A stretch of 63,132 bases of DNA, filler included, from Globobulimina sp. (taxonomy: Eukaryota), in the NCBI GenBank assembly GCA_003354225.1. It is 28 parts of 28 records of this genome, joined end to end, with 100 filler letters (N's around TTAATTAATTAA, not from the genome) between each part and the next. Parts side by side here need not be neighbours in the genome. Positions count along the whole stretch, not along the records: positions 47,434 to 49,590 come from PIVH01008559.1; 27 more parts are not named here. The stretch is one strand, 5' to 3'. Each line of letters starts with the position of its first letter. Positions within the stretch are counted from its first letter, which is position 1. Below the pieces are notes generated by a model. It was not told the origin of the DNA. It did no database searches and worked only from the letters and a program-made list of their open reading frames with translations. The position numbers and the translations under genes are program-made. Of the stretch, positions 1 through 63,132 are shown piece by piece.

Positions 1-526
1 TCCGGCATGCGTTGCAAGTAAGTTTTTGATGGCATGTTATTTACAGTTGTATTTTGTGTTAATCCAAATCGAGCTGCCAAAGCTCCAAATAAATGATGCA
101 AAATGCTGATTGATGACTGTTTGGCAACTTGGTACACTCCTGAATTAGATCAAAAGTTTCGAAGTACATTTGTCGTCTTAGAAGGGATCTGCTTTGTTGT
201 GTTGGTTGTTGTGTGTAATTAAATATTTGTTGTTATCATTGTCAAAAGATGCAAAAGAGAGACAATTTGTTCGCTAAAATTAGCAGATTATTGTCATAAT
301 TCAGCAAGAATTCTATTGATTAATAATAATCTTTTCCCAATTATAGTTAGTTCAGTTAACTCAGTTAGTTGAATAAAATGAAAACCATTAAAGTGTGCTA
401 CAACATGAGTATAGAGCACAGTAAATATGTGGCGGATATTATCGGTTCAAATCCCATGATGTTAAGTGCAATGATATATTTATATGAATGTTGTTTCGAT
501 CATGCTTCCGTGCATATTAATTATAT

Positions 527-1769
527 ATGCATAGCAAGAACAAAATTGTGAATCCAGTAACAAAATTATTTAATGATGATACAATGTGTCAATCATTAGA
601 ACCATTGCCCTCGTTTGGATTATTAACAAACAAAGGAAATATTGTAAAGTTTGCTGGAATGAGTTGTGCTTTTTATATAGTTTACAGAGGCACAGAATCG
701 ATGTTATCAGAACTAAACAAGCGATATTTGGGTGCAAAACATTGGTTTGTTGCGTATGAATGGAGTTTAAATCATCCAGAATTATATTTATTGATAGAAT
801 TACATTCATTAATCTCACCTGCAATATATTTCCATTATTTGTTCAAATTTTCATGGTCCATATTACGTTCGTATCATCTCCAAATTATGCATTCAAAACA
901 TAATAATAATAACTCTAAAGCTAAAATATCAAAATGGAAAACATTATTTAAAGTAAGTGGTATATTTACTGCATCTCTTTTATATTGGTTTGGTTTCACA
1001 AATTGGAGCGCAAAACAAGTATTTGGCAGAAATGTCTCCCTCCATTCATGGCTCACAAAGAGAGCATTGCAATCTATTGATATTGAAGAAGTGCGATGGC
1101 GAAAATCTGTTTCTATCATTTTAACTCAACATTTTCAACAAATTAATGAATTGTCGAGTGTGGTGATACAATTAGTTGGTGACAGTCACGTCTTTTTAAC
1201 CAAACAACAAACGTTGGAACGTTCCCTTGCTTTAAGCGATAACAATTATAGAAATGACCGAAAACGTGAATACAGGAGAAAGTATACAAGAAATTTTAAA
1301 AAAAATAAAATTTTCATTTCTTGTTTAATTTTAAGGTAGCATTGGAATTAAAAAATGGAATTTATTTTATAGCCTCATAATATATAAAGGTATAAATCCG
1401 ACTTTTAATTCCGATACCACTTTAAGTGCACAATCAATTACTTATTTGCTGTTATTATATAAAACAATTAAATGTGAAAATAAACAATGTGAAAAGTATT
1501 ATGATAAATTGGATGATTTTCATGAGCAATTTGTTGATAAATATGATAAAAATGAAGAATGGAGAATTCATCAATGGACTGATCAAATCATTCATATAAT
1601 GCCATTTTCAAAATATGTTATTTCAATAAGAGATTATGTTTCCAGTGTAAAAAATATGAGTCGTAACACAAAAAGGTTTTGGAGAAATGTCACATTTTGT
1701 GGTTCTATGTTTCTTGTTTGGACTTGGCTCAATTATGCAATTGTTGAAGAAATGCTTTATAGTTTTTAA
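527..1769 (+). CDS. Hypothetical membrane protein, two exons (intron 1282-1339); start uncertain
   Basis: Removing GTATAC...GGTAG (1282-1339) joins ORF 527-1339 in frame to ORF 1446-1769; C-terminal hydrophobic helix. Confidence 0.55.
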
Positions 1770-2160
1770 TAAAACAAACATTTATTAGAAAAACTACGAC
1801 TTAATCCGATTTATTATCCTTCGATCTTTGTTTGTTGATTCCAGCTTAACGTTTTCCTGTTTAATATTCCAAAAAAAATACATCACCATCCTTGACCATT
1901 GGAGTCCGTGTATACCCAAAAAAAAGAAACAAGGTATTGATATATTGTATGAACAAGGGATTGGAGAAATGATTAAAAAATAATATCTCACAGTCGACTG
2001 AATCGTTCGTTCATTCAATCCTGAAACATTGATACAATTAAATTGCACACAAAATGGTCGATATCTTTAAAATGACTACAAACGACTTAGCAAATTGGGC
2101 CAAAAATACTGCTCCGGGACAAGACGGTTGTGATATTAATCCAGCAGATGCAAAAAAAGT

Positions 2161-2260
2161 NNNNNNNNNNNNNNNNNNNNNNNNNNNNNNNNNNNNNNNN
2201 NNNNTTAATTAATTAANNNNNNNNNNNNNNNNNNNNNNNNNNNNNNNNNNNNNNNNNNNN
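2161..2260. other. Artificial contig linker N44-TTAATTAATTAA-N44 (first of 27; others start at 4421, 6681, 8941, 11201, 13460, 15719, 17978, 20237, 22496, 24755, 27014, 29273, 31531, 33789, 36047, 38305, 40563, 42820, 45077, 47334, 49591, 51848, 54105, 56362, 58619, 60876)
   Basis: Identical 100-bp spacer with stops in all six frames; flanking contigs fall monotonically in length from 2160 to 2157 bp. Confidence 0.99.
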
Positions 2261-2365
2261 AACAAGTATGGAATTTAAATTCATTTCTCTTACTGCAGAA
2301 AATTAACATTTGTAGAAATATAAATGTTTGTGTTGCAAAAAAAAATGGAAAAATGTTGGGAAATA

Positions 2366-3217
2366 TTACCTTAAACGTCTGATAGAACAATTTTTCGCTG
2401 CGGTTCTGGCAATCATTGCATTGAGTCTTTTCCGCGACACTGACATTATATATTGAGCTAATTGTTGATTTAGGCCATCATTTCCAAGAACAGTGTAAAA
2501 CCAATGTTGAATTAATAAGGCTAAAGAGCTGAAACATTGTTGTAGATACAAAGCATATTTCTTTGCATAATCCATATTGGCAGATTTTTTAAAAATGCCC
2601 CACGTTTTGGGTAACTTTGGTCTCTTTAAATATTGTATTTCTTTTTGGATGCATTGTTTTATTGGTTCACTCCGTGTTAATTGTGTTAATTTCGGTGGTT
2701 TTGGGTAAATATGTTCCGCAAAAAACAATATCGATTGACCTTTATCTGTTTTTGTGATGTTTTAGAATGTGTTTTTGTGCTAGGATAGGATCACAGGAAT
2801 GAATATTTATTGTATAAGACCTGAATTACATTCGTTGAACGAAATGTTGCCGTGTAGCTGTTTGAAATTATTTCGACTCATTGTAAGTGTATGGTAATAC
2901 CATTTGGATTTATTTCTGATCCACAATTTAAATGAAAATTGCCATGATTTATGAGGAAGAATTATTGAATCGATAGTGATGTTACACACACATAGACCGA
3001 GATAATCACGATCCGAGAAATGTGGAGTTGTAGGAATATCTTCGCTTTTTGCACGTTTTAGTACTTGTTTCTCAATTAAAGAACGTATAGCAGCAGCTGG
3101 TGTTGGTAGGCGTTTTGAATTTGTTTTAGAATCACCTGTATCAACATTGATAAGTATATCATCACTATGAGAGGCACGGTACGATGCAACTGTTACACTT
3201 GTCGGTAGAAAACTCAT
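2366..3217 (-). CDS. Divergent PX (phox-homology) domain protein, intron 2746-2820
   Basis: Spliced product has WQFSFKLWIRN...TMSRNNFKQLH (RRYSDF-like), PKLPKTW (PxxP) and YAKKYALYLQQCF (final helix), in PX order. Confidence 0.55.
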
Positions 3218-3252
3218 TTTTTTGAAGTCTTACTCACATTTGATCCGCGAGC

Positions 3253-4103
3253 ATGATCATTGAGCTGGATACAAAAAAGAGCAGAGATAATCTGATATAT
3301 TGCGCCATATTAACATGTTTGAATTTTTTTCTCTGTGATGATTGGCAATATTGGCATATAGTATTTCGATTTTGTTGGGTTTCATTGATATCAGGTTTAC
3401 TTCAATTTAAATATTTGCCAATTTTGCTTAAAAGCATTACTATTCTTCGTGCCATTGCATTGGTCTATTTATTTGTTGTTATGTGTATATTTAAAGTATT
3501 ACTGTTTGTCCATGAAGATATTTACACGCTTATTACTAAAAACACATCATATGCATCAATAACAACATCATGGGATAAAACAATTATATTAGATTTGTTA
3601 TTAATCGATTTACAATGTGCTTATATGCAAACGTTATGTGCTGCGATTTGGATGTTTGTAAAATTAGGAAAGCATTTTGGATATACAAATGAATGGAAAC
3701 TTGTTTTGAAAACTATATAACACCACATTCATTGACTTTATTTTTTGTGTCCAGCTGTCCTGCGATGAATATAAAATGTTGGTGGTTATGTTTAGGTTTA
3801 TATCGAGCGTTTATTGCTATTACACAGTTAATATTTGACACTGGATTTACATCATTTTTTGAGACTAAAGATGGAAACATTGGTATTAAAAACAGTGCAT
3901 TGAGTCCGAATAAAATCGCCTCAAAAATATCAAGTAGTATTGAGTTGGCGTTGAATATATTATCTTTATCCAGGCATTGCTATTTCACTTTGTTGGTAGC
4001 TCCGTGGTTAATGATACCATTGTTATGTGCCAATATTTATGGTATGGGCAGAAACTTATTGCAAGAAGGCAGGAAACATTTGCAATTGACTCTTAAATTG
4101 TAA
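3253..4103 (+). CDS. Multi-pass membrane protein split into two overlapping frames (frameshift near 3700-3720)
   Basis: Two hydrophobic ORFs, 3253-3720 and 3693-4103, overlap in different frames with no obvious intron. Confidence 0.4.
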
Positions 4104-4520
4104 AATCATTTGTTTTCGAGAAATGCACATAAATATTCCTCTTGTTTAGTCCAAACTAGTCCTATTTCTGTGAAAACCTTTCAAGAGTAAGTATAGTCCT
4201 ATTTGTCCTATTTGTATAAATTATAGTCCTATTTGTATAAGAAATTTCAAAGGATTAATTTTATTTAATATAAATTACAAATATAAAAACAATTGTTAAT
4301 GTAAAAAAAAAAACGTTTTCAATCGCACGAAAAAATATGTATGTTTTTAGTATGTTTAACAATAAATATACACTTTAAAAACAAAAATTTATTGACAAAC
4401 AAACAAAAGCAAACAAACAANNNNNNNNNNNNNNNNNNNNNNNNNNNNNNNNNNNNNNNNNNNNTTAATTAATTAANNNNNNNNNNNNNNNNNNNNNNNN
4501 NNNNNNNNNNNNNNNNNNNN

Positions 4521-5101
4521 TTGAGAGAGCAGTTATAGAGTCAGAGAATGTGTTGGGTGAAATACAACAATTATTACAATCATTATCAAATTTGAAAAAC
4601 AAAATAATTTCTGAATTGGATAAAGCAGAAAACACTGCAAATGATGAACGCAATTCATCCAATATAACCTCATTGGAACATATATTACAAAATTGTGAGA
4701 CACAATATCGTGAATTTAAGAAACAAATAAAACGAATCGAAGAGAGAATCCGTGCAAATATACGAAAACATAAAGTATTAAATGGTGCAAATCGAAGAAG
4801 AAATGCAAATGAACGAAGTGTTATGGATTCACAATTGGAAGAAAATCAGTCATTGTTACAATCCATAAATATTGTCGATGACACATTGACCATGGTCCAC
4901 GACGCTAAAACAGATATATCCAACCAGGGATTTATGGGTCTAAATATAAACAAAGGTTTAGGAATATTAAGCAGTAAATTCCCGCAAGCAAACCAATTAA
5001 TGTTAAAAATTAAAAAGTATCGAAATAGAGATGCCATTGTTCTTGCATGTGTTTGTGCGCTTTGCTTGACCTTAATGTTTATATATTGGATCAATAAATA
5101 A
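4521..5101 (+). CDS. GOSR1: Golgi SNARE Gos1/GOSR1-like Qb-SNARE, 5'-partial
   Basis: SNARE coiled coil (ENQSLLQSINIVDDTL...NQ) followed by SKFPQANQLMLKIKKYRNRDAIVLACVCALCLTLMFIYW, typical of the Gos1 C-terminus and tail anchor. Confidence 0.85.
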
Positions 5102-5327
5102 CCAGTATATATCCATTGAGTGCAAGGATAACAAACTCCTAAAATTATAAAAATAACACAAAATTAAACGACTGATACTGAATTACACTTGCAAATTGAT
5201 TCAAAAATTGAACGTTAAAACAAAAATCATTTTGTATATTTAAAAACAATTCGAAGATTGATATCAAGCAAAAATTCGAATGTTGCAAACTAATGATTTA
5301 ATATGCTATGGTTTGATCGTATAATAT

Positions 5328-6680
5328 TTAAAGTTGAGTGAGAACCCCTTCTTTCTGTACTGCATTGTTGTTATTATCATCCATTGGTGGCGCACTTACT
5401 GCGCTATAATTCATATCATATGCATTTGGCGTAATATTGGCCATCGGCGTTTGATGCAGATTGCAATATAAACTATGTCGATTCCGTAAAATATCGATAT
5501 GGTTCCAAATAGATTCCACATCATCTTTATTTTTTATACCAATTTTATTCATAATATCTCCCGTCGATCGTATTTGTAATAACAATTCCTCCTTCTCCCA
5601 AATCCCAGCCTTCTTAAACAATAATAAATATTTTTTAAATTGAATGGTTTCCTTCCACCATCGCTCAAATTCTTTTTTATTATTCACAAACAAAGCAATT
5701 GCTTTCATCATGCGATTTCGGTGTATTTTATGCTCAAATCCAATACTTATCAAATATTCTTCATCGCAATTTATATCCTCCAAACAGGTCATATCCGCCA
5801 TCTTTTCTTTCATAAATATCAATAAATACCGAAAATATAACGTATCCTCATCAAATATATTACGCATCCATGCTTGGAATTGTTTGAAAAACACTGATTT
5901 ATTGGTGATGCACTTATATTTATCCGACTTAGCTGCCATAAAACCCATACTTGCATCCATTGCATTATCCCCTTTCTTCTCTTCATCCTCAGCCAGGTCA
6001 TTCCCTTTTGTTTCTTGATTGTGTGATAAAAATACAGCGGCAGACACTTCATCTTTATCGCAGGCTAAGTACGCTTCGATACATTCTTTCCGGTGAAATC
6101 CTAACGTCACTAACCGGTCAATTGCAGCCTTCTCTTCCTTTGTATTGGATATTAATTTATGCAAATGTTGATACCACGATATTGATGCGGCCGTATTCTC
6201 ATTGTCTTCCGCTGAATTTGGCCGTTTAATAATGGATGTCACAGAGGAAGATATCTGCTGTTTAGTTGGCAAATGTTCATAAACGGACGTAGCGACACTT
6301 GATGTCACTGCGGATAATGATGCCAATGATAAATAATAATAATACGCAGCTAAACCCTGTTCTTGATTCATTTGCTGTTTGTTGTCATTGGATTCTTCAA
6401 ATTGTTTATTCAAATCTTGCATTAACTCACCGACTGATTTGGCATTTTGCATGACTGCCATTGGTAGCTGCAATGTATATGTTTGAATTATGGAATTATA
6501 GACGGAGAATTGTATAAAAAATATTAAATATTGATGAAGGGCATACAGTATTTACAGTATATATTTTAGACGTACCTCAGGGTGGAATTTAGCTAATTCA
6601 TTCAAGACCGGATCAAAGTACCTAGGGGCATTGTTGTCGTTATTTTTGTTGGAATTAGAAGATGTTCCTGGTTGGGATAG
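5328..6680 (-). CDS. RAD23-like XPC-binding + UBA region fused to SAM-like domains, 5'-partial (intron 6468-6575)
   Basis: Spliced FDPVLNELAKFHPELPMAVMQN resembles RAD23 XPCB; EEKAAIDRLVTLGFHRKECIEAYLACDKDEVSAAVFL resembles RAD23 UBA2; LISIGFEHKIHRNRMMKAI is SAM-like. Confidence 0.7.
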
Positions 6681-7483
6681 NNNNNNNNNNNNNNNNNNNN
6701 NNNNNNNNNNNNNNNNNNNNNNNNTTAATTAATTAANNNNNNNNNNNNNNNNNNNNNNNNNNNNNNNNNNNNNNNNNNNNTGTTAGCTCTAACGATTCTC
6801 AACTGTATTATAATAATCGAATAAATGTGATGTTTTGTGTAGTTTGTCAAGAATGGTAAATACACGTCTGCATTTATGCGTCCAAAACAAGCAAACTAAA
6901 TATTAAAAGACAGAAAAAAGATGGCGACGCAATAGAGAAGAAATTAGGACGCGCTAGCCGCGTATGACAAAAGAGAATACAATACGGTATTGAGCGCGCG
7001 CGGCAAATATGAAAAGAGAAAAATTAGCTAATCGCAAATAAAATACAATAAAGAATCATTAATATCATGAATGGTGCGTTCTTGTGCGTTCTTCACAATT
7101 CCCCGGTTTTTGACCATGGCCGACCTCGGACCATGTATTGATGGTGATCTTGGCATCACTTTGAAAGTTCTGTATTCAGAGATCTTTGGAACTTTCTTCA
7201 TTGACATGAGATGGGAGTGTCGCGATGTAATGCATTAGTTCTCGATTTAAATGAGCAATTGTTGTCAATGCGGTGGTGCCTTCTTCTTTGACTTCATTAA
7301 ATGTTACTGCTGTTGATGGATGGCGAATTTTGCATTTTTAGTGATAATTTGGACAGTTGGCAAATACAGCTTGATAAGGCATCGAGGTGACAATTGAGGG
7401 CCTCTGTATACTGACAGACGTTCCGCCGGACATTGTGCCAGAGCTCGGTGTCCATTACCACCACTGTTCATTTAACCTTTCTT

Positions 7484-8248
7484 TCATAACTTCATCTGAT
7501 TCGAATGTCGATCTTCTGGCTTGGTCAGACAATGGTGTTGATCGTAAAGCTGACATAAATGGATTAGGAACAGAAGAGGGGCAATAAGAGTGAGTCTAGC
7601 GGTTGAACCTGGACGACTTGATGATCCAGACGAAGTAGTATGACGTTGTGGTTGTGAGAGTGGGAACAACGGTTTTGGTTTCGTCGCAGGTGGTCTTGGA
7701 ATAACAGTGGAAGGACGTCCACGTTTTTGAGTAGAGGGGGTAGGGGTTGTGGAGACTCGTTTCCGAGTAATTGTACCCATTGTACCTGGGAGGCGGCCAG
7801 CAAGGGTGACCGGGGTACGGGTTTCCTTTTTTAACGGTATATTACGCAGCACCGAATGCTGAGTTGTTGAAGTGGCAGGTCTCGTTGCACGAGGCTCCGC
7901 AGTGGGGTCAATGGCGGCATGATGGGGCTCCGCTGGGTATACTCGTTCACGTTCCCTGCCGTAATGAGGGTCCCGAGACCGCGATCGAGCAACTGAGCGG
8001 GTTGTAACAGCCAGACTGCTACTGCGAGAACCAGACCTTCGATATCGGTCTTTTTCTGGTTGGTCCATTCCAGAACGAGACGGAGATCGATGTCCTACAG
8101 TTCCCAAACTACTTGGCGCATGAGGTGGTCGTGACATAGTAGAAGCAGGTGGTGTAATAGCTCCACGACGAACTGAGGTTCGAGTATGAGCTTGTTGGGC
8201 CAATTCATTAGGTATAATGGTCGAAAATGGCTGGCTGTACCCTGCCAA
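7484..8248 (-). CDS. Ser/Arg/Pro/Thr-rich low-complexity protein, possibly degenerate
   Basis: 254-aa GC-richer ORF with no recognised domain; downstream frames are broken. Confidence 0.35.
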   Translation of the reverse strand: MAGYSQPFSTIIPNELAQQAHTRTSVRRGAITPPASTMSRPPHAPSSLGTVGHRSPSRSGMDQPEKDRYRRSGSRSSSLAVTTRSVARSRSRDPHYGRERERVYPAEPHHAAIDPTAEPRATRPATSTTQHSVLRNIPLKKETRTPVTLAGRLPGTMGTITRKRVSTTPTPSTQKRGRPSTVIPRPPATKPKPLFPLSQPQRHTTSSGSSSRPGSTARLTLIAPLLFLIHLCQLYDQHHCLTKPEDRHSNQMKL

Positions 8249-9429
8249 TAGACGATGTAATGTGACGCAAACTGATCTTCGATTTTAAATCACTTTGGCG
8301 ACACAATAACACTTGATTTGCATTTCCTGCTAAATGTTGTTATTATGCATAAGATGGGCGCATGACATAGGACAGGGGGGTCTTACACAATCCAAAATAA
8401 ATCAATGATGAATGTACAATTTAATTAAAGAAAATTCAAAATTGGAGCGTCGAATGTCTGGAGCGTCAAATCAGTGTTGGGCGTCGAATATAGGTTGAGC
8501 ATCGAGTCTACAAAAGTGTTGTACAAAGTATTGAACCCAACCTAATGGTCGAATTAGGATGTAAACCACCCAAATATGAGTTGATGATGTTGTATTTTTG
8601 AAGGGAAGATGTTACATGATAATAAACTTGTTGTAGGCCATTTTACACAATACCAAAGGTATCGTAACCTTGCCGTAGAGACTGCGTTTGGGCGGCGACA
8701 AAGAGATGTTAGAAAACATGAAATTTACGGTCCACTGACTTGGGCTGACTGTGCGCGCAGACCCTGATAAAAGGATTTCGGCGGCAACAATTACATGCAC
8801 CACATAAGGTCCAACACTTAGATAGCGTTAGACAGCGATGCACGTAAAAATGAATGCAGTGAGACAAAGGACGATCTTTAAGGATTATACGTTTTGTATC
8901 TTTTTATGGACTTTCGAATTTTTCAGATGTAAATTGATGTNNNNNNNNNNNNNNNNNNNNNNNNNNNNNNNNNNNNNNNNNNNNTTAATTAATTAANNNN
9001 NNNNNNNNNNNNNNNNNNNNNNNNNNNNNNNNNNNNNNNNCATGGAAACATAAATAATGAATACTTATATTACTATGTAAACTATTTTTTCTGTTCTTCG
9101 TATTTTTCTATTTTAATACTTAAAAACTCTCTTTATATTTATATTTATCTTTTCTATTTTTTTTATTTAATTTTAAATAATTTAATGATTTAATCCGTCA
9201 AACTAGAAAACAAAATCTTTCGCATTTATCATTCTTTTAAAATACGTCATTAAGAACGTTTCGATCGTATCTGAAAAAGTGTGGGCAATGAGCAATCTGC
9301 AACTATTCTAAATGAGTTTTTTTTGTAGTTATAATTATGCTAATTTCAGAAATTTGTGTACATTGGAAAAAATAACAAAAATTATAACTGACAGATTTCA
9401 CAGTTATGTGTAGTGCATTCCTCTTTCGC

Positions 9430-11004
9430 TTAGATTGGACTTTCTCTCTTTCGCTTCGATTTTGAGGATGGACTATAAACACTGGATTCGCCATCTTTGA
9501 GCTTTCCTTTTGTTGTTCCCGGTGCATTATTATTTGGTGAATCATTTTGTTGTTCCTGATACATCAACGATGAATCTGACGATTCTTTATTACCCACATC
9601 TTGTTTCTCATCCTCTTCCTCGTTATTTACTAATTCCATTGGTTGCGAATCTTCAACATCTCCATTACCAAATGGATTCACATTATGACACGCATTACTT
9701 TGGCCATTCAAAAAAGAGCGAACTTGCTGATCCAATGGACTTAATCGTTGATAGGGTGATAACGTGAATAGAGCTACAAAATGTTCATATAAAATAACAA
9801 ATTCTTGTATAAATTTGAAACAAAAAATCAATAACTTAACGCTGAGGAGCTTGTCTTGACAGTGCAATAGGGCTTGATTTCAATGCTCCTAATGGAGGAC
9901 CATAACTATATGATTTTGAATACGTAGAAGGGATTGGACTGCAGACCGGAAACTGTAATACTTGTTGCTTTCTATTCGATGGGTGACTAATATTAAAATT
10001 ACTGCCATGATGCGTATTCTTTCTGTGGGTCCGTTGGAGTTGCAGTGGGACTGAATGTTGGTTGACGTTGCCATGCTTTCCATTATAACTTTGAACAATT
10101 TCAGGATTTATTATTGATAAACTATCGCGTGGGAAACGTATCATTTCATGTTCATTATGCTTACTTTCTACAGTTTGCTGCATTGACATCATTTTATTGT
10201 TTTCTTTTATCGCCATGGCCAAAGTAAATGCTTTATCCGTCAGACTGGCCGCACTCTTTCGAGCCCAACACGCAAACACACAGCTCACAATATTGGTGGT
10301 TAACAACATTCCAATGATCACTATCAAAAAAAAAACAATGTCAACGTTGGCATATATTGTGTACTACAAAAAACAAGCATACCCCAAGAGATAAATAACC
10401 ATTGTATATAAGCTTGACAATCTGCGCTCTGACTTGCAAACAACGCAGCAGTATTTCTCGAACGTATCGGTGCATCAGATTCGCCAGAACCATCTACAAA
10501 CGTAACCGACCGTTTTCTTCTTGGTCTCACAAATTGTCCCAACTCATCAGAATCGGTCGGTGGTGTTCTTGTTTGTGCAGCTTCATAATCACTCTCTGGA
10601 TCAGCAGATGATGTGCCACGGTCCATTGGTTGCTGCGAGGATTGCGATTGTCGCATCTGCTCCAAATATAAAGCTAGCTGAACAGCCAACATGTTGTGAT
10701 TAATGTTTTGTGCTTGCTGTGTTGTAGCTGAGTTTTCAGATGGCGAAATGTAGCCAGTTCTCGGTGATCTGGCTCCGTGCCCCGTCCATGTGGCTCTTCG
10801 ACTTAAGGGGGGTGTTTGCGATGATTCAACTCCGTTTGATAATAACCGACGTCTTGTATCGAATTCCGATGCATTTTCGATTAATGTCCATGATTCTTCT
10901 GTATTAATATTAATAACTCCTAAATAATATAAGTGGATGATGATTATTAAACAATTAATATAATGCATATTACTAAACTTTTGATGGTTGGTTCTGCAGT
11001 ACAA
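9430..11004 (-). CDS. Secreted/membrane protein with RRRLL motif; frame break at T10 run (10326-10335), intron 9774-9840
   Basis: N-terminal hydrophobic signal; ORFs 10324-11004, 9836-10327 and 9430-9867 are linked by a homopolymer indel and an exact GT-AG intron. Confidence 0.5.
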
Positions 11005-11300
11005 AAATATAAATGTTGCAGAGATTCAGATGTGATAAACTCAGACATTTCTGAGATTAAGTGTTTGTGCGAAAATACGACAATTAGATAATAAGTGTTT
11101 TGTAACAGATACCCTGTTGGTAGTAAATCGATTGTTATTTCCTGAATTTCAGATGTATGCGCATGTTGTTTGAGATATTGTAATAATGCGAGAGCGATTG
11201 NNNNNNNNNNNNNNNNNNNNNNNNNNNNNNNNNNNNNNNNNNNNTTAATTAATTAANNNNNNNNNNNNNNNNNNNNNNNNNNNNNNNNNNNNNNNNNNNN

Positions 11301-13459
11301 ACTTCAACAGAAATAACCTCAAAATTATGTTCTTGATTCAATAAATTCCTTCTCCTCATTCCATCGCTGTTCCTTTCTTCATTCAATCCATTATTCATAT
11401 TTGATTCGAATGCAGTTTTGAATGTTTCTGAAGCAAATCGTTCCGACAAAAACTGTTTATATTCATCCAATGATCGGTCTGCTACAATTCCAAAAGTGCC
11501 AACAGCATTATATTTATATTTATACTCTTTGTCATTCTCAGTATAACCAAATGAGGGACAACTTGTGGCCAACTCCACGTCGTTAAATACTGAACAAATT
11601 TGAAAATCTATAATCCCAGCTCTTGTCCATTCTGCATATTGCCAAATATCGCCATCCTCATAATGCGGAGAGTGGTGGATTGTGGATTGTATTGTTGTTA
11701 AAGTAGCATTTGACATTATTTCCGCATATTTCAATAATGTCATTTGAATTGTATAATATTTGATGTCTTCGTCATTGTATTTACACAAAAATATTAAACC
11801 AAAATAAAAATGGGTTGGTGATGCCGTTGGTAATGATGTTGTCGGTGATAATGTGGTCGGTGATAATGTTGTCGGTGATAATATTGTCGGTGATAATGTG
11901 GTCGGTGATAATGTTGTCGGTGATAATGTTGTCGGTGATAATGTTGTCGTTGTTGTGTTTGTCGGATTTTGAGTTGTTGTGTTTGTCGAAAAATGTTTGG
12001 ATGGTGAACTTGTTGGAGAATCTGTTGTAAGTGTTGTTGGAGATTTAGATGGAGCAGATGAAGGTATTTTGGATGGTGACTTTGTTGGTGGTATACTAGG
12101 GCTACTTGTTGAGTTTGAAGATGGTTGACTTGGATTATTTGATGGAGCAAATGTTGGATTTGTTGGTGATTCAGTGGGTAGTACAGGAATAATAGGAGAG
12201 TCTGTAGGATTTTGAGTGGGTATTGTTGTTGGATTATTTGATGGAACAAATGTTGGTGCGTCCGTTGGATGTGTTGGTTGCGTGGTTGGTCGGACTGGAG
12301 CCATTGATGGAGCATACGTTGGTGCTGAAGTAGGCTCATTTGTTGTTGGAGCAGATGTTGGTGATGGACTTGGAGCTATTGTATTAATTACACATTGCTG
12401 ATAAGAACTGTATGTTAATCCATTGACAATGTCGTTAACCACAGCAGCAACCGTCACCGCCGCAGATATCTCATGACCAATACTGGCATTATACACATTC
12501 CATCGATTGAGCTCAATTGCGGGCATTATAACTGTCTCGAAATACACCCCGTTCGGATAACTAATAGTTACATTTTCATACCAATATATATTTGCTGTTC
12601 TGTTGCCGTCAGTAAACACATTATAAACTGCACAATTAACTGGTTCTGGTAACAATACACAGGAACAATTTGATAAATAATAATGATTAGACGCGGAACA
12701 TTTACACAAATCAGTGCCAACATCGCAAGTTGCTGCAGAATCTCCATTAGATTTACATTCAGTTAAAATACACGACGTATCACATTGCGGTGCCATTGTT
12801 GGTGAATACGAAGGTGATTTTGTTGGTGCAATGGTTGGAACAGCTATGCAATGAATGTCATATTGTCCGTACTCTGGATAGCTAAACAGCAATGAAGTGC
12901 TTTCACCCTTTGCCAAATCAACCCAACTTGAACTGGATAAATCAGTCGATGCATAATAAGCGCTAGGACAAGGAGTGGGATATGAGGCCTGACATTGCCA
13001 ATTGAACATAAGTGGGTTGAAAGTCCAATAATAAGTTGCTGCAGCATTTGACCAGGCGTTGTCGCCAACTTTTGTAACAAACGGACCATTGCAGGGTGCA
13101 CTCACAGACGTTATAACTTGATCGCAATTCCATGTCGGACATGGACCGGCAGAAACATTGACGTTTGGATCAATTTGGCTGGGGATTCTCCATAAATTGT
13201 TACATGGTGTGGTTGGATCATTGCTGGTGGTACTGCATGATGCAAAATATGATGACAAACCTAATTCAGTAGATATGAACCATGCATTAGGCCCGATGTG
13301 ATAATATAAATATAATGTTGAGTGTCCTGTGCACGATGGATTCTCTGTTTTGGTATAATATGGCCGAGCATTGTACGTCCCAGAATATAAATATAATCCG
13401 TTCAAGTGTGTATTGCCGTTTCCTCTGCCCCACAGACATACATCTGGTAATTAACAAAT
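11301..13459 (-). CDS. Mucin-like extracellular protein: Cys-rich modules plus PT/PS-repeat stalk, partial at both ends
   Basis: Open across the contig; many PTxxPS/T repeats, EGF-like Cys cluster, RRRNLL motif. Confidence 0.8.
11841..11945 (-). repeat. 15-bp coding tandem repeat x7 encoding (TTLSP)n
   Basis: GTCGGTGATAATGTK units on the + strand. Confidence 0.95.
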
Positions 13460-14118
13460 NNNNNNNNNNNNNNNNNNNNNNNNNNNNNNNNNNNNNNNNN
13501 NNNTTAATTAATTAANNNNNNNNNNNNNNNNNNNNNNNNNNNNNNNNNNNNNNNNNNNNTAGAAAATCAATTTGAAACAAAAAAACAGTTTGCGATCCAT
13601 ATATGATTTTGGGTTTGCGATAAATATATACAAAATATTTATTGTTTGTATATGTTTGCCTGCTTAAAATCCGTATAGATCCAAAAATGTTTTTTTTTTC
13701 TGAGTGAACTAGTCAGCCATTTTTTTTTTGTTTTTTTTAAGTATTAAGAATAAAGAATCCCGTTTTGGAAATGAATGTTTTGCTTTTTGCAGGCATGCAT
13801 AGAATGAATATGTCACTGTTAATTTCTTACACATTCTGCAGTTTCATCTTGGCTCTGGGCTGTGACTGTTCTTATTTTGTGCCATATAAATTGAGATCAG
13901 GACCTAGGTAAATAAGTGCATGGAGAGCATCGATCGAACGAATAAAACCATAAAATAAACACAACAGTAAATTGATATCAACAAACAATGCAGAAACAAG
14001 CAACAAACAAAAAAACAATAACATATTTTCGTTATACATTAAAATATGCAATCTCAATATCACAAAGAAACAGATACTTTCGTGCATATATATACAGCTG
14101 CAGACACAATATAAATTC

Positions 14119-15718
14119 TCAAGATATAACTTTAAATTGGCAGTCTCCGGAATATAATATAATAGGATAATATGTTGTATCTTTTTCAATCGACACTGTT
14201 TTTCTCACTTGTTTGTCATTCAAAAAGAATTTAATTGATGATTTGGCCAAATTTAAACATATTTTAATAATATCGCCTTGTATCCATTGCCTTTGGTGGA
14301 TATTTAACGAAGACAAATCTTTATTACATCTCACCGTATTATCCGCATTAAAAGACGCATAATAAAAATTATGTTGTGTTCTTTTATATTTCTTATTCTT
14401 ATTCAATGCCATTAATTTATTATATCCATAGACACATCTTGCACCAAATTGTTGTGTATCACAGATTCCATATTCATTCATACAAATATCCACATCAAAA
14501 TTGCTAATTATACCAAATTCCTGTCTGTAGTGTGAACATTTTAGTAGTTTTATTTTCCATTCATGGCAGCCACTATTTATTGCAAATCCGGTCGATGATA
14601 ATATATATTTATTCTGTGCTGCTCGCCATTTATTTGTGCAACAAACATCAAACTGTATCTCATTATGCATGTGTTCATATTTATTTTCCTTTTCATATTC
14701 AATATCGTCAGAATCATAATCAACGTCTTCAAAAACACTCAAAACCACCACACTGTCATGTTTGTCATGTTTTTGCTGCAGATTAATATTTATGTCGTTG
14801 CTCAAAATATTTCTGACTCTGGCAATGGATTGGAATTCTTCTGAACTATAAAAACCAGACAAAATTGAGGTTTGTATTAATTTCTGTATTTCTACAACAG
14901 ATATATTAAATATTTGTGCCTTTTCGCTCAATGACAATTGTTTAAATGTTTGATGAATATGCATGACATTTGTAAAGCAGTTAAAACTTAAAGGAGTACG
15001 GGGGTTAATTACTGATAATAATATGATGTATGATATGATCCAGAAACAGAAACAAATAATATGTGTTTTTGTAATGTGCAAAGGCATTATTCGCATATAT
15101 TTGTATTGTTACGTACTTATGATTTGCGTGCATAGCATGTTATAAACATTACAAAAACGCGTATGATATGTTTCTGTTTCCTGAACATAGAAATGTTGCT
15201 ATGTACAAACATATTATTATACAAATTGCAGTAATTACATACTTCCATACCTTAAATTAATTTGTTTCTGTGCAGTATGTGTGATATATTTATTATAAAT
15301 GGATGTAATTTGGACATCGATTTTCTCCTTTTCGACGAGATTAATTTGCGAATCTGAGTGGAAGATTAATAAATCGTTAATTGTTTTATTTAATGCACAC
15401 ACTGACTGTAAAAATAATATATTTTCTTCATTGAATTGCCGTGTCATGAAAAGAGTTAATGTCTGTAATAATTCATCATCGTCAGATATAAATGTTAAGT
15501 TTGGCCGCCATTTTGATTTAATTTTCGTGTCGTTGTTGATTTTGATGAGTTCTGTCATTCTCTGAACGTTGTTGTTTTTGGTCAATTTCGTGTGCACTTT
15601 GTTGAAGAAATTACGGATTGCAATGTTTGAACGCGATCCTACACTCCTTGGAGACTCATTTTTTTTTGATGGTTGTGGCGTGGGTGGGGTTATAATAATG
15701 GATGTTTTTTTAAATGCT
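14119..15718 (-). CDS. RGS domain + SPRY/B30.2 domain protein, 5'-partial (intron 14987-15250)
   Basis: FMTRQFNEENILF...IYNKYI...KQINL splices to SFNCF...IFNISVVEIQKLIQTSILSGFYSS, completing the RGS; C-terminal SGCHEWKIK...GDIIKICLNL...IKFFLND...YYPII is SPRY. Confidence 0.85.
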
Positions 15719-16320
15719 NNNNNNNNNNNNNNNNNNNNNNNNNNNNNNNNNNNNNNNNNNNNTTAATTAATTAANNNNNNNNNNNNNNNNNNNNNNNNNN
15801 NNNNNNNNNNNNNNNNNNCATTGCCACAGTAATGAACTAAAATATTGTCAATATCGTCACAATATAATGCAACATGTATACGTGTAGCATCCCAACTAAA
15901 TTCATCCACACAATATTCATCCGGTATATCTGTCGCTGAATGGTATACAAGTTGATTTGGTTTAATTTCGTTCAATTTGGTAAACGAGTATAATATGGTA
16001 TATATACTCAACATTTAAATGTCAGCTGCGCTGCATTATTACCATACATTTTGAATTGAATAATTGCAAATAATAACCACTGAATGGATAAAAAACACCA
16101 TCCATTAACCGTCAATAATCTCATATCCATTAGTTATAAAGTTTTTTGTTAAAGTTTTTAGCACGTTAAGTTATCATGCACGTACATCAAGAATGGGCAC
16201 CAAGATCTAGACGCTCTGCCACCAGACCAGTCAGTTCGTATTAACCATATCCCCTCCGTCATATTTTACAAACAACTGCTATATTTTGCAATTTACACAG
16301 GACGTTTTACAGCATCTAAA

Positions 16321-17684
16321 TTCATCGGTTATACCATTCTAGGATTCGCAAACTTTCTCATGTTATTCTTTGCATTGATACATTCACCAAATGCGGACCC
16401 CAAACAACCAAATGTTGTCGCAAATATCATAGCTAACCAACAGCCATTAACACGCAAAATGTCATTGCCAGTCCCGAATATAATGAACGACCCCGTAATC
16501 CATGGCATTCCCATCGAAAAGTTGCCCTTTACAGAGCTTACAGTCAATAACAAAGATCCAAACAGAATGCACACTGCCATTGACCCCCAGCAGTTATATA
16601 AGTTTGACTGGTCACAGGAAGCAACAGGTTGACATCTATAAAAACTATCCATTACACACACTCCAAACAAAAACACATCATTCGAATCGAATGCATACAT
16701 ACAGGCTCAGAATCAATTTACATTTCAATTCCATCATTGAACGATCCGGATTGCAATGAAACCATTGCTTCTGCTTTTGGTCAGAGCTCAAACCCCGACA
16801 GAATATATTTTGGTCTCTACGAGCAAAACGCAGCAAACTCCGGCTTGGATTGTTTAGATTTCAGTGGCGTGAATTGCCCGTTTCATCCGATCTGTTCTCG
16901 CATGGATCACATTCGAATCACAAGGGTCGATGTGGCAGAGTCTAAAGGACCAACATGGGGCAGATACCACGCTGATAAGTTATATGGCGGACAGCAATTT
17001 ATTTTGGTGAGCGACTCGCATACTTTTTTCAGAGCTTATTGGGATATGCTACTCTTAGCTCTGTGGTACAAAACAGCCAACCAATATGGCATAATTTCAC
17101 ATTATCCCAAACCGGATCAGTCCATCAAAAATGATATGCATCGGTGGTATGCGGAGAAAAGCCAACATCCAATGAGTTATCATATTTGTGGTTCTCTTTA
17201 CGAGTCGCCGCCAAATCATATGCCACGGAATGCAAATGGATGCTATGTGCACCTGCAGCATCGAGATAAGTTGCAAAGCACATTGGTCCCATTCTGGGCG
17301 GCCGGGTTTTCCTTTTCTAAATCGCACATTCGAGAGCATGTGAAATGGGATCCACATACAACGTACATATTCCATGGCGAAGAATTCCATTTTAGTACTC
17401 GGGCCTGGACGCATGGCTACGATTTCTACTCTCCACCGTTTGACATTGCATTCCATCGCTATTATGATAAGAGTCGGACGGCGAGGTTCAATATAAATAA
17501 TGTGCGGAATGCGGAGTCGAATGCAAAGAGGGATGCGGCAGAGAAGAGAGTCAATGCATTGTGGGGTTTGTTGGAGCTACGCAGCCCAATGGATGTGGAT
17601 AAAGCGGATTTGCAGGATATTGATTTGTATCCATTGGGAGATAAAAGATCATTGTCTGATTATTGGAGATTTTGTGGTATTTAA
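16321..17684 (+). CDS. GT60-family alpha-GlcNAc transferase with type II membrane anchor (intron 16628-16704; true start further upstream)
   Basis: IYISIPSLNDPDC, ESKGPTWGRY, ILVSDSH (DxH), ISHYP, FWAAGFSF, FHGEEF...RAWTHGYDFYSP; N-terminal TM FIGYTILGFANFLMLFFALI. Confidence 0.9.
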
Positions 17685-18462
17685 GTGATGTCGCATGCAA
17701 AAATGCTATGAAATATGCAAATTCTTTTTATTTAGCGATGGTACGCAGAGATATTGCGGATATTTTATTGGAAAAAATATCGCATTGTTTCATGATGTTG
17801 CTTTATAACACTTATCCAACGCATTTGATGTGTTCGCTTGAGACGAAAATACAAGAAACGAAAATACAAAAATTGGTGTTTTCAATTGTCACTTTTTTTT
17901 TCATCTTCATTTAAATTTTACAAATTATTATTCGTGTTTCATAATTTCCAGGATACATTTCAAGAATTTCTTCATCTNNNNNNNNNNNNNNNNNNNNNNN
18001 NNNNNNNNNNNNNNNNNNNNNTTAATTAATTAANNNNNNNNNNNNNNNNNNNNNNNNNNNNNNNNNNNNNNNNNNNNTTATCATCATCTTTTTTGTCCCA
18101 CCACTCTTCAAAAAATTCCCTTGTTTGTTTACCAATACTTGTTTGTTTACCGTTGCCGCTATTTTCCTCTTGTTTGTCTATCGTTTTAATTGTAGCTTCT
18201 TTTGATGTGATATCTTTGATTGGTGCATTTGAAATTAAATACCGATAATTTTTAAACGACTTTCCTAATGTTGTTCGTACCAAATCGGGATATTCTGTGC
18301 GGATTTGCGTGAATAATTGAGATAAATAATTGATTTGCGTGAATAATAAGTTAAATTCATAAATAAATACCTTTGCTAACTAATAAATAAATTGCAGTAC
18401 AAAATGCTCGGAATTTTTCACCATGCTCTTCCTGTGTTTGTGTCGTTAGATCCGCCATAGCG

Positions 18463-18930
18463 ATGTTTCGAGTAAAAAAACGTTTAAGCAAAAGATTAAA
18501 TATGGACAACAATAATGACTTACCACCACGGACTCCAATTTGTAGTCCAATGAATAATGATATAAATTTGCATCATACAATGATAGATGCAACTATGGAT
18601 GCTATGAACGAAATTTGGGAAGAGATCGAAGCTATTAACGCATACGCACATGAATTGGAAGTTGAATGGATATTAGAAACACAAGAATACTTCATAACAA
18701 AATATATAGACGTATTGGATGATGAAGAAATAGAGGAACAAACGCGATTGGAATGGTTAACGCAAGAACAAATACAATTGGAAATGGAAGAATGTTTGGA
18801 AGGGCTAAGAAGAGAATATAAAGAAAGTTTGGAAGCGGAGTTAAAGGAAGAATCACATTGTTTGGAAATTTGGATATGTTCATTGAGTTTATTAAAAATA
18901 AGGAATAGAGAATTGGCTGCTATTAATTGA
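18463..18930 (+). CDS. Hypothetical acidic helical protein
   Basis: 155-aa ATG-started Glu-rich ORF. Confidence 0.5.
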   Translation: MFRVKKRLSKRLNMDNNNDLPPRTPICSPMNNDINLHHTMIDATMDAMNEIWEEIEAINAYAHELEVEWILETQEYFITKYIDVLDDEEIEEQTRLEWLTQEQIQLEMEECLEGLRREYKESLEAELKEESHCLEIWICSLSLLKIRNRELAAIN

Positions 18931-19229
18931 TATGTATTTTTATTTAATATGTTTACAACTTCTGTCCATGCAAATCACGTTTTTTTAATTATACTCCAAC
19001 TTAAATGTCTAGGCTATCCTATACTATCCTGTCTAGGACAAAAAAGTTTGAATTTTCTGACGCTGCAAGTATTGAACTACACCGTAGTAGTGCATTTTTT
19101 TTTCATTTCATTCATACAACTTTTTTTTCTATGCATTTTCATCATTGCTGAAAATCGTAAATTTGGTAACATTGACCACAATACAAAAAGAAAAGTCTAA
19201 ATACATTCAAATCACAGTGAGATGCAACA

Positions 19230-19864
19230 CTATGTATCTTTCTCCTTCTTGATCTCCTTTGGTTTTGTAGCGATGGCTTTGGCTTCCAAATATGTAGCGA
19301 GGCCCCTTTGTAATCCGGCAATTTCTCGTTCCTTTTCTTCTATTTGTTGTTTGAGTTGATAACATGCAAATCTTGCACGCCCGATATCTCTTATATGCGC
19401 GTCTTTAATTCTCCTATAATCCTGATCTTTTGCCGCATAATCTGCTTCTTTTGCTTCAAGTTTCCCATAAATGTATTTATATTCGGAGGCCAAGCGCTCT
19501 GTATAGTTATAACTTATAATACAAATGTACAGATACCATATCCAAATAGTACAACGATACCTTTTGTTATGTCTTTGGTTTGATTATCAGACATTGGCTT
19601 TCTTGAAAAGGGATCCAATGGTGGCGGTATGGCGACGCTTCTGCATGCATAGTCAAGATGCGCGAATGGTGATATATATGTGGACGGCGGACGTGGCGAT
19701 CCATTTTGTGTCGAATTCGCAACAAAATATTTGAAATCGAGTGGCGATCCACTATTATTACGATTGCTATGATTGTTATTATTACGATTACTATTGCTAT
19801 TGCTATGATTGACTTTATTTGGTGATCGTGATCTTGACCTTGATCTAGAACGTGACCGACTCAT
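19230..19864 (-). CDS. RS-dipeptide N-terminus plus coiled-coil protein (intron 19499-19560)
   Basis: MSRSRSRSRSRSRSP start; exact intron joins ...DITK-E-RLASEY... in frame. Confidence 0.7.
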
Positions 19865-20336
19865 GATTCAGTTAAATGTTTTTGAAAAGATTAAATATCA
19901 TCGTTTTAGTCTGCCAAAGAATTGAGGCAAGCAATCCTTGCATTACTGAATTGTAATAGAATAGCTGCCTTAATACGTACGCGCATTTAACATCTAATTA
20001 AAAAAAAAGTTTATTGATTTATTGCGCGATTATTTCAAATTTATTGATTTTATTTCAAATTTACTCTGTTGATCCATCATCATCTGATTCACAGTCAGAT
20101 AAAACCATTATTTCTTTCCCATTTGAATCCGAGCTAAACCTCACATTGTCCAATACCCATTGCCTTTTTTTAGCCCTCCGTGCGGGCGACATTCGCAGGG
20201 AGAAACCTGCTTGCCACCGACGAGTCTGCCTGATTCNNNNNNNNNNNNNNNNNNNNNNNNNNNNNNNNNNNNNNNNNNNNTTAATTAATTAANNNNNNNN
20301 NNNNNNNNNNNNNNNNNNNNNNNNNNNNNNNNNNNN

Positions 20337-21725
20337 TGACTTAATACAGAAATTGAGTGTGGACAAATTGCGCAGTTTGCTGCCGTACGTGCCGAGCGAT
20401 GGGGAGTTGCAAATGGTGCGCGACTATGTGAAGAACGGCGGCAATGTGAACGAGCTAAGCAAAGTGGAGCAGTTTTTCGTGAAAATGATGGATATGGTTG
20501 GGATTCGGCAGCGTGTTTCGTTGTGGATCTTCAAATCTGAATTTCCGTCCATCTTAGAAACAGTGCAGCGTCGCTTGACGGGCGTGTCCCAAACCATCGA
20601 CACCTTACGCGACAGCGACAGATTCCGCAAGGTTTTGTACATCATCTTAGTGATCGGCAACTATTTGAACTGCGGCAGTTCGCGGGGCAACGCCTTTGGC
20701 TTTCTGATGGAGCCCACGTTGGACTTATTGGACGGCACCAAATCGGCGGACACGAAGACCAGTTTAATGTTGCAAGTGGTGGAGACCATCGATGACATCG
20801 AGCCCGACGCTCTGAAATGGATCCAAGACACAGAAATTTTGGAGCGGACTTTCAAAATCAAAACAAACGGGATTTTGAACGATTTGGATGCCATTAAGCG
20901 GGATATGGGCGCCATTGAGAAGTACTTGAAAGCGCAGCGAAGGACGATGACCAAAATGGCGTCGGATTGGGCGAAGGACGGGGCCGCGGTCAGCGTGAAC
21001 CAGATCGCCAGTCACATTCGCAAGTTGTCCAAGAATGGGCCGGCTGCCATGTTCAATGGCTGCGAGACTTACGCCGGACTCAAGTTTCGTACATCCGATC
21101 CAATCCAATCCACTGTTTGCTGCTTTTGACGGAGTCGTTTTGAATAAAATTTGACAGGGTCGGTTTGGGCGGTTTCGGCAAAGTGAGCCCAGATTTTAGC
21201 AAACATGGCGAGGCGAAGCAGGACGAGGATGAGGACGACGAGGACGATGAGATCGAGAATGTGTTCGGGAAAGTCATGATATTATTCCATAAGAAGCAAA
21301 ATTCCAAAGTGACGGAGGTCGAGACATTTTTGAAGAAAACGCAGGTTGATTTGAAGAAAATGGCGCAATATTTTGGATTCGAGGAAGGCAAGAAATGGGA
21401 GGAGGTGTTTGTGGTTTTTTATTTGTTTCGGGAGCAGTTTATGAAGGCTTTGAGGGAAATGACGATAAAGAGACAGAAACTGGAAAGGAAGCGGAACCAA
21501 AAAAAAACCAAAGATCAGTTGGCGGCGAAATTGGCGCATCAGCCCAAGAAAGAAGATGTGGTCAAGACGTTGAACCTGGATTTGGACGCTCATGACGGCG
21601 ATGACGCGAAATCGGCGGAAGGCGGACCGGGACAGTCGCAAAAAGGGAAAGCGTCTGCGATGTACGCGGCGTTTAAGAAAAGCAAAAAAGGAAGTTCGGC
21701 GCACTCCAAAATTCTTGACGTATAG
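20337..21725 (+). CDS. Formin FH2 domain C-terminal part, 5'-partial (intron 21084-21157)
   Basis: LSKVEQFF, ILVIGNYLNCGSSRGNAFGF, LDGTKSADTKTSLM, KMAQYFG...EEVFVVFYLFREQF. Confidence 0.92.
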
Positions 21726-22294
21726 GAAATTAAATGTATCATATTGTTGCTTTAAATTTGTACATAACTGATATTAAAGATATTATTAGAATGTCAGACT
21801 TATTTAATATCCTTTTCTTTTTGTTTTTGTTTTTTGTTGTGAAGTCGTAATGTTTTTTGGTATGAAATTAATAAATAAATAAACCTTGCCAATCACAAAA
21901 GAAGTGTTTAGAAGTTTAAGCCTAAAAAGTCAATTGATTATAAAAATTAATATAATTAATTGAGATTATTTGTGTTATTTGTGCTTTGCGACGGCTTTGT
22001 TGGAGGTGATGCTGTGAAGTGAGAGGTTTTAACTGAGAAAGACAGTTTTGTTGCAGTTTTAAAAAGAGGTAGGACATGGAACAGAAGCAACAGTTACAGG
22101 ATAAACCACAGATTAATACTCAAATCGATGAACAGAAGGATATAAAAATGTATGGTTTCTGTGTGGCATTGTCCATAAATTAAATAGTCAATTCGTTTAA
22201 ACTCGAATCCTATTTATCATTGGGTTTAGCTATTTAATTTCTGGATATCGATAACAATTAAATACCAATTACAAAAACGCATGCAAACTACAGT

Positions 22295-22495
22295 CCAGAT
22301 GATATCTACGAAATATTTCCTTATTTGTTTTTAGCATCTTTTCCAGCAACCAAACAATACAAAGCGATGAAAGCAATGAAACTGACCGATATTATAAGTG
22401 TTACCGATGAGCCATCTAATCGACCAACAGAAGAACAATACAAACTATTCAATATCCTCTATTTGCCATTATCGGATGAAAAGGGATTTGATATC
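22295..22495 (+). CDS. Dual-specificity phosphatase, N-terminal fragment
   Basis: DIYEIFPYLFLAS...KLTDIISVT...ILYLPLSDEKGFDI; the catalytic HCxxGxxR is cut off by the contig end. Confidence 0.7.
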
Positions 22496-22759
22496 NNNNN
22501 NNNNNNNNNNNNNNNNNNNNNNNNNNNNNNNNNNNNNNNTTAATTAATTAANNNNNNNNNNNNNNNNNNNNNNNNNNNNNNNNNNNNNNNNNNNNAAGCT
22601 GTATAAATCTGCGGATACTGCACTCTGTACATGTGCCGGAAACGGAATGCATGTCAACGAAATGAACAAATTAGGAAAAGTGTACACGAAAATTTATTTA
22701 GATAATGTCTCGTGTACACATTTCCTTTATTCGTTTAATATAAAATCCGGTACAACAAT

Positions 22760-24749
22760 TTAAATACGCATACCTTGATCAGCAGTACTATGCTCATCGC
22801 CATTCTGTATGCCGTCGACCCGTCCATCATTGTTACGGGTTGGAGCCATACTTAGTTCTAATACAGCTGTGGTGGGCCCAACCGTAGTCGGTTGGGATGT
22901 GGTTGGATTTGAAGTTGTTGGCACAGCAGTTGTCGGCGTAGATGTTGGCTGAAATGTGGTTGGTTGTGAGCTTGGCGCACGGCTTGGATTTGAGGTTTGG
23001 CCATAAAATGTTGGAGCATTGCTTGGATTTGAAGTGGTTGGAACAGCAGTTGTTGGCTCAGTAGTTGTCGGCGATGTAGTTGGATAACCTGTGGTTGGTT
23101 CAGCTGTGGTTGGGGCGAAGGTAGGCATTGCAGTTGGGTTTGAAGTCGGTGTTTCCGTTATAACTGTTCCGGATAAATACCAATCAGACATATAACAGCA
23201 ATTAGTTGCAGTGTCTCCCACTGTTTCTATTCTAACTGCGACATTATTTGCATCCCATGTGGCTGGCTCCAAAAATACTGTCTCGTCAACAATATGATCT
23301 GCGCTGTGATATTGTGCTCCGATGGGTGTCCAGTTAATGGCATCCACACTATACGAGACCTCACAATATGTGTTTGGTAGTGTCATAGACCATGGATACA
23401 CAGAGAATGTAAGAGCAATGTTTTGAAAACCTTGCGTAGAGACACTTCTATCCGCAGTGAAACCTCTGCCCATATTATAATTAGCAGCGCAAAGAGCCCA
23501 ACATGTTGTAATACTGTTTTATAATTTGCTTAGATTGAGTGGCTGTGCCACAGATAAAATATATAAGTCAACAATACCTATTTAGCGGGCAACCACCATC
23601 TAAACCATCGCGATACGCTAAAGTGGTCTTCGACGATGTTGTCCAATTACTTGTAGAAAAAACAACCATTTCTTGGTGCCATAATGTCACTAAATCAGGG
23701 TCTAAAGTCGGTGCTGCTGTGGTTGGAGCAGCTATATACATTTCAACACATTTTGGGAAGATTTGTTATATAAATTAAATGCGTTGCAAATACCTGTTGT
23801 TGGTGTTTCTGTTGGTTCAGTTGTGGTTGGAACAGCTATATAAACACAATATATATTAACACAAATGCGACAGAAAAGCAATTGAATTTAACTACAAACC
23901 TGTTGTAGGCGATGACGTTGGAGCTTGTGTGAATACATAATAATCCACTGTGAATTGTGAAATTTCGAACATTTGCCCAATGGAATTGACAGCCAGAAAC
24001 ATTTGTAATCCTTCATTCGTTGGGAAAGCACTGTATCCACATTTTTGTTCAAAGTTTGTTGAAAAAGCAGCAGATTCATAATAAATGTGCATAAACCCCG
24101 GAGTTGGATAATTTATCACAGTGAATTTGATGGGAAACGCGTTGTTTTCTTGCATGGATGGCTGTGGTGCTATATTCAATGGTTCATATTCATCATAATC
24201 TGCACCGGAACAATTATTCATAACATCGCAAATACGATCAGTGTTTGGTAACTGACTTAAAAGACCGGTCATTTTGGTATTTTTTGATGGGTCCGATGAT
24301 GTATCACAAAATGGAGAAATAATATTTGCTTCGGAGTTATCCATAAATAAACGAACCGCAATGTAGTCATCACCGCTGGTGCCTGGATTGGTGAATGCAA
24401 TCATAATATCATCGAATGTGGCTGATGCAATGGTTGGACTGTCGATTTGTACTGTAATTGCTGAGATGAATACGGGATCAAAGCCCCAATTGCCTCCAGG
24501 AGCTGCAGATACACCAAGATGAAACGTATCAGTTTGTGTAACAGTAACTATCCATTTTGCTGGCGGCCAGCCAGATGATATCGAGACTTCGTTAGAACTT
24601 GCGATCACAACTCGTGCTTCATTTGAGATTGCTACATAAGGAGTGAGCACTGCTGTTCTTGTGGGCTGAATTGAAAAGGATATCCCGTTGCAAGTAGCAA
24701 AGAGTATAATGAAACAAATTGAAATGGAAATGCTTCCTAGTGGTGTCAT
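22760..24749 (-). CDS. Secreted/surface PT-repeat glycoprotein, multi-exon (introns about 23836-23899 and 23731-23794)
   Basis: Signal peptide MTPLGSISISICFIILFATCNG; PTTxxPTT repeats; GT-AG introns keep the frame. Confidence 0.75.
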
Positions 24750-24961
24750 GTTTTNNNNNNNNNNNNNNNNNNNNNNNNNNNNNNNNNNNNNNNNNNNNTT
24801 AATTAATTAANNNNNNNNNNNNNNNNNNNNNNNNNNNNNNNNNNNNNNNNNNNNATAATATACAGAAACTAACTTTCAAACTGACTTGCATGTTCATTGT
24901 AAAGTTTTTTGTTTTTTAATTTATCTACACATTTTAACTGAGATTCAATTAATATTACTTA

Positions 24962-25747
24962 TCAAAACACTTTTTTTAAAGAGAGCTTGATCATTTTTGG
25001 TTGATCACAATCATTAATTTTAATCACTTGATATAAGTTATTGATGCTTTTAATATGACATTCAACGTCAAACTGCATTTTAGGAGCAGTTATAAATGAC
25101 ATTGCTGCATTTTGTTCGTTAACAATACCATTTATCATTTTTAATATTATTTGCTTTCTTTGAGTCATATCCATATTTTGATTTATATATTCTTCATATT
25201 TTACTTTCCCATCATTTACAATGAGTAAATATTTTAAGAGTATATCCAATTGTTCTTTCAATAAATTTGTTTTATAACTTAACATATTGTCAATATCCTT
25301 GAAAAGTATATTTTTCTTAATTTTAATATCATTTATGATCATATTTATACCCGTTTCAATATCTTTATTTGTTTTACTTTCGCAATCATGCAATGAGTGA
25401 ACAGCGCTTTGTATGCTGTTTGATAACGAGCAGGATTTATCATATCGTTTATATAATTTTATAATTCCATCATGTTCGGCTGGAGAGACTACAACATGCT
25501 GTTTTGTGGAAGGTTTTGTGTTATTATTGTTTTGTTTTAATTTTGTGATCGATTTAATCGCTCTGTTTTTTGATAAAGAATCAAGTTTTAATTCTTGCAT
25601 TAAAAAAGATTTTAAATCATCACTGTCCATTTCGATTAATTCATCAATTGATACACTTCTATTTATCAGAATCTCTATCGCTGCGTCTGACATCTTTATT
25701 TCCTTCAAAAATTCAATCAGAGTGATTCCTTCACTGTTTGTCGTCAT
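24962..25747 (-). CDS. SAM-like domain + coiled-coil protein, probably 3'-partial
   Basis: LIEFLKEIKMSDAAIEILINRSVSIDELIEMDSDDLKSFLMQELKLDSLSKNRAIKSI followed by heptad-rich helix. Confidence 0.65.
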   Translation of the reverse strand: MTTNSEGITLIEFLKEIKMSDAAIEILINRSVSIDELIEMDSDDLKSFLMQELKLDSLSKNRAIKSITKLKQNNNNTKPSTKQHVVVSPAEHDGIIKLYKRYDKSCSLSNSIQSAVHSLHDCESKTNKDIETGINMIINDIKIKKNILFKDIDNMLSYKTNLLKEQLDILLKYLLIVNDGKVKYEEYINQNMDMTQRKQIILKMINGIVNEQNAAMSFITAPKMQFDVECHIKSINNLYQVIKINDCDQPKMIKLSLKKVF

Positions 25748-25996
25748 TGTGGAAATGTTTAAGTGTGCTGAGTGCGATGATAGAACCAAATGCATAAAAC
25801 ATATCAAAAGAAATATTCAAAAAATCATCGCACTCAGAAAATCTTGTATGTAATAAGCGTCTGGTGAATGTCATAGGTGGCATTTCACGTATATTGGGTG
25901 ATCTAATCCCTTATGGAAATATGATAAAGATGTTTCTAAGAATAGAAGAGGGTGATAGTGGTCTTAAGGAGTCGATCGAACTATCTAAAGTTACAA

Positions 25997-26042
25997 TAAC
26001 TAACGTTTCGACCTCATTTAATATGGAGGTTCTTCAGAGTTA
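25997..26042 (-). ncRNA. Minimal type I hammerhead ribozyme (Penelope/retrozyme-like)
   Basis: Minus strand: UAACU-CUGAAGA-ACCUC-(CAUAUUAAAU)-GAGGU-C-GAAAC-GUU-AGUUA; stems I and II pair perfectly around the conserved core. Confidence 0.75.
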
Positions 26043-26408
26043 AATTTAAATAAGTTGTGTTATGAAATAAAAAACTTCTAAGCACAAATACAATCTAAAG
26101 AATAAAAAGAAATGAATATGATAACCCCTTAATCCCTCCCACTCAAAAAGAAATATTCAACTCCATTTCCCCGCAAATTTATTCACATAATCTAGCATCA
26201 CTGGCTTGATCTGCTGCTAATTTTGCCAATCCTTTTTTTGCCGAAATATTGTCAGCCTCACAATAAAACCATTTTACTTCAACCACAATAAAACCATTTT
26301 TTTTTAAATCCAAAAGCATGAATTTTTATTTCCTGCACTTTCCTTTTAAGCTCAATAAATAAATAAGTATCATTATGATAGAAATGTTCAACGATATCTT
26401 CATTTTTC

Positions 26409-26838
26409 TCATATTTTAATTAACCACGATACATTAACCACGGCATCTTTTAATTGATTTGCTAAGACCGGTAATAGTGCGCCACCGGTCGCATATGCTC
26501 CGACACCGCAAATTATTAAACCCACAATCTTGCCAACTCCCACTTTAATCTTTACCCGTTTTGTTGTCTCCTCATAGTTACGTTTGGCTTTCCGCATTGT
26601 TTTATACCTTGGCGCGAATTCCTCTTTTTTTTCATCACTGTCATTGCATTTTTCTTTTGCTTCCATAGGTTGCATCTTAGTATTTGCATCAAGTGCTGTT
26701 TTAGGTGGAATTGTAGCAGTTGTATTTGCAGTGTTTGTCGTATATATATTATTATCTTGCATAGACACTAAAGGTTGACATGAATCACTTTGTGATGGTT
26801 CTGGTAATCCAGCAGCATAATCATCGTTTTTTTCTTCC
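26409..26838 (-). CDS. Hypothetical protein exon with one hydrophobic segment
   Basis: ORF 26409-26768 extends upstream to a likely splice acceptor; VGKIVGLIICGVGAYATGGALL. Confidence 0.4.
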
Positions 26839-27250
26839 TATATATAAATTATAGAAATAACATAAAATATAATTTGCTTCTCGTAATTTTCAGAGTGGAT
26901 GTAAGGAAAATAATTAATGTTTCAATTTGTTTTGCCCATAAACATGGAGACGGGCACCTATTGCTGTGTGCAGCAATATTGTTTAAACAGATTTTTGTTC
27001 TCGTGTGTAAATTNNNNNNNNNNNNNNNNNNNNNNNNNNNNNNNNNNNNNNNNNNNNTTAATTAATTAANNNNNNNNNNNNNNNNNNNNNNNNNNNNNNN
27101 NNNNNNNNNNNNNCTGTTGTTAATGGCAAAAGTTCTGCCATATGCACTGTTAAAATAACTCTCACATATATTTTCTATGATATTTTAACATTTGGTGCTG
27201 AACTTTTGCAGTTACTGAAAATCAAAGCAGTGTGCATGAAATAATTTGTT

Positions 27251-28888
27251 TTGCAAAATGTCAAAGGTTGCACAAAAAAATTCCGCGGTGGTGATGAAGA
27301 AGAGGGTGAATGCCCGATAACTGTGCTGGGCTTTGATCTGACACTAAATGTCAAAATAGGGGTGGTTTTATATTCGATCGTGAATGTTTATTTGCGAATG
27401 GAATTTGTAATACCGTTTCGTTTAACTATCCCTGAGATGGATGATCCGACCAATTGCGGATATTCTGCAGATACAGATATGTGTCATGCTGACCCCGCGT
27501 TGCAAGTGAGTTTTACGATTGCGTTGGATATGAATGTATACTTTGGGTTTGCGGTCGAGTTCGGTCAGATAGTGAGTATGGTGATGGGCTTAATATTCAA
27601 AGGTGCCAAGGGCATGGCCGCTCCTCCAATGGCCAAAGAGTTTAAACTCGTAGGGCCTATACATATAATTCCAAAGATAAAGCTGGGCTGCATTAAGGTA
27701 CGAATACTAAAACGAAATGTGAACTATGATACAGTATATAAGCAAAACATAAATCATGTACACAATATCTGATAATCATAGTTCACATATTGTTGACTGT
27801 ATAAGTTGAAAGGTCCGGGTATGGATGTTTTGAATCGAGGGTATAGGTTCAGATGTTGTCCGGACGACGATATCCCTGAACAAATACCGGATTACGATTA
27901 CAAATATTCCACACAAGAGGACGTCGGTGATGGCGAAGCGTATGGTGGCCCACATCCGAGTGCCTATGGAAAGTATGCCAATGGTCGAAGGGTCGTTGGT
28001 TATGGACCCAACGGTAGGCCGATTTTTGGGAGAGGTAAGCTCATTGGTTATGGTCCGAATGGACAGCCAATTTATAGTAAAGGCCGAGTGGTTGGATATG
28101 GTCCGAATGGTAAACCAATTTATAGTAAAGGCAGAGTGGTTGGATATGGCCCGAATGGTAAGCCTATTTATGGTGGAAATGGTGGAAGGCCTCCAATTAT
28201 TATCCATTTGCATAATTATGGCAGTCCTGACAATAGATATCAGGTTGGCACTGGGCCTAAAATAAAAATAATTCATCATGACTATCAAAGTACAAATCAA
28301 AGGCAACCACCACCGCTATCGCTGCAGCAACCACGACCGCCAATATTTGGTCCACGACAAAGGTTGCCTCGGTATGAAGGTCCAAATCAACGACCACCAC
28401 CGGTATCAGTACAGCGACCACAGATGTTTGGTCCACAGCTGTTGCCTCCGTATCCAATGGCAAATGCACGACCACCTCAGTTACCATTACGGTCACGGTT
28501 GCAGCCACAGCAACAGCCACAGCCACAGTCACAGCCACAGCCACGACCAATGCTAAGACCGCGTTATGAACAGGGACAACTAGCAAGGAATGGCAATTTG
28601 CAGCCACCAGCACAATCTGGAAATAGATACGGAAGATATGGAAGTTATGGACATCCACTGCAGAGAAATCCGATGAATGTGGTAAATTTGCATCCAAATC
28701 TAAATAGAAATCCGTTAAATAGATTTAATTATCGTGAGAAGGGACATCGGACAGAAATATATCATGGAAGGAATGAAAAGAATAAAAAGAATGAAGGTGA
28801 ATCAAACTCAGATATTGTTGATCAAATTTTAGATGATGTTGGTGAATATACGCCAGATACACATTATGATACAATGTTTAGTGTATGA
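27251..28888 (+). CDS. Protein with GYGPNG repeats and a Pro/Gln-rich region, 5'-partial (intron 27698-27805)
   Basis: Phase-0 intron joins ...LGCIK to LKGPG...; four 16-aa repeats; QP run. Confidence 0.7.
27998..28172 (+). repeat. 48-bp coding repeat x4 (GYGPNGxPIYSKGRVV)
   Basis: Directly visible in the translation; synonymous sites have diverged. Confidence 0.9.
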
Positions 28889-29372
28889 TGTAAATTGGTG
28901 TTGAAATAGATTTGTAGAACTTGTACATTTGATTTTGTTTGTCAATGAGTTATATCTCGAATCTTTAATATTGCGTAGTGTTGGTCGCACCGAACATGCG
29001 CACCTTTATGACTGTATTGCGCAATATGAACAACACTCAAGTAGGAACTTTAGGAACTTCGAAAAAAACAAGAACATTACGAATTACTTCCCCAACCATT
29101 CTAACCACAATCCAAGAATTAAACACGTAAACAAAACGTATAATTGTATTATACGTATCATTTGATGCACACATGAAACAGTCTCCGCATTGGATTCAGA
29201 TCAGAAATCAATCCCTGTCTTTGAGAATACGCTATCGATCCACTGCACCGTTCACTAATCAGTAATGGTGAANNNNNNNNNNNNNNNNNNNNNNNNNNNN
29301 NNNNNNNNNNNNNNNNTTAATTAATTAANNNNNNNNNNNNNNNNNNNNNNNNNNNNNNNNNNNNNNNNNNNN

Positions 29373-30991
29373 CTCTTCTCTTCGTCGCCTTCCTCCGATG
29401 GCTCTGACTCATTTTCGTTGCTCTCAAATGCATTTATATTCATATTGATGTCGGGCAGGGTCAATGTGACCATTTTATCCTCGTCTTCTTCAATCATATC
29501 AAACCTCATATTCTCGTCGTCAATGCAGAGGTCATTGTCATTGTCGTCGTCGTCGTCGTCGGCATCATTCTGTCGTTGCAATTCGAGGATTTCGTCCTGT
29601 TGTAATAGACAACCAATGGACAATTTCTTCACTTTGTTAATGTCGTCGTCGATCAACTGCTTCGTAGAGCATATGGTACCGAGCTCCAATTCGGGAGTGG
29701 CGAATGGATCGGGGTCGTGATCGCCTAATACGATGCTCGGAGTTATGGAGGCGGAGACACGGCGACTTTGTAAGCGGGACTGCCGCGTGGACGACGGCGC
29801 ACTTTGTAGTTGCGAGTGGGTGCCCTGACCCGTCGACTCGTCGCTGTCATTGGTGGAACGCGAACAGCTGCGGAAATTGTTCATATTCTGTACTTTTTTC
29901 AAGTTACGCGCCATCTCAATCTGTTTCGATAAACGTGTGTGTTTTCTCTTCTTTTCCAGCGCTTTTGCCGCAATGTTGACATTATTATTTGCTTTTTTTT
30001 GAGGGTTACTGCGGTTGAGGTGGCTCATTGTCGTCGTATCCGACAGGGAGCGCAAGCGATTGATCATGTGTTTAGACTGCGACTGGGAGAGAATGGACTG
30101 TCGCGGGGAAGGCATAGGTGACACATGCGGGGTGGTACCGGTGATGTGGCTCAGTCCACCATGGATATGCATGCTTTCCCGTACTAAGGAGAATAATTTG
30201 TGTATTAATAAGGAGACAGATAAGATAGCCATGGAGCCGTCGACAGCGGCGTCAATGCCAAACATTATGCTCCTTTTCTGATGGATATGTTTGGAATTGT
30301 GCTGATTGGTATATTGTACGCAATAATCGTCGGTTAAATGTATGTAAATCATGGAGAATAAGATGAAGTTCATCATAATGAAGTAGATGCATAGTATGCA
30401 AACCACTGTGGTTCTGTTGTAATTCAATTGTGAGCCTTCCAGCATGTTATAAGCGCGTAGCACAAAATAAGCGTAGAGGAACATTTTGCCGTAGACATAG
30501 AAACCAACCATACAGAATAAGACACGACATTGGCCCATGGAATGGAACGTGAACAGACCAAATCCATTGATGTAATTGTTGTGCATTGACTGTTGATAGC
30601 AGCCAACGAATAGGAAGATTAAAAAAAATATCACTGTGGATACGCAAACGATTTTGCACAGTTTGGATGTAAATGACTCACTTTCCATATCGTAATCGTC
30701 TTCATTGTGGATCTCTCGTTTTTTAGTATTTTTGTTGTTTTTTATTGAATATCCATTAATACTTAATTTTTTTTGTACGGATGGGGTTGCAATGCTGCTG
30801 TGACTCCTCGTTAAAACTAGTTTACTTAGGTTCCGATGGTTGAAGCATTTACAACATTTATTTTTGCACTTTTTCTTGCAAGAACATATATTGTATATCA
30901 AATGGATACCGCCTATCAATGCCAATATAGTGATTATGTATAATGTTGTGGAAAATATGTATGTTTCAGCAACTGTTAATGTAGCGGTCAT
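29373..30991 (-). CDS. GPCR-like multi-pass membrane protein (about 5 TM then a long Ser/acidic loop), 3'-partial
   Basis: Five hydrophobic helices, YVYGKMFLYAYFVLR in the TM3-like position, long cytoplasmic loop. Confidence 0.65.
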
Positions 30992-31213
30992 GTTCTTGAC
31001 TAGCGAGTGTTTTAAAGTAAAACTATAGCTAAAAAATAAAAATCACAAAGATAATAGCATTTGAATGAAGCCATCACTTTGTTCGCAGTTATAACACATT
31101 ATATTCATTAGCTTTAACAAACGGATATAATCATATATAAACAAATAAGCAAATCATAAATCCCCGCTATTAACATTTGATTTAATTTAATTTGTATCAA
31201 AGTAATCAAACCA

Positions 31214-31530
31214 ATGGCAAATATCAACAAGAACGATAATATGAGCAACATTATAAACAAAAGTGACACAATCTTAATCACGAAGATCGTGTTAGATTTT
31301 GATGATGCTCTGTTTCCCTCTCATTGTTATAAAGAACATGAAATCTTAAAATACCACGAAAGTACATCATCGGATGTACAAACTGGACGCGATTTATTCA
31401 AAAAGAAAGAACCAAAATTTGTTACCTTAAAAAAGAACATAGATCTCGTTATCTTCAAATTAATGCAATTATATGAAAAGGATAATTTTGTCATTTTAAG
31501 CACTGGCGATTACCAATGGATTGAATCGAC
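31214..31530 (+). CDS. HAD-superfamily-like protein, N-terminal fragment
   Basis: IVLDFDDALFPS (motif I-like) and FVILSTGDYQWI (motif II-like). Confidence 0.55.
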
Positions 31531-31860
31531 NNNNNNNNNNNNNNNNNNNNNNNNNNNNNNNNNNNNNNNNNNNNTTAATTAATTAANNNNNNNNNNNNNN
31601 NNNNNNNNNNNNNNNNNNNNNNNNNNNNNNAGACTAGAGAGGTGAACCTAAAGTTAGAAACGCAACATTTGGCTGGCATTTTGAAAACTGGCTGGCATTT
31701 CTGAGCGGACACAATTTTGAGCCTCAAATCAAGTTTTTGCCGCACTGTGATCTACAGGGAAAGTATAATGAAAAAACGTTTCTGAATGTTATGTACAACA
31801 GAATACGTTATTTTATTTCCGATACTACTTTAAAACAATGTACGCATAGAATTGAAAAGG

Positions 31861-33024
31861 TCAAAATATAAACCAACAAACAACAAGAAAGTGTACGTCC
31901 CATGAATATACATTCCATTCATTGAAAGAGAAATAATCAGATTCTTCACAATATTGACCATAAAAACCAAATTCATACGATTCTATCCAATTTGCGCCCA
32001 AATAAAGTGCAATTGTCGAGGCAGTTATTGTTGCGAACAACCAATGAACCATAAAAGTCGAAGTAACTAAGAATCCAATATTGCCAGAATCATAATCATA
32101 TAAAACAGAAATATATTTATACACAGAAACATTGCTACAACATCCTCTTTCTCCCTTCAATATGAATCCTATTAAACCAATCACAACGGTTCCAAATATA
32201 ATAATTAGTAAACTTGATGGAATGAAAATAAATATCCCAGCCATAAATATTGGAATAGAAACAGCAATGAAAAAGCCAATATACGTAGCATCTACAATGG
32301 ATTCTGTGTATATGCCACGTTCCCGTGAACGTGGTGACATTGCATATAATTTATTACAAGGAATTGATAATATTTTCATGGGCGCCCTTAATTTTACTGT
32401 GGGAACATATAGCAATGCAATGACAAATGACATATATTTTTCCCAGTCGCTACGTGACGAGTTCTCTTGGTACCAGTTACTGTATTTTATTAAGATAATT
32501 ATGAAACACACAAAGTTGGCAATAACTCGAATAATTGGATATATAAATGGGAGCGAATCAACAACCATAAGTTTCTGATATAACTTTGGTATTTCTGTGC
32601 CGGCGTTGACCATCCAATATGTTACTTGAGATAAATCATAATATTGTGGAAGCATAGACATTATTACACCAATAATCTCTGGTGGAATATAGCTGTATCG
32701 CCCATGTGATACTTCTATTTCTGTTGCTTTCAATTCATCTTCGAAATTATCGTAGATTTGTTTGTTTAATTTGCGTTTTGTGCTGTCCGGTAACAATGTT
32801 ATATCTGCGATAGTACGTACGATTAAATTACGATATAAGATAATTCGGTATAATATGAAGATCTCAATGCCAACTGATATCCATGTAATTACAATCAATG
32901 GCCATATTCTGTAAAATGGTTCACATAATATGCCATGGAAGGGATTGAGCTGAAAACTCATTTCAGAAAAAATGACTTGTTGGAATAACCAGCGTATATA
33001 TCTTTTGTTAAGCGCTAGAATCAA
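31861..33024 (-). CDS. Hypothetical multi-pass membrane protein (likely start 32962)
   Basis: 387-aa ORF with 6-7 hydrophobic segments. Confidence 0.7.
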   Translation of the reverse strand: MILALNKRYIRWLFQQVIFSEMSFQLNPFHGILCEPFYRIWPLIVITWISVGIEIFILYRIILYRNLIVRTIADITLLPDSTKRKLNKQIYDNFEDELKATEIEVSHGRYSYIPPEIIGVIMSMLPQYYDLSQVTYWMVNAGTEIPKLYQKLMVVDSLPFIYPIIRVIANFVCFIIILIKYSNWYQENSSRSDWEKYMSFVIALLYVPTVKLRAPMKILSIPCNKLYAMSPRSRERGIYTESIVDATYIGFFIAVSIPIFMAGIFIFIPSSLLIIIFGTVVIGLIGFILKGERGCCSNVSVYKYISVLYDYDSGNIGFLVTSTFMVHWLFATITASTIALYLGANWIESYEFGFYGQYCEESDYFSFNEWNVYSWDVHFLVVCWFIF

Positions 33025-33234
33025 AGCAAATAAATAATGTTTTTTAATGCAGTCTCACCAAAGGAACAAAGTGAAATAGCCGCAGCCTTCACCAGGTTGG
33101 ATAGTAGAACAGCGAGCTGAATATTTGGAATTGTATTCTTTCTCTGTGGAAGAACGTACGCTTTTACTTGTTGCACAATAATAATTCCGACATAGTCACA
33201 TAGCATATTTCGGAATGGGAAACTAAATAATTAT

Positions 33235-33788
33235 TTAATATAAACATGTTATTGGTTGAATTAAGATATTATATTTATTAGTAAAATTATTACTCGATGT
33301 CTGATTATCTTGTTCTATGACTTCTATCTCAATAAACACAGTGAATCCGATGGACTTGAATTGGACCTTCAACGTTGTCATATCATCCTCTGTCAACGTA
33401 TTATCTGCAATTAATTTGATTTCCATACAAATATTTGTTCGAAAACACGTTAAATCTTTGATAATTTGTTGAAACAAATTTTGTTCCAAATTAACAATAT
33501 TTTCCAACTCTACAATAATATTATTCATATTCGGGAAAAGCATCTGCAAAGTAACCAACTTCACCCAATGATGTTTTCTATCCACCAATGCATCCGATAA
33601 AAATGGAAAATATTTATCAATATTACCAGGACAAAGAATCACTTTCTTCACATTGCGACAGAATGAATCAATTAACCGCGCTCCATATTTGTTTAAAGAC
33701 TTTAAAGGCGATAAGGATAAACCTGCGGAAGCATCTGGATATTTCGACAATTGATGATCCACAACTCGCTGTATCAACGTTTGTATCG
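33235..33788 (-). CDS. Hypothetical protein C-terminus, 5'-partial
   Basis: 180-aa ORF open towards the contig edge. Confidence 0.5.
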
Positions 33789-33888
33789 NNNNNNNNNNNN
33801 NNNNNNNNNNNNNNNNNNNNNNNNNNNNNNNNTTAATTAATTAANNNNNNNNNNNNNNNNNNNNNNNNNNNNNNNNNNNNNNNNNNNN

Positions 33889-34802
33889 ACATATACGTTG
33901 TCAGCACCATTTATAATTGCATCGTGCAATATTTTTATTGGCTTTATTATGAATTCAGAAAATGCTCTCAATAATGTCCCAGTTTTATTCATTTTGACCC
34001 ATCTTAAACTTGCTCCATCCCAATAATTATTGCCCCATAGTTTTGTCATTAACTTTGAAACTCGTAATCCAAATTTGGAGGAATACATTTCAGCAAACGT
34101 TTGTAATGTAAATGCCCATTGATATAAACCTGAACCAAAACCAACATTTCCACATTTTGGTGTTATTCCATGATTACTGACAAATATTCGTTTGTGCAAT
34201 GAATAAAGCACATTAATTCTGTCAATTGAGCTGTTCAAAATGTTATACGTTTGCTGATATGTTAGCTGTAATTCCAAAAACATTTTATCTAATTTGTCCA
34301 TAAATAGTATAGGTACTATATCTTGCGACACTGCACATTGCAGTAACTTTTCGGTTTGCAAACTTAAGCTAAAACTTTGAATGGAATCAACAACAATGAC
34401 AGCACCGTCTGACAAAACAAATGAAGAGGTTGCTTCTGCAGAAAATGAAGAATGTCCCGGCGTATCAATTACATTGAATAAATACGAATGTTTTATTTGT
34501 TTATCATCTTTGTTTGTTGGTTGATAATATAACGAAATGTAGCTGGCTTTAATGCTCATTTTTTGTTCTTGCTGCGCGTGGTCTTTTGTTAAATACACAA
34601 ATCTGGTTTTCCATTCATTTTGGGATAGGATACCACATTTAACCAACAATGAATCTAATAGTGTGGAACAGCCATGTTTGAAGTCTGATATAAACACAAC
34701 ATTTCGAATATTTGTTGGTTTTTTCATCGCTGACACTATATCCTGAATTACAAAGCGTGAGCGAACTTTGCGGTGTGTTTCAGTCTTTGCATTGTGTGCC
34801 AT
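33889..34802 (-). CDS. Divergent eEF2-like G-domain protein with degenerate GTPase motifs, 3'-partial
   Basis: MKKPTNIRN, YLFNVIDTPGHSSFSAE, DGAVIVVD, GNVGFGSGLYQWAFTLQTFAEMYSSKFG...KLWGNNY are collinear with eEF2; P-loop reads SDFKHGCS and G4 reads DKLD. Confidence 0.85.
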
Positions 34803-34871
34803 ATGAGCTGAAAAATAGTTTTTTTGTTACAGTCTTCACATTTTCTATTCATTTTCCTTCAATCAGTCTGA

Positions 34872-36046
34872 ATGTCAATCACTCCAAAGGACATTCCCGC
34901 CAAGTTATGGCATGAGATTTGCAAGCTAAGATCAACATACATGTCGCAAGAAATCACAATTTGCAGAGAAGAAAACATAATGATCATCGAATATATCACC
35001 GTATTCAAAAACAGAACACTAAAACTTCATTTTCTGTTTAATATGAATGCCATTCAATCATCCATTAAAATCTCCATCAAACACATCTCATCGAGAAAAA
35101 AACATGGTATCCCAGCGGCGGCAGTTGCTTTCATCACATCAATGCTAACGGATACATTTAATGAACAGATCGATAATATGCCAATTTATAAAACCATCCT
35201 ATCATTTGATCGCGAATTTGCATTAAAGAGTACATCAACAACAACAACAGCACAACAATCAAAACCCGCGAGCTCCGCATCGGTGTTAAGAACATTCAAA
35301 GAAAAACGGATTATCAGCGTCAGAGAGGAAAAAAAACAAAAAGAAAGAAAGAAACATAAGGCCAGAAAAAACGAGAAAGAATATATTGCTTTTTTACGTT
35401 TTCCGCAGTTATTAGAGGGCACAGCACAAAAGAAAGAAAATTTAATATTGCGGGAGATTGCAAATATAAAACAAGACTACAAAGAGATTTTTGTATATGT
35501 TTTTTATGGAATACCGGGGATAATTTGTGTTGGTGGCACGGCAAAAATAATTAAACAATTTAGGCGCGATATTGGTAGAAAAGCAGTGGTTTCATATTAT
35601 ATGGATATGCGGAATGCGGCCATGGAGAAGAATAAAATGCATAAAGCAAAGAGTGATAAATATAATAAGCAGTTGTTATTTTTTTTGGAACATAGACTTT
35701 ATTTTAGAGATAAAATCAAGATTTTAAATGAAATTTTAACCGGAAACGTTTCTGAAAAGAAAAGGAAAAAAGGAAATAAATCTGTGTCGATATCGTCAAA
35801 AGGAAGAATGAAATATGTTTCCGGTGCAAAATATGAGTTTAATGTTATAATTTCAATGCATTGGGCCTATGGTTATAATGCGGGGAAAAGTGGAAGTTTA
35901 TACATTTCAATTTTTGGAGAGAATGAGAATAAATTAATTGGTAATCATAGGTTGAAAGTTAGAAGATGGGGACATCCAACATTTAAATTTGCATTTTCAA
36001 GTATTGAATTTTTAAATAAAATTGGTGATTTAACCAAAGTGTATTT
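34872..36046 (+). CDS. RWD-like domain protein (RWDD2/3-like), 3'-partial
   Basis: EICKLRSTY...LKLHFLF...MPIYKTIL is RWD-like; YGIPGIICVGG resembles the RWDD2/3 C-terminal G-x-PG-x-I-x-V motif. Confidence 0.5.
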
Positions 36047-36146
36047 NNNNNNNNNNNNNNNNNNNNNNNNNNNNNNNNNNNNNNNNNNNNTTAATTAATT
36101 AANNNNNNNNNNNNNNNNNNNNNNNNNNNNNNNNNNNNNNNNNNNN

Positions 36147-38304
36147 CTTGCACCAGCAATCATTAATCAGAAAAGCCTGGCCCGAAAGGCTACTCGCTTG
36201 AGACCAGAACAACATGTTTGCAATGTAGACAATAATGCACAAACATGGTTTAAACGACATCGATCATCGTCGGTCGGTGAGTTAATTGCAGATAAACCAC
36301 AGAAGAAAGCATACAGAAAACCGAACAGTTTCATAAGAGGGACATCAGCGTCACACAGACCCTATGAAATTGTGGTAATTCATCGGCGAAAACAGCCCAA
36401 AAACATGATACATTCATCGAGCACACCGCCACCACGAACATCACACATAAGACACAGTAATCGCCGCCATCTAAATGCAAACAAAAACATATCACAGTCC
36501 ACCTCCCCTTCCATTTGCATACAGCATAAAATAATTCGCAGCAAAAACTGTGAAAATTATAAATCGCACAGACACAAATCGCATTTGCAACATATTGGCA
36601 ATGATAATGATCAAACTGATGATGGGAGTGATTTTAATGACAATTTAATAGCAACCAATCAAAAACTAATGAATGGGGCCGGCAAACCACGCTCAAATTC
36701 ATCCATTATTGAATCACCAAAACAGATTGAAACTGAAACTAAAATAGACACTGTGCCGGATTTGAATGAACCGACAAATTGCAATCAGATTGAAACGGAA
36801 ACAAAAATAAATTATCCCAAACCGCAATTATCCAAAAAAGCCAAGGAATTTATGAATGCGTGTTCTGCAGCAATTGCGCCTATAAATGATGAAAAAAACA
36901 ATCAAGAAAATATCGGGAACGCTGAAAAACCAAAGCTTGAAAGCTCAGAAAATGTCGGGAACATTGAAGAAAACATCGAGAACATTGAAAAATTACCACT
37001 TGAAATCTCAGAAAACATCGGGAACATTGAAGAAAATGTCGGGAACAATAATCAGATTGAAACTGTCAAGGAAACAGATCAAAAACGAGAGCACGATGAG
37101 TATGATACAGAGGAAGATACGCAACAAACCACTACGTATTACCAACCATTTTCCGGTTTATATTTAGCAGCCTCTGAGCCAGCACAATATTTGGACCAAT
37201 ATTTACCCTCTGCATTGACGCAGGATATACCCGAACCAATCCTAAATAATGAAATTAGTGAAATCCAGGAATATGAGTCTGAGGAGGAAGAGGTGGCTAC
37301 AGATTCAGAGACAAAACGAATGAAACGGAAGCAAAGAGATGAATCGTTGAAGAGGTCCGCAATGGAATTAGATCGAAGGTTTTCTGTACCAAAACCAGGC
37401 ATTATTTATAAGCCACAAAATATCGGTGCGAGTACATCGCAATTTTCGTTGGATGGTGGGTCAAATTCTGATTCTGAAGGGGCGGCACGAACGCACAGTG
37501 TGGGGATTTACGATATAACCGAAACAGGTTAATTTTTATACTTTCAGTTTGAAACTAATTCAATGCTATGTTTTTTGATATTTTTCAGTTTGAAACCGAA
37601 TGCAGTTAAAAATAATATGCATTTTACTTTCAGTTTGAAACTGAAATGAATTTTTATACATAAACACAAATAATATATATATTTTACAAATACGTACAGA
37701 TGAAAAGCAATCCAATATATCGACAATTTTGACCCACCACAATAACAATAACCACAGCAACGATGACAACGACACAAACAACATTTCGCCGCAAAGCAAC
37801 AATGAGGTGGACAGCGGCGATGACATCATCTTTGAAAGTCCCATTCCAAAGCAACAGAAAGATCGCTATTCGCGCTTTATGACCGACCAATTTATACGCA
37901 AAAAACGCATCGAATCTGAGGATTTAAGTGGTATTTTCGAGTCTGACGCAAACTATTTGATCTCGCCTTATTTCAATAAGAAATTCAGTATAAACCTCAA
38001 CGGCTCCCCTTCCAATTCCAATTCCGACTCATTCAACAAATCCATCAATATACGCAACAAACGGCTCCCCACCGCCATGTTCGCGCACAGTGAGCTGAAA
38101 GAAGAGGGTGGCGCCGCTGCCAGGAACCAAATAAAAAACCAACACTGGCATTCCGGCATTGAAATATCGTGGCGGACCACGCCATTGCCGGTCAGGGATA
38201 ACAGCGCATTGTTATTGGAGCAGAATTTTCATTGTGCCACTTGTGGATTGGTGTTGAAGTCTAATTTTTTGCGCAGAGCGAGGTATCATTATTGTAGGTA
38301 TTTG
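36147..38304 (+). CDS. Long disordered protein ending in a Rubicon-homology (Def8/PLEKHM-type) zinc domain, partial (intron 37528-37699)
   Basis: Exact intron fuses ORFs 36198-37532 and 37729-end; LLEQNFHCATCG...RYHYCRYL matches the start of an RH domain; ENxGNIEE repeats at about 36900-37050. Confidence 0.7.
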
Positions 38305-38404
38305 NNNNNNNNNNNNNNNNNNNNNNNNNNNNNNNNNNNNNNNNNNNNTTAATTAATTAANNNNNNNNNNNNNNNNNNNNNNNNNNNNNNNNNNNNNNNN
38401 NNNN

Positions 38405-38696
38405 AGATGTCTTCAATTTCTGACAGGTTTGTTTTTTTGGAGTAATTAGGTTTATGGGTGTCGTGCAGGAGGCCAGCCATGAGAACGGCCGTTGGTGCTC
38501 GCCACGTTGCTAAAGTGAAGGCCACAGCAATGGCATGTTCTACATAAGGCTCCCCATTCTTACGCCAAAAATCGGCATGGGCAGATGCAGAATAGGTTAA
38601 TGCGTTTTGGATCGTAGCTTGCTCGATCTCACTGAGATATGAAGAAACGGTTTGTAATAGCGCAGCTTGTGATCCGTTAAAAGGGTTTGGTTTCAA
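38405..38696 (-). CDS. Bacterial-type RelA/SpoT (RSH) HD hydrolase N-terminus, 3'-partial
   Basis: AHADFWRKNGEPYVEHAIAVA...AGLLHDT matches the RSH H..Q.RKSGEPY..HP..VA...AALLHD motif; no introns. Confidence 0.85.
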
Positions 38697-39527
38697 ACTT
38701 TCGACTCTTTTTCTATTTTGCAGATTCGATCTGCGTGTTCAAAAATTTGACTTGAATACAACAGCGGAATGAAGATATTCGTTCCATTCTCGCATGACTC
38801 CCTGACGTTTTGTCTTAAATTTTAGGCGAAAATCGTATAGTCAATTTTGAATGTGAGAGTGCCAATTTTCGCAAAATTTTTTTCCTTCGGCCGATTTCAC
38901 CATGTAATGGTGAATTTTTGTGAATTATAGCCCATTTTCGCAAAAAGTGATTTTTCGATAAAAAAACAATTAAATTACTGTTTTGAAAATGTCAGTTAAA
39001 ATCGTTATTTTTGTCTGGTAAATGTCAGGTTTTTCTACTTGCGAAAATCGCTAATAACTCTGTTATGGTCTGCTTAGTTAACATAGGTGTGGTTAGTCGG
39101 TCCATGTTGACGAGGGTGGACGTTGAGCAGTTAGTGTATGTTTGGGCTGAGGGGTGAAAATGGAAAAAAAAGTCAAAATATGGTCGTGGTTGGTTTTTTG
39201 AGCTATTTTCGGATAAAATTCCGTTTTTAAGTCCAATTTTTGGTACTTGTGCGTTTTAGACTATTTGGAGTTATTTAGGGCTCTTGTTGATGGAAAATAA
39301 AGGAATTTATATCATTATTTGGAGAAAAATAGTAGTGGAAAAATCTTGATTTTCCGAAAATTTTCGTTGCACGGCAAGTCGGTCTGGGTCCCAATTTTGA
39401 CTATGTTGGGTTATTAGGACAAGTTGGATGGTGGTAATTTCCGTTCACGAGAGCTATTTTAGTTAATTATTTTGTATTTGGTGCGAATATATTTTTATAA
39501 ATATATTTTATTTATATATTTTTATAG

Positions 39528-40515
39528 ATGAAAACACTGGGACATGAACTGGAAAATTGTGATCTCTTCAGATTTATGGAAATTTATGAAATTATTATCG
39601 AGAAACATATTTTACCTGTTTATCATGAAATTGAGGAGCAATTTAAAGAAAAGTCGCAAACTGGGGATGCGGAGAAATATAAAGCTTTTATGAAAAGGTT
39701 GACAGAACATATGTTGCCTAGGACAGAGCGTTTTGCTCGTAACTTGGAAACAGGCTATGTGGAAGGTACTCCAATAGGTAATAATAGTATTTTATAATGT
39801 TGTTTAATGGTTGTTTTTAATTATTTTAAATTTTAGAATTGAATGCAACAACGGGCAATGATCATAAATATGTGGAAGCAGTAAAGAATATGTTAGCACA
39901 TCTTTTGCCGCCGTCATATAAACAAATTTCACTAATTTATTATGGTCGTAATGTATCTGGACATGTGAAAACTCAAAAAGGTCGGATCACTGAAGCTATG
40001 AATCGTTTGACGTCTAGTTTTGCGAGAAATGTTAGTAATAAAATATGTAAGTTCATTTTTTTCTATTTAGGGTTTGGTAATCTTATTGATGAAGTGAAAA
40101 ATCGTATTATGAACGCTTTTGCACAAACGTCTATTAGTTCACAATGTAAGTGGTTTTTTTGTAATTTAGGGAAATAATTGAAAAACTGTTGAACAAGTAA
40201 AACTAAATTTGTTTGTAGGGTGTTACAAATGCAAAAGTCAGTTTCATAGTTGGAGAGAATGTGTTGAGGAAAGTGATGTCGCCCATATTGAATTGGAAAA
40301 GAATAGAGGAAGTTCCCAATTTAGTACATATGCTAAAAATGTTGTTAAAATGATGCCTGGGAAAAAAATTTTTCATTGCTATTCTGGTACAGTTTTTTAT
40401 TAATTGTATTTTTTGTTTTAAAAATACGTTTTTGTTACTACTAGACAATTTGTTCCGCTTCGCGGAACTAATTAGAACATTTATTTTCGGTGGCATAATA
40501 ATGGGATTTTTTTAG
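39528..40515 (+). CDS. Intron-rich eukaryotic gene with CCHC zinc knuckle (introns 39778-39836, 40047-40070, 40146-40218, 40387-40444)
   Basis: GT-AG introns preserve the frame; spliced WCYKCKSQFHSWREC = CX2CX4HX4C. Confidence 0.65.
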
Positions 40516-40662
40516 ATGGGTCGATCATGATATCCGTAAGTGGGGGTTGGGTACCTAGGCTGNNNNNNNNNNNNNNNNNNNNNNNNNNNNNNNNNNNNNN
40601 NNNNNNTTAATTAATTAANNNNNNNNNNNNNNNNNNNNNNNNNNNNNNNNNNNNNNNNNNNN

Positions 40663-42819
40663 TCCTTGCTTTCATAAAATTCAACATAGTTCTTCCAATT
40701 GCAGAACCTTTACGATATGTGGTTAGTGGCACTCGATGTTTTTTGAATATATTCACCACCTTTAAGTACAATGCATTATTTTCATCAATATTTTTTTCTA
40801 TATTCTGCACTTTATCATTTGCAACACGTAATTCTGTCAATAATATATTCTTTCTCTCTATAAAATTATTTTCAAATCCAACTAATAATTGTTGGTGCAA
40901 TTGAACCATAGCATTATTACCAGACGCAGGTGTACTCACTTTCAAGCCATGTATTTGCAAATTTACTTCTTCCAATTCAGTTAACAATTCACCAATATGC
41001 TCCTGCTCCATAAATAACGAATCAACATCAATTTTATGCTCATCATATTGCTCCTGACATGCTGTGATTGAGTACTTAAGTAAACCTTTATGAATCACAG
41101 CAAAAATCCCACTAAATACATGATGGCAGGTAGTACCCATTTTATGTACAGGTATTTCGATTATAGGTGGTGCTTTACATCCTTTACCTGCTTTCAATTT
41201 CATATTTTTAGTGCTTTCTAAATTATATTTTGATAAATTATTTAAATGTTGAATAATATCTCTATTTATTCCTGAATCCATAAATTTCATAAATTTAGGC
41301 TTACATTCATCACAAATATAACAAGAATAATTACATGAACACGAACCATACCCACAGATCTCATTAATTCCTTTCCAATCTGAACCCCACCATAAATAAA
41401 GATCTTTAACAAACACAAATATAATTGTCTCAGTACTATCTGTTTCATTTGTAAATATATCCACTGTACTATTTATTTTACAAACAGTGTTATTTTCAAA
41501 TAAATATGCACTGTTTTTGATATTGATATGTGGAATAAAAGGGGTTATGGCTTGCATAATTAATATTATATTTTCATTTGATATTTCTATAAATGCATGA
41601 CAAGCACCAATTATTTCATCATCAGTACTAAATAATAATAAACCATGAAATGTATCTGAAAATAAACCTTGTTTAATTTTCAAAGATTTATCTTTATGTC
41701 TTCCATTATTTGTATCTATATCAAATAAATATGCTAAATTCCTCTCAGTAGATAATATATTGCTGATATTTATTATTTGTACTGAAATTTCAGTTTTATT
41801 GCAGTTTACATGATGATGTTTTTTGTCCCATATTTTTTTTGAAACACTGAATCTATTTTCTTGCCCATATTTTGATTTGAGATTCGATTGCTGAATTTCC
41901 GTGGATTTGACAGTTACATACTTTGAGTCACATAGTTTTTGTGCAGCTTCACTGAAACTTAATACTGCAGTGCCCCATGAAAATTGTTTACCTTTTTGTT
42001 TAATCACAGTTATTGATGTTGGATGTTTTAATAATCCATTTATTTCCTCCACATTCGTCAATTTTTGTAAATTTAAATATTTATCATCAACGTTCGCGTT
42101 GCATAATGTTGTAATGATACTATTTTTGGGGGAATTGCTTTTTTGGCCAGCTTTAACACATACTGACTCTTGAAAATACAAATTGCATTTATCTGATCCT
42201 AAATGAGCCCAAATATAATCTCCATTAAAGGAACATAAATTTTTACCCATCCCAATATGCACATTTATTATTTTTGCGATTGATGTGGATTCCATTTGTT
42301 TCAAAACAAATGTTTCTTCAAATGATGTCACCTTTTTATTGTCAATTTTTTTCTTGATTTGCAACATAATTTTCTTAATATTATTTTTTGATATTTTACC
42401 TGCTTTTAATATCTCTATAACCTCCCTTTCCGGCGCAATAAATTTAAAACCCAACAATTCATTACAAACACTCCTTAATTCTCGTATTTGAGCTCTTTGC
42501 ATTGTTAGTTTGAGTTTTAATTTCGATGTCCTCAGCCCACCTAAACATAATATATCCATTCTATATTCATTAATTAAAGCAACCATAATTTTCTTTTTTT
42601 TACTTAAATCATTGCAACATTTATAGTCAATAAGTTTATCAATTTCTTTTGCGTGAAAATTAATATTTTTATCTCTAAACCAATGGGATATATATGGTAC
42701 ACCTAAATACTCAGATATTCGTTTATTAATTGTTTTCAATCTATTTCTGTCTTGTTTTTCAATGATACTTTCTTTCACTTTGAAATTTATATTTTCCCAT
42801 TGAGTATCATTCAGTTTTT
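40663..42819 (-). mobile_element. RAG1/Transib/Chapaev-related DDE transposase, partial at both ends
   Basis: IWAHLGSDK...SNSPKNS...DDKYLNL; LWWGSDWKGINEICG...NYSCYICDEC; PIIEIP...CHHVFSGI, the same order as the RAG1-core D, D-x-K...CxxC, LH..G motifs. Confidence 0.7.
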
Positions 42820-42919
42820 NNNNNNNNNNNNNNNNNNNNNNNNNNNNNNNNNNNNNNNNNNNNTTAATTAATTAANNNNNNNNNNNNNNNNNNNNNNNNN
42901 NNNNNNNNNNNNNNNNNNN

Positions 42920-45076
42920 GTATGATTCTTAAATATTTTGCGTATTGTTTCTTGCATAGCTTTATCTGTTTTTGTATCCACTGAACTTGTCGCTTCATCT
43001 AATAATAATATTTTTGAATTTCGAACAATGGCTCGAGCTAAACATAATAACTGCCTTTGTCCTAAACTAAAATTACTCCCATTCTCTTCAACCATAACTT
43101 CTAACGGATCCATATTAATATTTATATTTCCTGCACTCTGCTCGCTGGCACATATTTTATTTAATGCTTGCCACATATTGACAGACTTCAACGAATCTAT
43201 CAATTTTGCATCACTTGTTTGATTAAATGGATCTAAGTTATGTTTAATTGTTCCATTAAATAATACTGGATCTTGTGGTATCACTGATATCTTTTTTCTT
43301 AAATCATGTAGACCAATTTTACCAATATCGACATTATCAATTTCGATTTTTCCTTCACTCATTTCAACCATTCTTAGCAATGCTATAAACAATGAAGATT
43401 TCCCTGCACCACTTGGACCAATCACACCTACCTTTTCCCCACCTTTTATTTCAAAGGTTACTCCTTTGATTACGAAATCTAAATTATCTCTGTATTTCAT
43501 CCAAACATTATGGAAATATATGTTCCCATTGACTGGCCATTCTTTATCCAATCCAATTATTTGCTTTTCTACCATGAACGCTTTTTCTTGTTTAATATTC
43601 TGACTTTTATATTGGTCAATTCGTTCAACAGAAACGATATGCTGCTCCAAAACTGCTTTTATCTCAATAAAAAAAGTCAACAATTCACTTAGCAGCATAG
43701 CAGAAGTCAGAGAAACACCCACTAACTCCGGCGGCGGCAACGAAATAGCACAGGAAATGGCAGCAGCGCCAACTAAACAGGACGAGATAAGGGATAAACG
43801 AATACCTAACCATCTGTATGCAGACATTAATGGATAATAACAGTGCAAATCACGATTAATTAATTGCTTATTTTGTTTATTAAATTGTTTTGATTTATTT
43901 AATGTTCGAATAATACTGATTCCATCTAAAGATGCACTGAAATGTGAATAAATGGGCGAATTCATAATGGACGATAACCGGCGTAATTCCCGCATTGAAA
44001 CAATAAAATATTTTTGTAAATAATAATAGCAGATCATCACTGGAATTACAAATATTGTAAATAATGGGGTTACAATGATTGATAGTAATAGTGACACAAT
44101 GATGAGACCAAGCAATAGCAACCATTCTCTTATAATCTTTGGTAATACCTCATCGATAATATTCATATCTTTTGAAAATTTATTGATTATTCTCCCTAAT
44201 GGTGTCTCATCAAAAAATTCTTGTTTTGCATGCAACAAAGAATATAATAATCCTTGGTGTAACTTTCTAGACGCTTTAAATGCTCCAAAAATGATAACTA
44301 GAAATGATAAACCAGCCATAAGTAAAGCTACTGAGCCTAAGATACACGAGATACCAAAATAATATTCATTCATTTCATTGTTATTTGCATTACTTGCGAC
44401 CCATTTTGCCACACAAAAAGTCAAACTTATGAAACTTGAATGCTCCAACAATTTCAGAATTATATATAATAAAACTACAGGTATTCCACCCATAGCTTTA
44501 ATATATTTTAGATATAAATTCATTCCTATTGAGCCAACTCCGCGTTCTTCTGCTTTTGTAAGCTGATTAGAAAAACTTTGTGATTGAATAATAGAAAAAC
44601 TTTGTCTTCTTTCAGGATAACTTTCAACGATCGATTGTCTCTTTTTTTCCACCTTATCTGTCACTTCAAATTGTGTTAAATCAATATTTGCTTTTTGTAA
44701 TTCATTCAAAGTGCCTTGAATTTGAATCCGTGCTTCTTTCATCACAATAATGTTTTGTGCATATTTTAAAAATGCGACAGAATGTGTTGATAATATTATT
44801 GTTTTGTTTTTCTTCTTTAATAATTTTATAAAACATTCTTTAAAAATATGATTTGCAACTTCAACATCGAGTGCAGATATTGGATCATCAAAAATATAAA
44901 CATCTGCTTCACTGTAAACGGCACGTGCCAACGAAACACGTTGTTTCTGCCCACCACTTAGATTTATACCTTTTGGCCCAATTTCAGTTTCATCTCCGTT
45001 TGGAAGAATTCTTAAATCTGAAGTTAACCCACACGCATTGATCACTGTATCATAAAACATTTCATTATATTCTTTA
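42920..45076 (-). CDS. ABCC/MRP transporter (end of NBD1, TMD2, NBD2), partial
   Basis: LSGGQKQRVSLARA, FFDETPLGRIINKFSKD, GPSGAGKSS, IPQDPVLF, FSLGQRQLLCLARA, LLLDEATSSVD. Confidence 0.97.
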
Positions 45077-45176
45077 NNNNNNNNNNNNNNNNNNNNNNNN
45101 NNNNNNNNNNNNNNNNNNNNTTAATTAATTAANNNNNNNNNNNNNNNNNNNNNNNNNNNNNNNNNNNNNNNNNNNN

Positions 45177-47333
45177 ATAATATGTTTCTGTTTTTGAATA
45201 TTATAATTATGCAGCTATCATTTGTCGAAAAAACTGGCTGGCAATAATTATGCAGCTATCATTATTTATAATCAGATTATCATTTAATTTCCAACGCAGG
45301 TCCTCAAAATTAATGGAGAAGTTGGTATTAGAAATTATTGAATAACTATCCGAAGTTCCACCAAATAATTCCGGACTTAATAAAATATATCCATCAGGAT
45401 TATACAAATCAAATATGCAATCATCTATGATAATGTTGTGTGCGCCAACTTGAATTGTTGTGGTCACCAATCCCAAATAAAATGAAAGCAATGTGTTGAT
45501 ATCAGCATAATATGGACCTATTTTCCTAAATGTAGATGACTGAATAGTGAGAGAGTCAGTAATTGATGATACAAACATCGCCGTTGTTGAATATTCAAAG
45601 GTGCTGTTGAATATTCCTAATGAAGCTCTGGAATAAATAAATTCCACCCATGCTCCATATAAGTTGCTATTATTAATAATCAACTCATTCTGACACAAAG
45701 CTCCTCCTCTTAACTCATTTTGGATCCAAATTCGAAATCTTAGCATATTTGGATTAAATATACATTCAACAGAATTGTTTGCAACACAGAAATAATCGTA
45801 CACAGTGTTGAGATTATTAACAGTTGCAATGCCATAATTATTTAAAAGAATATCATGTGTGGCAAGCCCATAAATATTTATATGATTCATATCGATTTGA
45901 AATTCACTTTTAATGATTGGATAATAACCATGATCAATAAATTCATCTTCAAAACGAAAATCAATGATAATCGAGGCATTTGTTGGATGGCTATAATTAT
46001 AAAATATGGACTCATTTGAATTAAATACCCAATATTCAAAATCATCAATAATTATATCTGTCACATCATTATATATATTTAAATTGTTAATTATTATTGT
46101 TCCATGCGAATCAATTAATGATAATGGATTTTTTCAACGATAGATAATAGCACCAAATCCGAATGCATCAATATATTCGTCCACATCTCGTGTGGTGAAA
46201 GTTGTGTGACAATGTTGTTTGATGTTTTCTGAGTACAGCACCGTATAATGTATAGTGTCCAGATTATGCGTACTTCCATCCAGCACACTGAATAATGCAT
46301 ATTGAGAGTAAGTATATAAATAAATCGAGGATGAATCATATTCTTCCAATAACTGTGAACTTGATATGGTTATATTAAACATATTAATAAACATTGAGAA
46401 TTGCTCCATGTAAATTAAACCCAATTTAATATTTGTAAACTTTGTATTTGTTATGGTTGCTTCAGAATTAACTGCAGAAAAAATAATAATCGAATTTAAG
46501 ACTGTAATATCATTAAATGTCGTGTGTTGAATAAAATAATTACGATTTGTGCTGTGTCCTAAGTGGTTATTTGCAAATATGAGCGAATGGACAGAATATA
46601 TGTTATTAACATAGGAATAATTAAATACTAATTCATGAATATCGTTTGCTTGCGTTGCATGGCAGACGCCTTCATTTGCAATAAAAGATATTGTTGGCAA
46701 TTCAGCAAATGTGGTCGATGAATAAATGGAAATATTATTAAATTCGCAATTATTAAATGTCATTTTTTGTCCATGTATTATTGCATTGGCTCCCGTAAGA
46801 ATACTATCTTCATCATACGTGTTATTAACTACAATGTTGTTAAATTTACAATTATTAAATGTTACATCATCAGGTATAGGAAACCCCGGTTCGGCAATAC
46901 AGCCACCATATATTCTTGACACGCGACCGTAATTATTATTAAATTCATAATTATTCCAAATAAAGTTATTTAAAATTAATTGCGACGAAATATGTTCCAT
47001 TAAATATTCAGCAGAATTGCCTTCATTTTGACAAAATTCAACATCATACCAATCGTCTAATGTTGTGATGCTTGAATCAAATGTGATTGTTAACGTTGTG
47101 ATGCTTGAAGCAAATGTATAACCAGTTGGAATTGAACAAATTGGAACATCTCCATTGATTTCTTTGGATAAAGTGAGATTTTGCCCATAGACATATATTT
47201 CAGCTTCACCACTAGTATCAATTTGAGCAGCAACAAGTAATGCAAAATATATTGATGAGCATGCTAATGACGCATCGGTGCACAAAATATTTTGGTCATT
47301 TCCTTCTTGTGAAACAAAGCATGTATCTGCTTC
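45177..47333 (-). pseudogene. Asn/Ile-rich extracellular beta-helix-like protein with in-frame TGA (46134-46136) and a frameshifting insertion (about 45203-45263)
   Basis: ORFs 46134-47285 and 45207-46064 are in the same frame, separated by one TGA; FNNCxFNNI repeats; 20-bp direct repeat flanks a 21-bp insert. Confidence 0.6.
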
Positions 47334-47433
47334 NNNNNNNNNNNNNNNNNNNNNNNNNNNNNNNNNNNNNNNNNNNNTTAATTAATTAANNNNNNNNNNN
47401 NNNNNNNNNNNNNNNNNNNNNNNNNNNNNNNNN

Positions 47434-49567
47434 ATTGATATTGTTGATATTCATTTGTAATTATATTTATATCCCCGGTATTATATTGAGAACTACTTTT
47501 ATTTATCAATTCTTTTTTTATCCTTTGATTAAAACCATTGAACATCGTATTCCCGCCAGAAATAATAATATTTTTATACAATAATGATTTAACATCATTT
47601 AAACACGAATCAATGGATGAATTTATTAAATCTGGCAATCGATTCATTATACATTTTTCTGTACATTTAAATCTTTCTTCATTTAACCAAATCGATGATA
47701 TTATCTCTCCATTCTCGTCACTAAATATATTATATCCATCCGGTAATTGATAGCATTTTGAACTATCATTATTGTCATGGCCATCCATCCAAACATCGCA
47801 GAAATTCTCTTTAATATTATTTATCACAAATTCTTTTTTATATTTGGAGACCTTTTGGTTATAAACGTTATTTAAACCCAAAGAATATGACAATACATTG
47901 TTTTCCAACCATTTATTCACAACATTGCCGCAAATATTGTTAATATTTATCGATTTTAATTTAAACGGAATCCCTTCGAATATGGGCGCTATGGTCGTAT
48001 GTCCATAACCACTCTCAATCACAGTTCCGCTCAAATTCCCCGTCGCATGCAATGACAAAATGACATCTGGACATAAATAAAATGAATTTATATTAAATTG
48101 CTCAAACATAATTTGTGTTATTTTCTCTCTGTTCTCTGCATCGTTCATTAATGACTCGCTCATTAACACTAATTTGCAATCATTGGCTGGATCCATTTTC
48201 AATGTATCTTTGAAAATATGCCACCATATTTTCTCCATCGAGTCCCAATCGTTAATTATTCCATTCTCAATAATATTATGTTGCAAATTTATAAATTTCT
48301 CGTTTTTTATTGCTTTGTTGCCAATGTAATATATATCCGAATTCAAACTGTTAGCCATATTTTTTAATTTATCTCCGTGTCCAATTATAGTCGGAAACGT
48401 TTCTGGTATTTCGGTGGTATTATAGCCACATTTCATAAATCCAGAGCCATTGTCAATTATCACCACACTTTCTCCGGATTCATTATTAGGTTCACACAGT
48501 ATTTGGGCACCCAATTTTGGCGCAATTGTTTTGTAATTACTTTGGTGCAAATATGAGCCGTACATATAACTCGATTCTTCCTTGATTTCATCGTCTACAT
48601 TCATAGTAAATATCGCCTTTTCCACAGTTTCTTCATTTGTTGGTTGCAATGTTTGTGATAAGGATGGAATTTCATCCTTTTTCGGTGGCTTTGCAGTTTG
48701 GTTCATAATGTTTGTATTAATTTTATTATTCAAAAATTCAATTCGCTTCGCTTGAGATTCAATTGTTTTATTTGCAGAATTTAATTCATTTAAAACAAAT
48801 TTCATTTGCGATTGTAAAATAAGCACAGAATTTTCCAACGATTGATATTTTTGCTGATAATCATTGATAATAAGCATTAAATGTTTATGTTGATAGTCTT
48901 TAAAATGGTGATCCATTTTATTGATTTGCTTAATGTCCATTGTATATAAACATCCTTGTGATAATAAGGGACATTTGATTGATTTACTTATTTTACTCTT
49001 ACTTGTTTTATTGATTTTTTTTGCTTTTGTACATGTTTGATTTACTGCATATTTATGTGCTTGTTTGAGTGCGTTGTCTCTGCTGTTTGTAGATGAGGTT
49101 CGCCGTCGGGTCGAATAGTTTTCTTGTTTCCATTTCTTATGCGTGTCGTTATAAATAATAGTATCAGTGCACGTGGTCAATCTGCGCCGTTTTGATATAT
49201 CGTCATTTGCATTGGTATTATCATTACGACATTGCAGCAAATGGCTATCTAATAGTGATAATGTACCATTCCATTTGCAATATTTATGATGACAATTGAC
49301 TTGCAATTCGTCAATCATATGTTGTAATACCTTTGGTAATACTTTTGGTTCTTTAATATTTTTGTTACAATGATTTACGTTGCATGTTGAGTTTTGTTTA
49401 CTTAATTTCTCGATACATCCATTGCAATAAATATGATTATTATCGCAAATTCTCCCAAATCCTTTCTTGGGGATATTTCTACATTGATTGCAAACTAATC
49501 CTTCAACAAAGCCTTTGTGAATTGCAATGTTTGCAGACCAAACAGTTTGAAGAGACATTTGTGGCAA
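47434..49567 (-). CDS. RING/TRAF-type zinc-finger protein fused to an actin-like domain, 3'-partial
   Basis: CNQC...C..NHIYCNGC...C, CKWNGTLSLLDSHLLQC, CPLLSQGC...HKHL, coiled coil, then VIIDNGSGFMKCG, DWDSMEKIWWH, NREKITQIMFEQF, IESGYGHT, NIIISGGNTMF in one ORF. Confidence 0.9.
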
Positions 49568-50257
49568 TGAACTGGAGTGTTTTTTTTAAANNNNNNNNNN
49601 NNNNNNNNNNNNNNNNNNNNNNNNNNNNNNNNNNTTAATTAATTAANNNNNNNNNNNNNNNNNNNNNNNNNNNNNNNNNNNNNNNNNNNNAAAAAAGGCG
49701 TCACGTAATCCTCCTTTCATAAATTACATCACTGTGGCAAGAGCCTGTGTGATGATTGAAATTTAAATTCATAGCGACGAGGCGCTGAGAGGAACTAAAG
49801 AAAAACCAAAAAAAGAATAGATTAACAGATTTATGTTGTTGCAATTCGCTGACATAAATATTAAAATTGCACTGATTATACACATTTTTTAAATAACATT
49901 TTTTTGATGTCACTAATTAATTTTATCAGGAGCACTAAAAACAAACTAAAAGACATGATACAAAATAACAAATAGTTGCTGCAATACACACTATTTGACT
50001 TTTTAACCATTCTTAAATCATACATCGATCCGATTAAGTTTCAAAAGTTAAAATCCGATCATCAATCAAAAATACATTCAGTGAAACAAATTATTTATTT
50101 ATACAAACGCCATATAATTGGAACAGAACATTATAAATTATGGAGAATTATATTCTTAGATTCTATTATTAATAGTTCTCATATAACGCAAACAGCAATG
50201 CCTTCATCATAAAAAATGCCACATATTTGCATCAAAAACACCAACATCGCACTCAAC

Positions 50258-51409
50258 TCACACAAACGTGTACATACTTGATGACGTCAGACAGACGTAG
50301 TTATCCGTCAATTTGCAGGTAGCATTGGTAGTGGTCAAATTAGTCTGCAATGCATTATTTACAAACCAATTCGCTCCACACAACGCAGGATGTTCAATAT
50401 GTGTCCCATTAATACCACACGCGGCCATAATGGAAGTATCATCATTATAATCTGTGCCAATCGCCCATCGCCAGGCATCATCCCCGACTGCCGATACATT
50501 GACATGTAAAAACATATAAATATCGCTCCATAAGCCCACTTTCCCTCTCTTCCTCCATATTGGATGATCATTTTTCGTCACACCTCCTAATTCCTGATAA
50601 TCTCCATCCAAATGCACATGCAAACCATTCAAAGATGCATCCACCAAACAAATCATTGCCGGATACGCACTGTCGCCAAAACAGCCAAATTCAACAATGA
50701 CTTCTTCCTCCGGCGTATTCGGGTTTGCCTCCGCTGTCTTAATCTCCCATCCATCCCATTGCGATATCATCCGAGTAGGTATAACCGGGTCGGCTAAGGA
50801 CGCATCGCCCGATAATTCATACACATATCCAGCATCCGCATCATTTGCGATCAAAACCGCAACAACATTGGCATAGCTCTGCAAGTTCAGTGTCCATTGT
50901 TGCACAGAACACCAACTTTCAGCAACAGCGGAATATAAAAGCATTACGATCTGATCGTCATAGTATGCGGTGGATTCCCTCCATGTTGACACATTGCAGG
51001 GATTCGCATCATCTATTTTCATACTTCTGTACTGCTCAAATAATGTGATATTCGTTGCCAACAATTCAGTGTAATAATATGGTGCGAAATTGACATAGCT
51101 CGAGCTCGCTGTGCGTGGTGATAATGAATGTAAGGTGGACTCTAAATTGATATATATCTGTCTGGCGGGACAGTTATACGTTGGACTGACAGTGGGATTT
51201 GCTGTCGGTGCCAATGTACACTCCCTCATTGTTACTACGCCCGGCGCTAAAACATAACCATTATTTGTTCGTTTGTAATACCAAGTCGTGCAATTCCATG
51301 GTTCGGGCTCTCTCCATAACAGACAGATGAGCTCCCAATTCGGCGTTAATACGTCGCGTATCACTGCATCTATCACCCAGTATTTCCACCGCTTACTATA
51401 ATATACATA
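50258..51409 (-). CDS. Extracellular protein fragment with PA-like domain and Cys/Trp modules
   Basis: QIVMLL...C...NLQSYANVVAVLIAND...IPTRMISQWDGWEIK is PA-like; PTANPTVSPT linker. Confidence 0.6.
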   Translation of the reverse strand, partial: YVYYSKRWKYWVIDAVIRDVLTPNWELICLLWREPEPWNCTTWYYKRTNNGYVLAPGVVTMRECTLAPTANPTVSPTYNCPARQIYINLESTLHSLSPRTASSSYVNFAPYYYTELLATNITLFEQYRSMKIDDANPCNVSTWRESTAYYDDQIVMLLYSAVAESWCSVQQWTLNLQSYANVVAVLIANDADAGYVYELSGDASLADPVIPTRMISQWDGWEIKTAEANPNTPEEEVIVEFGCFGDSAYPAMICLVDASLNGLHVHLDGDYQELGGVTKNDHPIWRKRGKVGLWSDIYMFLHVNVSAVGDDAWRWAIGTDYNDDTSIMAACGINGTHIEHPALCGANWFVNNALQTNLTTTNATCKLTDNYVCLTSSSMYTFV

Positions 51410-51847
51410 CAGTTATTAATCAAATATGATATTTTTCCATAAAAAACATAATTATCCATTGATTTATTTCTGTTTGTTTTTGTTTCTATGTATATATCAT
51501 CTCCAATTTTTAATTGTTTCACATTTTTATTTTCAAATGTATTTTTTAAAATCAAACAACTTGGTTTAGTTTCAATTATATTCGTAACAGTATCAAATCT
51601 CAATGATTTATAATTCTTGTCCAATTTAATATATTCATTCGAGCTTAATATATTATTGATATCAATTGGAATTAAGTCATTTGAACAATTAATTCTTTTT
51701 TCTTTATTAAATCTTATAATTTCATTTGTAAATAACCATCGTTCAGTTCTATTTGTAATCAAATGGTAAAAAATATAGGTTGAATCATATTTTGTTATTT
51801 TACAAACAATAGTGTCTAAATTTTTGGTATAAATCGTTTCTTGACTA
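51410..51847 (-). CDS. AT-rich hypothetical protein fragment
   Basis: ORF 51373-51762 extends upstream; composition differs sharply from the adjoining gene. Confidence 0.35.
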
Positions 51848-51947
51848 NNNNNNNNNNNNNNNNNNNNNNNNNNNNNNNNNNNNNNNNNNNNTTAATTAAT
51901 TAANNNNNNNNNNNNNNNNNNNNNNNNNNNNNNNNNNNNNNNNNNNN

Positions 51948-54104
51948 TACGGTCTTATCAATTAAGACAGATATATTTGTTATAAATTTCATGCATTTAT
52001 CCAGTGACAAGCGCCAATTCTTATTATCAATCTGCGGAATAGTTTTCGGAGTTATTCCTTTAAAGGAAAGCAAATGATGAATGAACATGGTCGCTAATTG
52101 TAATTTTAATTCAATGTCTCGATTAACCGATATCTTTTCTTGGATATCAATAATCGACGCAGTCAAATCCGCTCTGGACGCCGTATCCAAGAAAGCAAAC
52201 CGTTGCTTAACATTATACACTTGGAAAATGATAATAAATGCACGGATATTTAAGTCATATTGATGCAAATTATACAGCTTCTCTTCAAATAATTGCGTCG
52301 CCATAACATTGCTAATACCAAATATATTATTACTCGCATATTGTTGTTGCGATAATGAATATTCGTTATTCATTTGTTTTATTGCACTTAATCCTTTTTC
52401 ATAAAATGCCAATTCTTTGCCAATGACAGCATTATTGTTCCACGGCAACGATGCCATCAAATCATTGTATTCATTCTTATTGAAAAAGGCAAACATTTGC
52501 GAGGTTTTGTAATATTGAAAGGGATCAAATATTGCATTGATTACGCATTTATAAAATGACACTAAGCATAAACTTTGATGTACCATTTCATACGAAACGC
52601 GTATTAATCTTCGCCAATTCCGATCTAATTCCACTGCTTTTTCGTGTAATAAGGCACAATATTTTGGTGGTATTCGCGTAGTGATATTATGAGAATGCGA
52701 GTAAGATTCGTAAAAATGTTTTGCTTTTTGCGCCGTTGGCTGTGAATCTATAAAATTATGCAAAAAATTATGATCCCCAACAAAACAATCCATCGCCAAC
52801 GATTTATATCCATTTACAAATGATTGCAAACATAATGTCATACTTTTCTGCAACGCGTCCAATTTTATGTCAGTATCCGCCATCAATGGTAACTGTTTTA
52901 ACAATTTCAACGAGAACGACTGTATTTGTTTCAATAACGATCGAAAATCAGCATCGCCATCACATTTCATCTCATTTTCCACCCAAACACTATGACTTTT
53001 TCTCGCCGCCTTCTTCTTTCTTCGTTTGCTCATCGATGAATGTGCAATTTGTGTAATTTGCTGTTTACCCCCACCTAATCTCGCAAGCATTAGCCTCAAA
53101 CCCATGGTCAAATCCATAATTTGGCGCTGCAAATAGTCCGCAGATTGCTTGGTTAACCATTCCGATATCGGATCATAGATAAACGCACTAAATAACTCGA
53201 TCCAATTCCGAGAATTACCACGCAACAAATTCAATATATACTGGCACGTACAATAAAAATGTCCCTTTGTCTGTGTGGTGCCCGACAAACCCAAGGCATA
53301 CACCATGGATTTCGTCAATCTGAACGGCACTAATTCAGGCACTCGTAACCTATAACCTTTCTCAAAACAGACATTAAAGTCAATATGCACCACTTCGCCC
53401 GTACGAAAATCCAATAATATATTACCAATATGGCGGTCCCCCAAACCAATGAACCATCCCAACACCGACGACAACGCAACGGATTGACTGAAAGTGGTGC
53501 ATTTAAAAAAGAAATCGTTGATTGAAGAGGAAGAGCACCACAATTCTCTCCATATTAATTCTTTGGGCGCTTTGGTCGAGATTTCCGTGAAGGCCTTTTT
53601 CAACACAGATATGGGCCATTTGTGTCTCGCCAATGTTTGACAGGAATATGAGGGATTGATTTCTTTCAAATATTTATCAATCAATGCACGGTACGAATCG
53701 ACGCCGGTTCCCCGCCGTTTGCTATTATTGTGGTCCTCAGCGATGGGTTTACCATAATTATCCTGCCAGGCACGAAAGATTAGGTATAACGGCGTGGCGT
53801 GGTCCACAAAGCGGATTAAACCGGTTTTCTTGTCTAAGGGAATAACTTCATACCAACGGGTACGTAATTGTTGATTGTATAATGTGTTATGTTTGCATTT
53901 ATTGTAATTGTAGGCATGCCGCGAGATCAAACCATTGCAATTCCGCAAGAATTGCATGATTCGTTCATCCAAATTCAAATCTTCGCGCGATTTCAATAAA
54001 TATTGATACGAACGACCGTCATTACCCACAAAGGATAACTATTTCGGGCGCGTTTTCATGCGGATAATATCGACGCGATTGTTGAAAGAATGCAGCAAAA
54101 TCTT
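51948..54104 (-). CDS. SMG1: SMG1-like PI3K-related kinase (PIKK), internal fragment
   Basis: YLLKSREDLNLDERIMQFL, ELWCSS, IGLGDRHIGNILLD, GEVVHIDFNVCFEKG.RLRVPE.VPFRLT, followed by a long helical insert typical of SMG1. Confidence 0.85.
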
Positions 54105-54204
54105 NNNNNNNNNNNNNNNNNNNNNNNNNNNNNNNNNNNNNNNNNNNNTTAATTAATTAANNNNNNNNNNNNNNNNNNNNNNNNNNNNNNNNNNNNNNNN
54201 NNNN

Positions 54205-54740
54205 ATATAATTCAACGCATATCAACATCAATTATGAATCGTTGGGAGTTTTTAAAGCCAATAAATCATGAAACAAGCTTTAAAATCGAGGCAGTGAATA
54301 TTGATTCAATTTGGGATAAATTATGGAATCTGTCATCCACTGTTTTTCTAACTCCATTGGGTCTGTACATTACAAAAATGTTTTCGTATTTATTGTTTCT
54401 CGGATTATTCACTGCGTTGTCGTTTGTACCTTTAGTTACTGTTTATTGTGAAATGGAAAGTACGGAAACAGCATTTTGGCTTATTAATATTTCACACATT
54501 TTAAGTGAAATACAAATGATTTGCAGCAAAGGATTTAAAATGTATTTTAGCGCAAAAGAGAGCACTTTTGATGTATAATAATATCTGTAACATTATTATT
54601 GATGTTTAGTGTTAGAATGTATTGTATTGATCATAACGCAGATTGTATGGAGTATGCTGACGATGATTGCTGGGAAACAACTTTAGAATTGGATGAACAA
54701 ATAAGTCATAGATTTGTTTTTATGGTATTATGGATAGAAT
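54205..54740 (+). pseudogene. TRP-channel-like S1-S4 fragment with a 1-nt deletion near 54575, truncated
   Basis: FLTPLGLYITKMFSYLLFLGLF...ILSEIQMI...YF...STFDV, then IIISVTLLLMFSVR continues in another frame. Confidence 0.6.
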
Positions 54741-54758
54741 GTGTGGATTGGAACAAAA

Positions 54759-56050
54759 TCAATCGGAATCAGTTACTCCATCAATATATCCAATTTCTGA
54801 TAAAACAGATTTCCAATTTGAACCTTGTAACTCATAAATACTATCACATAATGAAAGTCTGGCTTCATCAATATTGCCTGATATCCCTTTGGCTCTCTCT
54901 TTCATTTTAATTGCATTAAAACACCATTCTGTCATATTAACATTCGGATCATGAGAAGGTTCAAATATTGGTATGACATTCATAGCGTTGCACCATTGCA
55001 TAACTGCAACAGATTCATGCGAGTAATGATTATCCAAAATTAATATACTATTTTCTCCAGGAAATGGATTTGTTAATTCTGATAATCTCTCTAATAAAAA
55101 TTCATAAAACGTTTCTGCATTGACAGAATTGTCATAAATATCATAACATATTGGCCCAGTATAATTACATGCTAATAATAAATTTAATTTATAATTACCA
55201 CGTGTTAAATGGACAGGTACTTTACAACGTGTTCCACGTTTTGACCTGTGATCAATAGCTCACTTCACATAAAACTTGAAATCAACGAATGTCATGATGT
55301 TTGATTTCACGTTTTTGTGAAGTGAGCTAGTCACTAACCTGCCACGTTTTGGATTTACTGTTTTATCATTTCTCCATGTTTCATCTATAAACATAAGTTG
55401 TTTATAGTCTGTGCAATACGTATAAAATTCGCTCCAGAATATTTCACGACATTCTAGATCACTTTCATACGCCATCTTTTGTCATGTTGCACAGCGGTTA
55501 TAATTTTTGTGAGTTTTCAATTTGACTGTTAAATGTTGTGATTCCGTCAAACAAAAAACTTTAAAAAATATTAATCGCTGCGAGCTTAGATCACAAACTG
55601 AAACTTAACACGCGTAATGACTTTCAATGTTAAATTTTGATCCTGTAAATAATAATGCAAGCCAGATACGCTAATATCAAAACCAAAACCAAGCAACTCT
55701 TCACGTAATTTTTCCAATGTAATCTCTTTTGTTAAATCGACAATTGTATGGATTAAAACACCACAAAATGGTGTTATTTTATATCTTTTATTTTTTCTTT
55801 TATAATGTTTATTATTTTGCTTTTGAATTTCCGCTTCAGAATAAATATTTCCTGTTTCATCTCGGCGTTTACAATATTCTGTTATCGATTTAGTACACAT
55901 TCCAAACCAATCACTTGCTTCTTGAATTGTTTTTTGTTCATATAAAACCATGTGAACTGCCCTTGCTCTCATTTCAGGTGCATTATAGTTAGAAGCCTTT
56001 TGATATTCATATACATGCGGTTCCATATTGTTATCATTAATGTTACCCAT
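54759..56050 (-). mobile_element. Tc1/IS630-family DD34E transposase with two introns (55476-55609, 55246-55338)
   Basis: N-terminal HTH region; FIDET, ILDNH...MTE with 34 residues between D and E; PSHDPNVN resembles SPDLN; exact splice phases. Confidence 0.88.
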
Positions 56051-56543
56051 TATGTAGGACCAAATAGTTCTTTAAGCATTTAAAAAAAACATTGCTAGCT
56101 TCATCCATGTCATTCATGTCATCATGGCACTTGGGCAAAGCTTTGCCGTGCTAAATTAAGGGAGAATTGTAAAATAATGGCAGCCAACAAACAAAAGGTA
56201 TTTTTATAACATTTTTAGCGTTTAACATTTATTAATATTTAGCCCGACATTACTATCCAAAACGCAACCAACTATTTAAGAAAATGGCGGATAAAACAGA
56301 CGGGTTTGAATAGCAATAAACATAAATATTTTGCGTGCACTGCCATCGAGTTCTATGGCCTNNNNNNNNNNNNNNNNNNNNNNNNNNNNNNNNNNNNNNN
56401 NNNNNTTAATTAATTAANNNNNNNNNNNNNNNNNNNNNNNNNNNNNNNNNNNNNNNNNNNNTGACCAAACACTGATATCCACTCAAAAGAATGGATAAAA
56501 ATATTGTATTGTATTCTATTTCTATTATGCAATATCTTAATTC

Positions 56544-56641
56544 GGGGTTGATAATAAGAGGGAGTACCGAGAGAGGCCGGAAACGGAGCAGCGAAAATCC
56601 CCTTTCTTATCAAATCTTCTATACACATATCTTTTTTTTTT
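56544..56641 (+). ncRNA. SRP RNA S-domain (helix 8) hairpin followed by T10; 5' boundary uncertain
   Basis: AGGCCG-GAAA-CGGAGCAG (56574-56591) matches the SRP54-binding helix 8 motif; TTGATAATAAGAGGG pairs with CCCTTTCTTATCAA; T10 at 56632-56641. Confidence 0.75.
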
Positions 56642-57131
56642 AAATATATTTCACCATCGTGAACTACTGATTGATTATTATAATTTTATGCATATTGTCA
56701 GCGGCCAGTACTTGTTGCTTTATTTCAATTTCTCAAATAGGTATATACAATAACCGCAGTCATACCATTTGATGATTTGCTTTCTGTTCAGCCATGAATT
56801 TATCAAAATCTTCGTTTGTTTGTTTATTTAGTGCTCTCTGTGTTGCAGAACATTTTTGGAAATTGTCTGATTGTTGTCCCATTTTTAAAGCGATTTTCTA
56901 AACAGACTCAGGACAAAAATTATGGAAGAATTAAAAAAACTGTTGGATTTATCGATTGCTACGAGCCACATTTCGGTTTCCAACTCTCGTGATGAATTCA
57001 ATTAATATGTGCTGTAACTACATAATTTTCTAAAGTTGTCATTGTTTTTATGAAAACTTAATTTTTGTGACAAGTTGACTGAGTCATCATGTTTCTAACA
57101 TTATCACAACAAACAAGTAATATATAAACAA

Positions 57132-58618
57132 ATGACGGCATATAATGCACATATAGACAAATATTATAGAAATGGTGCATTTAATAACAGGACCTATGAA
57201 TTCTCCCAACAGCAACAGGAACGTTATAATGTTAACAATGGACATCACATGAATAACCCCAAAAACATGAATAATATGCACATCAACAATGGCAATAATA
57301 ATCATAATCATACTACCAACAATAATGAGGAAATAAAAAGTGATATTAATATGCCGGTATCATTTAGCGATCATATTATTTATTGTTTTGATAGAAAATT
57401 TAGTAATTATTATATTGAATGCAACTCATTTGAGCAACAATTAAAAAATAAATATCCATTTAATATACGCAGCATTGCAAAAGAAGAGTGTTGTAAATAT
57501 AGATTTTTACGTAAAAAAAACGATAGGTTTTATTACCTTCAAATAGAGGTACAATTATATATAGATATGTAGTGCGAGGATAATATAATATAAATGTGCA
57601 AGGATCGACATACAAACACAAACAAACACAAACACACAAAAAACACAGCCAGACGATATTTGTCCATTTGGCACAGAATGTAAATGGATACAATGTGCAC
57701 GTATTCATTATATATCAAACGAAGACATTTGTGATGATAGCTATGATAATATCGGATGTGGCGATAACATGTGTTTCAAGATTCACATCGGTGATGGACA
57801 ACGTTTAAGCGACCGCATTTGTAGTTTATTGTATGACTCTTATCAACGTCGTGATATTATTGATGAATCACTAAAATTTAATGAATACAAAGTCTCCTTA
57901 TTACAGTTTATGCGCGCATATGAGAACAAATACGGTGAATTCATTGGTTACAACAGTAATAATGCCAGCGACGGCATGATGAGTGAATTAAAGCGTGTAT
58001 TGCTGTCATATGGCAGTTATTATACCTATGATCATAATGAGCGAGGAATTATGCGTAAATATAGGTTATGGCGTTTAATATCCAACGCAGATTACATCCA
58101 ATTTGATAGCATTGGCATGTGGAAAAAAATCTGTTTCAACCATATGGACAATCATTGCAAGTTCAATCCATCCTATTTATGCCCATGGTTGCATCCGGAC
58201 AAATTATTAGTGTGTCTATTGTCGAAATGCCCCAATCATCATAATGGTACTGGTGGGTGCAATATATTTCATATACAACGCAAATTCACGCAATACACCA
58301 TCAAACAGGTTTATTATCCACTGTTGAAATCTAGCAAATCCATCAAATATGAATTGCATCAAATATATCACTCGCCAGCTACGAATATGAATATTAATTC
58401 GAGCAAAAGCACCGCAAATACTGCCGCTGCCACCGCCTCTTCTCTGGTCGCAGCGAGTAAGCACAACAACACACAGAATAACAGCAACAATGTGAATGTC
58501 TCGCAATGTCCACGCGATTTCTTACATTTTGCAGATCAATTAATTGATTGTTTTGGTCGCGATTTTAATGAAACAAATTGGATGTCATTTGACGAAATTG
58601 GAAAGAAATTAAAATTGC
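57132..58618 (+). CDS. CCCH zinc-finger protein with possible LOTUS/OST-HTH-like segments; intron ends at about 57676; 3'-partial
   Basis: CKWIQCARIH, C...C...CFKIH, ICFNHMDNHCKFNPSYLCPWLH; VSLLQFMRAYENKYG. Confidence 0.6.
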
Positions 58619-58718
58619 NNNNNNNNNNNNNNNNNNNNNNNNNNNNNNNNNNNNNNNNNNNNTTAATTAATTAANNNNNNNNNNNNNNNNNNNNNNNNNN
58701 NNNNNNNNNNNNNNNNNN

Positions 58719-60056
58719 AAAAATAAATAAAATATTTGATAATTTGTCGCATTTATTAAATAAACGAAGAAAATGTATGTTAGATCAAATTGATGCCGTT
58801 GCCATAAAGAATAAAATTAATAAAAATAATAACGACGAAAAGGATAATTATAATCCATCCATTGCACAAACTATAACCAACACAAACAATTTTTTAAATC
58901 AACAGCAGACATTTTGGGATAAATTAACCTCAAACAATGAGAATCGATTGGATCGAAAAGCCAAAATTATCAAAATGGGAGAAAATATTGATGCGAAATT
59001 TAAACAAACACAAAATATATTGACCAAACATATTGATAATGTGTCAAAACAAATTGATACAAATAAAAAAGTTGTAGTTGACATTGATTTTGTTATCAAA
59101 GAAAAAACGCATCAAAAAATTATAAAATGTGTAAACAAAGTGGGCATAATTATTAATACAACTTTTCAAACGGATGAAAAAAAACGGGATGGAACAGAAG
59201 AGGAACCAGATGAGGATGAAAAGGCTGTAATTATATTAACACAAAAATTAAAACAAGAAAGCAAAAATGCACAAATTATGAAGGAAAATACAAAAAAAGC
59301 TTTTTTACGCATGACAACATTCTCAAAGAATGGAAAATATCGATGGCTTCAACCAGAAGAAGACGATGAGAAAAAGTTGAATAGGTCGCAGTGTGTATTG
59401 GTCATTAAACAGAATCCAATTTATGTGAGATTGCAAAATGGCAAAATTAAAAAGAATGTATCAAACAATTTGTTATCAGTATCACCGTTAATTGATGGTG
59501 ATGGTATTGGTGATATTAATCAATATAATCAACACTTCTTTACATATTTTTTAAATGCTATGCATGATATTATTCAATGGAAAGTCGTTGCAGCGAGTCA
59601 TTCACTGGACAGAGCACAACGATTATCGTCCAAACAAACAGTGTATGCCAAATGGAGTGGAGAGAGAGCGCGTTAAGTATATGTTTACTTAAATTGTGTG
59701 AAATTGCATGATGATATGTTTGTTATTCACCAGTTCCTCAATGGTTTGTTATTGAGACTGATATTCCTGTATTGGTTGCACAATTTGAATGGAACAATCA
59801 TTATCAAGACTCGGATACCATCAAGGAATTTAAATTACAAGTCTCAAACCGATTGGATGGTTATAATAAAGATAATAAGAATTGGATTGATGTACAATCA
59901 TTTACCAAGGGAAGTAAAGAGTGGCAATCATTTCCTGTATCCATTAATAAAAATACACAAAGATCCAGATATTGGAGATTTGTTGTATTGAGTACTTATG
60001 GGGGATGTACCCATTTGTATTATTTAAAATTGACATTTAGTGGATATCATCGCTAG
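58719..60056 (+). CDS. Coiled-coil protein with C-terminal discoidin/F5-8 type C-like domain, 5'-partial (intron 59672-59733)
   Basis: Splice gives KWSGERALPQWFVIE...IKEFKLQVS...WIDVQSF...SRYWRFVVLSTYG. Confidence 0.7.
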
Positions 60057-60172
60057 CGTGATGAATTAACAAAATCATTGATTTTTCTCTGAAAAACTTT
60101 CTTTTCATCAAACAAGTGTTGTGATTGCTTGCCTTGATTAATTAAAAGTGGTTCTTTAATTAGTGTGCAAAA

Positions 60173-60793
60173 ATGGCTCAAGACCGTTTCTCTTTTAGGA
60201 ATATGTTATTGAGCGTCAAAATCTTGAGAGAGGAAAACCTCGGCTCGGGAGGCTACACTACGACACCATTAGAGTTTTTGCTTTTAGTTCATGTAATGCA
60301 GAGCCACTTACAAGAGACTTGGAAAGGATTTAGGAAACATATTAATGAATGGTCATTGCTAATAGTAGGTGTACTATGTCACATCGGCGGTATTTACTGT
60401 ATGCGTTTAGCGGGAGAATGGCGCGAATATTCCACCTATTCAAACACTGAAGTGTGTGGCTTCATATTCGGCACACTATTTCTCTCAATTTCAATTCCAT
60501 CCATTATTTATGTCTTAAAATCAATCTTTTGGATGAAATATAGCGTCTCCACCTTAATATGGATCTATTTATCTTTTGCAATATTATCCTCATTCGGTTT
60601 AATATTATCTTGTTTCACCTTCAATGGCTATGTCTATTTCATATGGGACCGCACAAACAACCTCTCCCCGGTCATCACGCTCACTTCTCTCATATCAATG
60701 GCTTTGTGTCTCTTATTTACCACCATCTGTCTCATCCATTTATGCAGAGTCTATGACACACGCTCAGTGCGAGGTATATTCCATAACAAATAG
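60173..60793 (+). CDS. Hypothetical 4-TM membrane protein
   Basis: 206-aa ATG ORF with four hydrophobic helices. Confidence 0.6.
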   Translation: MAQDRFSFRNMLLSVKILREENLGSGGYTTTPLEFLLLVHVMQSHLQETWKGFRKHINEWSLLIVGVLCHIGGIYCMRLAGEWREYSTYSNTEVCGFIFGTLFLSISIPSIIYVLKSIFWMKYSVSTLIWIYLSFAILSSFGLILSCFTFNGYVYFIWDRTNNLSPVITLTSLISMALCLLFTTICLIHLCRVYDTRSVRGIFHNK

Positions 60794-60976
60794 CTGCGAT
60801 TTTGCGTTAAAACCAACACAAAAACAAAACATGCAGCCAATTTATCCAAACGCCTGTCTCATTTCGACGTGCCCGNNNNNNNNNNNNNNNNNNNNNNNNN
60901 NNNNNNNNNNNNNNNNNNNTTAATTAATTAANNNNNNNNNNNNNNNNNNNNNNNNNNNNNNNNNNNNNNNNNNNNG

Positions 60977-63132
60977 ACACTCAATCAATACGTTATAGCA
61001 AGGAATGATGCGTTATGTTTCACTCTTTATCCAATTTCTTTATCCCAAATAGCAATATCTTGGATCGATTTGATTAAATTAAATGATGACTTGCTTGATT
61101 CATTTTATATGGAACAACGGCAACAAATAAACAGTATATTATTTGCTGCGTTGGATCCATGTTTATATGTTAGCCAACATATAAAATCTGTTGACGACTT
61201 GAGGATATCTGAAGATTCAATCATTACTAAAGTACCAAAGGTATATTATAAAGAACAAGACATTACATTTTATTTATCCGCTACTATAACAAATCAGAAT
61301 TATCAACATTTATTATACGAATTAGCTTCGTCAATGATAAGTATTCGCGAATATATTGACAATGATTTATTCAATTTGTTATCAGCGTCATTATATATCT
61401 CTGAATTAATAAAAGTTTCTTTATCAATTCCTGGAGAACAAACATTCACAGAATTTGATGGTTTCTCTATTTATTCCACACGAATTAATGATGAAAATAT
61501 TAACATCACAATCAAAGATATCTCTGTTTTTATTCCTAAAGATGTCACAACAGCAAAGAAAGACAATCCTGACTTGTTTGACTCTGTTGATGTTGTGATT
61601 GTTGGATTGGATAATTCCAACGGCAACAATGCATCCACAATTATTGGAGAATTAAAACCAAATGCAAATTGTGACAATATTGAAGGGACATTATCAAATA
61701 ATTCTATATCTATCATAGTACTCGGAAATAACACCAATTCGTCACATTTATCGTCAAACATTAATTTTACATTTGAATGCGACACCAAACAAGGATGTGA
61801 CGAATCATTTAAATGTGTGTGGTACAACGAGCAAGCTGATGTTTGGCAAGATAATGGATGCCTAACCACCATGAATTTGAATAAAAATGAAATATATTGT
61901 TCGTGTTCTCATCTTACAAGATTTGCAACCATACACAATATGCATTCATCGCATTGTGACAATAAATACTTAAAAGAATGGTTGTCATCGAAAGAATGGG
62001 ACATTTTAAATATTATTGTAGGATCTCTATTTTTATTTATTTTTTTGTATTCCATATATGAAGTTTATCCGTTTGTTATTGAACTTGGAAAAGGCTCAAA
62101 CTGGAAGACGCATAGAGCAGTTATAGCGATGTTACTTATTGGTACTATCGCTTTTTTATATGTGTTAGTGTGCATACAATCATATCTTACAAAACTAAAT
62201 TTCAATGATGTTAACGTCAAAATATATTCGTTGTTATTATTGTTACCGCAAATACCATCTTTTATGTTATTGACGTTGATCTTTTACACATGGTTTGGTT
62301 TGGCGCATTCATTTATGACCAATTTGCATTCGGTGAAAGAAAGATTGCGGAAAATATTATTTATGACAAATGTATCTTTCTGGATTTTGCTAATTATGTA
62401 TTATGTATCCGCAACATTGGTTGAATCAGATATTGTATTTGAATATGCTGCATATTGTTGGTCGGTAATTGTGTCAGTTCTTTGTTTAATAATCACTGTT
62501 TATATGATTCTCACCGCAAAAGAGTTATTTCGGGCAGCTAAAATTTCGCAGAATCAATCATTTGGTGAAAGAGATTGGACCGTTGTTCAAAGATTATTGA
62601 TTGTCAATGCAGCCATTACATTTTATTTTATTTTTCAAGCATTCACATCAATTTATCTTGCAGTTAATCCGCAATATCAATCAGTGGTATACTCAATAAT
62701 TTATTTGTTTGTTGATGGTTTATATTTAATATTTATATGTTGGATGTACAGAAAATCAATACGTTACTTGATAGAGAAAGACAAAGAAATATCGTCGGAT
62801 AAAGCAGCCATAAATAAAAGTTCCAGCAAATTAGATAGAAGAAAAACGGTGTCATCCAATCAGAATGATAGCGGATCAAACAAAGCAAATGCTGCGATGC
62901 CAATGTCCCCATTATCAGCATTCTCACCACTATCACCAACAACATCTATATCTGCGATTTCTGGAAGATATATTCAGGCAAACTCTGTGTTAACAAACTC
63001 AAATTGCAATGCAACTGTTTCGGATGAGAGCAAAATGTCATCCGCCATTACATTGACTGAGACACCGTGGTCACCATCAACATATGATACAGGTTCGAAA
63101 ATGCCACCATTAATAAAAATTCCCTCAATGTC
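60977..63132 (+). CDS. GAIN/GPS + 7TM adhesion-GPCR-like receptor, partial at both ends (not in ORF track)
   Basis: Frame from 60977 reads open through the region translated; CVWYNEQADVWQDNGC...YCSCSHLTRFA GPS at about 61814-61927, then seven hydrophobic helices and a Ser-rich tail. Confidence 0.9.

What the first reader, a model, noticed from the sequence alone, without database searches (positions are those of the whole stretch)
47434..49567. TRAF-like RING/zinc-finger protein ending in a divergent actin instead of a MATH domain
Seen: RING-like, TRAF/Sina-type fingers, coiled coil and a near-complete actin fold in one intron-free ORF. Established: TRAFs end in MATH, and actin fusions are rare. 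Inference: a ubiquitin ligase targeted to, or co-assembling with, the actin cytoskeleton; potentially an undescribed architecture.
Basis: partly seen in the sequence, partly recalled or inferred. Interest (0 to 1): 0.7.

Follow-up and report, generated by a model that had tools for sequence, protein, structure and literature searches.

The report
TRAF-like RING protein fused to actin
A conserved gene of foraminifera joins a TRAF-style zinc-finger and coiled-coil scaffold to a divergent actin domain that probably cannot polymerise. I found no description of this domain combination, and its function is untested.

Summary
The window is 28 short contigs joined by N spacers. Contig 47434-49590 carries one minus-strand ORF (ATG 49558) that runs off the contig end after 708 codons.

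Layout:
- RING-like finger with 8 invariant ligands
- linker helix
- TRAF-type CCHC finger
- disordered basic linker
- CCHH finger
- 65-residue coiled coil
- disordered linker
- actin domain (Pfam E 2e-63), lacking about 37 C-terminal residues

It is not a chimera. Full-length homologues with the same layout exist in Nonionella stella, Bolivina argentea (fragment) and an unnamed ENA contig. Contigs from other studies bridge the junction, with in-frame indels only.

A profile of the N-termini hits TRAF6 and TRAF2 RING-ZnF1 first in the PDB (E 1e-4). There is no MATH domain, so it is TRAF-like but not a TRAF.

The ligase reading is weakened. The RING lacks the hydrophobic E2-contact residue, the conserved Pro and the usual last-ligand spacing that 22-25 of its 25 nearest RING relatives keep.

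The actin domain keeps its phosphate loops. It has Q137D and H161T, a deleted hydrophobic plug, a variable D-loop and R62E. It is probably ARP-like and non-polymerising.

Best reading: an oligomeric TRAF-type scaffold that uses an actin-fold head as its recognition module. This is a new variant of known kinds, restricted so far to foraminifera.

The parts
47434..49590 (.). One contig of the concatenated window. It is flanked by artificial spacers: N44-TTAATTAATTAA-N44 at 47334-47433 and at 49591-49690.
47435..49558 (-). ORF of 708 codons (P0001). ATG at 49558. No stop codon: it runs off the contig end. About 37 C-terminal residues are missing relative to P0002 and P0003.
49367..49492 (-). RING-like finger, aa 23-64. 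Ligands C23 C26 C38 H42 C45 C48 C59 C64 are invariant in 4 of 4 members. The last pair has unusual C-x4-C spacing, and the E2-contact positions are polar.
49298..49339 (-). Conserved linker helix, aa 74-87 (LPKVLQHMIDELQV), between the RING and finger 1.
49229..49294 (-). TRAF-type zinc finger 1, aa 89-110 (C-x4-C-x11-H-x3-C). It aligns with ZF1 of TRAF6 and TRAF2.
48986..49213 (-). Disordered basic linker, aa 116-191, with KRRR and a conserved RRRTSST motif. Identity within the family is 28-42%, and in-frame indels between strains fall here.
48881..48973 (-). Zinc finger 2, aa 196-226 (C196 C203 H218 H226, all invariant). Its last ligands lie in the helix that continues as the coiled coil. 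It is called TRAF-like by pattern and predicted beta-beta-alpha fold only.
48698..48892 (-). Coiled coil, aa 223-287. No indels in the family and 60-80% identity. Predicted to self-associate in parallel and in register.
48479..48691 (-). Disordered linker 2, aa 290-360. Identity is 26-29%, with many indels.
47435..48472 (-). Divergent actin-fold domain, aa 363-708, cut at the contig end. DNGSG, K18, G156, K213/E214, G301-G302 and M305/F306 are kept. Q137D, H161T, D154E, D157Y, R62E, H73N, Y169I/V and R177N/S are changed. The plug is deleted, and there is a 12-residue insert after LPDG.

Best explanation
This is a real protein-coding gene, so far seen only in foraminifera and unnamed environmental sequences. 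It encodes a TRAF-style oligomeric scaffold whose C-terminal recognition domain (MATH in TRAF1-6, WD40 in TRAF7) is replaced by a divergent actin-fold domain.

Shown:
- The domain order and its conservation.
- The TRAF-type homology of the RING-ZnF1 unit.
- The absence of MATH.
- The actin homology.
- The replaced residues.

Inferred:
- The coiled coil makes parallel dimers or trimers, so each particle presents two or three actin-like heads on about 70-residue flexible tethers.
- The actin head still binds a nucleotide, because the phosphate loops and adenine-pocket residues are kept.
- It no longer hydrolyses ATP by the actin mechanism (Q137D, H161T).
- It cannot take a place inside an actin filament (plug deleted, D-loop unconstrained, R62E).
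- It therefore behaves like an orphan actin-related protein: a docking or recognition module for actin, a filament end or actin-binding proteins.
- The RING-ZnF1 unit is kept as a zinc-bound structural or dimerising unit of the TRAF2 kind. It probably does not recruit an E2 by the canonical surface on its own. Any ubiquitin ligase activity would need a partner RING or an unusual E2 contact.
For: Reality of the gene:
- Homologues P0002 (801 aa, 99% of the query covered), P0003 (744 aa, 100%) and fragment P0004 share the whole layout.
- P0003 is from Nonionella stella and P0004 from Bolivina argentea.
- In one search, a 794-nt contig of run X2 covers 48102-48895 and a 2282-nt contig of run X6 covers 47434-49548. 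The indels are 6, 15 and 9 nt, all in frame.
- Among the listed differences to X6, 16 of 28 changed codons are synonymous, against 19% expected at random.
- Modules are 48-80% identical and linkers 26-42%.

TRAF-type N-terminus:
- Profile against the PDB: TRAF6 at 1.2e-4, TRAF2 at 5.3e-4, TRAF6 at 9.6e-4. Seven of the first eight hits are TRAF6 or TRAF2; RAG1 is seventh.
- Relatives carry RING, Sina and TRAF Pfam models.
- The AF2 model gives pLDDT 83-97 for residues 1-110.
- The nearest feature clusters are RING plus zf-TRAF, which is only a lead.

No MATH: Pfam finds only Actin above threshold in the three members that reach the actin domain.

Oligomer:
- Predicted helix 209-287.
- Complex prediction with three copies of residues 192-289 scored 0.81, against 0.00 for the best of 3 controls. 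The runs agree in at least 91% of contacts and the partner pLDDT is at least 74.
- That mark was reached by 21 of 30 proteins solved as pairs of one chain and 0 of 23 solved as single chains (microbes). For eukaryotes the counts are 17 of 29 and 0 of 30.
- The calibration used two copies, not three. The alignment was not used. A pass for a coiled coil may come from memory.

RING lacks canonical E2 contacts. PMC5702613 (passages) reports that TRAF6 I72D/L74R does not bind Ubc13 and that an insertion in the TRAF2 RING appears to abrogate E2 binding.

Actin head:
- Compared with 38 actin rows, D11 N12 G13 S14 G15 K18 N111 G156 K213 G301 G302 M305 F306 are kept in all 3 of 3 members; E214 is kept in 2 of 3 (D in P0003).
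- Q137D, H161T, D154E, D157Y, R62E, H73N, R210N are changed in 3 of 3 members; R177 is also replaced in all three, by N in two and S in one.
- The plug is deleted and there is a 12-residue insert.
- The roles of His161, Gln137 and A108 in hydrolysis are taken from PMC10062479 (abstract).
- The closest stand-alone proteins are actins at only 30-35% identity.
- The family forms one clade on a stem of 1.65 changes per site.
Against: - No experiment exists, and every functional step is inferred.
- All eight RING ligands and the linker helix are strictly conserved. That would also fit an active ligase using a non-canonical or heterodimeric mode; BARD1-type and Bmi1-type RINGs are examples I recall rather than tested.
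- Position 52 keeps a hydrophobic Leu, where relatives have W or L.
- Zinc finger 2 has no sequence-profile support beyond its ligand pattern.
- Only a trimer was tested for the coiled coil, so the number of chains is open.
- Some barbed-end-groove residues stay hydrophobic (I345, I/L346, L349, I355). Contact with actin or with actin-binding proteins is therefore possible, but capping or templating cannot be excluded.
- No ARP reference sequences were available, so orthology to a named ARP was not excluded by a tree.
- An actin-less relative (P0039) exists with the same fingers and coiled coil. The scaffold can therefore work without the actin head.
Confidence: 0.5

Rival explanations
1. One reading: an active RING E3 ubiquitin ligase held on, or delivered to, the actin cytoskeleton by its actin domain. 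It would ubiquitinate actin or actin-binding proteins.
For: - The RING ligands, linker helix and ZnF1 are all invariant. In TRAF6 these are the elements that form the catalytic dimer and contact ubiquitin (PMC5702613, abstract and passages).
- The top PDB profile hits are TRAF6, an active ligase.
- A self-associating coiled coil could bring RINGs together.
- Other gene models fuse E3-adaptor-type domains to actin. P0029 of Anaeramoeba carries PF00651 and PF00415 with PF00022. I recall these as BTB and RCC1; that naming was not checked.
Against: - The I72-equivalent position is polar or charged in 4 of 4 members, against I/V in 22 of 25 relatives.
- The Pro after ligand 7 is absent, against 23 of 25 relatives.
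- The residue after the usual last ligand is R/K in 20 of 25 relatives, but the family has shifted the ligand itself.
- The closest N-terminal alignment covering the first Cys pair is to TRAF2, whose RING is reported not to bind E2 (PMC5702613 passage citing Yin 2009).
- The polymerisation surfaces of the actin head are lost.
Confidence: 0.25
2. Nucleator or end-binder. The coiled coil clusters two or three actin-like heads into a pre-formed actin-nucleus mimic that seeds or caps filaments. The principle is that of Arp2/3 or tandem-monomer nucleators, and the setting would be the fast-remodelling reticulopodia of foraminifera.
For: - Predicted parallel in-register self-association, with long flexible tethers to the heads.
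- The actin fold is intact: Foldseek target-normalised TM-score (TMt) 0.68-0.74 to G-actin and E about 1e-28.
- Part of the barbed-end groove stays hydrophobic.
Against: - R62E, Y169I/V, the deleted plug and a D-loop of variable length within the family remove the contacts that hold subunits together in F-actin. The roles of these residues are recalled from the actin literature, not tested here.
- W356V and I341K alter the groove.
Confidence: 0.1
3. Nuclear ARP-like role. The basic KRRR and RRRTSST linker acts as a nuclear localisation signal, and the actin head pairs with actin or an Arp in a chromatin complex.
For: - Basic clusters with an invariant R151, T154, S156, T157 motif.
- Nuclear Arps are non-polymerising actin folds with insertions (PMC3510490; only the abstract in the search listing was seen).
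Against: - No homology to any chromatin-complex domain.
- The motif could equally be a kinase site.
- Nothing was tested.
Confidence: 0.08
4. Artefact: an assembly chimera of a RING gene and an actin gene, or a decaying pseudogene.
For: - The contigs are short.
- A 32-nt stretch (48102-48133) inside the actin part is shared with very deep contigs of other actin genes. Such a repeat can mis-join assemblies.
Against: - The repeat lies inside the actin domain, 340 nt from the junction.
- Contigs of three other studies bridge the junction region.
- The same fusion occurs in two named species and one ENA contig.
- There is an excess of synonymous changes, and every indel seen is in frame.
- No stand-alone orthologue of either half was found.
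Confidence: 0.02

Closest known systems
TRAF family (TRAF2, TRAF6)
   Same: N-terminal RING, a linker helix and a TRAF-type CCHC finger, detected by profile at E 1e-4. A further finger follows, then a self-associating coiled coil.
   Different: - No TRAF-C/MATH domain, which with the coiled coil defines the family (PMC5702613 passage).
- Only two fingers, separated by a 76-residue disordered basic linker.
- Non-canonical last RING ligand pair and polar E2-contact positions.
TRAF7 (RFWD1)
   Same: RING, zinc finger and coiled coil, followed by a protein-binding domain other than MATH (PMC10424150 passages). It is a precedent for swapping the C-terminal module.
   Different: The C-terminal module is WD40 repeats, not an actin fold. 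TRAF7 is metazoan. No sequence comparison was made here.
Filactin of Dictyostelium
   Same: A long N-terminal extension followed by a C-terminal actin domain (PMC2441452 passages).
   Different: - Filactin's actin domain is described there as 'extremely homologous to conventional actin', whereas this one is 30-35% identical.
- That paper does not mention RING, TRAF or zinc fingers (0 occurrences).
Orphan or non-canonical actin-related proteins (for example Arp8, Arp53D)
   Same: The actin fold is retained with the nucleotide loops, but insertions, deletions and lost polymerisation surfaces are present (PMC3510490 and PMC8291977 seen as search-listing abstracts only).
   Different: No orthology to a named ARP could be tested. 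The family is a separate long-branch clade, and it is fused to a RING-finger scaffold.
Other actin fusions in gene predictions (Anaeramoeba P0029; POTE-actin of primates)
   Same: An actin domain sits at the C-terminus of an unrelated N-terminal module (PMC8292509 seen in the listing only).
   Different: The N-terminal modules differ, and none has a RING or TRAF finger. Several are single unverified gene models.

Membership tests
TRAF (TRAF1-6) | C-terminal TRAF-C/MATH domain | tested here: not met
   Pfam finds only Actin above threshold in P0001, P0002 and P0003. The C-terminal 346 residues are an actin fold.
TRAF (TRAF1-6) | N-terminal RING followed by a TRAF-type zinc finger | tested here: met
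   The family profile hits TRAF6 5vnz at E 1.2e-4, TRAF2 3knv at 5.3e-4 and TRAF6 5vo0 at 9.6e-4, across the RING, helix and ZF1. The ligands are invariant. The Pfam RING and zf-TRAF models are themselves below threshold.
TRAF (TRAF1-6) | Series of several TRAF zinc fingers | tested here: inconclusive
   Only two fingers are present. The second (C196 C203 H218 H226) is supported by invariance and a predicted beta-beta-alpha fold only.
TRAF (TRAF1-6) | Coiled coil (TRAF-N) that oligomerises | tested here: met
   By prediction only. Helix 209-287. Three copies scored 0.81 against 0.00 for the best control. The number of chains was not determined.
Catalytically competent RING E3 | Hydrophobic E2-contact residue between the first two ligands (TRAF6 I72), Pro after ligand 7, and C-x2-C/D for the last pair followed by a basic residue | tested here: not met
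   family Q/K/E/R against I/V in 22 of 25 relatives; N/L/T/T against P in 23 of 25; no ligand at position +2, against C/D in 25 of 25; R/K follows in 20 of 25. The I72 register is by ligand position. The TRAF6 sequence itself is recalled.
Actin superfamily (Pfam PF00022) | Match to the family model over most of its length | tested here: met
   E 2.1e-63 over model positions 4-365 of 410. For full-length P0002 and P0003 the values are 2e-77 and 6e-76 over positions 3-409.
Conventional (filament-forming) actin | Catalytic Q137 and H161, the hydrophobic plug, a conserved D-loop, and high identity to other actins | tested here: not met
   Q137D and H161T in 3 of 3 members, against Q in 34 and H in 32 of 38 actin rows. 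The plug is deleted and the D-loop varies in length. Identity is 30-35%.
Named ARP classes (Arp1-Arp11) | Orthology in a tree that includes reference ARPs | not tested
   No ARP reference sequences could be obtained. The 60 best PDB matches are all actins, and the tree held no ARPs.
Filactin | Its specific N-terminal domain plus a near-canonical actin | not tested
   Only the description in PMC2441452 was read. No sequence was compared.

The most novel reading that the evidence does not exclude
Foraminifera have evolved a self-contained actin-nucleus mimic. A TRAF-type coiled coil holds three nucleotide-locked actin-like heads together, so that the particle seeds, caps or cross-links filaments in the reticulopodial network. 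The RING and zinc-finger end links these particles into higher-order lattices or ties them to ubiquitin signalling. This would be a filament-organising principle unrelated to Arp2/3, formins or tandem-WH2 nucleators.
Probability: 0.08. Interest if true: 0.8.

Novelty: new variant of a known kind. Interest (0 to 1): 0.5.

Why it matters
- It would be a second natural case, after TRAF7, in which the TRAF scaffold carries a different C-terminal module. It would be the first in which that module is an actin fold.
- It shows an actin domain that kept its nucleotide loops while losing its catalytic and polymerisation residues, and that has stayed conserved across foraminiferal genera. This gives a clean natural experiment on what an actin fold can do when it is not a filament subunit.
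- Foraminifera build unusually dynamic pseudopodial networks and their cytoskeletal regulators are poorly known. A lineage-restricted, conserved actin-linked scaffold is a reasonable candidate for that biology.
- The claim rests on sequence and prediction only.

Tried and rejected
- **Whole genome.** None is held for this window. Paralogues, introns and gene neighbours could not be examined.
- **Paralogue in the window.** tblastn of P0001, P0003 and P0039 against the window found no second copy.
- **Rfam on the window.** No match.
- **RNA evidence.** No RNA holder was listed. Runs X6 and X8 are only guessed to be RNA, so transcription is not shown by the runs. P0003 and P0004 probably come from the polyA transcriptomes described in PMC8153729 (passages), but the link between the EukProt sets and that paper is my inference.
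- **JGI metagenome scan with the N-terminal alignment.** 169 pattern matches were found, none confirmed.
- **First AF2 model of the N-terminus from 4 sequences.** The model was poor, pLDDT 51. Its Foldseek search gave 0 matches at E<=0.001. The top rows were RING or RING-ZnF domains (RAG1 at 0.07, RNF125, MDM2, TRAF5/6, TRAF2, SIAH1) and carry no weight.
- **Feature search of the actin part.** It returned only generic actin and Arp clusters and did not discriminate.
- **Literature.** Five searches for a described RING/TRAF-actin fusion found none. The Dictyostelium actinome paper, the Rhizaria single-cell paper and the Filoreta preprint were searched by term and do not mention one. InterPro and CDART could not be queried, and supplements were closed. 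Supplementary tables of PMC8153729 could list these transcripts.
- **Earlier findings of this scan.** Nothing was found.
- **Typed actin-domain search.** The window's own actin domain was searched by reference instead.
- **Chimera hypothesis.** Rejected; see the rivals.
- **Giant-virus or Asgard origin.** I considered this at the start because of the AT-richness. I dropped it once the homologues were named as foraminifera and a second contig's SMG1-like kinase proved 78% identical to a Bolivina argentea protein.
Full report
**What the window is.** The 63,132-base window is not contiguous DNA. It holds 54 runs of exactly 44 N, arranged as 27 spacers of the form N44-TTAATTAATTAA-N44. These separate 28 contigs of 2157-2160 bp sorted by length. 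No whole genome is held. The finding lies in the contig 47434-49590, so its 'start' is simply the contig end. ORFs on other contigs have eukaryotic domains: ABC transporter, PI3/PI4-kinase, FH2, GPS motif and an EF-Tu-type GTPase.

**The observation.** On the minus strand an ORF starts at ATG 49558 and runs without a stop to 47435, giving 708 residues (P0001).
- Pfam finds Actin (PF00022) at E 2.1e-63, residues 363-703 on model positions 4-365 of 410. The RING model zf-C3HC4 scores only E 0.13, below its cut-off. No zf-TRAF match appears even at E 10.
- Against the PDB, 158 distinct sequences match at E<=0.01. All 60 listed are actins, best 1.4e-48.

**Is it a chimera?** No.
- A search of 5.8 billion proteins restricted to 389-1239 residues gave 35 hits. 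Three cover both halves: P0002 (801 aa, 52% identity, 99% of the query), P0003 (744 aa, 48%, 100%) and the fragment P0004 (436 aa, ending early in the actin domain).
- P0003 is a Nonionella stella protein and P0004 a Bolivina argentea protein in EukProt. P0002 comes from an unnamed ENA contig of 3925 bp.
- All 16 putative zinc ligands are invariant in the four sequences.
A 794-nt contig of X2 covers 48102-48895. Two abutting contigs of X1 cover 48216-49203. A single 2282-nt contig of X6, with 88 substitutions over about 2.1 kb, covers 47434-49548 and continues 170 nt beyond the window's contig end.
- All indels against these contigs are 6, 9 or 15 nt (14+1 in X6, 2+1+12 in X8), so all are in frame. 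They lie in the disordered linker or the D-loop region.
- Table 3 showed 40 rows of differences and noted 64 more that were not shown. Thirty of the shown rows concern X6 and fall in 28 codons. Sixteen of those codons are synonymous changes and 12 are not, against 19% synonymous expected for random changes.
- Within the family the three structured modules are 48-80% identical, with no indel in ZnF2 plus coiled coil. The two linkers are 26-42% identical and full of indels.
- This is the signature of a multi-domain protein under selection on every module.

**Which organism?** The nearest homologues are foraminiferal. A PI3K-related, SMG1-like kinase on another contig (51948-54038) is 78% identical to a Bolivina argentea protein. 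The window therefore most likely comes from a foraminifer related to, but distinct from, Bolivina, since P0001 and P0004 are 61% identical overall. Whether the contigs are genomic or cDNA is open, so 'intron-free' carries no weight. The run kinds are not on record.

**The N-terminal half.**
- Alone, residues 1-289 find TRAF2 (E 0.049) and TRAF6 (E 0.23) as the two best of four PDB hits.
- A profile of the four N-termini (A2) raises this to TRAF6 at 1.2e-4, TRAF2 at 5.3e-4 and TRAF6 at 9.6e-4. The alignment runs from the RING through the helix LPKVLQHMIDELQV to the CCHC finger. Seven of the first eight hits are TRAF6 or TRAF2; RAG1 ranks seventh, and RAD18 and LNX follow weakly.
- An exhaustive phmmer scan of 1.84 billion representatives found 35 proteins at E<=0.001. 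Only P0004, P0002 and P0003 match the whole N-terminus. Two are short fragments, P0037 and P0038.
- P0039 (417 aa) and its relative P0041 share the fingers and coiled coil but have no actin domain and a degenerate RING. The rest match only residues about 17-120.
- I scanned 32 of those hits with Pfam. 27 carry zf-RING_2, 5 Sina_ZnF, 5 Sina_RING, 4 TRAF2_zf, 4 TRAF3_RING and 3 zf-TRAF.
- A language-model feature search put residues 1-290 nearest to RING plus zf-TRAF clusters at 0.92-0.94. This is a lead only.
- With a 71-row alignment, AlphaFold2 models residues 1-110 at pLDDT 83-97. It predicts a beta-beta-alpha finger at 86-109, disorder at 116-190, a second beta-beta-alpha finger at 193-221 that continues into one helix to residue 287, and disorder at 293-360.
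- So 'RING-like plus TRAF/Sina-type fingers plus coiled coil' is correct. There is no MATH domain, which with the coiled coil defines TRAFs (PMC5702613, passage read). The protein is TRAF-like but not a TRAF. TRAF7, which ends in WD40 repeats, shows that this scaffold can carry another C-terminal module (PMC10424150, passages).

**Is the RING a ligase?** I compared the family with 25 of its nearest RING relatives. Of the 30 distant hits P0039-P0068, I left out P0043, P0048 and P0068 as long multi-domain proteins, and I treated P0039 and P0041 separately.
- Between the first two ligands, 22 of 25 relatives have I or V. The family has Q, K, E or R.
- After ligand 7, 23 of 25 have Pro. The family has N, L, T or T.
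- Two residues after ligand 7, 25 of 25 have the last ligand (C or D), and 20 of 25 follow it with R or K. The family has no ligand there and uses C64 instead.
- The first of these positions corresponds by ligand register to TRAF6 I72. The I72D/L74R mutant 'does not interact with Ubc13', and the TRAF2 RING 'appears to abrogate E2 binding' (PMC5702613, passages).
- Only the helix position 52 (Leu) remains hydrophobic.
- The fold is evidently maintained, but the canonical E2 surface is not.

**The coiled coil.** Three copies of residues 192-289 were predicted to form a parallel, in-register bundle with a/d-type contacts from 223 to 287.
- The score was 0.81 against 0.00 for the best of three controls. 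The runs agree in at least 91% of contacts and the partner pLDDT is at least 74.
- That mark was reached by 21 of 30 proteins solved as pairs of one chain and by 0 of 23 solved as single chains. For eukaryotes the counts are 17 of 29 and 0 of 30.
- The calibration used two copies, the alignment was not used, and a pass for a coiled coil may come from memory.
- This supports self-association but does not fix the number of chains.

**The actin half.**
- The closest stand-alone proteins in 5.8 billion are ordinary actins at 30-35% identity. There were 569 hits, of which the best 120 are listed. They include Nonionella's own actin-like proteins, and no stand-alone orthologue appears.
- In a quick maximum-likelihood tree of 29 hand-picked rows (3 fusion domains, 7 Nonionella actin-likes and 19 other actins, with no ARPs), the fusion domains form one clade with 100% SH-aLRT support. 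The clade sits on a stem of 1.65 changes per site and is not nested among the Nonionella actins. The three rows have deviant composition, so the placement is unsure.
- I numbered residues against a 376-residue actin and compared them with 38 actin rows. The family keeps D11 N12 G13 S14 G15, K18, N111, G156, K213, G301 G302 and M305 F306 in all three members; E214 is kept in two of three (D in P0003).
- All three members have Q137D, H161T, D154E, D157Y, V159H, A108S, R62E, H73N, Y143H and R210N. Y169 is I or V, R177 is N or S and K336 is Q or S. P0002 and P0003, the two members that reach the C-terminus, also have W356V.
- The hydrophobic-plug segment is deleted, about nine residues shorter. 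A 12-residue insert follows LPDG, and the D-loop differs in length among the three members.
- His161, Gln137 and Ala108 organise the attacking water for ATP hydrolysis (PMC10062479, abstract). The roles of the plug, D-loop, R62 and Y169 in filament contacts are recalled from the actin literature.
- The model of this domain is confident, pLDDT about 80-95. Its 50 best Foldseek matches are all actin chains, at E about 1e-28 and target-normalised TM-score (TMt) 0.68-0.74.
- I read this as an actin fold that probably still binds nucleotide, no longer hydrolyses it the actin way and cannot sit inside a filament. It is an orphan ARP-like head.

**How it most likely works.**
- Shown: the domain order, its conservation, TRAF-type homology of RING-ZnF1, the absence of MATH, and the residue changes.
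- Inferred: a coiled-coil oligomer presents two or three ARP-like heads on flexible tethers. The head serves as the recognition or docking module, in the place where TRAFs carry MATH. The RING-ZnF1 unit acts structurally or in dimerisation, with ligase activity, if any, depending on a partner.
- I give this 0.5. The rivals are an active actin-targeted ligase (0.25), a clustered-head nucleator or capper (0.10), a nuclear ARP-like role suggested by the basic KRRR and RRRTSST linker (0.08) and an artefact (0.02).

**Novelty.**
- Both halves are known kinds. The combination is not one I could find described. Five full-text searches and term searches in three relevant papers found none.
- Domain-architecture databases could not be queried. 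Because the RING and fingers fall below Pfam thresholds, these proteins are annotated with PF00022 alone. A Pfam-based catalogue would therefore not show the architecture.
- Known actin fusions differ. Filactin has a near-canonical actin and another N-terminus. POTE-actin was seen in a listing only. An Anaeramoeba gene model joins PF00651 and PF00415 with actin.
- I rate it a new variant of known kinds, of moderate interest. It is a conserved, lineage-restricted link between a TRAF-type scaffold and an actin fold, in organisms with unusual cytoskeletal dynamics, but it has no functional data.

Noticed in passing
whole window; spacers such as 47334-47433 and 49591-49690: The window is a concatenation of 28 contigs of 2157-2160 bp, sorted by length and joined by N44-TTAATTAATTAA-N44. 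Features that appear to be neighbours are therefore not linked. Any ORF that touches a spacer is cut.
   Followed up: yes
48102-48133: A 32-nt stretch coding the conserved actin motif ENREKITQIMFE is shared with much deeper contigs in runs X1 and X2. Bin depth is 14871 and 941, against about 80 and 24 for the rest. These are presumably the organism's conventional actin genes or transcripts. The flanks of those contigs are unlike this gene.
   Followed up: partly
P0039 (417 aa) and P0041 (167 aa), hits: These are actin-less relatives with the same N-terminal motif, finger 1, finger 2 and coiled coil. Their RING is degenerate: H42 is replaced by K and the last ligand pair is absent. The tail is low in complexity. 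The scaffold therefore also exists without the actin head.
   Followed up: partly
49090-49113 (aa 149-156) and homologues: A conserved RRRTSST motif (R151, T154, S156 and T157 are invariant) lies inside an otherwise poorly conserved disordered linker. It could be a basophilic-kinase site or part of a nuclear localisation signal.
   Followed up: no
51948-54038, minus strand: An ORF open at its downstream (contig) end holds a PI3/PI4-kinase domain. Its best named relatives are SMG1-type kinases. It is 78% identical to a Bolivina argentea EukProt protein.
   Followed up: partly
33891-34826, minus strand: A protein with an EF-Tu-type GTP-binding domain (Pfam E 3.8e-29). By eye its first nucleotide-binding motif looks altered (KHGCST). 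It may be a divergent EF2 or Snu114-like paralogue.
   Followed up: no
40664-42817 (minus), 11303-13450 (minus), 29375-31042 (minus): Long ORFs of 556-718 codons, all three cut at a contig end (40664-42817 at both ends), with no Pfam match at E<=0.001.
   Followed up: no
P0029, hit (Anaeramoeba ignava, 841 aa): A gene model that combines PF00651, PF00415, PF13540 and PF25390 with a C-terminal actin domain. It is another actin fusion to a module I recall as BTB/RCC1. It comes from a single gene model and was not examined.
   Followed up: no

Follow-up and report, generated by a model that had tools for sequence, protein, structure and literature searches.

A eukaryotic-type SRP RNA helix 8 in a short hairpin without recognisable helix 6 or Alu domain: a possible mini SRP RNA in the assembly of Globobulimina sp.

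Can a eukaryote carry an SRP RNA of the size and shape of the small bacterial form? This question is raised by a hairpin of about 70 nt in the assembly of Globobulimina sp., located in a window of 63,132 bases, which is the whole stretch of DNA analysed here. In a preliminary description of this DNA the hairpin was regarded as similar to bacterial 4.5S RNA and was proposed to be a strongly reduced eukaryotic SRP RNA, lacking helix 6 and possibly the Alu domain. Helix 6 is the site of SRP19 and bears a GNAR loop, and binding of SRP19 is held to be necessary before the binding of SRP54 in eukaryotes. Together with the adenosine clamp that joins helices 6 and 8, helix 6 and SRP19 are considered universal in the SRP of archaea and eukaryotes.

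The window consists of 28 chained contigs and is not one molecule. It contains 60,432 bases other than N, and the joints of the contigs are marked by 27 runs of N around TTAATTAATTAA, spaced 2257-2260 bases apart. Features on either side of a joint are therefore not on the same molecule, even where they appear linked, and evidence from elsewhere in the window represents sister contigs of the same assembly, not DNA linked to the hairpin. The chained contigs are nearly equal in size (2156-2160 bases) and are arranged in falling order of size. The contig bearing the hairpin begins at position 56462, 82 nt from the hairpin, so the figure of about 80 bp of upstream sequence given in the preliminary description was correct.

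The same contig contains a gene of a CCCH zinc-finger protein. The frame of its second exon is open from position 57649 on, and the first Met is found only 40 codons in; the spacings C-x5-C-x4-C-x3-H and C-x8-C-x4-C-x3-H in its translation are located before this Met. The first exon joins the CCCH frame in phase, and a phase-0 GT-AG intron at 57549-57648 is the simplest reading of the nucleotide sequence. The intron-containing gene previously noted on this contig thus appears to be real, judging from the in-phase frames, the GT...AG boundaries and the lack of an early Met. A CA-rich low-complexity run (57610-57646) is present in the intron directly before its AG. The protein Atlas gave a weak lead (score 0.83) to clusters of CCCH proteins of the PARP12/ZAP type, all of them eukaryotic, and no match at E<=0.01 was obtained with Pfam for the region 57769-58617. 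The spliced CCCH gene and the eukaryotic Atlas clusters indicate that the contig 56462-58618 is eukaryotic and nuclear in style.

Sister contigs encode an actin-fold protein, an SMG1-like PI3K-related kinase, an ABCC transporter, a protein with the formin FH2 domain, a GPS-motif protein and an EF2-like GTPase, as assigned by Pfam, and these proteins are plainly eukaryotic. The closest database proteins to the proteins of the window show 77%, 67% and 45% identity, and the named database proteins, with about 35-42% identity, are spread over fungi, animals, choanoflagellates and protists. The EF2-like GTPase is represented by a fragment (33837-34802, minus strand) with about 40% identity to ordinary EF2 and 67% identity to one EukProt protein; it is probably a divergent paralogue of EF2, not EF2 itself. 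The G+C content of the window is about 30%, and the host is an AT-rich, intron-poor eukaryote, whose gene set, with the SMG1-like kinase, the formin and the GPS-motif protein, does not give the picture of an extremely reduced parasite. No SRP proteins were found by the Pfam scan of the translations of the 28 largest ORFs (27 of at least 220 aa and one of 146 aa), no tRNA was called by ARAGORN in the window, and the scan for bacterial promoters and terminators returned nothing relevant.

The motif, the closing arms and the run of ten T (T10) named in the preliminary description are all located where they had been placed, with the 18-mer AGGCCGGAAACGGAGCAG at 56574-56591, TTGATAATAAGAGGG at 56548-56562 and CCCTTTCTTATCAA at 56600-13. 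Even when up to 3 mismatches are tolerated, the window contains a single occurrence of the 18-mer (0.01 occurrences expected). RNAfold folds the region 56548-56613 as one hairpin, as had been claimed, and an AU-rich helix of 13 bp abuts helix 8, so that direct closure of helix 8 is also borne out. For the region 56544-56613 the MFE is -17.6 kcal/mol and the centroid structure coincides with the MFE structure; the same hairpin was obtained in folds of 98 nt and 179 nt. Its tip is represented by the stem-loop CCG-GAAA-CGG, and the closing flanks are UUGAUAA.UAAG.. and ..CUU..UUAUCAA. The coordinates of the features are given in Table 1.

Table 1. Features of the contig bearing the hairpin, in positions of the window.
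Feature	Position	Strand	Basis or remark
Contig bearing the hairpin	56462..58618	.	One of 28 contigs of about 2.15 kb
A/T-rich stretch with TATA-like words, possible upstream promoter (weak)	56496..56528	+	Sequence only
Whole hairpin, about 70 nt: GGGG start, AU-rich closing helix, helix 8 tip	56544..56613	+	RNAfold
Closing helix, 5' arm, in the position of helix 5	56548..56559	+	Pairs with 56602-56613
SRP RNA helix 8 homologue, 42 nt	56560..56601	+	Metazoa_SRP match; aligned without gaps to helix 8 of two canonical SRP RNAs
24-nt apex and 3' strand, the same as in canonical SRP RNAs of the eukaryote type	56574..56597	+	Metagenome matches
Closing helix, 3' arm	56602..56613	+	RNAfold, flank duplex
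A/U/C tail, 18 nt, predicted unpaired, from hairpin to T run	56614..56631	+	RNAfold
T10 run, putative Pol III terminator	56632..56641	+	Sequence; terminator role from established knowledge
Exon 1, N-rich, ATG-started, stops before GT	57132..57548	+	Sequence
Putative intron, 100 nt, GT-AG, phase 0	57549..57648	+	Sequence; AG at 57647-48
Exon 2, CCCH zinc-finger protein, runs off the contig	57649..58618	+	Translation

The 16-nt flanks of helix 8 form 13 pairs with an energy of -6.9 kcal/mol. Flanks with at least 13 pairs were found in 134 of 58,378 random placements in the window (0.23%), a count in which the 'anchored' filter removed 0 placements and so added no stringency, while a flank duplex of equal stability (-6.9 kcal/mol) was found in 3,092 of 38,930 random placements (7.9%). 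The fold is no more stable than that of shuffled sequences (z = -0.21, -0.60 and -0.91, of which -0.60 belongs to the 179-nt fold), and by energy the hairpin hardly goes beyond chance.

The T10 run reported to follow the hairpin was found 18 nt past its end, at 56632-41; the 18-nt unpaired tail ahead of it is atypical for SRP RNAs. T runs terminate Pol III. In the 60,432 bases, runs of at least 10 T are present 3 times and runs of at least 8 T 19 times, and a T run at most 40 nt downstream on the right strand is an event of 0.2-1%. A G+C content of 50-60% is confined to an island of about 60 nt (56543-56602); the preceding 60 nt (56483-56542) and the following 40 nt are spacer-like, with 15-20% G+C. 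The pair count, the T10 run and the G+C island make the element resemble a delimited unit, not a stray motif. TATA-like words are present upstream, namely TAAAAATA at 56496-503 and TATTAT at 56523-28; such words are common in a spacer of 15-20% G+C, and the region 56496-56528 is a weak candidate for an upstream promoter. No copies of the 5' arm besides its own site were found in the 63 kb, and the reading of the element as a repeat or MITE was rejected, since the 5' arm and the 18-mer each occur once in the 63 kb window.

The search against the Rfam SRP models that the preliminary description had suggested recovered helix 8 at a permissive setting and below the gathering threshold. Permissive cmscan of the region 56463-56800 (338 nt) aligned positions 177-218 of 299 of Metazoa_SRP (RF00017) with 22.3 bits and an E-value of 5.2e-4, far short of the gathering score of 70; the remaining models of the SRP clan gave less than 22.3 bits. 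At gathering thresholds Rfam gave 0 matches in the window, and 0 matches were also obtained when the whole window was searched permissively at E<=1, helix 8 surfacing only when 338 nt were searched.

The helix 8 homologue is composed of the base helix GGGA/UCCC, the asymmetric loop GUAC / AAAA, a weak inter-loop stem, the symmetric loop GAGG / AGCA, the stem CCG/CGG and the GAAA tetraloop. Its apex, GAGG-CCG-GAAA-CGG-AGCA, a loop of the GNRA type on a 3-bp stem, is present at 56573-56590. The symmetric loop carries A.C and G.G pairs, which are described in a published study as universally conserved contacts of SRP54 (PMC4605306).

Exact matches to the 24-mer of the apex and 3' strand were found by a scan of JGI metagenome contigs in two contigs, L001 and L002. 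L002 encodes a full-length SRP RNA (113.5 bits on Metazoa_SRP), and L001, with 43% G+C, an S domain (56.6 bits on Plant_SRP, positions 113-234); helix 6 is present in both. The helix 8 sequences of the window, L001 and L002 were aligned without gaps, and 28 of the 30 pair cells are standard on the canonical pairing. The base helix of the window copy has standard pairs at all four positions, three of which are compensatory across the three sequences; when the partner strand is slid by 1-3 columns, pairing falls to 17-37% in the three sequences. The GUAC 5' strand of the window copy is found at the same spacing, with the 4-bp base helix in register. Homology to helix 8 of the eukaryotic type is taken as established.

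The inter-loop stem of this helix 8 is broken: one of its three pairs is standard in the window copy versus all three in L001 and L002, and the two mispairs are the sole unpaired cells among the 30. In the RNAfold structure its place is taken by a 2-bp stem, C-G/G-C, in shifted register, and the loop is enlarged. The broken stem is compatible with a relic and with a derived functional RNA alike. The changes are confined to six positions of the 5' strand, and the next 24 positions are identical to those of both comparators; such uneven conservation suggests selection on the protein-contact strand, and the ancestry of the comparators could also account for it. The flanks of the hairpin are unalignable to the comparators yet complementary to each other.

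The 18-mer was found 84 times in prokaryotic genomes (596 Gb). According to the flank pattern, 26 of these occurrences are in 4.5S context and 58 are not, the context being called by a regular expression and one of the 58, L065, being a truncated SRP-like case. In seven genomes of Micromonospora (L006, L011, L053, L058, L071, L077 and L083) the 18-mer is present in a conserved non-4.5S context, with GTACCGT in front and NNGTTCCGCTGTGG behind. In viral contigs of IMG/VR (L087-L100), all 14 occurrences share one conserved coding context, so the motif recurs in coding DNA unrelated to SRP. In the window the 18-mer is followed by CGAAAA, a continuation found in 0 of the 84 prokaryotic and 0 of the 14 viral occurrences, and a relaxed pattern of the eukaryote type gave 0 matches in viral contigs. 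On this comparison the 18-mer alone is not diagnostic and its longer context is.

In the window copy no helix 6 was found, and the cmscan match begins at model position 177, the base of helix 8. With cmscan set identically, helix 6 and the strands of helix 5 are aligned in L001 and L002, so that the absence of helix 6 is not a matter of sensitivity. The 5' closing arm abuts helix 8, and about 50 columns of helix 5 and helix 6 are left unmatched by MAFFT; since the AU-rich helix closes helix 8 directly, helix 6 could not be accommodated. Neither the Alu domain (helices 2-4, UGUNR) nor a long helix 5 nor the 5e motif was aligned in the 97 nt upstream of helix 8 or in the 30 nt between helix 8 and the T10 run. 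With this run beginning 30 nt past helix 8, space is lacking both for the Alu domain and for the strand that a long helix 5 would need on its 3' side. The earlier proposal of a reduced eukaryotic SRP RNA thus holds for the absence of helix 6 and the Alu domain from the visible sequence, while the broken inter-loop stem speaks against function.

Compared with the S domain of eukaryotic 7SL RNA (Rfam clan CL00003), the hairpin is similar in the GAAA tetraloop, the symmetric loop xAGG/AGCA, the A-rich long strand of the asymmetric loop, the base helix in register and the 3' T run. Unlike 7SL RNA, it has no helix 6, Alu domain or 5e/5f motifs, has only about 30 nt 3' of helix 8 and a broken inter-loop stem, and its 22.3 bits stand against a gathering score of 70. 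With bacterial 4.5S RNA (ffs, RF00169) it shares a helix-5-like stem that directly closes helix 8, the size class of 70-100 nt, and an apex of 17-18 nt that is the same as in examples from Planctomycetota, Rickettsiales and Mollicutes; in contrast to 4.5S RNA, the apex is flanked by strands of eukaryotic type and the host contig is eukaryotic. All 15 bacterial controls with the same apex, including Mollicute MAGs of 27-30% G+C, scored 46.7-61.9 bits on RF00169 over positions 1-97 of 97 (gathering score 40). The comparison with bacterial 4.5S RNA made in the preliminary description therefore stands for topology, but the element fails against the RF00169 family model. When a custom covariance model was derived from the 4.5S genes of these 15 controls, its match to the hairpin was limited to the 17-nt apex; with only 7 consensus pairs in its MAFFT/RNAalifold alignment, this model is a poor test of the stem. 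Identity with bacterial 4.5S RNA was rejected on the failed match to the family model, the eukaryotic-type 3' strand and the spliced gene on the contig.

The reading favoured here, held tentatively and somewhat short of probable, is that of a transcribed mini SRP RNA that binds SRP54. It would be a small separate RNA gene of the eukaryote, extending for about 95 nt from about position 56540 to the T run, the sole recognisable part of which would be the eukaryotic-type helix 8, closed by a short helix in the position of helix 5. Its topology would be that of bacterial 4.5S RNA, without helix 6 (the SRP19 site), the Alu domain and a recognisable 5e/5f region. [quoted passage not shown] Transcription by Pol III, binding of SRP54 and function are what we infer for the hairpin from these features. 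It is unlikely that the organism has no SRP RNA other than this hairpin of about 70-95 nt, this case taking about half of the weight given to the mini SRP RNA.

An ordinary SRP RNA of about 300 nt may be encoded elsewhere, the hairpin being a relic or supernumerary fragment, that is, a rearranged, decaying or non-essential copy of helix 8. This is possible, though on the doubtful side. It agrees with two of the three inter-loop pairs being broken in the window copy only, with a score well under any family threshold, with a fold no more stable than shuffles and with an organism that appears gene-rich, not reduced. It also agrees with published surveys, which report that every archaeal and eukaryotic SRP RNA has retained helix 6 together with the adenosine clamp that ties it to helix 8, and which call helix 6 universal in eukaryotes (PMC2905702, PMC4605306); because helix 6 is described as conserved throughout, the prior for a functional eukaryotic SRP RNA without it is low. 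A fragment should, however, retain the contiguous 3' strand of helix 6 and the 3' strand of helix 5 with the 5e motif, whereas neither flank aligns to any SRP model, yet the flanks pair with each other; moreover, the 24 protein-contact positions are unchanged, the base helix is kept through compensatory changes, and a T10 run lies closely downstream. Neutral decay alone would not leave just the protein-contact part of a pseudogene untouched. Quite improbable is the location of the hairpin within a larger, highly diverged SRP RNA, the 5' portion of which would be found in the AT-rich 82 nt upstream, past the end of the contig or in a separate piece. The beginning of the contig only 82 nt ahead of the hairpin leaves room for this, AU-rich hairpins are predicted at 56476-97 (with an AAAA loop) and 56501-35, and MAFFT sets the 5' arm opposite the junction of helix 6 and helix 8 of the comparators. 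On the other hand, the upstream region 56483-56542 is spacer-like with 15-20% G+C, the z value of the 179-nt fold is -0.6, and permissive cmscan stops at model position 177 here, although it aligns helix 6 in the comparators. With the T10 run only 30 nt past helix 8, a distant 5' domain would find no 3' strand as pairing partner. The upstream hairpins are not enclosed by the closing helix, as the topology of helix 6 would demand, and show no GNAR loop.

Chance resemblance and contamination together carry a very slight probability. A chance or non-SRP sequence, hardly credible taken by itself, could be suspected from the 58 of 84 prokaryotic 18-mers outside 4.5S context, the 14 of 14 viral ones in coding context and the loss of the match in the whole-window search, but 0 of these 98 occurrences continue with CGAAAA, whereas both contigs with the 24-mer encode SRP RNAs. 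The GUAC strand is at the same spacing and the 4-bp base helix is in register. Translation of the 18-mer would require a frame that lacks a start and has a stop just upstream (56538-40), and the motif is G+C-rich in a genome of 30% G+C. Still less credible is a bacterial or organellar 4.5S RNA (ffs) of a contaminant or endosymbiont. The single hairpin, the AT-rich context and the T run are as in the Mollicute loci L019, L041, L043 and L045, but 15 of 15 bacterial loci with the same apex match RF00169 from end to end and the window does not, the custom 15-locus model matches the 17-nt apex only, the 3' strand is of the eukaryotic type, and a spliced CCCH zinc-finger gene is present on the contig.

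If the mini SRP RNA were the only SRP RNA of this organism, the eukaryotic SRP would have collapsed to a 4.5S-like core of helix 8 and a short helix 5 with SRP54 alone; helix 6 with SRP19, the Alu domain with SRP9/14 and the SRP68/72 platform would all be lost, a reduction exceeding that of microsporidia in an otherwise gene-rich-looking lineage. A functional hairpin could thus represent a eukaryote whose SRP works with the bacterial minimum, with a bearing on how both elongation arrest and SRP assembly may be dispensed with, or else an extra small RNA of a kind that mimics the SRP54 site in eukaryotes, possibly as a regulator or decoy. A relic would be an ordinary by-product of gene decay.

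In the full-text literature searched, no eukaryotic SRP RNA without helix 6 was found. Among known systems, the microsporidia Encephalitozoon and Nosema are similar in having a eukaryotic SRP RNA without the canonical Alu domain and its binding proteins (PMC5499648). The SRP RNA of Encephalitozoon falls short of those of yeast and human by only about 60 nt (PMC5499648), and no mention of a loss of its helix 6 was found there, while the candidate described here would be about one third of normal length. In the comparator L001 (20-260, minus strand), the contig ends 19 nt past the match and ARAGORN calls no tRNA; a B-box-like word, GGTTCGATTCC, is present at about 171-181, about 35 nt upstream of the SRP match, and L001 may represent an Alu-poor SRP RNA beside a tRNA-like promoter element.
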